Below are positions 1-64,000 of a DNA stretch of 64,000 bases, piece by piece. The stretch covers positions 62,001-126,000 of the forward strand of contig OU015569.1 in the NCBI GenBank assembly GCA_907165135.1. The letters run 5' to 3'. Both the position numbers and the translations under genes were made by a program. The notes under the pieces were generated by a model. That model searched no databases. It was not told the DNA's origin and saw nothing but the letters and a program-made list of their open reading frames with translations. Positions within the stretch are counted from its first letter, which is position 1; the number at the start of each line of letters is the position of its first letter. Origin of the DNA: Oikopleura dioica (lineage: Eukaryota; Animalia; Chordata).

Positions 1-2755
1 TCGCGCTTACTAGGTGCACTCTCCCGCCATACTCTTGTAGCAGAACACCACCCGCTGCGTACAGGCTCGCGTCTGTGTAGAGGTGAAAAGACTCGTCAAA
101 GTTAGGAAAGCTTATGACAGGAGTCTCGGAGAGTCGTCGTTGAATTTCCTTGAGCGCCAAATCCGCTTCTTTGGTCCACTTGAAACAATTTGTTTCGTTC
201 GCCGAATTTCGAACATCGTTTATGGGTTTCATTCTGCTCGAGAAGCAACCGGATGAAATAGCTTCGCCCATTTTTGTTTCTAGAAAACCTCGGATCCAAT
301 TCAATGACCCGATTAATGAAGCTAACTCCTTTTGGGAGCGTGGGGGTTTCATCTGACGAAGGGCGGAGACTTGCGCAGGGTCCGGTTTGATTCCTTCTTC
401 GTTGATGATTCGGCCCAAAAAGTGAGCTTCTGATTGTAGGAAAGAGCACTTTTCGCCCTTGAGTTTAGCGTTAAACTTGCGGAGCGCGATGAATAGGTTT
501 CGGAGAGTGTTGTAATAGCAGCTGAAAGACTTCCCAAAACATACTATGTCATCGATATAAGAAAGCATCTTCTTCCTGGTGGGGCTTGAGTCGAGAATCG
601 TGTTTACGACGCGCGAGAATATATTCCCCGAGCATCGATAACCGAAAGGTAATCTGCAGAAGGCGTAAGATTTCCCACCCCACTGGAAGGAAGTCTTATA
701 CCTATCGCTTTTCTTAATAGGGCACTGCCAATATCCGCTCCGCAAATCAACTGTGGCGAAATACTTGTTGCCCGGTCCAATGTTCGCGATCGTATCCTCC
801 ATGCTCGGAAGATGATATGGGTCGGATTTGTCGGAGAGGCATTTGTTCAAGCTGTTCTTGTAGTTGATGCAGAAGCGCATTTCCCCAGATTTCTTAGGGA
901 TTGGCAGAACGGGGCTATTAAACCCTTTCTGGTCCTTGATCTCTTCTATTATTTTCGTATCGAGCAGTTCGGAGATGTGATCAGTGACCTGGCCATGAAA
1001 AGCTTGCGGAATAGGGTGTTGACTGATGTTTCGACTCGTACCATCAGTCGGGATTTCGATCTCGAATGGGAATTCACCCATTTTTTGACCGTCGCAGCCG
1101 AATCTGTCGTCGAAATCCAAACACAGCTCGGCGACCACCTTCTTTTGCCCCGGGTCGGCGTTTGCTGGTAGGGTAATTCCGAGTTTTTGCTTCGCTAGCT
1201 GAATGGGGCACCTGGCTGCGTTCTTGTTAGGTGCGTCCAGCTTTGGGACTTTTGGTGGCGGTTGAGTGCGGGATCGATCGCTATCCTTGACCGCTGATCT
1301 AGTAGTCAAGTATTTCTTGATTTTGGTCCGCTTCACTCCGTCCAGCTTCACCACTTGAGTCTCAGTTTGTGTGAAGGCTTCGTTGTAGCAAAATGAGAGA
1401 GTACGATTCTTATTGTCGACTGTGAAGCTGTCCGTCATCGCATTCTCTAGTATATCGCGGCCCAGTAGACTTGGGTATTTACTGCCTGGCATAATGGTGA
1501 GATTCAGGGAGAATGCAGGGCCACCATTGAATGATAAGCGGCAGGGAAGGATACCCATCGGCTGCTCGGCGGGAATATTTGGGCTGAAACCGGTGACCTT
1601 GAAGGGACAGGGCTTCAGCATCTGGAGAAATTCGTCGGGAACGTAAGCAGCGGACAGACAGGAGGACTCGGCTCCGCTGTCGACTTCCATCGATACGTCA
1701 AAACTTTTAGAGCCCGTAATGATGGTAGCCGAAGCGAAATAAGCCTTTCCTGGTCGCTTCTTCTTCACTGTGTAAAAGTGAACGTCGAATGGTTGGAAAT
1801 CTTCAACGTTCTTAGTCGTATTTATCTTCTTGGATTCTGGTTGTTTATCGTCTTTCCCATCCTTAGAATCGTTGCTGGCGCGCTTAGCATTCTTCTTCTT
1901 TTTGTTCTTATTTCTGTTGAAGTGCTGGGAGACGGTCGCGCTGTCAACTCGATTCTGTCTTGTGGATTGGGCGAGACGGCAGAGTTCGTTGATATCGTAA
2001 ACTTTTGATAGGCTTGGAAGGATTGCGTTGAAAACGTCTGGTTCTTCTTTCCTAAGATTCAAGTACAGCATCATCGTCGAGAATATGTCAAATATTTCAT
2101 CGACCCCGGCGTCGGCTGACTTCTCTTGTCGGTAAGAGTTCAAAGTCGCTTGCTTCGCCTCGTTCATCTTTTGCAAGACGTTGGCGGTGTAGTGTGCAAA
2201 CGGCTTCGAATGGTCGTATTCGACGTCGAAAACTTCGCTTAGCTTCAGTAAGTAGTGACTCTTCGCGGCGAATGATTTCTCTAGCAGCGCCTTGGCCGAT
2301 TTCCAGTCTTGACAATTCAGAAATTCGGTTCCAAGTGAGCGTTCGATGTTCAAGTCGAAGTGGCTGTACACTGCTGCGATGAAAGGCTGTTCACGTGAAG
2401 GTCTGTCGCGGACGTAGGCGCGGTGATAAATGTCGGCTCTGCCCAAGAAGGTGTTGAAAGATGTGTTGCATGCGGCGTCCAGCTTCGGCAAGTCTTGGAC
2501 GTGACGAGACCAGGTAGTGGCCACCCATGCTTCTTCTCTCATTGTCGCATTCGTAGAGTCTTTTCCTTGATCGAGCTCGCAGGTAAGAAGCGTTGTACTG
2601 AGCTGTTCTAATTTTACTCTGCTTTCTGTGATCAAGGGCTCTAGGCTTGGCTTTAGTGATTCGTCATTTCGCACTTGTTCTTCGAGGTAGTTTACTCGAT
2701 CGTTTATGCTTCTTATTTCGGTGACGGTTTCTAGCAGTGATTTGTTCGCCGCCAT
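1..2755 (-). CDS. Ty3/gypsy retrotransposon Gag-protease-RT-RNase H polyprotein, one ORF running off the window start
   Basis: Hand translation from ATG 2755 stays open to position 1, so it has no stop in the window, probably why the ORF track omits it. Motifs: protease VDSGAESS (DSG 1673-1681) and LLGRDIL; RT FNSPVLPIPKKSGEMRFCINY, YFATVDLRSGYWQ, RLPFG and YIDD (548-559); RNase H FHLYTDASL near 60-90. Confidence 0.95.
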   Translation of the reverse strand, partial: MAANKSLLETVTEIRSINDRVNYLEEQVRNDESLKPSLEPLITESRVKLEQLSTTLLTCELDQGKDSTNATMREEAWVATTWSRHVQDLPKLDAACNTSFNTFLGRADIYHRAYVRDRPSREQPFIAAVYSHFDLNIERSLGTEFLNCQDWKSAKALLEKSFAAKSHYLLKLSEVFDVEYDHSKPFAHYTANVLQKMNEAKQATLNSYRQEKSADAGVDEIFDIFSTMMLYLNLRKEEPDVFNAILPSLSKVYDINELCRLAQSTRQNRVDSATVSQHFNRNKNKKKKNAKRASNDSKDGKDDKQPESKKINTTKNVEDFQPFDVHFYTVKKKRPGKAYFASATIITGSKSFDVSMEVDSGAESSCLSAAYVPDEFLQMLKPCPFKVTGFSPNIPAEQPMGILPCRLSFNGGPAFSLNLTIMPGSKYPSLLGRDILENAMTDSFTVDNKNRTLSFCYNEAFTQTETQVVKLDGVKRTKIKKYLTTRSAVKDSDRSRTQPPPKVPKLDAPNKNAARCPIQLAKQKLGITLPANADPGQKKVVAELCLDFDDRFGCDGQKMGEFPFEIEIPTDGTSRNISQHPIPQAFHGQVTDHISELLDTKIIEEIKDQKGFNSPVLPIPKKSGEMRFCINYKNSLNKCLSDKSDPYHLPSMEDTIANIGPGNKYFATVDLRSGYWQCPIKKSDRYKTSFQWGGKSYAFCRLPFGYRCSGNIFSRVVNTILDSSPTRKKMLSYIDDIVCFGKSFSCYYNTLRNLFIALRKFNAKLKGEKCSFLQSEAHFLGRIINEEGIKPDPAQVSALRQMKPPRSQKELASLIGSLNWIRGFLETKMGEAISSGCFSSRMKPINDVRNSANETNCFKWTKEADLALKEIQRRLSETPVISFPNFDESFHLYTDASLYAAGGVLLQEYGGRVHLVSA

Positions 2756-3254
2756 AGCTCGAAATATATCGGCAGTAAGGGTTTATGGGCCTTGGATTAC
2801 CTTTCAGGCCCTCAGAAAATACTGCGACTAAAAGTCGCAATATGATGAGCTGAGGTGCCTTTTGCGCAAACGCCCGACGATTTCTCTGTCCAGCGATTGT
2901 CGAAATTTCAAGGTCTGGTCCAAGGGTCGATTCTTCGTAAACTTCTCTCGATTTTTGGTGAAAAGTGGCGAAAGAATTATGTTTTTCTCAGTATTTTAGG
3001 TTTTCCCCGGCGTGCGTGCGTGGTTGCGTGGGCGCGACTTTCGGCGCGTGGGTCGTGGTGGCGCTCGTGCGGTGGCGCTCGCTCGGGGTGGTGTTGGTGT
3101 GGTGCGGAAAATTCTCTGAGTGGAGTTTCTCCGGCGGCGCGGTGGCGGTTGGTGATTCGGTTCCCCTCGACTCCGCTGACGGCCAATCAGCGTCCAAGTT
3201 GCGAAACTTCGGTTGTCGATGGCGGAAAAATTTATCTTTTCTCCAACGGGACTA

Positions 3255-3265
3255 CTCTGATACCA
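3255..3265 (-). promoter_or_regulatory. Primer-binding site complementary to the 3' end of initiator tRNA-Met
   Basis: Plus-strand ctctgatacca reads TGGTATCAGAG on the minus strand, next to the LTR terminal CA. Confidence 0.8.
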
Positions 3266-3266
3266 C

Positions 3267-3519
3267 TGAAGGGATCCTAGCTTCTGCTGAATCTCCCACT
3301 TCTAGCGTAGTTTGCCTGCTCTCTATATCTGGACGAGTGAAGAAAACGAGTAAAGTATCTTTGACGTCTGTATTTCGAGCTGGAGTAAAATAGAGGTTAA
3401 TTCACGAACTGCGTGAATTACCGAATGGAGAGAAATACACGGCGGCGACCGAGCAAAGCTCGATCTAGATAAGCAAGTGACCTTAGGGGACGAGGGAGTC
3501 TAACGAATCTAAGATCCCA
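3267..3519 (-). repeat. Putative 5' LTR (about 253 bp)
   Basis: Minus strand starts TGGGATC and ends GATCCCTTCA (TG...CA with an imperfect terminal inverted repeat), directly followed by the PBS. The outer boundary cannot be confirmed without the 3' LTR. Confidence 0.6.
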
Positions 3520-3523
3520 ATAC

Positions 3524-4413
3524 CTCTCCGCATTCAATTTGCTCGAGGTATAAAGCGTCCGCGTCTGAAAAAAAAGAGAGTCATTTGAGCGATTTATTGT
3601 CCTGCAGCAGGACTACATCTTGGATATTTGAGAATCATTTAGGCTAAATTTTGAAGAGAACTCCTTTAGAGCCTCTCAATTAGAGATAAGCTTATCTGTT
3701 TTTAGAAAGGAAAATAAAAAAGTTATGAGTTTTCTAATTTACAATCATTCAACTTCAAAGACCAAAACTATAAGTTGTTAAAAAATGAAAACCTTAACTT
3801 TCCCCACAATTAGGATTCATTATGAAAAATAAAATTTCTCTTTGATGACTAAATGTAACATCAAGCAGAGTAGGTACTTCGCGAATAATTTCCCGAAAAC
3901 TAAATGATTTCATTTTTCAAATACCTGGGTGTTTCTTGCAGTCGATGATCTTTCCCACCTTCATCAACAGCCTCGAAACATCGACTGGCTTTTCCGGTTC
4001 GGCTGCTTTCGCTGGCTGAGGCTTCTTCTCCTTCTTTTCTTTCTTGGGTTTGTCCTTTTTCTGGTTTTCGTTCTTCGGCTTTTCCTGCTGTTCGGCCTTC
4101 TTCGGGGCTTCTTTCTTGGCCGCTCCTTTCTTCGGTGGTTTCGGAAGAGCGACTTGCGTCTTTCCATTTCGAAGCTCAAGGGTTGTCAATTCCGTTTTCA
4201 ACGCTTCGACTTGTTTTCTGAAACGATTGTTAACAAAAGGCGTTAATGATAAGCCTACCTGAGCTGGGAGTTCTCCTGCTTCAAGATCGTCTCCTGAATG
4301 TTAGCAGGAAGCGTGCCCATCGCCTTGATCGCGGCGATCTTTTCCGTCAGTGTTTGAATGATCTTGTCGGCTTCGACGGATCGCGCCTCAAGCTCGGCCG
4401 CGCTGAGAGCCAT
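3524..4413 (-). CDS. AIMP1: AIMP1/p43 (EMAP II-like tRNA-binding domain protein), 5' exons only
   Basis: Exons 4413-4259, 4217-3925 and 3564-3524 join into a coiled coil, a Lys-rich linker and [32 protein letters not shown], the start of the EMAP II OB fold. The remainder lies beyond the retrotransposon. Confidence 0.85.
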
Positions 4414-4676
4414 GGTTCGAGAGAGACTTCTAAAAAGGCACACTCTGGTCAGCATTTACTTGCTTTTTTCTGAAGTCGGAAACTTTTTCTTTTGATTTTG
4501 CAAATTTTATTTTTAGGAAAGCAGTTTTTAAGCATTTGAAATTGTTTGGCAGTATCGAATATTCAGAAATATACGGAAGCGGAAAGGCGGAAATAGAATG
4601 GCTGAAATATGTACAAGAGAAGAAAGGAGGGTGTTAGGAAAATATTGGAAAATTGCGTTTATAAGGACTTGAAACT

Positions 4677-7480
4677 TTAAAGAAACTCCTGGCTCAGAGA
4701 AGATTGAAGGAATGGCTTTTTCACGGGGCTGGAGCTGATGTTCGTCCACAGGCCGCCGCACATCGAGCGCTTGAGGAATCGGTGGTCCCAGCCCGAAATC
4801 AGCGATTCCTGACGATCTGCAAGCAGTTACGTTAGCGACAGAGAGACTGCAAGCGAACTTACTGTAGGTATACGCTCCGGAGCGCGAGCAGTGCCTTAGA
4901 TCTCGAGTTTCTTCGCGGCCGACAATTGTGCGGCGCACGAAATCGGTGTCCACGACCATCAAGGCGGCCCGTTTCGTCTCCGACTTGCCCACTTGGAAGG
5001 TCCGTCCCTTCAGACTCGTCACGTGCGGCTTCTTCATGCTCACTTCTCCCGTCGAGACGCGACACTTTAACAGCTCGCACGAATCGTACAGCTCCCTGAA
5101 ACAAATCCGTAAACCAGAATCTTTGAAAAAGCAAAGTTACTTACATTGGAATGTTTTCGCCGAGTTGTTGGGCCGCAGCCGCTTTTGAAAGAATAGCGTA
5201 CGATTCAGAGAGCGGGTCGCACTTGACGTCTTTGATCGTGTAGAGGGGACTGCAGTTGTTGTGCAGAGTGGTCCAGAGCTTCATGATAAGAAGGATTCGC
5301 CGCGAAATTGAAATCTCATTCGACGCTGAAGCATTTTTGATTTAAAAACATTGATGCTTTTTGTAAGAAAGTCTAGTAAGGAACTTACTTAACGAATGAG
5401 AGCGGAGCTTGGTGACCTGGGAGATGATGTGCGTGGCCATCCACTGGATTAGGTGGCCAACAGATTGGAGAATGCGCATGTTCGTTTCGAAGGTATTCAT
5501 CATTACGTTCAGCAAGTCGTCGAGGTTCTCGTTCGAGTCTGCTATCTGCGAGAGCCGTTCGCGAAGGTCAAAGTTTTCTTCATTCAAACTAGCTCCCGTT
5601 GGACGGAGGAAACTTATGAAAAGCTCCAGAACAGCTGTCGTCAAAAGCTAGAGCAAAAAGTTAACTTTAATTAGCAAGAACGCTTGACTAACCGTGGACA
5701 TCTTCGACGAATACTCCGGCTCGTAGGAAGGGAAAAGCGACCAGAGAAGAAGACACTCTGCGTCAAAACGACGATTAAAAACGTGAAACTCGGGGTCAGC
5801 GGCAATTGAGCTCTTGAGCTTGGTGATCAAGGCGTTTGCCATGGAGTGATTTTGAACCAACAGTCGTGCGTCCCAACAGTCAGTGTCCGAGAGAAGACTG
5901 TACTCCAGGAACAGTTGGATAGCTTCTTCTTTCATTTGCACGGGCAGTTCCGCTTCTAGCCACGGATTTACTGAAAAAGTAATCTTTTTTCAAGTTTTTA
6001 AAAAGGTTACCTTGCGAAACGTAAAGATTGCTGTTGTTGTCGAGTCCTAACAAGGCGCATCCGGAGGGCGAGAAAGCTATCGAGCAGTAGGTGATCATGT
6101 TTTCTTGGCCTTCCTTGGTCGCTCTTCCAGGGTGGACGAGATCCTTTCTGGGCTCGATTTGCAGCGTCCTTTTCAGACTCAGCTTTTGAATGAGATACAA
6201 GTTCCCATCGAGACAAGTTGCCGCCAACAGATCCCCACACGAAAAAGTGGACAGAGTTATCTTCTTCGTGAGTAGCGGAAAGTTCTGCGAAGTCAGATGA
6301 AAAATACGCGGCAGCTGCGTCGATTTGCACTGCATCCAATCGACAACGTTGCAGCCGCCGCCGAGAAACTTTGGGAGGACTTTGTGCTGCCGAGTTTTCA
6401 TCCACCAGGAGACGCACGATTTGCGGTCATTGCTGTAGCTTTTATTGGGTTCAGTAATGCTCAAGGCCTTTTAAAGACGATTTATCGTGCTCTTGCTCAA
6501 CCCTAAACATAATAGAATCTGGTCGGCGTACTCTTCGTGCGGAAACAGAAGCTGAGAAACATAACTGTAAGGTCCGAATTCTTGAAGCGTCTGATCCTTT
6601 GGAATTATCAAACTGTTACCGACGATGTGACTCAAACGCAGCAACTGATTAGTATTGCGCGATCGTGGTTCTCTTCTGTTCACGACTCTTTCGATGCTCA
6701 CATCCACGATGCGTACGTTTTCGTTGATCAAGCCAGAGGACATGGCGACGGTGATCTTTCCATCAGCGTTGTAAGCATAGCCGCAGAATTTCACGTTCAT
6801 CATTCCTCCGATTTTCGTCCAGACTGGTTCTTCGTTCGACTCCGTCAGGCTCGTTACGAAGCGGCCCAGCTTTGTCAAGGCAAAAACGCCTAATTAAAAA
6901 ATGAAAAAGACTCAAACAAAAAAAGACGCACCTTCGTAGGCATTTCCACCGCGAGTGGCAAGCGTCGGTGAAAACTTCTCCCTGGTTATTTTCTCCTTCA
7001 AGCTGGGCGGATCGCTGCCCGGCGGAGTCATGACCTTGTCGATGTGGATTTCGAACTTGATGCCCGGATGGTACCAGCCGACGGCGATGATCGGGTCGCA
7101 GCGGTCTTCGATCACCAAAGATTGCTTCCACTTTGTGCTCGAGTTCTCGACCATGGTGTACATCGATATTCGCCCGTGGGAGTCGCCGACAAGGATTTTG
7201 TCGCCTAAGATTCGATCATTTATCGCCAAGCTTGCTTCTTTCGAAAACCTGTATTGTTCCATTTGAGCGCGGTGACCTCCCTTCCCACTGGAAACTGGAT
7301 AATGTGCTCGACCCAGGGCACCTCCGAGTTTTTTATGTGCATCTCCATGAAGGTCTGTCCGTTGAGCATCCGCTCTACGGTGTAGGCGATGAGCCCCTGG
7401 TTGGACCAAGCGGTCTTACATCCCAAATGAGCACGAGTCTCAACCTCCGGGCCAAAATGTGTCTCGTAAATACGATTCAT
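4677..7480 (-). CDS. MED16: Mediator subunit 16 (multi-exon)
   Basis: N-terminal AWSNQGLIAYT, KILVGDSHGRISMYTM and DPIIAVGW; internal LLAATCLDGNLYLIQKLSL; C-terminal DLRHCSRSG and WDHRFLKRSMCGGLW match MED16 blocks. Confidence 0.85.
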
Positions 7481-7730
7481 TCTAAACTAGCGATTCTTTA
7501 TTATTCTTTTCAAATTTTGCAATTTTTAAATTAATTGTCGGGAAGAAGCTTCAGCGTGGATAACTTCGTGGATGGACTTTACCCAATCCCACTCGTTAGC
7601 GTTTTCTACTGCCGGCTGGATGTACTGTAATAAAGGAGTTCTGAAACAATCACGTGAACGACTTGCTTTTTCTGGAAAGAAAAGAAACCTTTTTCGTGCC
7701 AATTTTGATACTTCTGCGACATCCGCTGCG

Positions 7731-8203
7731 TCATATAAAAGAAATAACGATCCAAACAATGCTAATCGGAAACATGACTGTAATTTCACTGGCGAACATC
7801 CCTCCAATATAGGCAGTGATAAATCCCTGCGAAAAGGGCAGCTTCTTCATCATTTCAGACTCGCCGGCGTACAACTTGAACAGCTTCACTTTGCGCTTCG
7901 TTACAAAGCTCATCTTCGTTTCTACATGCGCTGCTTCAATTTTCGCAAGTTTCTAGCAACACCAGTTACTTTTTCGCTGCTCAACAATCAAATCATGCTT
8001 GCCTCAACAGTTGCCAATTTAGTTCTAGCGTAAAAGCGCTTCGCTGGAGCAGAACGCATCGCTGCGAAGCCTCCAACAAAGCCACCTATTGCTGCTGCCT
8101 GCTGAATGATAAAGTACGTAACTCCGTAGCGAGGCAGAAAACCTGGCTGCTTCGCCGTCAGGAGCATATCGTCGCTCATTTTCGAAACTAGAAACTCGCT
8201 CAT
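7731..8203 (-). CDS. Small predicted membrane protein of unknown function
   Basis: ORF segments 8203-7988 and about 7950-7731, each with a hydrophobic Gly/Ala-rich stretch, co-oriented between DDX39 and MED16. The splice junction is uncertain (possible GC donor). Confidence 0.5.
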
Positions 8204-8412
8204 TCTAGACTCTAGAGTCTACTGCGTGGAAGAAAGAGACACGGAGGATTTAAAGGGCTACTAATTCAGTAATTGATCTATTTCCGAACATTGACTTGTT
8301 TACGGCAGTAAAGAGGGGTGGTGTCGTTGGACAGTTAGGATGATGTCGCAAGATCAGAATGAAGGGACTGTAACAGGACTTGGACTAACTTCGATTTCTA
8401 TCTTTTTCGTGT

Positions 8413-10483
8413 TTAACGTCCTTCGACTGAAAGAAAAGTGTCAGCAAAGCTCTTGGTTGAGCAGTAAGGACTTACTGTAAGTACTGATGTCGATTTCCTC
8501 GGGGAGCTCGGTGATCTTGACTTCGAATCGGTCCTGGACGGACTGGGAGGTCTTGGCGTCTTCCTCGTCGGAAACGAAGGAGATGGCAAGACCCTTGGTG
8601 CCGAATCGACCGGCTCGGGCGACTCGATGCAGATAGGTGTCGGAGTCCTCGGGCATATCGTAGTTGAACACGATGTTCACTCGCTCGATATCCATACCAC
8701 GGCCGAAGAGATTGGTGGCGACGAGGATACGGCGCTGGAAGTTCTTGAAGAGCTGGTATCTAAAGCGCTAAGTGAGGAAGAGAGAGAAGAAGTTGAGGGT
8801 TTACCGTTGAAGACGTTCTTCCTGATTCATGGCTCTGTGGATGTCGACAGCTGGGAAGTTCTGTTCCTTGAGGAGGGTGGAGAGCGCGATGCATCTCTGC
8901 ACGCTCTTGACGAAGATGACGACCTGGTTGAACTCGAGCGCGTCGAGCAGGTCGAAGAGCTTTCTGTTCTTCTCGTTCTCCTTGATCTTGACGTAGTGCT
9001 GCTGGAGGCCGTGCAGGGTCAACTTGGCCTCGTCGTCGATGAAGACTTCCATGGGCTACAAAGGGAGCGCCGGTTAGAGAGAGGTTACCGTGATCAGAGA
9101 GATGATCGAGCAGCTCCACCATCGAACAGAACCAGTTACGTAACTTCGCAAGAATGAGGCATTCGCATCGATTACAGTAATCGTTCAGAGCGCAACGCAG
9201 ACATGTTCCCACTTAGATCAAGGGCATCCCGCCTGGCTAGACGCGCCGGCTTCCCCAGGGGTAAAGGTGCCTCCGGTGGAACCACAGCGGAATGGTTCCA
9301 CACTCGTTCTAGGGCTACAGCTCGCGCCGATCTACGAATGGGAGGGAAAAGCGTTTTTGGCCGGTCCTAGCAATGTCTGTCTTTTCTTATCGCCCGAAAA
9401 TTGGGGTACAGGCGCGAGCTGGAATTTGAAGAAATTTCTTTCCCAGGTTCGAGTTTGCTTTTTTGAGTTTGGTTTCGAGAGGTTTTTGGTTTTGTTTGAT
9501 GGCTTTTGGCTTGTTTGGAGGGCTGGTACGGGCTTAGACTGGGGCCAACCGGAGCGAGGCCCGGAGGGGGTGATTTGGATTTTGGGCTTTTGTGGAATTT
9601 GAGGTATTTACATCTTGCATGAATTTTTTGCAGACAGGTCGCACTTCCTTCGACAGCGTGGCCGAGAACATCATCACTTGCTTCTCGTGCGGAGTTTGGC
9701 GGAAGATCTCCTGCACGTCTCGGCGCATATCTAGACGATGAGTTAGAGCAATGAATGGTCTTTTTATTCTTCAAGAGGGCCAGTCTATTGTTGCGTGTTG
9801 GTTACCTAATGCGTCGAGCATCTTATCGCACTCATCGAGAACGAAGTGCTTGACGTTCTTGAGGCTGAGTGCCTTGGAGCGGATGAGGCCGAGGATACGT
9901 CCGGGAGTGCCAACAACAATGTGAGGGCAGTTGTCCTTGAGCACCTTCTTGTCCTTCTCGATGGGCATGCCGCCAAAGAAGACCGCCACCTTCATGCTGT
10001 CCATGTACTTGCTGAAGCGCTCGTACTCCTTCGAGATCTGGAAGGCCAGTTCTCGCGTGTGGCACATGACGATCACGGAAACGTTTCCGTCGACGGGCTC
10101 GAGCTGCTGCAGCGTCGCCAGGACGAAGACAGCCGTCTTTCCCATACCGGACTTGGCCTGGCAGAGAACGTCCATGCCGAGAACAGCCTGTGGGATGCAT
10201 TCGTTTTGCACCTAAAAAGAGTGTTTAGAGAAAATTCATTTTTCATTTTTGGACGAAAAGAGGCTTTTTTGAAAATTTAGATAGTTACCTGCGAGGGATG
10301 CTCGAAACCGCAATCGACGATGGCTCGGAGGAGCTCAGGCTTCAACAGAAAATCCCTGAAGCCGGAAGAATGGATGGAAACGTAGCCAGGCCCCTTGCCG
10401 TCCTTCTTCTTCTCGTCGACGGCTGCGACTGGGGTCTCCTCGGCCTGCTCCTCGTCGTAGTCTAAGAGGTCTTCGTCAGCCAT
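8413..10483 (-). CDS. DDX39B: DECD-box RNA helicase UAP56/DDX39
   Basis: [60 protein letters not shown], ending IEGR*. Introns include 10212-10288, 9731-9805 and 9056-9611. Paralog A versus B cannot be resolved. Confidence 0.97.
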
Positions 10484-10810
10484 GGCGAATTGGAGGTTTT
10501 TGGACGACTCTGAAAACGTTTTTCTCAGAAAAAGAAAAATCGAAAAGACGTTTTTGACAAATGAAAAATAAAAGACAGTAATTGGCTTTATAAAGGCGCC
10601 AGTGAAAGATCCAGATGAATCTAGACTCAAAATGAAAAAGAACAATAAAATTTGTTTTCTCGCGATTTTTAATGACAAACCAAATAAATTTTCTTGAATA
10701 ATCTTGAACTCGAAAAACCGATCATTTTTCTTACTGTGAAAAGCAATGCTAATAATGGCCTAAATGAAAAAAAAAGAATTCTTTTGGGGTATATTAGTGA
10801 AATGAAGTGG

Positions 10811-10819
10811 GGCGCGAAA
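10811..10819 (-). promoter_or_regulatory. E2F-like site in the divergent DDX39/NDUFA13 promoter region
   Basis: TTTCGCGCC on the minus strand matches TTTSSCGC, about 330 nt upstream of the DDX39 ATG. Motif match only. Confidence 0.3.
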
Positions 10820-11099
10820 TTCGTGGGGGGTTGATTCTAGCGCGAACGGGTTTGGAAAAAAGGCTCATGGTCGAAAGTAAAGTTGAATCTCTGGGTATCT
10901 CGGGAAGAAGCCGGTAAAAGAGGTGAAATCGGAGTTAGAGTATTTCTCGAATTCGGAGAGCTTCAGTTGGACACGAAAATGCTCCAATCAAAAGCCGTGA
11001 GCTGGAGCTGAGTCGACGCCAAGTGACTCACTCGAGAAGACGGTGACTCATCCAAAGCACCGAAATTAGCGTTTTTGAGCTGGAAGAGAGATCAGACAA

Positions 11100-11519
11100 G
11101 GACGATAAAAATATATTTCCTGAGAAATTACAAAAAAGCGTGTTTTGACCCTTTTTGTTTCAAGCTTTTCGAGTACTATCAGTGCTCAAGTTTGCTTCAT
11201 AATATACCAATAGAAAGCTTAGAGCCTCTTCTAGGGGGATTTGAATTCAAAAAGAGAAATAATGGGCCTAAAAAATTATTTTGATACTATTTAGATACTT
11301 TACTTTGACGGTGATTAAAGGGTACTTCCGGCTTCATTTGTTAGTTCCACAATTTATTTTTTTCAATTTTCTATTCAAATCCCCCTAGAATAGGCTACGA
11401 GCTTTCTTTTGGTACATTATGAAGCATAGTTGAGCACTGATAGTACTCGAAAAGCTTGAAACAAAAAGGGTCAAAACACGCTATTTTGTAATTTCTCAGA
11501 AAATATATTTTTATCGTCC
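11100..11519. mobile_element. Foldback/MITE element with about 145-bp near-perfect terminal inverted repeats
   Basis: ggacgataaaaatatatttcctgagaaattac... is mirrored at ...gtaatttctcagaaaatatatttttatcgtcc. CAA flanks both ends (11097-11099 and 11520-11522), a possible 3-bp TSD. Confidence 0.85.
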
Positions 11520-11906
11520 CAAGAAGATTGCTGTTCACGAAGAAAAAATATTGATCGAATTCTTTTCTAATATTATTTTTAGTAAAAAGATATTTTACGC
11601 TATCGATTACCAGGAAATTTCAAATTATTTCAAGTGAAAAACTGTTTCGTTAAATTATTTTTTATGAATTATAAAAAAATCCATTGCTTTCTAGCATCAT
11701 ATCTAAAACTTCGTTTTTCTATTTATAATTCTAGATTTTAGTCTTTTTGAATGCGATTCATTGATTAAAAATCTCGATAAAATTCTCCAGAATCTCCAGA
11801 AAGGCTCGGCAACCTGTGACACATTTCATACTTCACATTTTCCTCTCTCAATTTCAGAAAGAAAAGCTAATTTTTCGCTCAGTTTAGAAATCGAAAAGTA
11901 GAAGCG

Positions 11907-12538
11907 ATGAACCGACTGCTGTGCTCCCGGAGCACCTGCGCTCGGCTCTTCCGAAGCGCCGCTTACCGCCAAGACATGCCTCCTCCAGGCGGCTATCCTC
12001 AAATGCCCTGGCGGCGCAACATTCCCCACCGAGGAATGAGCTACATCCACATGCTCGTCGCCGGCTTCGTCGCTTACTGGCTCGAGCGAACTGTCACTTC
12101 CCGACGCGTCCAGTGGGAACAGGAGTCCTTCTGGGAGGGACAGAACATTGACATGGCTTGCATGCCCCTCTACGAGGCCGAAATCGACAGAGACGAACTC
12201 AGGTATTAAATTCAATAGCGTTCTTCTGTTTAAGTCATTTTTAGGTCTTTGAAAGAACAGATGGAAGGTGAAGCTGTCAACATCGTTGCTTCTGGATTCG
12301 ACCCAACCTGGAAGGTAGACATTGATCTCATTTTTGGCCGAAACAAAGGCTATTTTCGAATTATGATTGAGCTTTAAAATTTCAGGTCGGCGGCCACGGA
12401 ATCGGCGACAACGGCAACCCGGAGTACTGGCCCTCGAACGGCTACACCAGTCCCTACAACTTGGCAATCTTCAAAAACTTCGAAGGCGAGCGCGCTGCAA
12501 AGACCCACTCCTGGTCTCATCAATCCATGGCCCTGTAA
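11907..12538 (+). CDS. NDUFA13: NADH dehydrogenase 1 alpha subcomplex subunit 13 (GRIM-19)
   Basis: QDMPPPGGY...RRNIPHRG, MPLYEAEIDR and WKVG across three exons with short GT-AG introns. Confidence 0.9.
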
Positions 12539-12970
12539 GATTCACTTTTTTATTCATTTTTTATCGTTTTTGTAGCAACTCTGCGATGGGACTCGGCGCC
12601 GGAAAATTCGAGCATGTTGGTCCTCGAGGAACTTTCTAATAATTCCCCAAAATATATTTATTCTGCCCTTCGAGTTGCCAAGTTTTGATTTGTCGCGATT
12701 TGCAGTCGGATAAATCAACAATCGTCTAGTCTTTTTTTGCAAAAGAACTTTAGCAAGTTAGACAAGAGGCAGCCTTATTCCCAGCAGATGAATTTCAAGG
12801 CTGTCTCTCCGGAAATTTTAAGGAGCTTGCGTTTTACTCAAAGGAATGGAAATAACAGTCATAAACTGCCATTCGAAGGCTACGTCGGCCTTCAAACTAC
12901 AGTAATCTTTGTGACACAGTATTATTAACTTTCGATTGGAAAAGGCAGCTTCAGATGAGGAAGAAGGTGT

Positions 12971-13334
12971 TTTATTGGGGCGCCTGTTGGATGAGAGTGA
13001 TGTTGTCGCCCTTGAGCAGGATTCGTCCGACGTTTCGTTTGAAGTGAGTCTGGAAATCAAAGTTGAAGATGACTGTAAATAACTCTGGCATACCTTGACG
13101 TGCATTTCTTCGACGTCGTCGAGGACGAGGTTCATGTACTCGTCGAATCCAACGATCACTCCTTCAAGTCTCAAGTTGACGACGTCGTAGAGCCAGATCT
13201 GAGAGTCTTCTTCTTTCCATCATACGAATTTACGAGTGAAATACCTGGACGCGGATCTTCTTCTGGAAAAAGCGGAAAACGAGGTTGATGGGCTGAACCA
13301 TCACCTTCTGCACCTTGTGGCCGTAGCCCGACAT
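12971..13334 (-). CDS. SNRPE: Small nuclear ribonucleoprotein E
   Basis: [39 protein letters not shown] and [14 protein letters not shown] in three exons. Confidence 0.97.
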
Positions 13335-13520
13335 TCTGATCGAGCGATTTTCAAAATTCTGAAAAGAAAAATCGAACATCAAGAAAGTGTTTTTGGGCTT
13401 TTCTTTTTCTTTAATTGAACTTTAATTGAAAGTGGAAAATTGTGCATTTCATTGACTTTCAGGAAAAGACGGCGCTTCTTATTCTTCTATTTTTCTTTCG
13501 TTTCTTTCACTTTCCTTCGT

Positions 13521-16500
13521 CTAAAATCGCAAACTCTGGAACATTCTGGCGACGCACTGCGAGTCCTGCTCGCTTTGCCACGTCGCTGCTTTCACAGCCT
13601 CGGCGAGTGGCTTTCGAATGTTGCTCGCCGAGAGCAGGAGCGTCTTGTTGATGTCGCCCTCTGTGCAGTTTCCGACGATCGCCGTGCTGAACACTTTTTC
13701 GCAGCGCTTGACGATCTCGACTCGCTGCTCCGAGTGGCGGCAGACGAGATTGATTGCCAGCACGCCGCCTTCGCGCAGCCCGTTTTTCCACATTTCTAGC
13801 GACGATTCTGTGATGAACGGCTCAGGAGGACACCTAAAACACCTCTTTTAAGGGGAAACGATCGCTGCAAAAAGAGCCCAAATTCGACAGTGACGCTGTT
13901 CAAAGAAGAGGTTCTGTTTTTTTTTTCGGAAAAGGGCCCGTTAGAGTCGGGCGTAAAAAATTAGCTAAAAAACGCGTTATCTGTCGCCGGGGACACTCAA
14001 CCTCAGATTGCGGGACTTCCTTAGGCGGCGCCCTGGAAGCCCCGGTGCCTCCCCGAGGTCGGGAGGGTACACATGTGATGTGGGTTAGGGTTGAAAGAAA
14101 GAGGCCCTAGACGAAGTAGCAGCCCCAGAGAGCGCCCCGACGACTTTATGCATAATTAGATAAGTAGAGGAACGAGAAAGTTGGGCTTCTCAAGTTAGAA
14201 TCGAAATTATGGTGTTCGTTCAGCAAAGTTTGTTACCTCAAGGCAAGCGAGGGATCCTTCTGATCGACGTCCAAAATGATCAGATCGTATTGCTCCTTCC
14301 TTTCCTCCAAAAATTTAAGCCCGTCCGCGACGACGACGTTGCAGGTCTCCGGCAGATCAAAGTACACTCTCGCAATTTTCACCATGACGGGGTCGATTTC
14401 GACGGAAGTCAACGCGGCGGCCGGATATCGCGCTTCCAGGAAGTTCGACAAAACGCCGCCGCCAAGGCCGATTACCAGCACTTTCGGTTCTTTTACGTTC
14501 TTGGCGATCATGTCCAGCGCCGAGACGAGTCCGTAGTAGTACTCCGAAGCGACGTAGCTCTTGTCGAATATCCTTCTCAGTTTCTGAAAAGAGAATTGCT
14601 TCAATTCTCAAAGAAATATTTCGCACCGTTATTTTCTTTTTGCCTTTTTTGACGCGTTCAAACTCCATCTTTACTTTGCACTCTGACTGGACCAAAGTGG
14701 GCTGGTTCTTGAAAATGAGTCTTCTGTAGGCGCACTCGCTTCCGTCCTGCCCTCTCGCCTTCGACTCCTCGATGATGTACTCGCCGGAGAGTTCGCTTTT
14801 GCCGGAAGCGACGTAGCTCCTCGCCTGGTCCTCGCCCTCCGTCAAAAACGGAATCTGCCGGTCGTAGCATTTTCTGTGCTTGAGTTCTTTCACCAGCCAG
14901 GAGAGCTCTTCCTAAACCAAAACTAGAAAACAAAAGGAAATCTCTCTTACCAACCTTGACCTGATCGTTGTTTCCGTACGAGTGGACCATGTTCTTCAAA
15001 ACATAGACCATTCGCTTGAAACCGCCGCCTGTCATGTCTCTCAGCTCATTCAGAAACTGCTTTCGCCCTTGCGGACTACTGTAGCTCCAGTCGAACTCGC
15101 GCCCAGCCGCCACGATGAAAAAAGCCATGTCTCTCACTCCTCGGCTGTCGTCCACTACGTACAGGTCGAAGCGAGGCACGTCGCTGCCTTTGCTGTACAT
15201 CGAGAAATGCACTAAATAAGAATTACCTCTTTCTGTCGATCAATAGATAGAACGGATAGAAATAGAAAAAGAATTGGGCTGTTTACGAAGCCTAATTCTC
15301 TATTTGCGCGAAAGTAGGTTATCATAATTTATTTTGACGACAAAAATCGCATCTTTGCAAATATCCAACTGAGATTTTACTATGTTTACTAGCAAAAGTA
15401 GCGCCCTCGGCTGATTTTTGAGGTATAAAAAGGGAGCTTTGAGCTTTTTTATATCGAAAATAAAATAAAATGAAACTGAACCCGAAAACGAGGCAACAAT
15501 AATTTGTCGTACGAAGAAATGGTCTTCAAAAATTATGATGATATCGACAGAACGTACAATAAAAAATGAAACTGAAGCTGTAGTTCCGGGCAAGTGAAAA
15601 AGCTAAAAAAAATAAAATGAAAAATAAACTTCCACTAACAAAAAAGAAAGTAGATTTACCTTCTGACTGCAGCGTTCTCGAGACCAAGCCCTTGAGCTGG
15701 CTCCATTCTTGTCTGCTTTTGCAAAAGTCCGAGATTTCATCCGCGGTGTATGCTCTCATCGGTTTAGGGTTCGAGTGCGCTTCCACCGCTGGGAATATCT
15801 CCATCAGCTTGTCCGGAGCGGTTCCGTCCTTGTATCTCAATCTGGTGAGGACGATGACGAAGACGGGCAGTGGAATGACGCCGTCTTCGCTGCCCGAGGG
15901 AATGTGCTCGTGCAGGCGCAGCATCCAGCCTTTGCGCAGCTCGAATTCTTGCGCCACGAACTTGGCGATGTGTTCCTGCGCCAGAGTAATGAGGATGTAG
16001 CGCCCGCCAGACTTGAGCACGCGGCCGATTTCGTCGAACATCCGCGCGATCAGCTGACACGTCTCGTCGCTGTCGTCCACCATCATCGCGTCCAAGGTGC
16101 CTTTGTCGATCACGCAGTTGAATTGCTGGTCTCTTTCGCGGCTCAATCCCTTCAAATCTTCAATTTAAAGAACTCATGGAACACGACAGCCTGTGTCCGC
16201 ACTCCGGATCCTGAGTCAGGGCATCCTTTTTACTAAAGAAAGCCTGTGTTTTGAGCCCAGACCTGTACTTGAGTTCAGTAACATCGCCGACTTCGTAAAT
16301 CATCTGTCGCTTCGACTCTTCGGCCTTTTTCTGCATTCGTTTGATGACGTTTTCGGAGATGTCGATGTTGGTGATGAGTTTGCACTTCTGCCTGATCGAA
16401 TGAGAATTAACGCGCTTTCCGAAGAATCTGTCTTACATGTCGTGCAGCTCGTCGGAGAGTTCCGAATTGCCGCAGCCGACCATGAGGATTTCGTCTTCCG

Positions 16501-16639
16501 GCTTGACGTATTTGATGAAGTACTCGTTCAGTTCCATGTAGGAGCCATACCACTCGAAGGGGTCTTTTCTTTTGTTGAAAAAGTCGGTCCAGTAGTCTTT
16601 CTTGGCGAAATCGGTCCCACGCTTCGGCAATAAATTCAT
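13521..16639 (-). CDS. METTL13: eEF1A lysine and N-terminal methyltransferase (dual MTase domains)
   Basis: MNLLPK...YWTDFF...FEWYG, ILMVGCGNSELS, IDKGTLDAM; second domain VLVIGLGGG, VEIDP, VADGLKFL, CPPEPF and GVLAINL. Confidence 0.93.
13912..14144 (-). ncRNA. Candidate intronic structured RNA (H/ACA-like) with a telomere-template-like 11-mer
   Basis: GC-rich island in METTL13 intron 13834-14236. A closing stem (14144-14135 with 13992-13983) is followed directly by AGATAA (ANANNA), then a second hairpin and ACA at 13917-13915. AACCCTAACCC lies at 14092-14082. Folded by eye only. Confidence 0.45.
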
Positions 16640-16790
16640 TTCTGCCGCTTTCTGAAAAAACGGCTTTTTAGAAATTAATTTTATTTAAAAAATGACTCGA
16701 GCGTTAATAATAAAGCACGCATTTTTTTCGTAAAAATGTCAATTTCTCGTAGCAGATGAAAAAAAGGGAGGAAGTCGGAAATTTTTAAAA

Positions 16791-16800
16791 TTTCCCGCGC
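16791..16800 (+). promoter_or_regulatory. E2F-like site upstream of METTL13
   Basis: TTTCCCGCGC about 150 nt upstream of the METTL13 ATG. Motif match only. Confidence 0.3.
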
Positions 16801-16858
16801 TGAGAAAGAGCTCCGTGGAGCCATGCGCTGCGATGACTCATCGACTCAGCCAGCGGGT

Positions 16859-16975
16859 CTGAGCTCGCCAACCTGTGTAGAAAACCTGAGTCAGGGTCTG
16901 AAAGATCTTCAATGAAAAGCCAGCGGCTTCGCAAAATTACTTTTCAGACCCTGACTCAGGTTTTCCACACAGGCA
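16859..16975. mobile_element. Family A palindromic MITE copy
   Basis: aacctgtgtagaaaacctgagtcagggtctgaaa ... tttcagaccctgactcaggttttccacacagg. Confidence 0.85.
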
Positions 16976-17143
16976 GCCTAGCTGACCCAACAATTGATCC
17001 CAGCTTCAGTCCTTTTCTACAGTAATACGCATATTTTTCATTGTAACAATCCTTCAAATTTCATAACTGTTAACTCATAGTTGATAACTTATCAGTTTAT
17101 TTATTCAATAAAAAAGGGAAAAGGAGTAGAAACAGTGAAAAAA

Positions 17144-18067
17144 CTACCAGCCAGAGGGAGAACTGTCGCCGTCGTCCTCCTTTTTTCCGGCCTGAACTCC
17201 GATGGTTCTAATCTTGTGGAAGGGCGTCTTGCATCCCCGCTCGAAGAGCGTCCTTGCCCTCTTCACTTCTGGTTGTCTGGAAGAGTGGAAGTCTTCTAAG
17301 TCGAGTTTTTCTGGCGCCTGATCGTTGAGCACCACTTGCTAAAAGAAGAAGATCGATTCTGGACTGGAAATCTAAGACTTACGATGGAGAATTTCACGTC
17401 GTCGAGCGGAGTTTTGGGAATTTTCTTTTTGATTCCTTGAAGAAGATCTTCCGCTTCGTTTCTCAGCTGCGCGTCCTCGTCTTCAGTTAAGTCGATCACC
17501 GCGTGTTCGTCCATTTCTTTGCAAATGTCCGTCTCTTTGATGCCGAAGCCGTACACTTCCAGCGGCTTCTTTTCTGGAGCATTCTGAAATTTAATTTTCA
17601 AGAAATGAAACCATGATTTTCGAACTAACCCCCTTTCCGATGCAAATGAAGACTTTGGAGAGCCATCCTTTTTCCGCCAAGTTGAAAATCGTGCGAAGCC
17701 AGCCCTTCATAGAATCGGCATTGTCATTTCCGCTCTCTTCGAATGGATTGAGAACCTGAACTTTCATGTCTCCCGCAGTCCTCGACGTGAACTCATCTTC
17801 CGCAAAGGCGAGTCGCTGCCTGCAGACTTCGGAGATTCCAATCACCAGCATTTTCTTCACGAATCGCCTCGACACGTAGACTGACGTCGGCGTTTTTTGA
17901 AAGAGGAACTCTTTCGCTGTTTCTGAAAAAATTGAATTAAAATTCTCTAGAATTGGCTGGAAATTAAAATTACCTTGTTTGGAGGGGCGAATCATCTGAG
18001 CAGTTGATGTTCCTCCTCCCGCAAAATTGATTCTCTTCTCAGCTCGTTTTTTCGGCATTTTCTCCAT
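17144..18067 (-). CDS. HORMA-domain protein (HORMAD/Hop1/HIM-3 family)
   Basis: SRRFVKKMLVIGISEVCRQRLAFAEDEF...DMKVQVL...SMKGWLRTIFNLAEKGWLSKVFICI...LEVYGF aligns by eye to the HORMAD1 core (SLVLVKRLLAVSVSCITYLRGIFPE...WMLGCYDALQKKYL...ECYQF). Confidence 0.72.
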
Positions 18068-18544
18068 ATTTTTTTATGTGGAAAATGATGGTTTCGGACG
18101 AGTCACGACCGTTTAAATACGCCTCGAAACACGTGGTCAGCAAGGTCTGGAGCCAATCGCTATCTTGGACACTTTTGAGTCGAAGAAATCGGAGCAGCGC
18201 GGGCAGCGGCGTTGAAATCATAGATGAGTATTTTTTTTTCAATTCGATTTTCTCGAATTTTTTGCTGCGGAATTTGAAATTTGGGGCTATCCTTCAGTAC
18301 CTTGATTACTGGGCTTGACAACCTGAGACAGTAATTAGATAATAGCTTGACTGCGTTCAGAATTGTTCACTACTCATGGTACAAGGAAAATTCAGTTTTC
18401 GATTGTTGTTTTATTTCAAAATTTTATTTGTCAGTAAATAGTTGATGGACTCAATTTCTGATGGTTACAAGCAGAACTTTGGTTTCAAATAATTCAAAAG
18501 GAAATATCAATAAAGAAAGCAGTAAGATGAGTAGCTCTTGGATT

Positions 18545-21500
18545 TTAGGATTCGTCGAAGCCACCAAGAGCGAGTCGGAATTTTTCTTGCGCTTCGGGAG
18601 AGTCGTCCTCCTTGTTTTCGTCCTCATCGTCGCTCTCGCCAATGAGCGTCGGGCAGGACTTGGAGGAAGCAGCTTTCGACGAGATTCGACTGGTAACGCT
18701 GGCAGCGTCGTTGCTCTTCTCCTCCTCGTCCGAATCGGGAGTGTTGTCGGCCATTTCTTGAAGCCACTCTGGCACCTCAGCCTTCACGTCCTAAGTAGAT
18801 TGATTGAAAACGATTTCCAGTATTCGTAATTTACCTTCATGAGTTTGACGAGGATGGGGACTTTTTTCTCGTCGCTGAATCTTCCTCCTTCTTGGATGAA
18901 GGTGACGGCTGTGCCCGGTCGACCAACGCGTCCAGTGCGCCCGATTCGGTGGATGAAGTCGTCGTGGAAGTACTCGATGTCGGAGCAGTCGAAGTTGACG
19001 ATCAAGTCGACCGCGGGAATGTCCAATCCACGGGCGGCCACGTTAGTGGCGATCAAAACGTGGCAGTTGGTCGTGGCAAAAGTCCAAAGCGCGAATTCCC
19101 GCTGCTCCTGGGATCGATCGCCGTGCATCGTCATGCAAGTGAAATCCATGGACTCGGAGAGCATGCAGCCCAAGTAGTCGACTCGCGTTTTTGTGTTGGC
19201 GAAAACGAGCGCCTTCTTGCCGCTGCCGATTTGAAATTCCTCGAGGACGGACCTGAGCTGCTCGAACTTGTTGTTCAGCCCTTCGACTTTGATCACTTGT
19301 TGCTTCACGGACGCGCTATTTTAAAAAATTAGTTCAATTAAAAGAACAAAAAGATGGAGCGTTTTTACCATGGAGCGTTGAGAATTCCGCACTGAGCGTA
19401 CAAGTAATCTGGGCGCAGAAACTTGTTGGCGAAAACCTGCACTTCAGCGGGAAAGGTAGCGGAAGTAAGGACCTTGCTGACTGGACCCGCGCTACTGCGT
19501 TTTTCCTTGATCTTGTTGATGATGATGTTGTTGAGTTCGCCGAAGCCGTTGTCCAGCATTCGATCTGCTTCGTCCAGGACGACGAACTCGCAACTCTCAA
19601 AGTGTTGCTACAAGTTTTTTAAGGGGTAGTCTTATTTGATCGCTCATCACCTTAGTTGCACCTTCGACGCTTGGAAACAAGATGTCAGCGACGCGGCCGG
19701 GAGTGCCAACGATGATGTCCGCTCCAAACGCGTGGAAGCGCTGGGTAGAGCGCTTCGTGCCGCCGTAGAGGTTGCAGATCTTGATCTCCTCGCCTGAAAG
19801 TAATTGCTCGAAAGAGAGATCAGAAAAAGGACTTACGCTCGAGTCCACGAGTTAGTTTGATCGCTTCCTTGGCAATTTGAATCGCCAGTTCGCGCGTTGG
19901 CGTCATGATCAACGCTCGAGGGTCGATTCCGATGACATCGACGCCCGGAATTCCAGATTCGTCCTCGTTTGGGAATTTCTTCTCTCTTGAAAAAGAAGTG
20001 GCTTTTTGAAAACGTTCAAACTGAATATGATTACCTTTTGTTGGTCAAAATGTGGTTGATGATTGGAATCAAGAACGCTCCCGTCTTTCCAGAGCCGGTT
20101 TGGGCATTGACGAGAATGTCCTGTTGCTCTTGAATCGGGCGCATCGACACTCGCTGGACGAGAAGCGGCTTTTCCCAGCCGTAAACGCTCAGGTTCCTCT
20201 TCAACTTCTCGTTGAGTTGAGTGAGATCGTCGAAGGAGTTGCAGAGATACTTCTCCGGGGCGATAATTTCGACCTCGTCCTTGACAGCTTGGGTGACCTG
20301 GAAATGGAGGCTTTCGATCTTTTCGAGTTCTTCGCCGAGATCGTTGTTTTTGTGCAGCTCCTCGTTGTCTTCAAGCGCGTGGCAAATGTGCCCGCTGTAG
20401 AGCCGATTGTCTATAATCAAAGTTTGTCGATTCATTTTTTCAACTTCTACTTTGAGCAAATTTTTCTGATCTAAATAAACTTACTGTCCATGAGTCGATT
20501 GAAAATATTCATTTCCGCTTCCGTCAGCTTTTCAGAAGAGCCATCGCTTCCATCTTCATTCCCGAATCCTCCTTTCTTCTTCTCCGGCTTGGTTTCGGAT
20601 TTCTCCGATTTCTGATCGCTGGAGTCTTCATCCTCCTTTTTCTCTTCGCCGGAAAAAGCTGATTTTGGGGAGCGCCCATCTCGCCAGCATCTTCTTTGTC
20701 CGTTTCGTCTTCTTCTGTATCAGAGCCGCAAGAAGGAACGTCTGCCTCGGAGGAGGCGCCAGAGTTTTCGCCAATTTTGGTGACATCTTGGAATCCACCG
20801 CCTTTAGCACTATTCATCGCCCTCTTTTTCTCCAGGAATTTTTGGTGAGCGTTGAAGTAGGCGAGATCGACCTTTTCCCCGGCATTAGGGCCTTCTTCGT
20901 GCTTGTAAGTGTACTCTCGATCGAAGATCCAGGGGTGCTCCTTGTCTTTGAAGAAATCCAATCGGCGCTGGAAGTGCTCGTCTCGGTGGAAGCCGGCTTT
21001 TCGATTATTATTGTCATCGCCTTAAAAACTCTTAAAAAGGAGCGCTAGTTGAATTCGATTTTACCGTTTTGCTCGTCCCCAAAGGCAGCGGCTTTTGGAC
21101 CGTCCTCGTCACCGCCCTGAGAATCTTCTTCGACCAAGTTTTCATTTTCAGAACCGCTGTTTTCTGCGTTCTTTTGAAGCTAGAAGTTGTTCGGCTTTTC
21201 GGCTTCTCGTTGTTGTTGTCAGCGCCGAAAGGAGTCGTGGATGGGCCGGAGTTGCTATTCTTGCCCTAAAGAAAAGTATTAGAGCTTACTCTTTCTGGGC
21301 TCGAAAAGCTGAGTCAGGGCTTCAATTAGCTCAAATCTAATGACTTACGGATGAATTCTCGGTAGATGGAGTAGGAGTCTCGGCGGAAGACAATGTGGAT
21401 TGAGAAGAGGCAATTTCGGCGATTCCCTGCATGGTGTCGTCTTGTCCGCTCGAAGTTTGGGAAGTGGCAATTACTAAATTGTTGTTTTCGTCGGTTTTTG

Positions 21501-21570
21501 TCATTTTTAGCGTTTTTCTCTCTCGAAAAGTGTGGCTTTTGCCCGGCTCACCTGGTTTTATATGCGCCAT
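18545..21570 (-). CDS. DEAD-box RNA helicase, divergent Vasa/DDX3-like
   Basis: AQTGSGKT, PTRELA, YGG, TPGR, DEAD, SAT, HGDRSQEQRE, ARGLDIP and HRIGRTGRVG over many exons, with a long low-complexity N-terminus and acidic C-terminus. Start codon and subfamily are uncertain. Confidence 0.85.
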
Positions 21571-22179
21571 TTTGAAAGTTCGCGATCAAGGCGGTTGATT
21601 CTTTTTCAATCTCGACAAAAAGTAAAGTTTTCCTCTTTTTCTCGAGCAGTCGAAAAGTGAACTGACAACTCTGGCCAGGTAAGGAGCACTTTTAAACTGG
21701 TTTGTTGAGAATTCGACTCGTTTTCGAGCAAAAACGGGAATCATGGAAGAAAAAGCGCTTCTTTCTGAAAACGCTCGTTTTCGAGTCGAAAAAGGTTTTA
21801 GTAACTGAGCTACAGGAAGATCAGCGATTGATAGTACTGTTCGTTACAGTCAGTAACATTTATTACTGAAATTTTAAGACTTAATTTCAAAGCTAATTTC
21901 GAGCTAGAAAAACGGCTCGAAAACGCCATTTTCGCGAGAAAATTCGCATGAATCATTTTTGCTTTTTCGCAGACTGCGAATTCGAGCATCAGCCTTTTAT
22001 CGAAGTGAAAGTATTTTTCTTCATTTTTGGAAAGAATAAGGCCTAAGGGCGAACCCACGCCGTCATGCATCCAGCGAGATTGTTGTCTCGCTCTGGCGCG
22101 CACTACTCGCAGAAAAGTACCGTCGAAAATTACTAAATTACTATTTTTACTATTTTAAAAGGCGAAAAGAAGAGGGGCG

Positions 22180-25011
22180 ATGGAGCGCTCCAACCGGACG
22201 ACCAGCTACGTCCTCGCAGACGACAAAAGAGAAGCGAAGCAGGTCATCGACGTGGATCGACTAGGAACAGGCTTGAAACCTTGGAAAAGGGGCATTTTGT
22301 TATTTCCATTTCAAACCTTTGAAAAGAGCCGAAATACGCGGCGCTGATAGAAAGATGCCGGGCCATCGAAGGCTGCTACATCGAGAACCTGAAGTGCTGC
22401 CACAAGATCTTCCAGAATCTGCGCAACTTCGGTGTGCACATCACCAAAATCCACCGCAGCATGGAGGACGACGTCAAAGCCGGCAAGACCTTCGCCTGCC
22501 ACATTTGCGAGGGGCGGACTTACAGAAGCACCTTCGCTCTTCAGCGGCACCTGAGAGAGACGCATCGAAGCATGGACCACAACTCGATCAGAAGAGCAGT
22601 CGAAAGGGCCAAAATTGCGCAAGAGAACGGCATTGCGCTCAATGAAGTGAGAACCTCCTCTTCCGACGAGGGAGATGGCGAAGACGATGTCGATGAAATG
22701 GAAGACGAGGACGATGATGATGATGATGAAAAAGAGAAGTGGAAGAAGAGCGCGAATTCGAAGATTCAGACGAGGAGGAGGAAGAAGATGAAGATGAAGA
22801 AGTGGAGGAAAACGAAGAAGCCGCTTCAGACAAGGAAATCTTCACTCCATATTCCGCCGCGGCAAAGGGAAAAAGAGCAGAGGGCGAAAACGCATCTCTT
22901 CGACGAATCCGAAAATGACGTATTGCGGCTTCTGCGACTTGTCCCTCTACAACGAGGCGGCCTTGAAGCGACACTGGCGCCAGAACCACCTCGAGTCCGA
23001 TTACAACGTAATGCTGAGCACGGAGACTTGCGACGTTTGCGAGAGCAAGCATCCGGATCCGCGGACGCTGGCCACGCACATGGCCAGAACGCACAAAGAC
23101 TACTGGATCTTTGACGCGTTTGGAAGACACAAGGACAATCCCAACTTCGAGGCGCCGAGTTTTGAAGGAAAGGCTTTCAAATTTTTTAACAACGAAGAAA
23201 ATTAGTTTTTTATGAAATTCGTGAAGATTAATACTCTCTCCGATAATCCCCTTTTTAAAAAATTCCAAAAGCCACTCTGAAGAAAATGAAAACATAGAAG
23301 AGAACTTCGTGATTCCGAGAAAATCCGACAGAAAGTCGAAAAAGTCTCTTTCCCAAGAAAACATCTCAAGTCTGGTAAGCTACAGTCTTAATTCTTCTTC
23401 TAACAAAATTCAAATTCAAGCGAAAGCTTCAAATCTCCAACGGCCAAAAGCAAAACCAAAATCAGTCGAATAGCGTCAAAAACGAAGTCGAAATCGTCAA
23501 ATTCGACTTCGACGGCGTCGAGGGAGAAGACGAAAGCGAGGAAATCGAAGAGATCGACACTTCCCTTTCGAATCAGGAAGAGAAGCTCCTTTCTGGCGAG
23601 TCCTTCTTCCTTGCCAACAAAAAGCGGGCTCGAAAGAAAGCGAAATCGGCACGAATATGAATGGAACGCTGATTCGCACCTGCTCCCTTTGCAAGACTCG
23701 GTTCAACGATGCTCCTCAATACAGGTAGACTGCAGCGACTCGATGGGTCGATTTCTGATTTTAGGGAACACATGAAAGCGGAGCACTCGGACGTCAACTG
23801 GGAAAAGATGCCGCAATTCGAATGTCCCGATTGTGGGAAAATGTTTTCCCAGCACTCGAATATGCGCCGCCACCATCGAATCCACACAGGTACCAGATCC
23901 ACTTTCACATTTTCATTTACCAAAGAGTCCCAGGCGAAAGTCTTTTCGATTGCAACATTTGCGGGCGAGGCTTCATCCAAAAAGTAGCGCTGCAGTATCA
24001 CCTGACTACGGTGCATTCTGGCGACTCGAACGAATGCAAAATATGCGGAAAATTCTTCAAAGACGCGCAAGATCTCAAAACGCACATCAGAGTTCATACA
24101 GGTACGCTTTCCTTGGAATTAGACTTATTTCTGCCTTTTAGGTCGAAAAGCAGGCTCATTCGTCAAAGAAATCGGAAAGAGCAAGGCTGCAAAGAAAGAA
24201 AGAGAGCAAAAGAAAGAGTCGAAAAGTGCGGAAGCGACGAACGGAAGTCCACAGCTAATCACTAATTCGCGGAAAAGGAAGAGAAGATCCGAAATCGAGC
24301 ATGTTCACGACGACGAGGAGGAGGAAGAAACTCCGAAGACCTACAGGTTAATACGCGTAAAAGAGCAAGTTTCTCTAGTGTAATGTTCAGTTGCCCAATT
24401 TGCACGAGAAACGTGGAATTCTCGCGCCGCGAATTCCTCGACCAGCACTTGCTCCACCACGAAGGTCGTCTCCACGGACGGCCGAGCGGCTTCCCGGCGA
24501 GCCGCTGCAAACGATTTCCTCTGAAAGTCAAAACCAAAGCAAGACCTGCCCGAAGTGCGGAATCAAGTATCAGCGACGACACGCAGACTGTCTGGCGATT
24601 CTTCAGCGCAAGCGACCGCGCCGCCCAGAGGTCGAAAGAGCCAACCACGAGAAAATGATGGAAGAACTCTACAAAAACTGCCCCTTCAAAATGAAACGAT
24701 CGAAAACGATGAGTAGCATTTTAAATGAAAGGTAAGGCCTTTGTTATTTTTGGGAAGCCGGATCGATGATGCTTTTGAAAGATTCGCTTTCGAATATTTG
24801 AACTGAAAATGACTTCAGCGAGGAAGACGAGCTGCTGGAACCGGCGCCAAAGCAGGAGCGAGTTCGACTCATTCCCCGCGAGTTCAGCTGCAAACGGATA
24901 GAAGGAACGAACTGCACATTCACGAGCAGAGTGGAGGCCATCTTCCGAGAACACATCCTCACCCACGTGACGGAAAAGCTAAAGAAAGAAGGACTCCTGG
25001 ACAATAATTAA
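22180..25011 (+). CDS. Multi-C2H2 zinc-finger protein with acidic linkers
   Basis: At least 7 C2H2-like fingers, e.g. FECPDCGKMFSQHSNMRRHHRIHTG and ECKICGKFFKDAQDLKTHIRVHTG, separated by short introns. Termini are approximate. Confidence 0.85.
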
Positions 25012-25328
25012 AGGAAAGACGCTAATATTCATTTTCACTGCACGAAAAAACACACTTAGAAAAACTGCCAATACAACCCAATCGCCTCTTGTTTCTTTCT
25101 CGAAGTTTTATGGCTTGTTTGTAATAGTTTCTTGTTTTCCAGAAAGAGCGATCTTGACGCTCTGACCGGGAGAGGAAATTTGAAGTGTTTATGTATTTCA
25201 TACGCCGGTTCAGTTTGTGAAGAATTCGCAGAAAAAGCTTTGAAGAAAAGTGCAAAAAGTGTATTTTCGAGGAATTGTGTTTTCTTTTTTTTTCGTGCGC
25301 TTGTTGGGAAAAGCAGCTATACTCGCAG

Positions 25329-27926
25329 CTAAATCGAATTGGGGAAATTCGAAAGCGTTTGAATCTGAACCTGGGAGTCATGGCGGTTGTTGCGGTTGCC
25401 GTCTCGGAGCTCGGCGACTTTGTTGTAAATTTCGTGCTGGTCGATGTTGGCAGGGGCGCGCGGGTTGAAGCTGCGCGCTGGTAAAGGAGCGCAGAGCACG
25501 TGGATGCAGTTGGACGGACAGGAGCCGCGGGAAAACGGATTCTAGCAGTTGACTTTTCAATCATAATAACATAAGATAGCATATGTAATTGGCTGAGTAT
25601 CGGGAAGCCGCTTGCGGCTTCGAGCAAAAGAAAACTCAAGCCGCTCAATGCACAGCTTTTCCAACTTTTTATTTGCTCGAAGCCGCAAGCGGCTTCTTGA
25701 TTGTAAGGGTACGCTTTACGAAAAAGTTGAAGCTCTTACCCTGGCTGCTCTGTTCTTCTTCCACGATCCCTTGATGTCTTCATTGGTCGTGGTGTTGGTG
25801 GAGGTTAGGTAGGTGTGGAAACAAGTGAGGCCGACCACAGACCTGAAAAGTTTGCATTTAGCAATTTGTTATTCTGTGATTTTAAACTCCAGAAGAGGAA
25901 AAGACGTAAATTCCGACTTTGATTGACCTTAATGCTCGGCCTGGCATACGGCAGGACTGACTCGATCGATGCTAATGAGATGAACTCGAGAAACAACATT
26001 TTTTTCCAAAAAAAGAAAAAAAGTGAATAAAGCTAAATAAGCTATTTCCATGTCAGAGGAAGTTTTAAACATAGACGAACTTGGGAACTACGAAGTTGAA
26101 AATAGTGAAAATGAAGAGAGCGCTTTTTCGGATTTTATCAGGTCTGGCCGAATTTTTGGAAGGCGAAAAATGATTTCCCGTAAACTTGTCTTCAGAGAAA
26201 TTTCGGCACCGCTGGCAGTGGCGATTCCAGCCATTGCGGGGGTGCTCATCGCCTGCGTTATTCTTTTTTGCTACAAAGCCTTCATCGACAAAATGAACAC
26301 TCCGGTTGGCGGCTTCTCGATTATTTTAAATCAACAATAGTTGAATTCGTAAAGAAGCCGGTAAATAGAACACAAGCAACGCTAGCCGAACGCAGTCGGA
26401 CTTTCATTCGGATTCGAAGTCAACGAAAATACAGGTTTGAACTGAACTGGATAACCTGTGTAGAAAACCTGAGTCAGGGACCAGAAAGACATATGTTAGT
26501 ATCGGCGCTAACGGAAGCTTTGCGGCTTGATTTTTTTCAAAAGCCGCGTAAAAAAGCTTTTTCAGGACCCTGACTCAGGTTTTCGACGCAAGTTGCCGAA
26601 CCCAGATTTTAAGACCATTGCTAATTTTGAATAACTTTCAGTCTCAAATCTGACGAAGACCCTCTTTTAGCTAAAAAAACAACCCTTTCGTTTCTTTTAC
26701 TGGAACAGTCCTCGTTGTTTTCAAATAAAAATAAAACTCACCAAATTGAAAAGAAGCTAACGAATATTTCAAATGCGGAAGGCCAGGATTCTTGAAGCGC
26801 GGCGAGTATTTCTCCTTCGTACTTGTCCTTCGAGAGAATCATCAAGTTCATCAAGGAGCAGGAGAAGATTAATAAGCATAGGCACTAGAATCGGGTTTCG
26901 AATTTCGGGCAAACAAAACTTGAATTTAGCGCTATTCGATATCTGGTTGGCTCATTTGGTCAATCGAGCCTTTTGATTGGTCAAAATGAAGTACTTTTTA
27001 AAACCCGTGGCGAAAGTGAGGCGAGGAATAAATAGAAGTAGCGATAATTGCGGCGGCCGATGCAGTTTCCAACCTAAATTTCACAGATTCTCTCAAGAAG
27101 AAGATGAAGAGTAGCTCACCCATGGGCAGTGATGATCGAATCTGTCGACGCAGTTGTCGCAAATCGAGCAGTGGGAAGACCGTGGCGGGCGGAAGATTTT
27201 GCAAGTGAAGCAGTATTTCTGCTTCATCGTCACTCCGTTGATTTCGATCTCTTGCACGCGCGGCTAAACAGAAATTTGAAGTAATTTCGAGGCGTGGTTT
27301 TGAATTACCGGTGGTTTGTAGCCAGTGTAGCCGTTTTTGCGCACGTCGGCGTCGATCAGTTGGCGCTCGACTTGCGCGCTTTGGGAAGAGGAAGCTCGTG
27401 GAATTATGCCTGGGTCAGAAAACGAAGTCCGGAACAACATCAGCATCACGAAGAAGTAGAGCAGCAGACAGGCGAAGAGCATGTACACGCCGTACTAAAT
27501 GGAATTGTCAGATTGTGGTCACAATCAAGAACTGCATTTGCCTCCTATTTAACGAAGTAAAACCCTTATTTTCTTCCACCAGCAAGCGGGTTCTCTAGTT
27601 ATAAGATGGAGAAAAATAAGGGTGTTACTTTGTTAACTTTGAAAACTGCAAAAGAGAACTGATCAATCAAAAATTGAGTTTCACCGACCGGTTGATCGCG
27701 AAGAGTAATGCGGTAGTCGTTGAAGAGGAAGAGTCCAGTCGTCAAGCTAATAAGAGATGCTGTGATGCACAAGACGGTCTTGTCGTTCGCCGTGATCAGC
27801 CGCCCGTCGCAGTAGAACGTGTTCTTCCCCGGAAACACTTCCCATGCCTGAAACGAGCGAATAAAATTCCAACTTTTCAAAGTAGACTGTTCTTACTTTT
27901 CTGGGCGCTCGTTTGGATGGCTTCAT
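25329..27926 (-). CDS. ZDHHC9: DHHC palmitoyltransferase, ZDHHC9/14/18 group
   Basis: [75 protein letters not shown] and NPFSRG. Confidence 0.9.
25604..25696. repeat. Family C palindrome (AAGCCGC/GCGGCTT modules)
   Basis: gaagccgcttgcggcttcgagcaaa ... tttgctcgaagccgcaagcggcttc, a perfect 25-bp inverted repeat inside a ZDHHC9 intron. Confidence 0.8.
26050..26340 (+). CDS. Possible small single-pass membrane protein nested antisense in a ZDHHC9 intron
   Basis: Acidic N-terminus, a 54-nt in-frame GT-AG candidate intron (26142-26195), then the hydrophobic helix [21 protein letters not shown] followed by K. The 3' end is unclear. Confidence 0.4.
   Translation: MSEEVLNIDELGNYEVENSENEESAFSDFIRSGRIFGRRKMISRKLVFREISAPLAVAIPAIAGVLIACVILFCYKAFIDKMNTPVGGFSIILNQQ
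26442..26605. mobile_element. Family A MITE copy
   Basis: Inverted CCTGAGTCAGGG arms with an AAGCCGC-containing spacer, in ZDHHC9 intron 25843-26741. Confidence 0.8.
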
Positions 27927-28410
27927 CGCCGAAAGAATCAAGTCGCTAGCCCCATTCTTCCGTTGTCAAATTTAACTTCTCTGAAATCAAAAAATAAAAG
28001 ATATAAAATTAAAAAAAAAATCTGGCGGAGATCGGAATTTTGCGAAATTATCGATCAGTAATCGATAATTCGGGCCAGTCAGAAATGAATAGAAATGGAA
28101 CAGAAGAAAAATAATAAAACGAAGCCATGAATATTTCATTTTCTCGCCTCGCTCGGAAAAAAATAATAATAATAAATAGTTTTAAAACTTTCGCTTCTTT
28201 TTCTTCTCTGGCGAAAATGGAATGTATCGATTTTCGACGACCAAGTTCAATTCTGTCTGTCTGGTAGACAGTCTAGCGATCTTAAGTGTCTAGCAGTCTA
28301 AAAAATAAAATGATAGAGAAAAGGTCGAAAATCGTTAATTTTGCTAAAAAATAATAATCAGAAAGGTTCTTAAAAAAATAGAAAATGAATATCAAAGAAA
28401 GGGGCAGTGA

Positions 28411-28530
28411 CTGGGCTCGAAAACCTGTGTGGAAACCTGAGTCAGGGTCCTGAAAGAGCAGATTTTTAAAAATACAATGGTTATCTTTCAGCACCCTTAC
28501 TCAGGTTTCTACGCAGGGTTCTGAGCCCAG
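28411..28530. mobile_element. Family A MITE copy with 8-bp TSD GGCAGTGA
   Basis: ggcagtga at 28403-28410 and 28531-28538 flanks ctgggctcg...gagcccag. Confidence 0.9.
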
Positions 28531-28565
28531 GGCAGTGAGAAATAGTTTCTCAATAGTTATTTTTT

Positions 28566-30558
28566 TCAATCCTTCTTGAATTGGTTGATTTTCTCCAATT
28601 TCGAAAAGCTGGCAAATACGCCGCATTGGAAGAGGAAGTCGTTGAGCTTGTCGAAGACGAAGGCGAAAACTGAAGACATAGAAGACTAACAAAAAAGAAT
28701 TGTGATGCTACCTGTGAAAAACGCCATGTATTGAATAAATCTATATTTAATCGAGCTCCAAGTACTGGCTTCGCGCTGGACGGACATGGTGGCCAATTCA
28801 TAATTCACTGTAACTTTATGTTAGAAACGCACTAATACTCGCAAGGTTGACTAATAACTGTACTTAGAACAATGCGTTCTAGAAGCACGAACATAAAGAA
28901 GAATAAAAAGGATTAAACTCTAATCTCGTAATTTAAACGAGAGCTGAGCTCGAGAACCTGCGTGAAAACCTGAGTCAGGGTCTCGAAAGAGTTTCATGTA
29001 GAGCCGCGTAGCGGCTATTTTTCAATAACGAGACCGCAAAGCGGCTTCGCCAAAATAATCATCTCTATCTCTTTTGAATCGTTCAGGACCCTGACTCAGG
29101 TTTCTACACAGGATTTCGCTCTTATGTTTACTTTTGCAGTGAATTTTTGACCACTAGAAAGTCCTACTTGTAAGCTGAAAAGAGCCGTCTGAGCCAGCAG
29201 TCCAGCGGGTTTGATGATGTGACTCGTCGAATCTGATGTTTCTCCTTGTTTGATTCTTCAACGCTTCTTCTCCGTTCCAAAGAGAAGGAGAAACGGATGG
29301 GAGAAAAGCAGGCGAGATGTTTACTCCTTTGGCAGGCAGCAGGGCGCTAAGAGTTTGTAGAATAAAATTGATAATAAGATATTGTATAATAGATTGAAAT
29401 GGTACTATTTGAAGCAAAGCTCTTTTTGATCCTGACTCAGGCTTGCTACACAGGTTTCCGAGCCCTGCTGAGAAGACTGCTTCGATGAGTGATTGATGCT
29501 AATAAATTACCTATTTGGATGTTCTCTTGAAGTGGCGAATTGGTTTAGGCGAATGTGAGAATTCGTTTCGGCACTTATCGACGGGTTGTTTGAATAGTCA
29601 GACGTAAGAATAAGTTGATTGATAAATTCGCTCTCTTTTGAGAAGCCAGGCATTTTCATTTTCAGGTAGCTGTACAGCTCGAAACCGATCACATCTCCGA
29701 CTGAGCACGAGTAGGAGACCTGAAACGACGATGAAAATTTCGCGCTTCTTAATTCGGTTAATTCGGATTCATTTTATTATTAAAATAAAAGGCCGAAATA
29801 TATAAGCCGAAAATCTTGAAAACGAGACTTTTTGCGGCTTCAAGATTTTGCGGCTTAGAAGTTAGAATTATTCGAGTGGCGCTAACCTCTTATTTCAATA
29901 ATAATATAGATCCAAAAAAGTATTCTCTAGTGTAGTAGCTTGCCTTAATTCTGGAGAGGTAGCTGTAATCAGGCTGGATGGTGGTTGAGCAAAGAGCTCT
30001 GTCACTCAAATCAGCCAAGTCTGCGACGCCAGGGGAATAGATTACACTTTCTCCTCAAAACAGCGATACACAATTTTTCATCTTCAAGAAAAAATAATGT
30101 GTGGAATTGTGGATTTCCGTTCCTGAAAAAGTGTGAAGAAGGAGGACTGATTCTTTGGAGTGCTGAAGTTCCGGAGCGACGAAATCGGTCGTTATCGAGG
30201 AATTGACCTGGTCCACGTGATAGATGATCAGCAGTGGCAAGACCAAGACCACAAGAAAGCCAATGATCAGGTACAGAAGCGGAAACGAGAGACCTTGAAT
30301 GAAGAGTAGAAAAAGGACCTCCAAAAGCAAAATTGTTTATTTTCTTCAAATTTAGTCGAAAATTGAACTTTCTAGTAAAAAAAAAAGTCGACCAATATTT
30401 GAAAAAGTCGATATTTTTTGTCGAAAAGTCGAAGTTTTAGTCAAAAATGTCAGGATTTTGGTCCGAAAATTCAGAATTTTCGTCGTTTCTTTATACAAAA
30501 AATTACCTTTTGAATACGAAAAATGATTAATCTTCAAATTCCTCCTCCAGAGCAGCAT
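28566..30558 (-). CDS. Putative type II membrane protein of unknown function (multi-exon)
   Basis: Long N-terminal hydrophobic segment (30330-30240), then several open exon-like blocks with GT/AG edges, ending FVFDKLNDFLFQCG...KKD*. No family recognised; the start is uncertain. Confidence 0.45.
28946..29121. mobile_element. Family A MITE copy
   Basis: Inverted CCTGAGTCAGGG arms; the spacer contains gagccgc/gcggct modules. Confidence 0.8.
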
Positions 30559-30780
30559 TCTTCTCGTCCGTTTACGAAAGGTTCTCTTGTGTACTTCTGG
30601 CGAGTTCTCGAATTCTCGAAACAATCGAGTAAAAACTGGAAAATCTTTCCCCAGCGCGCGCTGATTGGCCAGCGCCCCCTTTCCAAAAACCAGCAAGAGA
30701 AAATTGCATTTCAGAGGCTTTTTTTTTAAATGCGAAAATAGGAGAAAAAATTTAATGGAAATGATTTTAGATTTGAAAAA

Positions 30781-33172
30781 ATGCTTCGAAACGGCGCTTC
30801 AAAAGTCGTCCAGCGAATTTCGCAGCTTCGAGGGGCCAAAGATCTCGTTTTCGGACAAGACGCAAGAAAGGAAATTCTAGCTGGAGTGAATCTGCTCGCC
30901 GATGCCGTCGAAACGACCATGGGGCCAAAGGGAAATACAGTCATCATCGAACAGAGCTGGGGCGGACCCAAAATTACCAAGGTTAGTTTCAAATGTTTTT
31001 TAATTAATATTTGTTGTCATATAAGTCTGAGTAGTTGCCAAGATATTTTTCTTACTTATTAAAAATGAATAAGGGGTCTCCATTGTTAAATGACATTCTA
31101 ACGGGCAAATTCTCTCTGTTATATCTGGTCACCAATCTCTCTTTGACGTTACCTTGGCGGTTAACTTGGTGACCCCCAAATGAATTTCCCCGTAAAAAGA
31201 GGGGACTCCAATTTTATCGTAATCAAAACAAATCAGTAATACTAAGTTTTATTCTAATTTAGTGCATCTTTTCGTTACTCTATTTTCTCTTTCAAAAAAT
31301 GATTTTCGTTGAACTGTTTTTTTGTAAGGACGGCGTGTCAGTGGCAAAAGCGATTGATTTGGAAGACGCGACTCAGAACATCGGCGTCAAGCTCGTCCAG
31401 AACGTGGCTAATAACACGAACGAGAACGCTGGAGACGGAACTACTTCGGCCACGGTCTTGGCGCGCGCGATTTTGAACGAAGGACTCAAGAAAATCGAAA
31501 ACGGGGCGAATGGAACTGATGTCCGAAGAGGAGTTCAGAAGGCGCTAAAAGTCGTTTTGCAGGAATTGGACAACATGGCTATTCCAGGCAAAAGGGTTGA
31601 AAAAATTGAGAAGGACGAATTCCCAGAGGAGCTTTTTATTTGTCAACCCTTTAAAAGTTATTTCCAACGAAGAAATTTGCCAAGTCGCGACTATTTCTGC
31701 AAATGGCGACTCCTCCGTCGGCGAGTTAATTGCCGCTGCTATGGCCAAAGTTGGACCCCGCGGCGTCGTCACTGTCAAGGACGGAAAAACCCTGACCGAC
31801 GAGTTGGAAGTGATTGAAGGAATGAAGTTCGACCGGGGTTACATCTCGCCCTTCTTCGTCACCGAAACCAAAGGCCTCAAGTGCATTTACGAGAACGCGA
31901 TGGTTCTTTTGAGCGAAAAGAAGATCTCCGACGTTCAGCCACTCGTTCCCGCCCTCGAAGCTGCTGCTAGATCCGGAAAGCCGCTGATCATTATCGCCGA
32001 GGACATCGACGGATCGGCCATCCAGGCGCTCGTGCTCAACCGACTCAAAGGCGGGCTCAAGGTCGTCGCGGTCAAGGCGCCCGGCTTTGGCGACAACAGA
32101 AAGAACACGATCCAGGATCTCGCCTGCGCCACTGGCGGACACGTCTTCGGCACCGAAGTCGGCAAGAAACTGGAAGAGTGCACGCTCGAGGATCTCGGCA
32201 ACGTCGCCGAAGTCACCATCACCAAGGACGACACATTGATGCTGGGCGGCAAGGGCGACAAAGACCAGATCGAGCACCGCTGCCGATCGATCTTGGAGCA
32301 GATGGAAGACACCACCTCCGAGTACGAGCGCGAGAAGCTGAACGAGCGACTGGCCCGATTGTCGGACGGCGTTGCTGCGTTGAAGATCGGCGGTGCGAGC
32401 GAAGTCGAACAGGGCGAGAAGAAGGATAGAGTCGAGGACGCTCTCAACGCGACTAGATGCGCCATCGAAGGCGGTATGGTCCCTGGCGGTGGAGTTGCCC
32501 TTCTCCGTTGCATTCCCGCCCTCGCCAATGTCGAAGTTAACAACAAGGACGAGCAGATCGGAGTTGACATCATCAGCCGAGCGATCAGGTAAGAGCGATT
32601 ACCATATCAGTGTTTCCAGCGGAAAACCCGCGGTTTTTAATCTTGGAATTGATTAATCCTGGCTAATGACGAAAACCGGAAGCGTCTGAGCTCGACTCCT
32701 TCCATACTACTACTACAACTCAGGAGTCGAGCAAAAGACGACTCTACACTTGAACAGAAGCCACCAATTTTTTATCTCTTTCTCGCTACGGACTGTGCTA
32801 AAGATCGACAAAACTAAAAGCTTGTTTTCAGAAAACCATGCGAAACGATTGCTAATAATGCTGGCGTTGAAGGACGAACTGTTGTTGAAAAGATCATGGC
32901 CGGTGCGGCTGGATACAACGCACACACGGACGAGTTTGTTGATATGATTGCTAATGGAATTGTTGATCCTGCCAAGGTCAGTTGCTATAATTGCTTTCTT
33001 GCAGTAAACTCGGTGTTAAGGTTGTGAAGCAGTCGTTGACAGATGCTGCTGGAGTCGCTTCTTTGATGACGACTGCTGAATGCATCATCACTGAAATCAA
33101 GGAAGACGCTCCAGCGATGCCCCCATGGGAGGCATGGGCGGTGGAATGGGCGGAATGGGAGGCATGATGTAA
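30781..33172 (+). CDS. HSPD1: Mitochondrial chaperonin HSP60
   Basis: [48 protein letters not shown] and a GGM tail that is one base out of frame at a C5 run. Includes GC-AG intron 31588-31657. Confidence 0.97.
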
Positions 33173-33420
33173 CTCAACCCGCTTCTGGCTGAAATTTAGG
33201 CGAATAAAATCTGAAAACGCAAGAAAGAAAAAATAGAAAAATTATAAAATATAATTCCTGCCCGATAATCTTCTTTTGATCTTGCTCGAGAAAACAATAC
33301 ACTACTAAATTATTAAATAAAACTTGTGTTTGTCTCTCTCTTTCTCAACCTCGAATGTCTAGAATGCCGATTTAATAACAGAATAAACAAAAAGTGTTGT
33401 TCTTTTCGCAGCGGTTAGAA

Positions 33421-36400
33421 ATGTTGAAAGCAATCAGAGAGGGCTGGGACAAGCTCTGGGAGAGGCTGCTTCAGGACAACGGAAAGCTGCTGCATGTTGT
33501 TGGTGACTTGATAGTCAGGCTTATTGCTGCTTACCTCGGTAAGAAATCGAAGCGAGTTTTTACGAAGTTTTTCCTCATTTGCAGTCGCTAAGATGGTTTC
33601 TTGTAGCGTATGAAAGCACAATGCTGACTATGAAGTTTATGCAATCGCAGCTGATGGATGCTGACAAGACTCGTGCTGCGGAAATATTGGAGAAAATGGG
33701 CTACAGCGAAAAATTCGCGGCCGATTTTTTGCGCTCTGCTCCGAGACACGAATGGGCCGTGATCGAACACTTTGTCACCGACTCCGACGAGCTGAACGAC
33801 ATGGCGGCGGTGAAAGGGCTCAAGAAGGAAAAAGAAACGATCAACAGGAATCTGAAGTTCGCTCTGAATGTCGCCGCCAATCCCGACTTTGCGAAGCTCG
33901 TCAAGGTCACACAAGGACTGCTGATGTATGGACACGGTTGAATATTGGCCCTTAAGTCTTGCTCTGCTTGAGAGAGAATTCTGATAAATGATAATTTGAA
34001 ATTTAATTTTAAAAAAATCGAAGATAAAATCTAAGCTGGCAGTAAAAGTATATTTTTTTAGTTAGTAGCGACTTGCTACTAGCGAGCTTTGTCGCTGTCT
34101 AATTAAGGCTGCCTCTCTCTCTCTTTATAGCCTTTTTGTTTGTGCAAAATCTACTGTTATAAAAAAAAAGAAGAAAAAAGAAAGAAAGTAATATTCATGC
34201 GTGATTAGACCTCCGGGATGCGGGAAAACAATGCTCGCCAGGGCGATTGCAAGAGAAGCTGGCTTTAATTTTCTCGTCGTCCAGCCCAGTTTAGTCAATT
34301 CGAAATGGATCGGCGAGTCAGAGAAGTTCATCCAGGTCAGAATAAAATTCTCTTATTCGGGAGACACTGAATTGTGCCGCCCTGCGCCGCCCTGCGCCGC
34401 TCTGCGCCGCCCTGCGCCGCCCTGCGCCGCCCAGCGTCGCCCGGTCTCGCTGTATCCGAAGATATTTTGTCTTTCAAAAGCTGGAAATTTAGATTTTCAT
34501 GTTAACTTAGTTATTCTGACATATTTATATTGTCTTAAAATTAAATAAAGGTAAACCTATAATTTAGGGTGCCAGTACAGTAATTCTCAACCAAACTCAG
34601 ATTTTGGCATAAAATCACTTATTTATTGAGCACGCGACGGGCCAAAGGCCCTTACGCGCGCATTTTCTGGTAAAGAACTCATTGGGTTGGCGGGGCCCAA
34701 CTCTCGCTCTTGTTCAGAATTGTTTCTTAGGTCATGGTTGGGTCGGATGAGAGCCGGATGGTTTCGGACCGGGCGACGCTGGGCGGCGCAGGGCGGCGCA
34801 GGGCGGCGCAAGGCGGCGCAGGGCGGCGCAGAGCGGCACAATTCAGTACCCCCCTCTTATTCTTTCCCTTCATTCATTGAAACAGGCGTTTTTCTCTGTC
34901 GCGAAAAAGCTTGCTCCAACGGTGATTTTCGTCGACGAAATCGACGTTTTCCTCGGCAACCGCAACGACGAAAGCTTCCACGAGCACACGCAAATCAAGA
35001 TTGCCGAGTTTCTCACTGCCTGGGACGGCTTCGATCAGAACAAGGGAGCCCCAGTCGTCGTAATCGGCGCGACAAACAGAAAAGACACTCTTGATGAGGC
35101 TATTCTCCGCCGCCTCCCCATCAAAGTAAGTCAATTTGCTAATAGAGAGAAATCTTTTAATTTCCAATCTTTCTCCAAAGATTCGCCAAAATTATTATTT
35201 TAAGTTTTTTTTAAACATGAATACATGTAAGTAGTAAATTATGAGAAACTAAATTTATTAATTTCTGAAGCTGGGTAATTTACGTGGCTGGATAGTTGTA
35301 TTGACATGAATGTCGATTGTTATCACCTTGTTTGATTGTTCGAGTGTCTTTGTCGATAAAGGTCATTGTGAGAGAGTGGGTGGTTGTAACCATGTCCGGC
35401 TCATGAAATCTCAGAGTAAATCAATTGTTGGATTATCCGCGCTTGATCCTCAAAAAAACGACTCAATGAGAATCAAAATGACTCAACTCAACTATCTCTT
35501 TTCAAAGTCACTTTTAACTTTTTCTAGCTAGAGCACTTTAGAGCCAGTTTTTCGACTTTCACCACAGAGAGAAATTTTATTGACATTAATCTCAATTTCA
35601 GTCAATGATTAGTAGATGCTTTTATGACAAGAAGAAGTCGAGATATTGTGGCTTCGAGTTATCAAAAAAAAAGCCGCTCATTGTGCGGCTTCTCGTTTTT
35701 TTCGTCAGAGGAAAAGTAGATCTACTAGAAGTAGAGTAATGTCCCCAGGGAAGGGTTGCTTTATGATCGGAAGGGGAGCGAGCATAAATTACCCTAGGAT
35801 TGGGCTATTGTATCGATTAGGTGGAGATTCCTCTTCCCAACTCGGAGACCATCCGGCAGATTATCGAGAGCAAACTTCCCAAAGAAGACTTCGACGTCAA
35901 ATTCGACTTTGTCCAGCTGATCGAAAAAATGAACAACTGGGATTGCTCTAAAGTACACAACTTCGTCCAGGTAACTTTTTTGCTTTTTCGAAAAATGGAA
36001 TTTCAAATTGGTGATCACGTGGGAAGAGAAAAGGGCATTTAAGCCGCCCTGTAGGGGTCGATTAATCCTTTTTGTGCTCTCACCTTTTGAAAATGGCCGA
36101 GTCATGAGTCATGATCAATTTAAAGATTTTAAACTTCAGTTCGCCGTTACCTCTGCTGTCCACGAGTTCGTCGAGGAGAGAAGCCAGAAGTTGAAATTAG
36201 GAGAAAGCCTCAGTGATTACGTTCACACGGCGCTCCAGAAGGAAATCAAGCAAATTATCATTTCTGGTCAAACAAGCGAAGAAGCTACGAAGGGAGAGGA
36301 AACAAGCAGTCCTTCAAAAGTGAACTCTCGTTCTTCAGAAGTTAAAGTAAAGAAGGAAACATCTGCTTCTCTAGGTTAGTTTTTGATTTCATCGAAAAGC

Positions 36401-36697
36401 CGCGGCCGAGAAGCCGCGCAAAGTGCGGCTATTTCTTTCTCAAAGCCGTAAATAGCTTCTTGTTTTTAAAAAGGCTGGATGAGTGAGCCAATATTTTCAG
36501 TAATGCAATTTCTAAACGGAGTACGTCGTCTTCTTCCAGCACGAAAAACGAGCAGCAGTGAGACAGAAGCGGAAGCGCCAGAAGAACCCAAAAAGGCTTC
36601 ATTGCGAGTTCCGATTCTCCAGAAGCACTTCGAAGAGGCGCTGGAGAACTACCAGCCGCAGAGCGATAGGGCGGCGTTTTTTAATTTATATTCCTAA
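33421..36697 (+). CDS. ATAD1: ATAD1/Msp1-like AAA+ ATPase
   Basis: N-terminal membrane anchor, [41 protein letters not shown] and AILRRLP. Confidence 0.8.
34359..34853. mobile_element. Foldback-type element with minisatellite TIRs and 9-bp TSD
   Basis: TIRs of about 85 bp built from GCCGCCCTGC 10-mers in opposite orientations; ctcttattc at 34350-34358 and 34854-34862; inside ATAD1 intron 34336-34885. Confidence 0.9.
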
Positions 36698-36868
36698 TTT
36701 TATGTTTTCGACGCTGGAAATTTGAAATCCCGCATCGTGCGTCTTTCAATTCTGTACAATACTACTGACACGGATACGCTTATCTTTTTTTCTGTTCATT
36801 TAGCAACAACTTCCTTCAAGCAAGACGACTGATTTTTCAACCTTTTTCTTTTTCAGAAAACAAGAAAA

Positions 36869-37883
36869 ATGGCGGCGCAGTTGACGACGCTAAAAGCTGC
36901 TCAGGCAGATGGAATGTATTACCCGCCGAATTGGCGGCCGGAAATGGGAAGTCTCGACAAAATGCACGGTCAGATATTTTTCCTCAGATAGCTCTGTAAT
37001 TATCTGTATATTCAGGGAGCCACCACTTGACACACCAGGCGAAGAAGATCAAAGAAGGAATCCTTATTGTTAGGATTGAACTGCCCTTTCCGATTTGGTG
37101 CACAGGTGAGAAACTTTGAATAGATCCTCAGAAGATAACCCTTTTCCCCTTTTCAGGATGCAACAACAAATTCGCGCTGGCGACGCGCTACACTGCCGAA
37201 AAGTTCTGCGTCGGGAAGTATCTTTCGACTCCGGTCTACAAGTTCAAGATGAAATGCCACAAGTGTCCGCAAATGCACGAAATGCGCACCGACCCGGCCA
37301 ACTTTGACTATGTCTGCGTTTCTGGCTGCAGGAGGGATGTTCGTTCTTGGGACATGGAAGAAAACGGACAGGTGATTAAATACAAAACCAGGCCATCAAA
37401 TGTTTTCAGGTGAGCTTCACTGATTCTGCCGAGCGCGCAAGACTGGACAATGACCCGATGTTCGCGCTGGAAAAGGGCAAGAACGACAAGAACGTGCACG
37501 ACGAGCGGAAGCCCGAGCTGCTCAAGCTCAAGATCCAAAATGCGAAGAAGCACGGCGACAGCTTCAAACTCAACAGGGCCCTTAGGGCGGGTTTAAGATA
37601 CGCAAAAATGCATGAGAGTGAAGCCACTGACGAAGAAAAAGCTATGGCGAAAGTAATTATGGCCCAGAAAGTAAAATCCGCCAGCTCGGGCGGCAAAAAA
37701 GCGGCAAACAAACTCAGTGGCGCAAAAAGAACTCTAACTTTGGCGAAGCTCGGCGTCACGAAATCAAAACGCGCGAAATCCTCGGCGCTAGAATCTGAAT
37801 CAAAAGAATCAGCTCCAGCAGTTCCTTCTTGTAAACCAGCGCTTATTTGCGACTACAGCGATTCTAGCGAGGATGAAAGCTGA
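36869..37883 (+). CDS. CCDC130: Spliceosome-associated CCDC130/YJU2B
   Basis: YYPPNW, KEGILIVRIELPFPIWCTGC, TPVYKFKMKCHKC, MRTDPANFDY, DPMFALE and DSFKLNRALR. Confidence 0.88.
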
Positions 37884-38119
37884 AAAACAACTCGCTGTCT
37901 TTTTCCGATATATCTGTACTCGCCCGAAAATAGGGGCCAATAAGGCTGTCCCCCATTCAACCTTCGACTGTATATAATTCAATTTTCTGACGTTTTCTTT
38001 AACAATTGCTGTATTCAGAGCATTCCACGCGAAGAGCTCGTAAGAAGGAGATGCGCTTCTTTCTTTGTACGCTTTTCGGTGGCATAAATTCGGCGGCTCT
38101 TTGAATTTGAATTCGTGAA

Positions 38120-41100
38120 ATGGCGTCGTTTATGATCCGGATCTACCCGGGCGAGCTGCAGCCGGCCACGGTCTTTCTGCCAGTGCGCGTCGATGAGCGG
38201 ACGACGGCCGCCCATGTCGCCAAAGCAGCCGCCGCCCAGCTCGGCATCTTTGGCCTCAACAACTTGACGCTGGTCGAACAAGGACCCGACAACAGCGAGA
38301 GCGTGATGGAGCCCGACGATCTCCCCATGGAGCGTTTTCTCCTGTGGCCCAGCCAGGCCAAGTCCGCCAAATACACGGCCAATAAGTACAAATTCACCCT
38401 GAGACAGGCGGAGAGCAGACTCAACCCCAGACAACTTCTCGAATTGAAGGGTTTTCTTCCCAGCGCAGACTCGACTCCCCAAGACTTGTGCAACATCTCT
38501 TCTCCCTCGCCGTCCTCCCTTTTGCGCGTGTTGCGCAAGCGCTTCGAATCTCAAGAAATCTACACCTGGGCTGGCCCCGTTCTTGTCTCCCTCAATCCCT
38601 ACTGCCAGATCGCGAATCTGTACGGCCCCCGATTGCAGCATCTTCATCGCGGTCGAGGTCTTCAAACCAAAGCTCATGTCTTCGCAGTTGCCGACGCAGC
38701 CTTTGAAACAATTAATAAGGCACGGGATTAAGAAAAAGAAAAGATAAACCAATTATAAATATGAATAGATAGTTTCCTTTTTTCTTCCATTTTAGCGTGA
38801 GAAAGTGGAAAACTCTTATCAGAAGTGAGCTTCAAAGAGCTATTGCTTTACTTTTTTCCAAAACAAAATCACTTTTTTTTTCTTTGTCTGAGAGCTGATT
38901 TCTTATCTTTTTTCTAAAACCAGAAACAGGGAAAACATTCGTCGTGTTCGATCGTTGTCTCCGGCGAAAGCGGCTCTGGAAAAAGTTTCTGCACTGAAAT
39001 CTTAGTGCAACACTTGCTGACGCTTGTGCGCTCGCATGAAACACGAATCGTTGCGGCTGGTCCGATTCTGGAGAATTTTGGGCACGCGAAGACGCGGAGA
39101 AACGTCAACTCTTCCAGGGTCGGCAAATTCATGACGTTGAGCTTCGCCGCTGCTGGAAGACTTACCGGCGCCAAGCTGGAGCAGTATCTCCTTGAAGTTC
39201 CCAGGATCATTCAAAGGTAACCGCGAGATAAAAAAGGGAGGTCCCCATTTTAACGGTTTCATTTTTCCTCAAGAGGAATTTCAGAAGATCCGTTAAATAG
39301 GGGACCCCTTAAATCCGTTAAAAAGGAGACCTTACCCTAACCTATTTCTCTTCGTATTCCAAAATAACAATTTATTGAATAGAATTATTTATTGAAAATA
39401 CGATTGTTTTAATATTAATTAAGTAAAAAAGGCTTTTGCTGCGCTGGGGGTGTTAAAGTGTGATTTATCGACATTTTGTTTTTTAAATTCGATAATGGTT
39501 GAATCAAGGCGCTGCCTTTGTCAAATGCGAATAATTCTGAATAATTCATGATTATTGACCTTTGCATTTAGGCATCCACAAGAGCGTAACTTCCATATCT
39601 TCTACACGCTGCTCTATGGCCTGGCGCCCGCGGAGAAGGAGAGAGTAGGCCTCAGAAGCCCGGACGACTACGCCTTCATCAGAAACAGCAACGCGCTGCC
39701 TGTGGAAGAAAGAGAGGAAACCGACGGAAGGGGAATCATTAAACTTCAAAATGCGCTAGACTCGATTGCTCTGTTCGACTCATCTCAATACAGGTAAACG
39801 CCATTCACTCTTCCTCTGCCCAAAAGTAGTTACAGTAAAAACTTCTGAAATACTTGTTTGTTGAAATTGAAACTAATGCTTTCAGGATTTTCCAAATAAT
39901 GGCTGGAATCTTGGCCCTCGGGAATATTGATTTCAAGTCAGATTACCGTGATCAAGCTTCAATTGTGAATACGGAATGGCTCGAGGAGGCGGCACACTTG
40001 CTCTCTATAAAGCCGAAGAGTCTTCTTTCCCTGCTCACCGAGAAAAGCAGCAAGATCGGGCGAGGAGCGCACATCGAAACTCTTACCAGAAAACACAACT
40101 GTGCCAAAGGTAAAGAAGAAAAAGGGACTTAAAATCGACGGGTTAGTCAATTAGCCAAATTATTTTCGCATTTTTGACCTTGAGGATTGGAAAATAGTTG
40201 CTGACGAGTACTTTTTCGTCATTTCATTGAGTTTATTATACGTTGGATCGATACGGCACGTGCCGGTGCATTCGAGCTATCGCTATCGCTAGATAATTGA
40301 TAATTAAGTATTATTGTGATTCTGTGTAGGACGTCATTCGGGGTGTTAGCGAGCCAGGCTATCAGTGCCGCTGACTGTTCCTCTCAAGCAAGACTCTCGA
40401 CAATCAAACTAATTGGCCCCCTCTTTTTTAGCATACGAGGCACGCGACGGGCTCGCCAAGGCAGCATATAGAAAAGTGTTCGACTTTTTGTTGCTTACTC
40501 TCAACGCGGCCAATCGACCAGAGCAAACCTACCACCTCCAAACGGCCAGGAATATCGGCATTTTGGACATTTTCGGATTCGAACAGGTATTGTTATTTTT
40601 GCAAAACTGAAGACATAGAAGAGAGAAAGAATCATGTTTTAACTTGTTTGCTAAGGCGGAGGAGGGCAACTCTTTCGAGCAGTTTTGCATCAACTACGCG
40701 AACGAGACGCTGCAGCTTTTCTCGAATCAACACATCTTCGAACTGGAAAAAGAAGAGCACGAGAAGGAAGACTTGCGCTGGACCGATGTCCAGTTCTCTG
40801 ACAACGAGGCTATCATCGAGCTCTATTCCAGACGTCCGGAGGGTCTCTTCTGTCTCCTAAACGAGAACATCCCAGGTATTTTGGCGGAGACAGCTGATCG
40901 TTGTTGATGCCTGATTGTAGGTCTGAACGATATCGTTCTTCTCAATCGATTTGATGAAAACAACATGGAGCTGAAGCCGGTCTACCGCAGAAATGAAATG
41001 GTCGATGCTTTCGCAATCAACCACTACGCCGGCTGGGTCGAGTACAACATTGAAGGCTTTGTTGAGAAAAATAGAGACGTGGTAGCCACAACTTCCTTGC

Positions 41101-44100
41101 AGGTAAATCACTTGAGACATGGAAAAGAGTCATCCTAAATCGCGATTTAGATTCTGCGAGGAAGCAGTTGCTGGCTCCTTCGTTGTGCATCTGCTCAGAG
41201 CCAGCGAGCATTCTGGCGCTGGCGCAAGCTCCATCGAGTTATTCAGGCTTGCTCTGCCTTTCGAAAATGCTTCGACGGTGGATTGCCGGAGCTCAACTCC
41301 TCCATCGACGGAGAAGACATGGAAGAAGTGGTCCTTGGAAAGATTAGTCGCGCCGAGCGAATGCAAAAGATTCACTCGGTCCGGAGCATGCTCGTACCAG
41401 CACTCGAGCAGACGCACAAGTCACAGTCGCGGACGACCACATCGTTGCAGTACCAGCAATCGCTCGCCGGGCTGATGGACTCGCTTCGCAACTCGATGCC
41501 GTTCTTTGTCAAGTGCGTGCGGACGAATGCGCGCCAAGAAGCGCTTACTTTCGACGATACGCTGATTCTCGAGCAGCTCAAGTCCTCGGGAATGACGGAG
41601 ACAGTAAAGATCAAACAATCGGCTTATCCCGTTCGGCTGGAGCATATGCGCTTTCTACGACAGTATGGAGCATTGCTTTCCAATCGCATAACTCCAAGCC
41701 GCGCTCAACTCGCAGAAGCAGTCGACTCTCTCGGCCTGGCGAATTCGACACTTGTCGGCAAAACGCAAATCTTCATGAAAGACGCTGCCAAAGCCGACTT
41801 GGACAAGAAGCTCGAATTCGCCGTGATCAACAAAGTTCGCGTGATCCAACGAGCTGTCCGCGAGTGGATCAAGCAGCCCAAGCCCCTGGTCCAGAATTCG
41901 CGACTTCAAGAAGAGCTGAAACGGCACGCAGCTGCGATTGTTATTCAGAAGCATTGGCGAGGATTCTGCGGTAAGTGGACGCCTGGTAGATTAGCACGTT
42001 TTCTCAAATGATGAAAGAAAATTTCAAAATTAGTAAATTCGCAATTTCAGCGCGCGAGCAGTGCGAACTCCGCCTCTTCGCCGCCGTCACCATCCAGCAA
42101 TGGTGGAGGGCGTGCATGAAACGCGACCGGTATCTACGATTGCAGGAGTTTATCACCTCGCTACAAGCAGTTGCGAGAAGATATTTGGCCAAGCAGAAGC
42201 TTGCACAGGTAATTTTAATGGCGATTCAAAAATTTCCGAAATGTCAAAATTTATTTTTTTTGTTACCAAATCCTTGATTAATAGCAATAGAATGATGAAT
42301 TGAGTTTTTTTTTAGTTGAAAATCGCTCGTGCAAAAGTCGAAATTCACAAGCGCTTGAAGATCGAACACGACGCTGCAATCGTGATCCAGCAGTGGTGGC
42401 GACGAACTTGGCGCTTGAAAGAGGTGCAGGACGGCTACAAACTATGGCTTGACTCGGCGAAAGTCATTCAGCGCTGGTGGAGGCGGAAAAGAGCGGAAAG
42501 AAACGAGCGGGAGAGTCAGCTTTTCGACGGAAACGAGGAGCGTTTTAAAACGATGAAGCTGATGTCTCCGGTGGCCAATCTCGACCCGATGGACCAGTTG
42601 AATGTCGCGTTTGTCGAAATGGACAGCTCGAGTTCGCAAATGAGTCAGCTTGAGCCGAACGAGAGTGCGATCAACTACACTCCTGAACAGACAGAAGTAG
42701 TTACTTCTCCACGGCGGCGAAGACAGAGCCCCGAGCAAAAGTGGATTGTGCCTGATCAAACTGTTGCTCTAAAGCCAGTGTTTCCCGCAGTCAGTTCAAC
42801 GCCGCTTTCGAAGCCTGTTCGCCCGCCTTCAAATGGCTCCAATCAGCCCTACCAAGTGCAGCTGGTGAGAAAAGAAACACTGCGTTCGCAACTGCACGCC
42901 ACTCAGCACGGCCGATCGAAAACGTCGTGGACGGAGATGGAGCAAATGGAAATGATTCCAACGCCCGATCTTAACTTCAGTGGCGACGTGAGCGAACTTG
43001 GTAGTCCAAGTAGTCCTCCCCCGCAGTCGAAGAAATCTTCGAGGAGACATAAACGAGAACAGGAGTCAATGATGATGAACGCACAACTACCGCCAAAAGA
43101 TCCAAGTTCTAAAGAATCCGAGGCCCCAAAAATGCGAAACTCGCGGCGACCCCGTTCGCGGTCATCCCAAAATCGGCGACAGAGCGAAGCTGACCTTCCC
43201 GACCAGATCTTGTTCGAGAAGAAAGTTCGCCCGCGAGAGAGGTCAGTCCAGTGTAATTCATTCCCCAAATATTGCCCAAAATATCTCATCATACTTTGAT
43301 TCTCTTCGTTTCAGCTTTAGAATTTTGTATTAAGACCGCCATCCGCCATACTACCGCGAGACAAGATTCACGAGAGGATAGAGCTCCGCCCTGATGGATC
43401 CCGGACGAGTGCAAGTTTCGTTCTAACGCCTCGATCATACGAACAGTCAGAGCGGGTTAAATCGCAGTTCCGTCCCTCACCCCAGCCACTAGAACGGCGC
43501 GACTCAATTAGGTACGGCTCTAGAATTTCTTGATTCCCTCATTTCAATTTTTATCTTCAGAGAACGACGAGAAGTGCCTCCGCCGGCGAAAATCATCCAG
43601 CGACGCGCTCCAGTTGAAAGACATCAATCCGTAAAAGGTAAGTCAAGAACTTCCTCTAGTTTTTTCAAAAAAGGTTCTTTCGTGCGTCACGGAAATATAA
43701 TAAGGGATAAAGCAAATAGAATACTGAAGAGAGCGGGCGCCTCTCCTTTGGCGCGCTTTTTGGAGCTCTCATGGGAAAATTTAAATAAATGTTTCTTCCT
43801 CCCAGCGCGTACTCTTATCACTTTTCATATTCAGAGAAAATCGACCGATCAAGCGATCGGGAGAATCTGGAAATTGACCCAGCCCTGATCCACTCCCGGC
43901 AAGTTCCGCATTCGACGCGTTTGTTGAGAAAATCGCACGCAAAAGCGAGTAGCAGCAGCAGTAGAAATCGAAGCAACTCGCTAGATGCGCAGGAGCGGCT
44001 GGAGACAACAACGACTACGGAAAATATCAACTCGCGAATTTTCAAGAAAGGGAAGAGTGATTGGCAGGCGGAGATTCCAGATTGGGAAAACAACGATAAA

Positions 44101-46522
44101 CTTGTGGTAGATGGTAAATTGGCGCCGCTGAATATGCCTGTCAATAATCGACCAAGTCAATTTTCGAAAACGGAGATCAAGCCAATGGAGCCTAGTTACC
44201 AGAGTATCCAGCCCATTCCAGAGACAAGTAGCTCTTCCTCTTCCAAACGCTCCTCCAACATCGTCCATGTCTTCAAGAACCGTCTCAAGCGCAAACGAAA
44301 CAAGCAAAAAGAAGCCCCAGCGACAAGTAATCTAAGCGTCATTCCTCGCAAAGAAGTAATACCCCGCGTCATCGTGCTGGACGAAAGCGATCCAGAAGGG
44401 CCAGAAAATCTGATCGCGTTTTTGGACGAGCGCGTCAAATCATTCAACTCGACGCTGGAGAAAGACGACTCTGGCAATGATGAGATGACTCTTGTGAACG
44501 ACATTTGGCGCAACGCCCTGAACGAGTTCAAGGACACCCTCCGCTCGCTTTCAGTTCAAGGCTACAATGAGTTATTGCTCGATCAATTACTGGAGAACTT
44601 TTCTGAAGCCTTCCAGTCCCAAATCCACAGATCATGCGCCGGCGACGAGGAAAAAAAGCGAACTCTTCCGGTTTGATTCTTTTTAATTCTTAATTTGATA
44701 ATTAACATGTTTAGTACCAAATGTTCATGAATTCATTCCGCGGGACGCTAGAAGACTTCGTCAAAGAGAACAAATCGCTGCGTCCGATCCGCCGCCCCCG
44801 GCCCAAGAAGATCGAGAAGGAAGACTGCCGAGGCCACCACTTCTCGCGTCACCAAGTCATCCAGCCAAATGTGTGTGCTGTTTGTCAACAGCGGCTCTTC
44901 TTCATGATCGATAAAGTTCAACTTTGCTCCATTTGCAAAATCCTCGTCCACAAAGACTGTATCAAAAGTCCCAAGCTTCCTCAATGTTCTCTGGTAAGCA
45001 TTTACTATTATTGGAAGTCATCATCAATTATTATAAATTATCGTCGCTTATAAAAGCTTTTAGACCTCACAAGACTTAAAACTGTTTGGAGTTCCGCTGC
45101 AGTGCCTGTGCAAAGACGGCCAAGACACGCCAGAATTCGTGATCAAGGTCCTCTCCTATCTCGAGCTGAACGGCATTCTCAAGCAAGGAATTTACCGCGT
45201 CTCTGGCGCCAAAGTCGAAGAAAAGAAGCTCGAATCGGAGCTGGAGCAAGACCCCTATTGCCGAAAAGTCAGATTCGAAAGTTACAATGTTCATTGCGTC
45301 GCCAGCATCTTCAAAATTTTCCTCCGAAAGCTCCCCGATCCACTCGTGCCTTTTGAGGTTGGAGACTCTTCAATTCGATTTTTGACTATTTCGCGTTTTA
45401 GTACTACGACAACGTTTTGCGCGCGATGACTCTTCCGGAAAAAGAATGCTCCGACGAGCTGCTTTCGATTTTCAACGGACTGCCGCGGCACCACCGGGGC
45501 ACCTTGGAAAGAGTCGTCTTCCACCTCGCCCGCGTCGCGCAAAAGTCCGAAGACAACAAGATGAATCCTCAGAATCTAGCGATCATCATTGCGCCTTGTA
45601 TAATCCGCGCTCCGGATCATATTCCACCACTTACAGGTATGCACAAAAACAAATTAACGGTGGTTGACACTTTTTGGTTTCATTTTTGTTTATTGATGGA
45701 ATTGGAAGTATAAGAATCAGCGGTTAAAGTTTCATTTGATACTCTCTTTCATCTTTTTCAAAAAGTCATTTTTTATTTTCAAAATCGCAAAAAAACAACA
45801 TTTGCCTCCGTTTTATACAGCAGAAACAGGCTAAATTAAGAAGGCTGGTTCGGTTTCCAGTATTTGAATAAGCACAAATTCAAACCGAAAAATAGGTTGT
45901 CCAAATTGAATGACAAACAGAAAGGGAAACAAGATGGTTCATTTGAAGGCCGAAATTTCAAATTTCAAAAATAATTTATTTTAAATAAATGATTGCTTTC
46001 AGTTGCCCAGCAAATCGGAGCAACGACACGAGCAGTAGAAATCATCATCAGAAACCAGCTAGAAGTGCTGAAAACAAAGTTCAATTCGTTCTCCGCGCTG
46101 GACGCCAAGGAGCGTCAATTGCAACGCGGCCTCAAAGAAGTCCGTCGCAGTAAAATGAAACACTCGATCAGAGTCAGCAGACATCAGAGCAAAGCGCCCG
46201 TGGCGCAGAACGAGCCCGAGGAGGTACTGATATTTTTGATTTACCTTTTTAACCTTCATTTCAGAGCATGGAGCACGATGAAAAGCGCCTCGCAGCTGAT
46301 CTCGCTCGAATAAAACAGCAAAAACGCGCCACCTTCTCCTCGATCCGGGCCTTCAGTCACCCGAATCAAGAGAGCACGGCCGCTTCTGAATCGCTGAAAG
46401 CCGACTCTGTCTCCCGCAATAACGCCCCTTCCACACCCAAAGCAGATCAATTTATTCGCGCCGACAAAAACCGCCTCGCTCACCGACGATTTAACAAAAG
46501 TTCAAAATACACCAATCTGTAA
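38120..46522 (+). CDS. MYO9: Myosin IX (RA domain, motor, IQ motifs, C1, RhoGAP)
   Basis: N-terminal RA-like domain; motor motifs GESGSGKS, LENFGHAKT, NSSRVGKF, DIFGFE, FEQFCINYANE and PFFVKCVR; IQ repeats; C1 HHF...CAVC...CSIC...HKDC; RhoGAP LFGV, GIYRVSG, NKMNPQNLAII. Confidence 0.95.
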
Positions 46523-46771
46523 CTAAGACCCATCACGATTCATTCTTACCTATTCTCCTCTTCTCTCCATCCACCATCCCCAAAAAGTCACCTGCTGCGC
46601 CCCTCGACCTCACTTATTCTTCCTTCCACTAATCGATCTCGCTCTTCTTGCCATATTTCTCACTCACTCATTTCTCCCTTCTGTCGTTGCCATATCTGTA
46701 AATTCGGCATTTGCCCTACTTAAAAAATAGAAAGAAAAATAAAAGAAATTAATCTTAAATTTGCTCAGAAA

Positions 46772-46867
46772 CCTGAGCAGAAAACTTGAGTCAAGGTCCG
46801 AATGATCTTTATGGAAAGCCGCATTCGGACCCTGACTCAGGTTTTCTACACAGGTTGAGGAGCCCAG
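46772..46867. mobile_element. Family A MITE copy (degenerate left arm)
   Basis: aaaacttgagtcaaggtccg ... cggaccctgactcaggttttctacacaggttgaggagcccag. Confidence 0.75.
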
Positions 46868-46910
46868 ATTCCGACGAAACAAAAGACCAGCAGAAATTAA
46901 GCTTGATGAA

Positions 46911-48196
46911 TCAACTCTTTATTAGAGGCTCATATTTGAATAACCGCATCATTTCTGAACAGACGTCTTCAATTTTTCTCATCAGTGAAATGTCCTCCTC
47001 GTTTAAATTATTTCGCCAGGCGTTGACAGTTTTTGTAGCGTTCCTTACAGTGCCGTAAGCGTCGTTGTTGTGGCTCGAGTGGGTTAGTTGGACCATGATT
47101 TTCTTGGCACTTTTTCGAGCATGAAAGGTTGAAATTGAGTTAGAAATGATCATTTTAATAAATTTTCGAGCTCTTTTCCTTGATGACTGCGCAAAACCAG
47201 TAAAGTCGTAAATTCTGGTCGCTTCTCTGACTGGATCGAGGGCCAATTCTTCGTATTTCACAAACGTCGTTTTTTCCCCGAACCAGGGATCCTCCTCCAC
47301 CATCTTTTTCTGCTTTACTTTGTACTCGCAGTAGTTTTTCATGTTTTCCAAGCTGACTCCCGCCACTTCTGCGAGCTGCCTTCTCGAATGGACAACAGCT
47401 CGCGGGTCTCGGACGTTAATGACGATTCGCGGCTCAAGCTGATTTTCCAAAAAGCCGGTTTTGAACTTCTCCATGTCTTTGGTCCTCACAGTCTTGATTA
47501 CCGGAGTATTGCGTTTGCAAACCTCCCGCGCCAACGAAACATCTACTTTTTGACATTTCATGCATTTGAAAACGTCGTTCGAAAAATCCGCCCCGCAAAA
47601 GGGCGGCTTGCAGAGACGAGCAGTTTTGTGCGAAAAGACGAAATCGCGGTGTTTACTCCAGTTCACTTCGTTGTTTTCGATCTTGGACTCGCTCAGGCTC
47701 ACGAACTCGCAGCGAAAGTACTCCATCAGCCAGTTGACCTTCAAGTTCCGAGCATGGTGATTTTTGTCCTTCTTGAGTTGTAGTTACCTGTGTTGTTGGA
47801 TCCCACAAAACAGCGTGGTCAGGTTCGAACATGTAAAACGCGTCTTCGTGTCTGCTGAAAATCTCGCCCTAGAAAATTATGCCTTTTAAAATGGGTTCAA
47901 ATGAAAACGCGGCTTTTCATTTGAGATCTTTCAGACCCTGACTCAGGTCTTCTACACAGGCTGCTTACCAATAAAGTAGACCCAGTCCGATAATCCGTCA
48001 ATAGCAAAACGACTTTCTCTTTTAAATTCTTCTCATCTACTATTATTCTGCTTGTTTTTCTTGCTGGGTTGAAATTTTCAAAATCAAGTCGAAGTTGAAT
48101 GTTTCTCGTGAGTTGGACGAGCCCATGCAAAATCCACACTCCGACAACAACGAGAAAAACTTTGCTTAAAAATGCGGGCAGATTCTTTTGTGGCAT
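46911..48196 (-). CDS. Carbohydrate (Gal/GlcNAc-6-O) sulfotransferase, CHST-like
   Basis: Type II anchor; 5'-PSB-like VLLLTDYRTGSTLL, VIKTVR, INVRDPRAVVHSR and VKYEELALDP. Confidence 0.85.
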
Positions 48197-48636
48197 TCTA
48201 TTTTCACTGAACTTGTTGAAGCAAAAGAGGACTCTTCTTATCAGTTTTGTGAAGTTGAGACTCTTCTCTTTGCCAAGTTTCAAAAAAGTGACTCAGCAAG
48301 GAAGATAGCAAAATAAACATAAAGCCAAAACCAGCCCCAGAAACAAATTTGGCTAACCTTTTCAAAATTCACTGCTCCGCGGTTTTTATTTCTCAATTAA
48401 GATTTCTCAAACTTTGAAACTTTGAATTGACAAGTCTCTATTTAGCTTTCTTTCTTTGTCTCTTGTTTAACTTTCCGACAATCTTACAAGTCAGGATCCG
48501 TGAAAGAGAGATTTTGCTAATTTTGAGTTTTCAATTTGAGTTTTCAATAAAAAATTCTAGTGCGAAAATCATTTATTGAATTTTTAATTGAACAGCTCCG
48601 AAAGTTCGTTTTTCTTCATGGTTCTTCACTTTTTCG

Positions 48637-49798
48637 CTAGGCATTGAATTTGGGTTCGTTTGAGAGCCGCCAGGAGATGAAAATCAGTGAGATCTGCAAA
48701 ACGGCTAACCCGACAGCAGCTCCGGCGATGATGGCGATGTTGCTCGTCAAAAACGACTCCACCTTTTCAAAAGAGAAGTTAGAAGAAGGTTTATTTTGAG
48801 TTGGAAAACCGAGTTTTTGCATCCAATAGTTTGGATATCGTCTTCGATATTTTCCGCCGAGTAAATTAACCCGCAGCCGAATTCATTTACGTCGCAGCAA
48901 GAGTCTTTTTCTCAGATTTTTAACTCGAATTATTTGTGGCCAAAAATTGGTCAGATCTTCAGATTTTTCGAATCAAAAAATCTTTCCTGGGACTAAAATC
49001 TGGGCTCGGCAACCTGTCTAGAAAACCTGAGTCAGGGTCTGAAAAATCTTCAATGATGGATTTTCAGACCCTGACTCAGGTTTTCCACACAGGTTGTCGA
49101 GCCCGGCCTGGAATCGCTGTCAGATTGTAGCTCTGTGTCGACAGCCACAACTGCATGTCTTCTACGTACTGCGGAAAGCCGGAAGAAGTGGCATTATTCC
49201 AATCGGTGTAATTGTTGAACCCGCAGCAATTGAACTCTTCTTGCAAAACCTGCCACGCGACGGCGGTCGGATTTCTCTCTTCAAAACACTTTAATTCCTA
49301 ACTCATATTTTTCCAAAAACCTAAAGACCAAGAACCATCGTCCGAAAGAACTTCGATTTCCCAGTCTTCATTTATTGAGTCCAAAGCTTCGTCGTTGAGG
49401 ATTTTCGTGATGTTGTCTTTTTTGACGTACGCGGCGATGCCACAAGACAGCTCCAGAATTACAAGTAGGATCTTAAAAACAGAATCAAAATTGGACAATT
49501 CTTCAATGCCCGCTTACAAGAATGATACTGTAGAATCGTTGAAAGAACTTGGCACACCCTCCGTCAGAATTAAGTGAGAGCAATCCAATCAACGAAATGA
49601 GCGAAACAAACGCCCCAATGACAATGATCGCGATTGGAATTGCATCGTAACTGTCAGTTGTCAAATCGGTAAAGTCGGAAAACTTCGACAAAAGATCCCT
49701 CCGAAAACGGCGACGGTGATTCCAGCAGCGAGAAAAATGAAGTTGGAAAAGCCAGCGAGGATTTTCAAAAAAACAAAGCAGCAGTCGCCTGCTCCCAT
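48637..49798 (-). CDS. Tetraspanin
   Basis: Four hydrophobic segments, CCG motif (FNCCGFNNYTDW), PDSCC and GC before TM4. There is an apparent 1-nt frameshift at a T4 run (49690-49693). Confidence 0.88.
49000..49106. mobile_element. Family A MITE copy at the 5' splice site of a tetraspanin intron
   Basis: Full ctgggctcggcaacc...ggttgtcgagcccgg copy. On the minus strand it begins one base after the exon end. Confidence 0.88.
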
Positions 49799-50318
49799 GA
49801 TTTTCTCTCTTTTTTGAAAAACACGGAAGTTTTTTCAGAAGTGAGAAGTTTATTCTTCGCAAAATAAAAAAACGCATATTTTTTACAGCGAAAAGGAGAA
49901 TACACAAACGAGGGTGATCAGAAGAGACAGTGTTGCTTTTGAAGTTGAGGAATTGGCGTAATCATAATTGGAAACTAATCTTTTCGGGGCTCGATTTATC
50001 GAAATTTTTCAATAAAAAAATTTTTCGTTTTTAGTGAGCCCTGAACTACAAGCTACAGCTTCTTTCTTTTCGTTTTCACTTTCACCTCCTTCGTCTTTGT
50101 TTATTTCCTTTTGGAGGATGGCGAATGCGAGTTACTAACGAATAGGGCATTATAAAGTGCGCGGCGCTCGATAACTCGTTGCTAGAAAAAGCTCAAGAAA
50201 CCCTTATCGCTTCGTTAGTTACCCTTATCGCCTTGGATCGCGCCGCTTCTTCAAGGTCGAGCCGAGCACGCCGTCCGCACATTACCAGAATTATAACGCT
50301 CAAACAGGGATAAAAGGA

Positions 50319-51510
50319 TTAAAAAATGACGAACAAACAACAACGAAAACGACAAAGATTGAGAGGATTAAATTTGATCCCTTCGCAATAGCAGAGCATA
50401 AAAGTCGCGCACCCTGCCTGTAACACGCCAGAATTGCCCGCGGTGAGTGAAAGACCCGCTGGAGACGAAGACACTGCTTCTTCCAGGTAGTCCTCGTTGT
50501 CTCCGTATTCACGAGTGCTGGTCGTTGATTGGACCGTGCTGGTCGGAACAGCGCCCTCTCCCGATGCTCCCGCATTTTCTGCAGTCGTGTCTCGCGTCGA
50601 TCGCTGGGCCAGGTCTTCGATCAGTTTTTCGTCCAAATTCGTCTTTACCTCCTTATTTTTCGATTGATTCAAATGAATTTCGGAAAGCAAAACGTACCTT
50701 GTGCATTTTGAGCATCACAGGAGGAGGATCGATTATGATCGGCTTGACGAAGGAGTCGACTTTTGGCTTTTCTACTTCATAAATCATTGAAAATGGATAA
50801 ATTTGCTTTTGTGGTTACCTTCTCGAGAAGCGTTTAATTCCAAAAACTGTGGAGGAAAACGACACTCCGGTTCGACCGGTCTACATTTCCAGCACTGCCC
50901 GTTTTTTCGATTCTCCACGCCATTTATTAAAATTTGCAGCATGTTGTGCTTTTTTGGCTCAAAATTGTTTCAAGAAAATGTTTTGTTGGCCTCGTTCATC
51001 TTCGAAATTGCTTCTTAGGTGCCCTCGTTGATTCTCAGGGCCACGTGTACTTAGAACGATTCGGGAAGGAAAAGAAAGACTTTCTGTTTCTGTTCTGTAC
51101 ACTTGTAGCAATTTAGAGGATGAACAAGGGAACTCTCTATCTTCTCCTTTTTTGAGCCAGAAAATCCTGTAAATCATCAAAAATCTTGGTAAAATTTTTA
51201 AACTCGCTGGTGCTCATTTCGTACAGTCGCTCTTTATCCGTCGCATTGGTCAGTTGCTGCATCCTCTCTACCGATTCCAGCGAGCTCGTCTTCATCGGGC
51301 AGAGACAAGTCGACTCCCAGCAACAATCGCAGCTCGGCGCCAACATCGTCCAAATCGAACTCGACTGTTTGTAAAAATCGCCGCAGGAGCATTTCTGCAG
51401 CTGCTTCGAAAAACGGTACAACTCGGAAATCGACTCTTTGACCTTCTTCTCCCAGTAGCCGAAGCTCTCTACTTCCAAAAAGAACAAGGCGAAAAAAGGT
51501 GTTTTCATTT
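50319..51510 (-). CDS. Uncharacterised Cys-rich, Ser/Thr-rich protein with hydrophobic C-terminus (3' exons)
   Basis: Open blocks QKCSCGDF...SCDCCWESTCLCP and TRDTTAENAG...TSTREY...ATFMLCY. Further exons probably lie at about 51900-52480. No family recognised. Confidence 0.4.
50990..51129. mobile_element. Family B inverted-repeat element
   Basis: cctcgttcatcttcgaaattgct ... agcaatttagaggatgaacaagg; related copies at 52665-52838 and 58607-58716. Confidence 0.75.
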
Positions 51511-51715
51511 GTGTGTGTTTCTTTTTTTCGGGAAATCAAAAATGAGCAGCTGCGAGGAGAGGAAAAAAAAAGACACAGTCGGATTGATGGTGATCGCATA
51601 TTCTAGTATCCCAATACTTAATTTTTAATACATCAGAGCGCGCGGGACCCCACTGCCGCCCGCGAAGTTATTAAATCTATTACAATTCTAATCAAGCCAA
51701 AATCTGAATCACAAG

Positions 51716-51884
51716 CCTGTGTGGAAATCCTGAGTCAGGGTCGCTAAGATTACTTCCTCAATCTTAAGGGTGTCAACAACGATTTCGCCCATTCTGACGT
51801 TTTTAAAAATACCCGCTGAGCGGCTTTTTATTTAAGCTCTTTTAGAACCCTGACTCAGGTTTCTACAAAAGTTGCCGAGCCCAG
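51716..51884. mobile_element. Family A MITE copy carrying a TTAAGGGTGTCAAC end in its spacer
   Basis: Inverted CCTGAGTCAGGG arms; the spacer contains ttaagggtgtcaacaacgat, matching the TIR of the 61910-62030 element. Confidence 0.8.
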
Positions 51885-52575
51885 TCCAGAGATAAAATAA
51901 TAAAAACTTTGTCTTGAAAATTTGAAGAACCTTCTTTTTGTTTGAAAGTCAACTTCTTCTTCAAATACTTGAAACCGAACCAACCTTGTTTTGGTCGATC
52001 TTGCTGTATAAAACTCAGCCTGGGATCTCAAATATTGCTTCAATTATGATTTCGAAGACTTCATAAAAATGAAAAAAGAGCATAAAATGAAAACTCCTTA
52101 TCGATGCGGTTTATTAAGAATTTTAGCTAACCTCTTACTGTTAGACATAATAATTTCAATTTTACATTGTTCTCTTACTCTTCCACAAAATGAATCAAAT
52201 GACCCTGTGCGTATGCTATCCCGAAATAAATTTTTACTTTTGTCCTTATTACTGTTTATTACTCAAGAATAAAATTTACTGGATCAGAATAAGAAAAAAG
52301 GACACGCATGTGGGATGATATTAATTCGTTCAAAATGGATGAATTAAGCTCGAGAAACGTCATTTTTCGAGAGGAAGGCGATTTTGAAAGGATGTTGTCG
52401 ATCAAAACAGCTCGAGTGGTCGATGAATTTCAGATGAAGCGGCCGCTTTTTCAGCATCTTCGACTGCTACAAGTACGAAACACTTGGTAGCCATCATTTT
52501 CCACTTATTGTTTTATTCAAAATAGAGTTAGAAGGAAATGCTCTATTGGATCTATTTTATTAATGGGTAGTGTTT

Positions 52576-52925
52576 TTGAAAACCTGAGTCAGGGACCCTC
52601 AGGGTCTAAAAGATTTTGATGAAAAGCAACGCGGCTTCGTCAGAATCGAAAATGTATGGGTTGGCCTTGTTCATCTTCGAAATTGCTGCTTAGGTACCCT
52701 CGTTGATTCTCAGGGCCACGTAACCTTAGCCCGTGAATGAGCGAATCTGAAAGGAGAAGAAAGCCTTTCTGTTAACTTGCTCCGTGGCATTGAGGACGAA
52801 CAAGGGTACACCTGCAGCAATTTAGAGGGTGAACAAGGGAACTTCTCTATTTTCTTCTTTTTTAAATTGATTAAATTAGTACTTTTGCGGCTTTCAGACC
52901 CTGACTCAGGTTTCTCCAAGGTTGC
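52576..52925. mobile_element. Composite element: family A arms enclosing a family B element (52665-52838)
   Basis: aaaacctgagtcaggg at about 52579 and cagaccctgactcaggtttc at about 52895 bracket a copy with about 50-bp TIRs (ccttgttcatc...gtgaacaagg). Confidence 0.7.
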
Positions 52926-53303
52926 TACTCGAATAAAGAAGAAAAGAATCAACGAAAAAAGAAAGTCATGAATTGCTAATCGGCTTTTTCAGAAGCGACT
53001 CCTCTTGTAAAAACTGTCAAGGACCTGCTGCATTGTGCCTTTTTCTCCTGAAAAAAATCTAAAATAATGACTCTGAGTTGAGATCAAACACGGCCGACGC
53101 TGCTTTTCTTTGTAGAGCAGCTCTATCCCGAGTTTAGCTACAGTTTGAAGTCCTATCGAATTTGCTTAGTTACTCTACTAGAGAGCAAACAGATCTTAAA
53201 GCAGTTTGAAAATTCCTCCGAACTCGCCGCATTAGAGAAATTTACTTCTTCGCTGGAAAAAAGGCCACGGACAGAAAATCAGAAGAACCAGAGAGCAAAA
53301 ATC

Positions 53304-57355
<4,052 letters not shown>

Positions 57356-57930
57356 ACTGACCCTCATTCGAACTTCGTGAATAAAACTTTCCTACTTTTA
57401 AAAAATGCATTTTTCTATCACTGAAATCAAGGAGGACGTCAAAATATTTTTCAACAGATTAATCTTTATTGGTCAGTGGACAAAATTGTGAATAATGAAT
57501 GAAGAAATGGCTGTAGGCTACAGTGAACGAACGGTATATTCTGACATACAGGGTCATAATTGTAAAAAAAAGGCGAGTTGGTTATTAATTATTATCCTAA
57601 AAGAAAAAAGGTCTTTTGAAAAAGGTTTTTTTGAATAATTTTTACAGTTACTAGATTATTTTTTTTAATTGTTTTTTGAGCAAGAAGCCTAAAATTTTTC
57701 AAATTTTTCAAATTTTCAAAAATGTGCAGTTTGGATAATAATTGGGAAAAATTTCAGCTTATTGTTGATGCTGGATTGATGCTTTTAATTGATTACTATT
57801 AATTATTAGAATATAAATTAAATACAATATTGCTTGCTTGAATTTGACGTTCTGTAGGTTTGGTCTTCTGTCGTTCTTCGCCGGAACTCTCGTTCTGTAA
57901 AAGTGGCAGTAAATTCTCCTCAGAGCCGCT

Positions 57931-60402
57931 CTAGAACAGGAACTTGGGATCCCAGTCTTCGGGGTGGAAGCCAAACGACGTGTACTTTTTATACAAGACA
58001 GACTGGATGAACGCGAACAGCTCCATTTCGTAGCGCAGCGAATCCATCGCCAATTCCTGGCGCAAGTGTTGCGACAGCTGCGGCTTTTCTAGCGTTCGAG
58101 TCGAGTTGATGACTTCTTGCACGTCTGAAATCTCGATTTACGAATTGAAAGAAAGGGAAAGTTGCTTTCCCTGAGCGCGGCAACCTGTGTGGAAAACCTG
58201 AGTCAGGGTCTGAAAGAAAGCCGCGAAAGATCCTTCAGACCCTGACTCAGGTTTTCCACACAGGTTGCTGAGCCCAATGTCTTTCGACTTTTACCTTGTT
58301 CTCTAAAGACACCCAAAACGCCGCTAAAAAACTGCGGCAGCGTGTGCTCCAGAAGTCGCAAACTTTCTTCAATTTTCTCCAAAGTCCCAACTAAAAAGAA
58401 TCATCAACAATCAGCATCAAACGATTTCGACAAGAATCGTTACCGATGTAATATTCTTTGAGGAGGCGGATTTTCGCCATTTCCAGCGCTAACCTCTTCT
58501 TTTGATAATTCTGTTGGTTAGCTTTGCATATCTCGTGGTTTCCGCAAATGAACTTTCGGCGGTGATATTTTTTTAATACTTTGCATAAACGAGAAAATAG
58601 GGTGTGCCTTGTTGATTCTCTAAACTTCTGCAAATGCACCCTTGTTCATCCAGAAAGGCTACGTGGCCGAAGGATCAACAAGGGGACATTTGCACGAGTT
58701 TTGAGGCTCATCAAGGCCACCCCGGCCTTTAAAATCATTAAGCACCGTTCCTCGATGTATTCGATATCTGGTGTTTTGCATTCAGGCCGTTTCGCGCGAA
58801 CACACTCCTCCAGCGTCATCTTCAAATCGTGCTCCGACATGTCCTGGCACTCCTTGCCCTTGTAGTCTGGCTTTCTTTCCCAGCCATTCCGACTAATAAA
58901 CTATTTTAGCTTCTTTTCAAATAATTTCTAAAGCAAACCAGAAGTAGTACTCGCTGGCGAACCAGTCGACCGGGTTTCGAACGATGTTGATTACAGTCGG
59001 CGTTTTTAAATGATACCTAAAAAGTGCAAAAATGATCAGCTGAAAATCGAGAAGCCGCCATTTTTGCGGCTTCGAGATCAATAAAAAATTTAACCGCACT
59101 TAGCGTGGCTTTTTCTTCTGTTCGACTCGAAGCCGCAAGCGGCTTTTCGATTTTCAGCTGATCATGAAAACTCATGAAAACTCACTTGGTAAAGTTCATC
59201 CAAAAGTGATGCTTCATAATCGCCATTGGGGGCTTGAAATTGCCACGAATTTTATTCACAAGAACAAGATCCTAAACAAAAGAACATAAAGTCCCGAAGT
59301 TCAAGTTGCCCCTCTCACCTGATCACGTGTTCCAGGCTCGTAGACGTCCATAAATGTGAATTTGTTGACGACGGAGAGTTTGTGCAGCAGCTTTTGGAAC
59401 ATGGTCGAACCGCATTTCGGCATCTTGTTGTGGAAGATGAAGCGTTGATTTACAGGCGGTTCGCTCCAGTCCTTTTTTTCGTTCAGGAAATTTTTTTTAC
59501 AAAAATATGAAAATCCTTTTTATAAGAAAAATTCGGAACGGTTCCTTTTCTTTGAAGAGCGTCTCGGCCGTTTCGACTTTGAAGTCAAACTGCGGCTTGT
59601 TTGGATCTTCCACCGCTACGTATTGTCGCTGCCCGTTGGGAGCCACGGGTGCAGCGCTTTCTGTCGGCTTCTCAGGCTCAGCTGGCGGCTCTTGTGGCTC
59701 CACAGCTGCTGCTGGTTCTGGCGCGACGGGCGCAGCTTCTGAACTCTCTTTTTAATCCCCGACTTTTTCAGGACCCTGACTCAGAAAGAGGCTGTTTAAT
59801 CATCATCGATCAACATTTCAAATGTTACTCGCCTTGCATGATCGGGGCGACTTTCGGAATGTCTGGCGGCTGTGGAATCTCCACGACGGGCTTGGCAGGG
59901 ATGGAAGGCGCGCTAAGAGGCACTTTTGGCTTGTCGAGGCCGTGGAAGCGACCACCGAACACTGGCGGCGTCATCGCTTGCAGCCGCTTCGTGAAGTTCC
60001 AGCCATTGTAGGGCTTGAAGTAGTAGAGGTTGGCGCCGATCAGCAGACTCAGAATCACCACCACGAGCTTCACGTCGTTCCAATCGCGCGAGCTTTTTAC
60101 GATTCACAAAATTATTCTTTCTTTTTAGCCAAAATTATGGTATTGACACCCTTATTTCTTTTGTAAAATTATAATCTAATTCGTATATCTAAAAAATAGA
60201 CCGACTTAGATCATAAATTAAGGGAGTCACTATATTAAAAACAAAAAAAAAATAAACAGTATGAAAAAGTTGAAGAAAAAATCTTGTTTTTTCATTTTAA
60301 AATTAAATTTTTTATTATAAAATTTTAATTGAAATATTTTTTTGAGAACCAATAACTTGAATATCTGAGCGGAACGACTCTGTGTCGTTTTATCCGTCCC
60401 AT
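57931..60402 (-). CDS. Uronyl/heparan-sulfate 2-O-sulfotransferase-like protein
   Basis: Type II anchor, Pro-rich stem, FIFHNKMPKCGST, INIVRNPVDWFASEYY, MTLEECV and FICGNHEIC. The start may lie further upstream. Confidence 0.85.
58175..58276. mobile_element. Family A MITE copy
   Basis: ggcaacctgtgtggaaaacctgagtcagggtctgaa ... ttcagaccctgactcaggttttccacacaggttgc. Confidence 0.88.
58607..58716. mobile_element. Family B inverted-repeat element
   Basis: ccttgttgattctctaaacttctgcaaatgcacccttgttcatcc is mirrored by ggatcaacaaggggacatttgcacgagttttgaggctcatcaagg; inside GA-AG intron 58553-58750. Confidence 0.72.
59032..59165. mobile_element. Family C inverted-repeat element
   Basis: atgatcagctgaaaatcgagaagccgc ... 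gcggcttttcgattttcagctgatcat; fills most of a roughly 170-nt intron. Confidence 0.82.
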
Positions 60403-61279
60403 TTTGGGCTTTTTGCTGATAAGGCCTTCTTTTGCCGGATCGGACTTCAGGTTGTTGGACTCCAGGTTGGGACACGCGCTCCTGTCGACTTCTCTACTGC
60501 GGTGTGCCCATGGAGGGGGCGGACCTTGGGCGCTTGTTGACTCGGAATACGACTTGGGCCGAAAAGGGAGGAAATTGTGCGACGCCGGGAATTGCGTGAA
60601 CGAAACGTGAGTTAGGTTCACAGTCGCCGCCGCGGGGCAGCCCGGCCCAGCCAAACCAGAATCAGTCAAAATCAACCAAAACAACCATTCTTCGATTCTA
60701 GTACTCCTGATCCCTTAATTACCATTGCAGGGAAATGATCCTACTAAAAACAGGAAAACGCCGTTGTTTGTATTTACCAATCAATGTTAAATATTGACAT
60801 GGTTTGGAACTCAGTCATCGGAAAACGGAAAATTGAAAATTGAACATTATTCCTAAAGAATGCTTTTTCCAGTTACTTATGAAACCTGCTGCCCTACAAA
60901 CTGCCAGGTCTGGAACAACCTTTTTTGGGATAGTACTAGAAATGTTTCCGAGAGAATCATGGAAGAGTAAGGTTCGAAATCAAAATAAGGGGGTAGCTAG
61001 GGTTAATTTTATAGTCGGAAAATCGAGGGGCCGCTTGCTGCTTCGAGTCAAAGTCAATTTTAGCCGCGCAAATCGCGGCTTTTTTCTTTTTTTTTCGAGC
61101 GGCTTCTCGGATCTGTGACCTAGCTAAAATAAGGGGGTAGTATTGGGAGGTATTTTACAGTCATAAAATCGACGAAGACGCTTGAAAAAAATGAATAAAG
61201 CCGCGCTTTGCGCGGCTAAAGTTGTCTTTAACTCGAAGCCGCAAGCTGCTTCTCGCTTTATGACTGTAGTAATATTCGA

Positions 61280-63097
61280 CATTGAGAACCTTATAATAGA
61301 GTGGCAAGGGCTAAAAACAAAAGTTGAAGAACGATCATTAAAACTGACGCTGCAAAACGAGCTGTACGAAATGTCCTTTCAGCTGTCAAATGCGACTGAG
61401 AAAATTGAAAATTTGGAAAAAAGTAATTTTGAGAATTTGGAGCAACATCACGAGCAGATGAAATTGGACTTGAAAAATGTGGCTTCTGTTTTTGAAAAAT
61501 TGCTGACAATCAAAGAAAAAGTGCGGAAAGACGTGAGGGAAATTCGCGGCGCGAAAGGAAGAGCTGAAAGGAGTGAAAAGGAGTGCGAAGAGAGCGCTCC
61601 ATGTTCTGGACCTTCAAGACGAATTTGCAAGATTCCGGCGAGAGCGATGAAGTCTTGCGACGAATTGGCGCAGAATGAGAAGATTCCAAAGGACCCGGCT
61701 CGGCAAACTGTGTAGAAAACCTGAGTCAGGGACGGAAAGATCAAAAATGATCCGTCAGACCCTGACTCAGGTTTTCTACACAGGTTGCCGAGCCAAGCCA
61801 AAGGAGGGCTCGCCAATTCTGTTAAAAATTGACGAAAAACTTCCGACAAAGCTTGCTTTTTGCCATTCCGACGGCAGGAAAAAGAGTCATTTAGATTTTA
61901 ATTCATTAAGGGTGTCAACCGATTTTCAGACAAGTTTTGAAAAAAGATTTGGAGTCCTTATGAGCTAAATAAAAAGATATTAATTGGTCGAATCATAAAA
62001 GAGACCCTTATTCGATCGTTGTTGACACCCTTAAGGACCCTCTTACTTCAATAATGACTTGATAAAGATTGGTAATTCAGGTATTTTAATTCACCGAAAA
62101 TTCGAAATTGCAAGAAATCATTCATTTTGAAGAACCGTTTCAGTGGAGGGGGAATGAGCTTTGATCGGACATGGGAAAGAGTCGTCAAAGTTTTTCCAAT
62201 TAAGTTTTATTCTGAATTAAAAAATGGTAATTATTGGGCGACTCGCGCGAATTGACAGAATACGCAAATGGCTTCGGCGCTGGCTTCGATTTTGAAAAGT
62301 GCGAAAAAGGCGAGTTCTGGATCGGAAACACCTTTTTGAACAAATTGACGGAAGGCGGCGTGAAACAACTCGGCGTGAAACTCAAGAGAGAAAATGGCGA
62401 AGTTGCCGCGCTCTCGTATAAAGAAACTTATATATTGAGGCTTTCCAGATTGAAAATAGAGCCCAATTTCGGGCCCCATAAAATGGGGACCCCATATTTT
62501 ACATTTTTCCAGCTGGAAAGCCTTTTTATATCCGACGAAAACGACTTGTTCCGACTAAGACTTGGAAGATCCAAAGTTGAATGTGGCTCTGCTCCGGACT
62601 CTTTGCGGGTACGATCATCTGGGAAATGAGAACAGTTGAATTTATTTAGTTCTTGTTCAGGGAGATTCTTACAGTTCAAATTATAACGCTCGAAACATCG
62701 CAAAAACCAACCACGACGGCATGTTCTTTTCGGCCTGGGACAGCGACAACGACTATTTCTCCGGCAACTGCGCAGGTAATTACTCAGGAACCTGTGCAGA
62801 AACCTGAGTCAGGGTCTGAAATATTATTAATTAAAATTTAAAGATTTTTCATACCCTGACTCAGGATTTCTGCACAGGTTTCCGTACATTTGAAATTCAG
62901 AAATCGAAAAATCTGGCTGGTGGTTCAATCGCTGCTCAGCTGCAAATCTCAACGCGCCGATGTGGAACTCGAGCGAAAACGGCATCTATCCGCCGGACGG
63001 TGTCAACTGGCAGAGCTTCAGCGGGCTTCAGAACCAGAGCTTGATCGAGACAGAATTGTCGCTTCTTCCAACTGGCGCTCATTTTTCTTTCTGTTAA
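61280..63097 (+). CDS. Coiled-coil plus fibrinogen-related domain protein (angiopoietin-like architecture)
   Basis: Coiled coil, then ILKNRFSGGGMSFDRTW, YANGFG, EFWIGN, HDGMFFSAWDSDND...NCA and GWWFNRCSAANLN. The 5' end was not located. Confidence 0.82.
61694..61797. mobile_element. Family A MITE copy with 8-bp TSD CCAAAGGA, inside coding sequence
   Basis: ccaaagga at 61686-61693 and 61798-61805. Confidence 0.92.
61910..62030. mobile_element. TTAA-flanked MITE with GGGTGTCAAC TIRs (Kolobok-like ends)
   Basis: ttaa|gggtgtcaac ... gttgacaccc|ttaa. Confidence 0.7.
62787..62883. mobile_element. Family A MITE copy filling most of intron 62777-62899
   Basis: ggaacctgtgcagaaacctgagtcagggtctgaaa ... 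taccctgactcaggatttctgcacaggtttcc. Confidence 0.82.
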
Positions 63098-63907
63098 TAA
63101 AATCGGAAAATTTTATCTAACTAAAAACGAAACCGCGAAAATGAGCGGCTTCAGAATATTAAGGGGTCGAACCTGACTCAGGAACTGATTTCCAACAGGT
63201 TGCCGAGCCCAGGCAGCTTTTTAAAATGAAAATAGTAATAATAATTATGGGAGCGTCCCAGCTTGTAAAGCTAAATATTAACTTGCTGGAAGAATCAATT
63301 CAGAAAATGGACAAAAGAGTCGACCTTCAGAGAGCTCCCATTCATTTGACATCGCCTCTAGGTAAGGCGGCGTGGCCTTAGCCGCCGCTTCGCAACTTCC
63401 ATCCCCGTTTTTTACAAAAAAAGAGAAGTTAAAAAAAGAAAGAAACCCACAAATTAAAAAGAAATTTAATTGAAAGAAATGAACATTTGAGTGCCATTTA
63501 AAATTTCATGATCAAAGTTCTTTTTTTAAATAATTATTTTTAATACATTCTTTATCAAAATTTATTAAAAAAAAACCAAAACATGCTTTTCAAGTTTAAA
63601 TAAATGGACTCAAAATTGCAATCGAAAAAAATATTTTTAACAAATTATTTATTTTCTAAGCAGATTTCCTTCAGACAAAGAAAAAAGGACCTGAGTGATA
63701 TTTGAGAGGTTGAGCGGCAAAAGCGCTCTTTCCCAGTATTAGCCAAACAAACAAATCGTAAAAAAACGCGCCGCTCGATTTTCTCCCTTTTGCCCGTTAA
63801 AAATGGTAACTCGAAAAAAGGAAGAGAAAAAACGTAAAACGAAGTGTCAAATTTATTAATTACAGTAACAGCCAGTATATATTTTTGATCACGTGCAAGG
63901 TGATCAA

Positions 63908-64000
63908 CTGGGCTCGGCAACCTGTGTAGAAAACCTGAGTCAGGTTCTGAAGAGCTAAAATGAAAAGCCCCGGTTTTTCCTTGAAGATCTTTCAGACCCT
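63908..64000. mobile_element. Family A MITE copy truncated by the window end
   Basis: ctgggctcggcaacctgtgtagaaaacctgagtcagg ... ttcagaccct. Confidence 0.85.

Follow-up and report, generated by a model that had tools for sequence, protein, structure and literature searches.

The window, a stretch of 64,000 nucleotides from Oikopleura dioica, carries a homologue of METTL13 on its minus strand. One intron of this gene is 403 nt long and holds a structured element on the host sense strand, as a sequence-only reading of the same DNA had described. The join across the intron, read from the sequence and the frame, gives ...DPSLALR followed directly by CPPEPF..., and a spliced relative (P0002) matches the human METTL13 structure 5WCJ with an E value of 4.5e-24. 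Both exons were found joined at this site by RNA reads from a related lineage (loose ends at 13835), in a run that was oligo-dT selected, came from a divergent lineage and covered just 50 nt of exon. The candidate stretch was present in none of the indexed RNA runs, a result with no bearing on expression. An exon query against the 1.84-billion representative set returned no additional close relative. Several sequences were set aside as uninformative: P0004 (a METTL13 relative with 43% identity) has no intron at the site, P0005 (a distant METTL13 relative) is bacterial, L009 is a spliced transcript, and L010 leaves the exon 38 nt upstream, enters AT-rich sequence and ends. The features of the intron are as follows.

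13834-14236, minus strand: METTL13-homologue intron that hosts the element, 403 nt, with GT at 14236-14235 and AG at 13835-13834.
13875-13884, minus strand: 3' arm of an outer 10-nt inverted repeat, with its partner at 14187-14178 (AGCCCAACTT / AATTTGGGCT).
13917-14144, minus strand: conserved core and candidate RNA body, 228 nt, about 60% GC.
13983-14144, minus strand: predicted domain 1, a long irregular closing stem, extended inward, that caps a multi-branch junction.
14144-14130 with 13998-13983, minus strand: closing helix, GTCGTCGGGGCGCTC with GAGTGTCCCCGGCGAC, arms of 15 and 16 nt.
14103-14093, minus strand: U-rich, pyrimidine-rich linker CTCTTTCTTTC, directly before the 11-mer.
14082-14092, minus strand (host sense): 11-mer AACCCTAACCC, complement of 1.8 TTAGGG repeats.
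14066-14061 / 14053-14048, minus strand: hairpin CCCTCC/GGGAGG, seen in the sequence.
14043-14035 / 14020-14012, minus strand: hairpin GGGGCTTCC/GGAAGTCCC, seen in the sequence.
14060-14055 and 14004-13999, minus strand: candidate pseudoknot, loop GACCTC with GAGGTT, duplex -6.7 kcal/mol.
13885-13986, minus strand: predicted domain 2, with a helix of 13986-13970 and 13901-13885 in the consensus fold of four population sequences.
13977-13982, minus strand: AGATAA, the proposed H box, within the predicted domain-2 helix.
13972-13967 and 13960-13955, minus strand: two T6 runs enclosed by the domain-2 helix.
13952-13948 / 13940-13936, minus strand: GCCCG/CGGGC hairpin of domain 2, 7-nt loop.
13926-13917, minus strand: A-run of domain 2.
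13916-13902, minus strand: variable spacer of domain 2, with SNPs and an indel.
13917-13915 and 13899-13897, minus strand: ACA triplets, seen in the sequence.
13863-13899, minus strand: 3' piece, of which extra copies stand beside an unrelated exon-like flank in contigs of X3, X4 and X5.

The closing helix, the linker and the hairpins proposed from the sequence all lie on the minus strand where they had been placed. Modeling shows a predicted fold with a bias toward the sense strand. The 162-nt closed module had an MFE of -76.1 kcal/mol (z -3.6; none of 200 shuffles as stable) with an MFE frequency of 0.085, and its antisense strand reached only -65.6 kcal/mol (z -1.4). G-U pairs are present in the stems, and the sole polymorphism within the domain-2 helix, an A/G at 13891, retains the pairing as U-A or U-G. 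The pseudoknot suggested earlier is possible as a pairing, but the MFE fold takes up GAGGUU in the extension of the closing stem. Outside the core, repeat-finding in the window detected the outer inverted repeat, whose arms are 90% complementary and would draw the two intron ends together. A comparison with Rfam of the whole window at gathering thresholds gave no family match for the element, and a search with 701 nt at E up to 10 gave only a spurious lncRNA match (E 3.3). A tRNA-like head or structure was sought in the element and not found. A resemblance to the CR-I of RNase MRP/P (GGAAGUCCC) and to 7SL words was dropped for lack of Rfam support.

Over the whole core, four independent sequences of full length (the window, L001, L002 and L004) were identical, against 10 SNP sites and one indel in 175 nt of intron flanks from the same four sequences (Poisson P 2e-6, Fisher P 2e-4). 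Under neutrality about 13 variable sites would be expected in the core. Polymorphism starts at most 1 nt beyond each core end, which excludes a recent sweep, and unpaired segments of the core were as invariant as its stems. Contigs in X5 and X4, possibly from the main locus, did show differences from the window within the core, at 2 of 201 positions in X5 and at up to 4 of 141 in X4, so the core is strongly conserved, yet not absolutely invariant. Taken together, these comparisons support purifying selection on the core.

Comparison of the orthologous intron in a divergent lineage had been put forward as a check on the element. In L017-L019, a sister lineage whose exons are 76% identical to the window, an intron of 41 nt occupies the identical position, and the core query found no match and no trace of the element there. 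This comparison shows an apparent insertion in the window's lineage only. A 4-nt CGAT target duplication, read from the alignment with the 41-nt intron, was rejected as too short and too diverged. As separate observations, the core is more tightly conserved than the neighbouring exons, and the insertion made a 41-nt intron tenfold larger in a genome selected for tiny introns.

Extra copies of the element occur elsewhere in the genome, and none was found within the window. The summed contig depth over 13869-14155 was 2-5.5 times that of the flanking exons in two DNA runs, and several contigs, 85-95% alike, enter unrelated flanks at 14138/14139, 13917/13920 and 13863. The raised depth and the unrelated flanks indicate a low-copy dispersed family, comprising by its flanks the main copy and at least two paralogs. 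Since the paralog sequences are contig fragments and 30-nt loose ends, the limits of the family, its copy number and its host sites can be given only approximately. In X3, X4 and X5, contigs aligned over 13863-13899 alone, where the depth was 2-6 times that of the exons, and then continued as TGGAGAT(C/T)TTCGT.... Within the 30 nt of flank visible, the paralogs carry GTAAGA or GCAAGT 16 nt ahead of domain 1, and downstream they read ...TTTTCGCAG followed by GC-rich, exon-like sequence. Homology between the copies extends past both helix arms; one paralog flank beyond the A-run carries CCTCTTGTTT, which resembles CCTCTTCTTTG in the window. The A-run does not appear to be the end of the unit, as the variable spacer is followed by 13899-13863, itself present in extra copies. 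A retroposon reading, in which the paralogs diverge at the A-run, was weakened because homology seems to resume past the variable spacer (CCTCTTSTTT..., 13863-13899).

The paralog arms read GCCGCC...GGCGGC versus GTCGTC...GGCGAC, a two-sided change that would preserve the closing helix if the 5' and 3' arms belong to one and the same paralog. Together with the strand-biased fold and the G-U pairs, these arm changes suggest that the element may act as an RNA rather than as a DNA signal. Among JGI metagenome contigs, neither an exact 20-mer around the template-like word nor a degenerate search with the stop-free 82-residue frame of the core (13862-14107, plus strand) gave a match. Two viral-contig matches were dismissed as chance, having a 21-mer alone in common, and a second pattern did not match. 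Protein-style searches with the same frame for mis-called open reading frames on paralog contigs gave no candidates.

The 11-mer AACCCTAACCC had been noted in template orientation on the host sense strand, and the exact word lies at 14092-14082. It occurs once in the window, against an expectation of 0.02 for the exact word; for telomere-type 11-mers in all registers and on both strands we computed about 0.18 per 64 kb, close to the earlier estimate of about 0.2. By chance, such an 11-mer is expected about 3e-4 times on one strand of 228 nt and about 190 times in a 65-Mb genome. O. dioica has telomeres of TTAGGG repeats (PMC8008620), the repeat to which the 11-mer is complementary, and the word was unchanged in all population contigs. 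The paralog differences include none listed at its positions. In use, 6 nt of the word would be the template and 5 nt the alignment site, and its 1.8 repeats exceed the 1.3 repeats expected at the least of such a template. In the predicted ensemble, CCCUA (14090-14086) pairs with UAGGG (14109-14105) with a probability of about 0.9, so that 5 of the 11 template-like bases are predicted to be paired and freeing them would cost about 4 kcal/mol. The predicted fold places no helix next to the 11-mer, though a strong closing helix surrounds the module. The 11-mer appears to belong to the family sequence, and a telomerase template role is a candidate only.

Our preferred explanation, to which we give about an even chance, is that the core represents a single member of a small dispersed family of strongly folded elements of about 230-300 nt, and that this copy was inserted in sense orientation into a tiny METTL13 intron, in this lineage only, and has been under purifying selection since. 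The element would be transcribed within the METTL13 pre-mRNA, and its RNA would fold as two adjacent long hairpin domains that pull the splice sites of the oversized intron together. It may then persist as a stable RNA, and such persistence would account for the conservation of loops and linkers along with stems. Further copies could have arisen by transposition or duplication into other introns. Shown here are the conservation, the fold and its strand bias, the additional copies and the restriction to one lineage; production of a stable RNA, the mode of movement and the function of the element are inferred. The window is rich in palindromic mobile elements, and among the mechanisms put forward for intron gain are the insertion of transposons and the transposition of introns, with events in Oikopleura tabulated (PMC3443670). 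The arms are adjoined by no target-site duplication (ATAAA versus AGATA; AAAAC versus GGATA in the paralogs). The lack of such a duplication, of a tRNA-like head and of an Rfam match places the element outside the defined transposon and RNA classes.

Invariance at the nucleotide level over 228 nt seems to exceed the needs of a selfish or purely structural element and points to a sequence-specific RNA function, for which telomerase RNA is the most specific candidate. On this view, processing of the METTL13 intron would release the element as the lineage's telomerase RNA, or as one functional copy of that RNA, an explanation that we consider tentative and on balance improbable. In detail, domain 1 would be the template/pseudoknot core within a P1-like helix, AACCCUAACCC the 6+5 template for TTAGGG, and the other copies additional genes or pseudogenes that stayed behind when the RNA gene moved from one host intron to another. 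The exact 11-mer on the host sense strand, expected by chance only about 3e-4 times per 228 nt and invariant in the population, would fit the TTAGGG telomere repeat of O. dioica, and the strong conservation of loops along with stems is consistent with such a role. The 11-mer is preceded by GGCC and a pyrimidine-rich 10-nt linker, an arrangement that likewise precedes the template region of human telomerase RNA. The closed-core layout agrees with the universal T-PK design (PMC8480181). An intronic location also has a precedent in the nematode telomerase RNA, for which a move into an nmy-2 intron is inferred within Caenorhabditis (PMC12921731); paralogs of telomerase RNA are reported in bees. 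The searched literature describes no telomerase RNA from a tunicate.

Against this assignment, the element is multi-copy and dispersed, and the orthologous intron of the sister lineage is without it. The proposed H box is changed in paralogs, one ACA (13917-13915) is lost in L001, and the H box and the second ACA lie within the predicted 15-bp helix. No CR4/5 or P6.1-like element was recognised in the element, as the earlier reading had also noted. A pseudoknot with U-rich and A-rich strands of the P2b/P3 type, as needed for a triple helix, was not found in it; just a 6-bp pairing of loop to downstream sequence is possible, and GAGGUU is consumed by the closing stem in the MFE fold. The GCCCG hairpin with its 7-nt loop (13952-13936) could be a CR4/5 equivalent in the modeled fold. 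About half of the template-like word is paired in the prediction, the 228 nt are fewer than the 312-559 nt of vertebrate telomerase RNAs (PMC8480181), and roughly 190 such 11-mers would be expected by chance in a 65-Mb genome. No telomerase family of Rfam matched even at E up to 10, although this non-match is weak evidence because telomerase RNAs diverge fast. Of the original proposal of a telomerase RNA, a folded sense-strand element, seen here to be under purifying selection, and an intact template word have held up, and the H/ACA domain has not. Given the extra copies, the insertion in a single lineage and the missing domains of animal telomerase RNAs, the candidate is unproven.

Rather more unlikely, in our judgment, is a neutral, non-autonomous MITE-like or SINE-like element or a transposed intron, functionless in itself, in which the closing helix would represent terminal inverted repeats and whose family would carry an 11-mer due to chance or derived from telomeres. 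Extra copies with differing flanks, insertion specific to one lineage, nested inverted repeats, the many palindromic MITEs within the window and the frequency of chance 11-mers genome-wide all speak in its favour. They are countered by the absence of any of the roughly 13 variable sites expected in the core, with a recent sweep excluded, by a strand asymmetry of the fold that is unexpected for DNA inverted repeats, and by arms that have no target-site duplication and a body that has no tRNA-like head.

An atypical intronic H/ACA snoRNA or scaRNA acting as a pseudouridylation guide is very improbable: the element is intron-hosted in sense orientation, AGATAA directly follows domain 1 and is followed by a short GC hairpin flanked by internal loops and then by ACA, and snoRNA families are known to spread among introns through retroposition, but a 160-nt multi-branch 5' domain is unlike an H/ACA hairpin and no snoRNA in Rfam matched. 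The boxes themselves also weigh against it. AGATAA, the GCCCG/CGGGC hairpin and ACA are all present, as first pointed out from the sequence, yet they do not behave as conserved single-stranded boxes. Most paralog contigs have GGATAA at the H-box site (T>C at 13982, plus strand), and in L001 the ACA at 13917-13915 is replaced by ATA, with a preceding A-run of variable length. The ACA at 13899-13897 and AGATAA both lie inside the predicted 15-bp helix, and this ACA is 17 nt past the only stem available for closing. Judged from these sequences, the H/ACA reading fails.

Searches by homology did not recover a telomerase RNA from Didemnum or other tunicates (PMC8704543), and an animal-wide survey of telomerase RNAs includes no tunicate one (PMC8480181); the absence of a described appendicularian telomerase RNA, remarked on earlier, extends to any tunicate in the searched literature. 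There is a limited prospect that the METTL13 element is the first tunicate telomerase RNA, a compact, intron-processed molecule of about 230 nt that has shed its canonical H/ACA and CR4/5 domains, moved between host introns and left paralogs. If this were true, it would be a second, independent case of intron 'hitchhiking' after nematodes, would close a gap in the vertebrates' sister group, and would present a chordate with a telomerase RNA that is radically reduced, mobile and carried in an intron; reverse transcription beyond the template boundary would then give GGGTTAGGGTT and then GAAAGAAAGAGG. Even if it is not a telomerase RNA, the element is unusual as a lineage-specific insertion that is tightly conserved in a genome of tiny introns, and it offers an entry point to how mobile intronic elements turn into functional RNAs, or how Oikopleura tolerates large introns.

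Compared with animal box H/ACA telomerase RNA (vertebrate TERC; Rfam Telomerase-vert), the element shares a 6+5 template-like word for TTAGGG, a helix closing the template domain, a pyrimidine-rich linker before the template and a possible loop-to-downstream pairing. It differs from that RNA in having no canonical H/ACA domain, CR4/5, P6.1, triple-helix pseudoknot or Rfam match, and in being only about 228 nt long, lying in an intron instead of forming a gene of its own, having several copies and lacking synteny in the sister lineage. Nematode terc-1 in nmy-2 (Takeda et al. 2025, cited in PMC12921731) is similarly a sense-strand RNA in the intron of a protein-coding gene, with a host intron not conserved among related lineages and no evident upstream promoter of its own. 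terc-1 retains H/ACA-type boxes, is believed to follow the processing route of intronic H/ACA snoRNAs and is experimentally supported, whereas the boxes of the METTL13 element fail and the element is known here from its sequence and predicted fold.

Like oikopleurid MITEs and SINEs, the element is short, non-coding and dispersed, with inverted-repeat arms and an internal A-run, and the same window holds many palindromic MITEs. Unlike MITEs, it has arms without an adjoining target-site duplication, few copies and homology past the arms; unlike SINEs, it has no tRNA-like head or A/B boxes, and contains internal T6 runs; unlike both, it is strongly conserved in the METTL13 copy. With introner-like elements and transposed introns (fungal ILEs; Oikopleura cases, PMC3443670), it has in common a length exceeding that of ordinary introns of the genome, a predicted secondary structure that is stable, several similar copies that appear to lie in unrelated genes, a lineage-specific presence, and splice-site-like paralog flanks at the unit ends (GTAAGA / GCAAGT upstream, ...TTTTCGCAG downstream). 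Its copy number is very low compared with those elements, and the METTL13 copy lies inside a larger intron and is not the supplier of the used splice sites. Introner-like elements are described as decaying (PMC3609843), whereas the element in the METTL13 intron is under strong purifying selection.

The METTL13 homologue lies on the minus strand of the window, where ...DVDQKDPSLALR and CPPEPFITESSLEMWKNGL... meet at the junction of the two C-terminal exons; the spliced C-terminal domain of a relative 67–74% identical (P0002) matched the solved structure of human METTL13 (5WCJ, E 4.5e-24). The intron between these exons and a repeat within it are as follows:

14236 (GT) to 13834 (AG), minus strand: METTL13 intron, 403 nt, placed from sequence and reading frame
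14187-14178 with 13884-13875, minus strand: outer inverted repeat, 10 nt, bracketing both domains described below

A GC profile showed the core (14144-13917) to be a 57–61% GC island, the intron flanks being much less GC-rich, as are the other METTL13 introns. Branch-site-like CTAAC occurs three times in the intron (14195-14199, 14084-14088 and 13942-13946, minus strand), once within the telomere-like 11-mer AACCCTAACCC and once in the GCCCG hairpin loop (ACTCTAAC). A strong acceptor-like ...CTCTTTTTGCAG is also present at 13865-13867 (minus strand), 31 nt ahead of the productive acceptor; splicing to it would shift the frame and introduce a stop. At least one copy of the core elsewhere in the genome has exon-like sequence directly after this motif.

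Conservation within the species was examined with the exon protein (P0001), which retrieved eight marine metagenome contigs about 98% identical to the window; the population contigs L001, L002 and L004 spanned the whole intron and L007 part of it. Across L001, L002, L004 and the window, SNPs occupied 10 sites in the 175 nt of intron flanks, which also held a 6-column indel, and the 92-nt 5' flank held 16 variable sites among all six sequences. The 228-nt core had none, versus 13 expected (Poisson P 2e-6, Fisher P 2e-4). Neither a recent insertion nor a sweep can explain this invariance, because variable sites began one base beyond each end (14145 and 13916). The core was more conserved than the adjoining METTL13 coding sequence, and its unpaired segments were as invariant as its stems. 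Contigs from two further DNA runs, possibly of this locus, showed 2 differences over 201 core positions in one run and as many as 4 over 141 in the other; conservation is thus very strong, not absolute.

Positions 14144-13983 (domain 1, 162 nt) were predicted to form a long irregular closing stem capping a four-hairpin junction, at -76.1 kcal/mol (z -3.6; 0 of 200 shuffles as stable), with the MFE structure making up 8.5% of the ensemble. The opposite strand reached -65.6 kcal/mol with a z of only -1.4, placing the predicted structure on the host sense strand, in keeping with several stem G-U pairs. In a separate predicted 3' domain, CGACAG.A.AACGCGUU (13986-13970) pairs with GAAC.AGCG.U.CUGUCG (13901-13885), enclosing two T6 runs, the GCCCG hairpin and an A-run; the sole polymorphism within this helix (A/G at 13891) leaves the pair as U-A or U-G. 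Given its conservation, strand-specific folding and invariant loops, the METTL13-intron copy is best read as a functional sense-strand RNA.

We then considered copy number, using contigs of three DNA runs aligned to 13500-14700 at 80% likeness. In two runs, X4 and X5, the METTL13 exons were covered by one contig each (depth ~85–91 and 48–49), and summed contig depth over 13869-14155 was 164–478 and 104–308. Many short contigs, 85–95% alike, covered this interval, some entering unrelated sequence at 14138/14139, 13917/13920 and 13863; an apparent break at 14149 represents, by its flanks, a diverged version of the METTL13 locus or a longer duplicate. Further genomic copies of the core number at least two and probably three or four; no second copy was found within the 64-kb window. 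These paralogs are known solely as contig fragments. The 5' arm has GCCGCC or GTCGCT in the paralogs versus GTCGTC in the window, and the 3' arm GGCGGC versus GGCGAC, a two-sided change that would preserve the closing helix if the arms belong together. The first T6 run is replaced by TTATTT, and immediately 3' of the 11-mer lie four clustered changes (14080, 14077, 14073, 14072); among the differences listed, 23 lesser ones apart, none falls in the 11-mer or the preceding 50 nt. One paralog flank beyond the A-run contains CCTCTTGTTT, resembling CCTCTTCTTTG of the window spacer, and extra copies of the piece 13863-13899 itself occur; the A-run therefore probably lies within the unit and is not a retroposition tail. 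On the 5' side, 16 nt before domain 1, paralog flanks carry GTAAGA or GCAAGT, and on the 3' side ...TTTTCGCAG and then GC-rich sequence, suggesting that other copies may form nearly whole introns.

The last-exon protein also identified genomic contigs of a sister lineage (L017-L019) in two Logan assemblies (public runs, DRR accessions) and the KAGO19 metagenome, with exons 76% identical to the window. The orthologous intron, in which the sequence-only reading had proposed seeking a conserved template and stems, occupies the identical codon position but measures 41 nt (GTGAGT...TTTTGAAG) and shares no similarity with the core element, so the 403-nt intron is derived. The simpler account is that the window's lineage gained the element, with some extra flank, by insertion; the alternative is its loss from the other lineage. 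Together with the extra copies in other flanks, the short sister intron makes the core a putative mobile or duplicating element. Transposon insertion and intron transposition are proposed intron-gain mechanisms with tabulated Oikopleura events (PMC3443670). A Tara contig of the sister lineage (L010:411-612) departs from the METTL13 exon 38 nt before its usual end, continuing with GTGAGA and at least 200 nt of AT-rich sequence; cDNA L009 and genomic L017-L019 of that lineage continue along the exon there without a break. The departure is either a polymorphic insertion or a new intron, or else the contig is chimeric.

The window is dense with palindromic MITEs. One element of ~100 nt, with arms such as GGCTCGGCAACCTGTGTAGAAAACCTGAGTCAGGGTCTGAAA and at least eight copies, is a MITE-like family abundant in the window:

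16862-16983: palindrome copy
26453-26594: palindrome copy
28411-28530: palindrome copy
28944-29118: palindrome copy
46763-46863: palindrome copy
49002-49104: palindrome copy
58172-58276: palindrome copy
61697-61794: palindrome copy

Inverted repeats lie at 34359-34854 (a large one, with 88-nt arms of tandem 10-mers, (CTGCGCCGCC)n, spaced 320 nt), at 54380-54762 (tandem ATGTCCCC(G/A)A units, a foldback-type element) and at 11100-11519 (the longest of the window, with 164-nt arms 90% complementary and spaced 92 nt). Just downstream of METTL13, ORFs at 12818-13382 (minus strand) encode Sm/LSm-like peptides; they probably belong to a gene, split by tiny introns, for a small Sm-fold protein.

Searches of the element gave no Rfam match, including all telomerase, snoRNA, RNase P/MRP, SRP, vault and ribozyme families, and detected no tRNA-like head, no C/D box pair and no target-site duplication adjoining the helix arms. 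We give an even chance to a structured RNA element that is mobile and borne by introns and has another or an unspecified function.

The telomerase RNA proposed by the sequence-only reading is a doubtful identity, at perhaps half that weight. All its motifs lie where it placed them on the minus strand, and its chance estimate agrees with ours (~0.18 per 64 kb, six registers and both strands). The 11-mer (14092-14082) occurs once in the window, with 0.02 expected for the exact word, and an exact 6+5 template word has a chance of ~3e-4 in a given 228-nt RNA; however, ~190 chance 11-mers (six registers, both strands) are expected in a 65-Mb genome, and this genome is rich in folded repeats. The word is enclosed in the closed core, but half of the template is predicted to be paired: CCCUA pairs with upstream UAGGG (14109-14105) with a probability of ~0.9 in the predicted ensemble, and unpairing the whole 11-mer would cost ~4 kcal/mol. 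In the MFE fold, the extension of the closing stem takes up GAGGUU, the 3' strand of the suggested pseudoknot, and both predicted pairings weaken the telomerase picture. A telomerase RNA must exist in this genome and is so far unfound, and the host repeat, named as a refuting check, is TTAGGG in O. dioica (PMC8008620); against this stand the paralogs, the absent synteny, the failed H/ACA test, and the absence of a recognisable second TERT-binding domain and of a triple-helix pseudoknot, these last two being caveats that the reading had itself raised.

A neutral mobile element is less probable still, the core's conservation, strand-specific folding and invariant loops being better read as those of a functional RNA. 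An atypical H/ACA RNA is very improbable, as this identity fails on three counts: the proposed H box, AGATAA, is not preserved in the paralogs (GGATAA); the ACA at 13917-13915 is ATA in L001, after an A-run of varying length; and the other ACA (13899-13897) lies 17 nt past any stem it could close and, like the H box, inside the predicted 3'-domain helix.

No tunicate telomerase RNA was reported in the literature searched; the Didemnum genome paper states that it could not be found in tunicates (PMC8704543), and an animal-wide survey does not mention them (PMC8480181). That survey defines an animal telomerase RNA by its T-PK, CR4/5 and box H/ACA domains, and those of vertebrates measure 312–559 nt (PMC8480181). 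The lepidopteran RNAs are described as tiny and without key domains (PMC11892584). The nematode telomerase RNA resides in an nmy-2 intron, and its move there is inferred within Caenorhabditis (PMC12921731); a non-conserved host intron is therefore not fatal to the telomerase reading.
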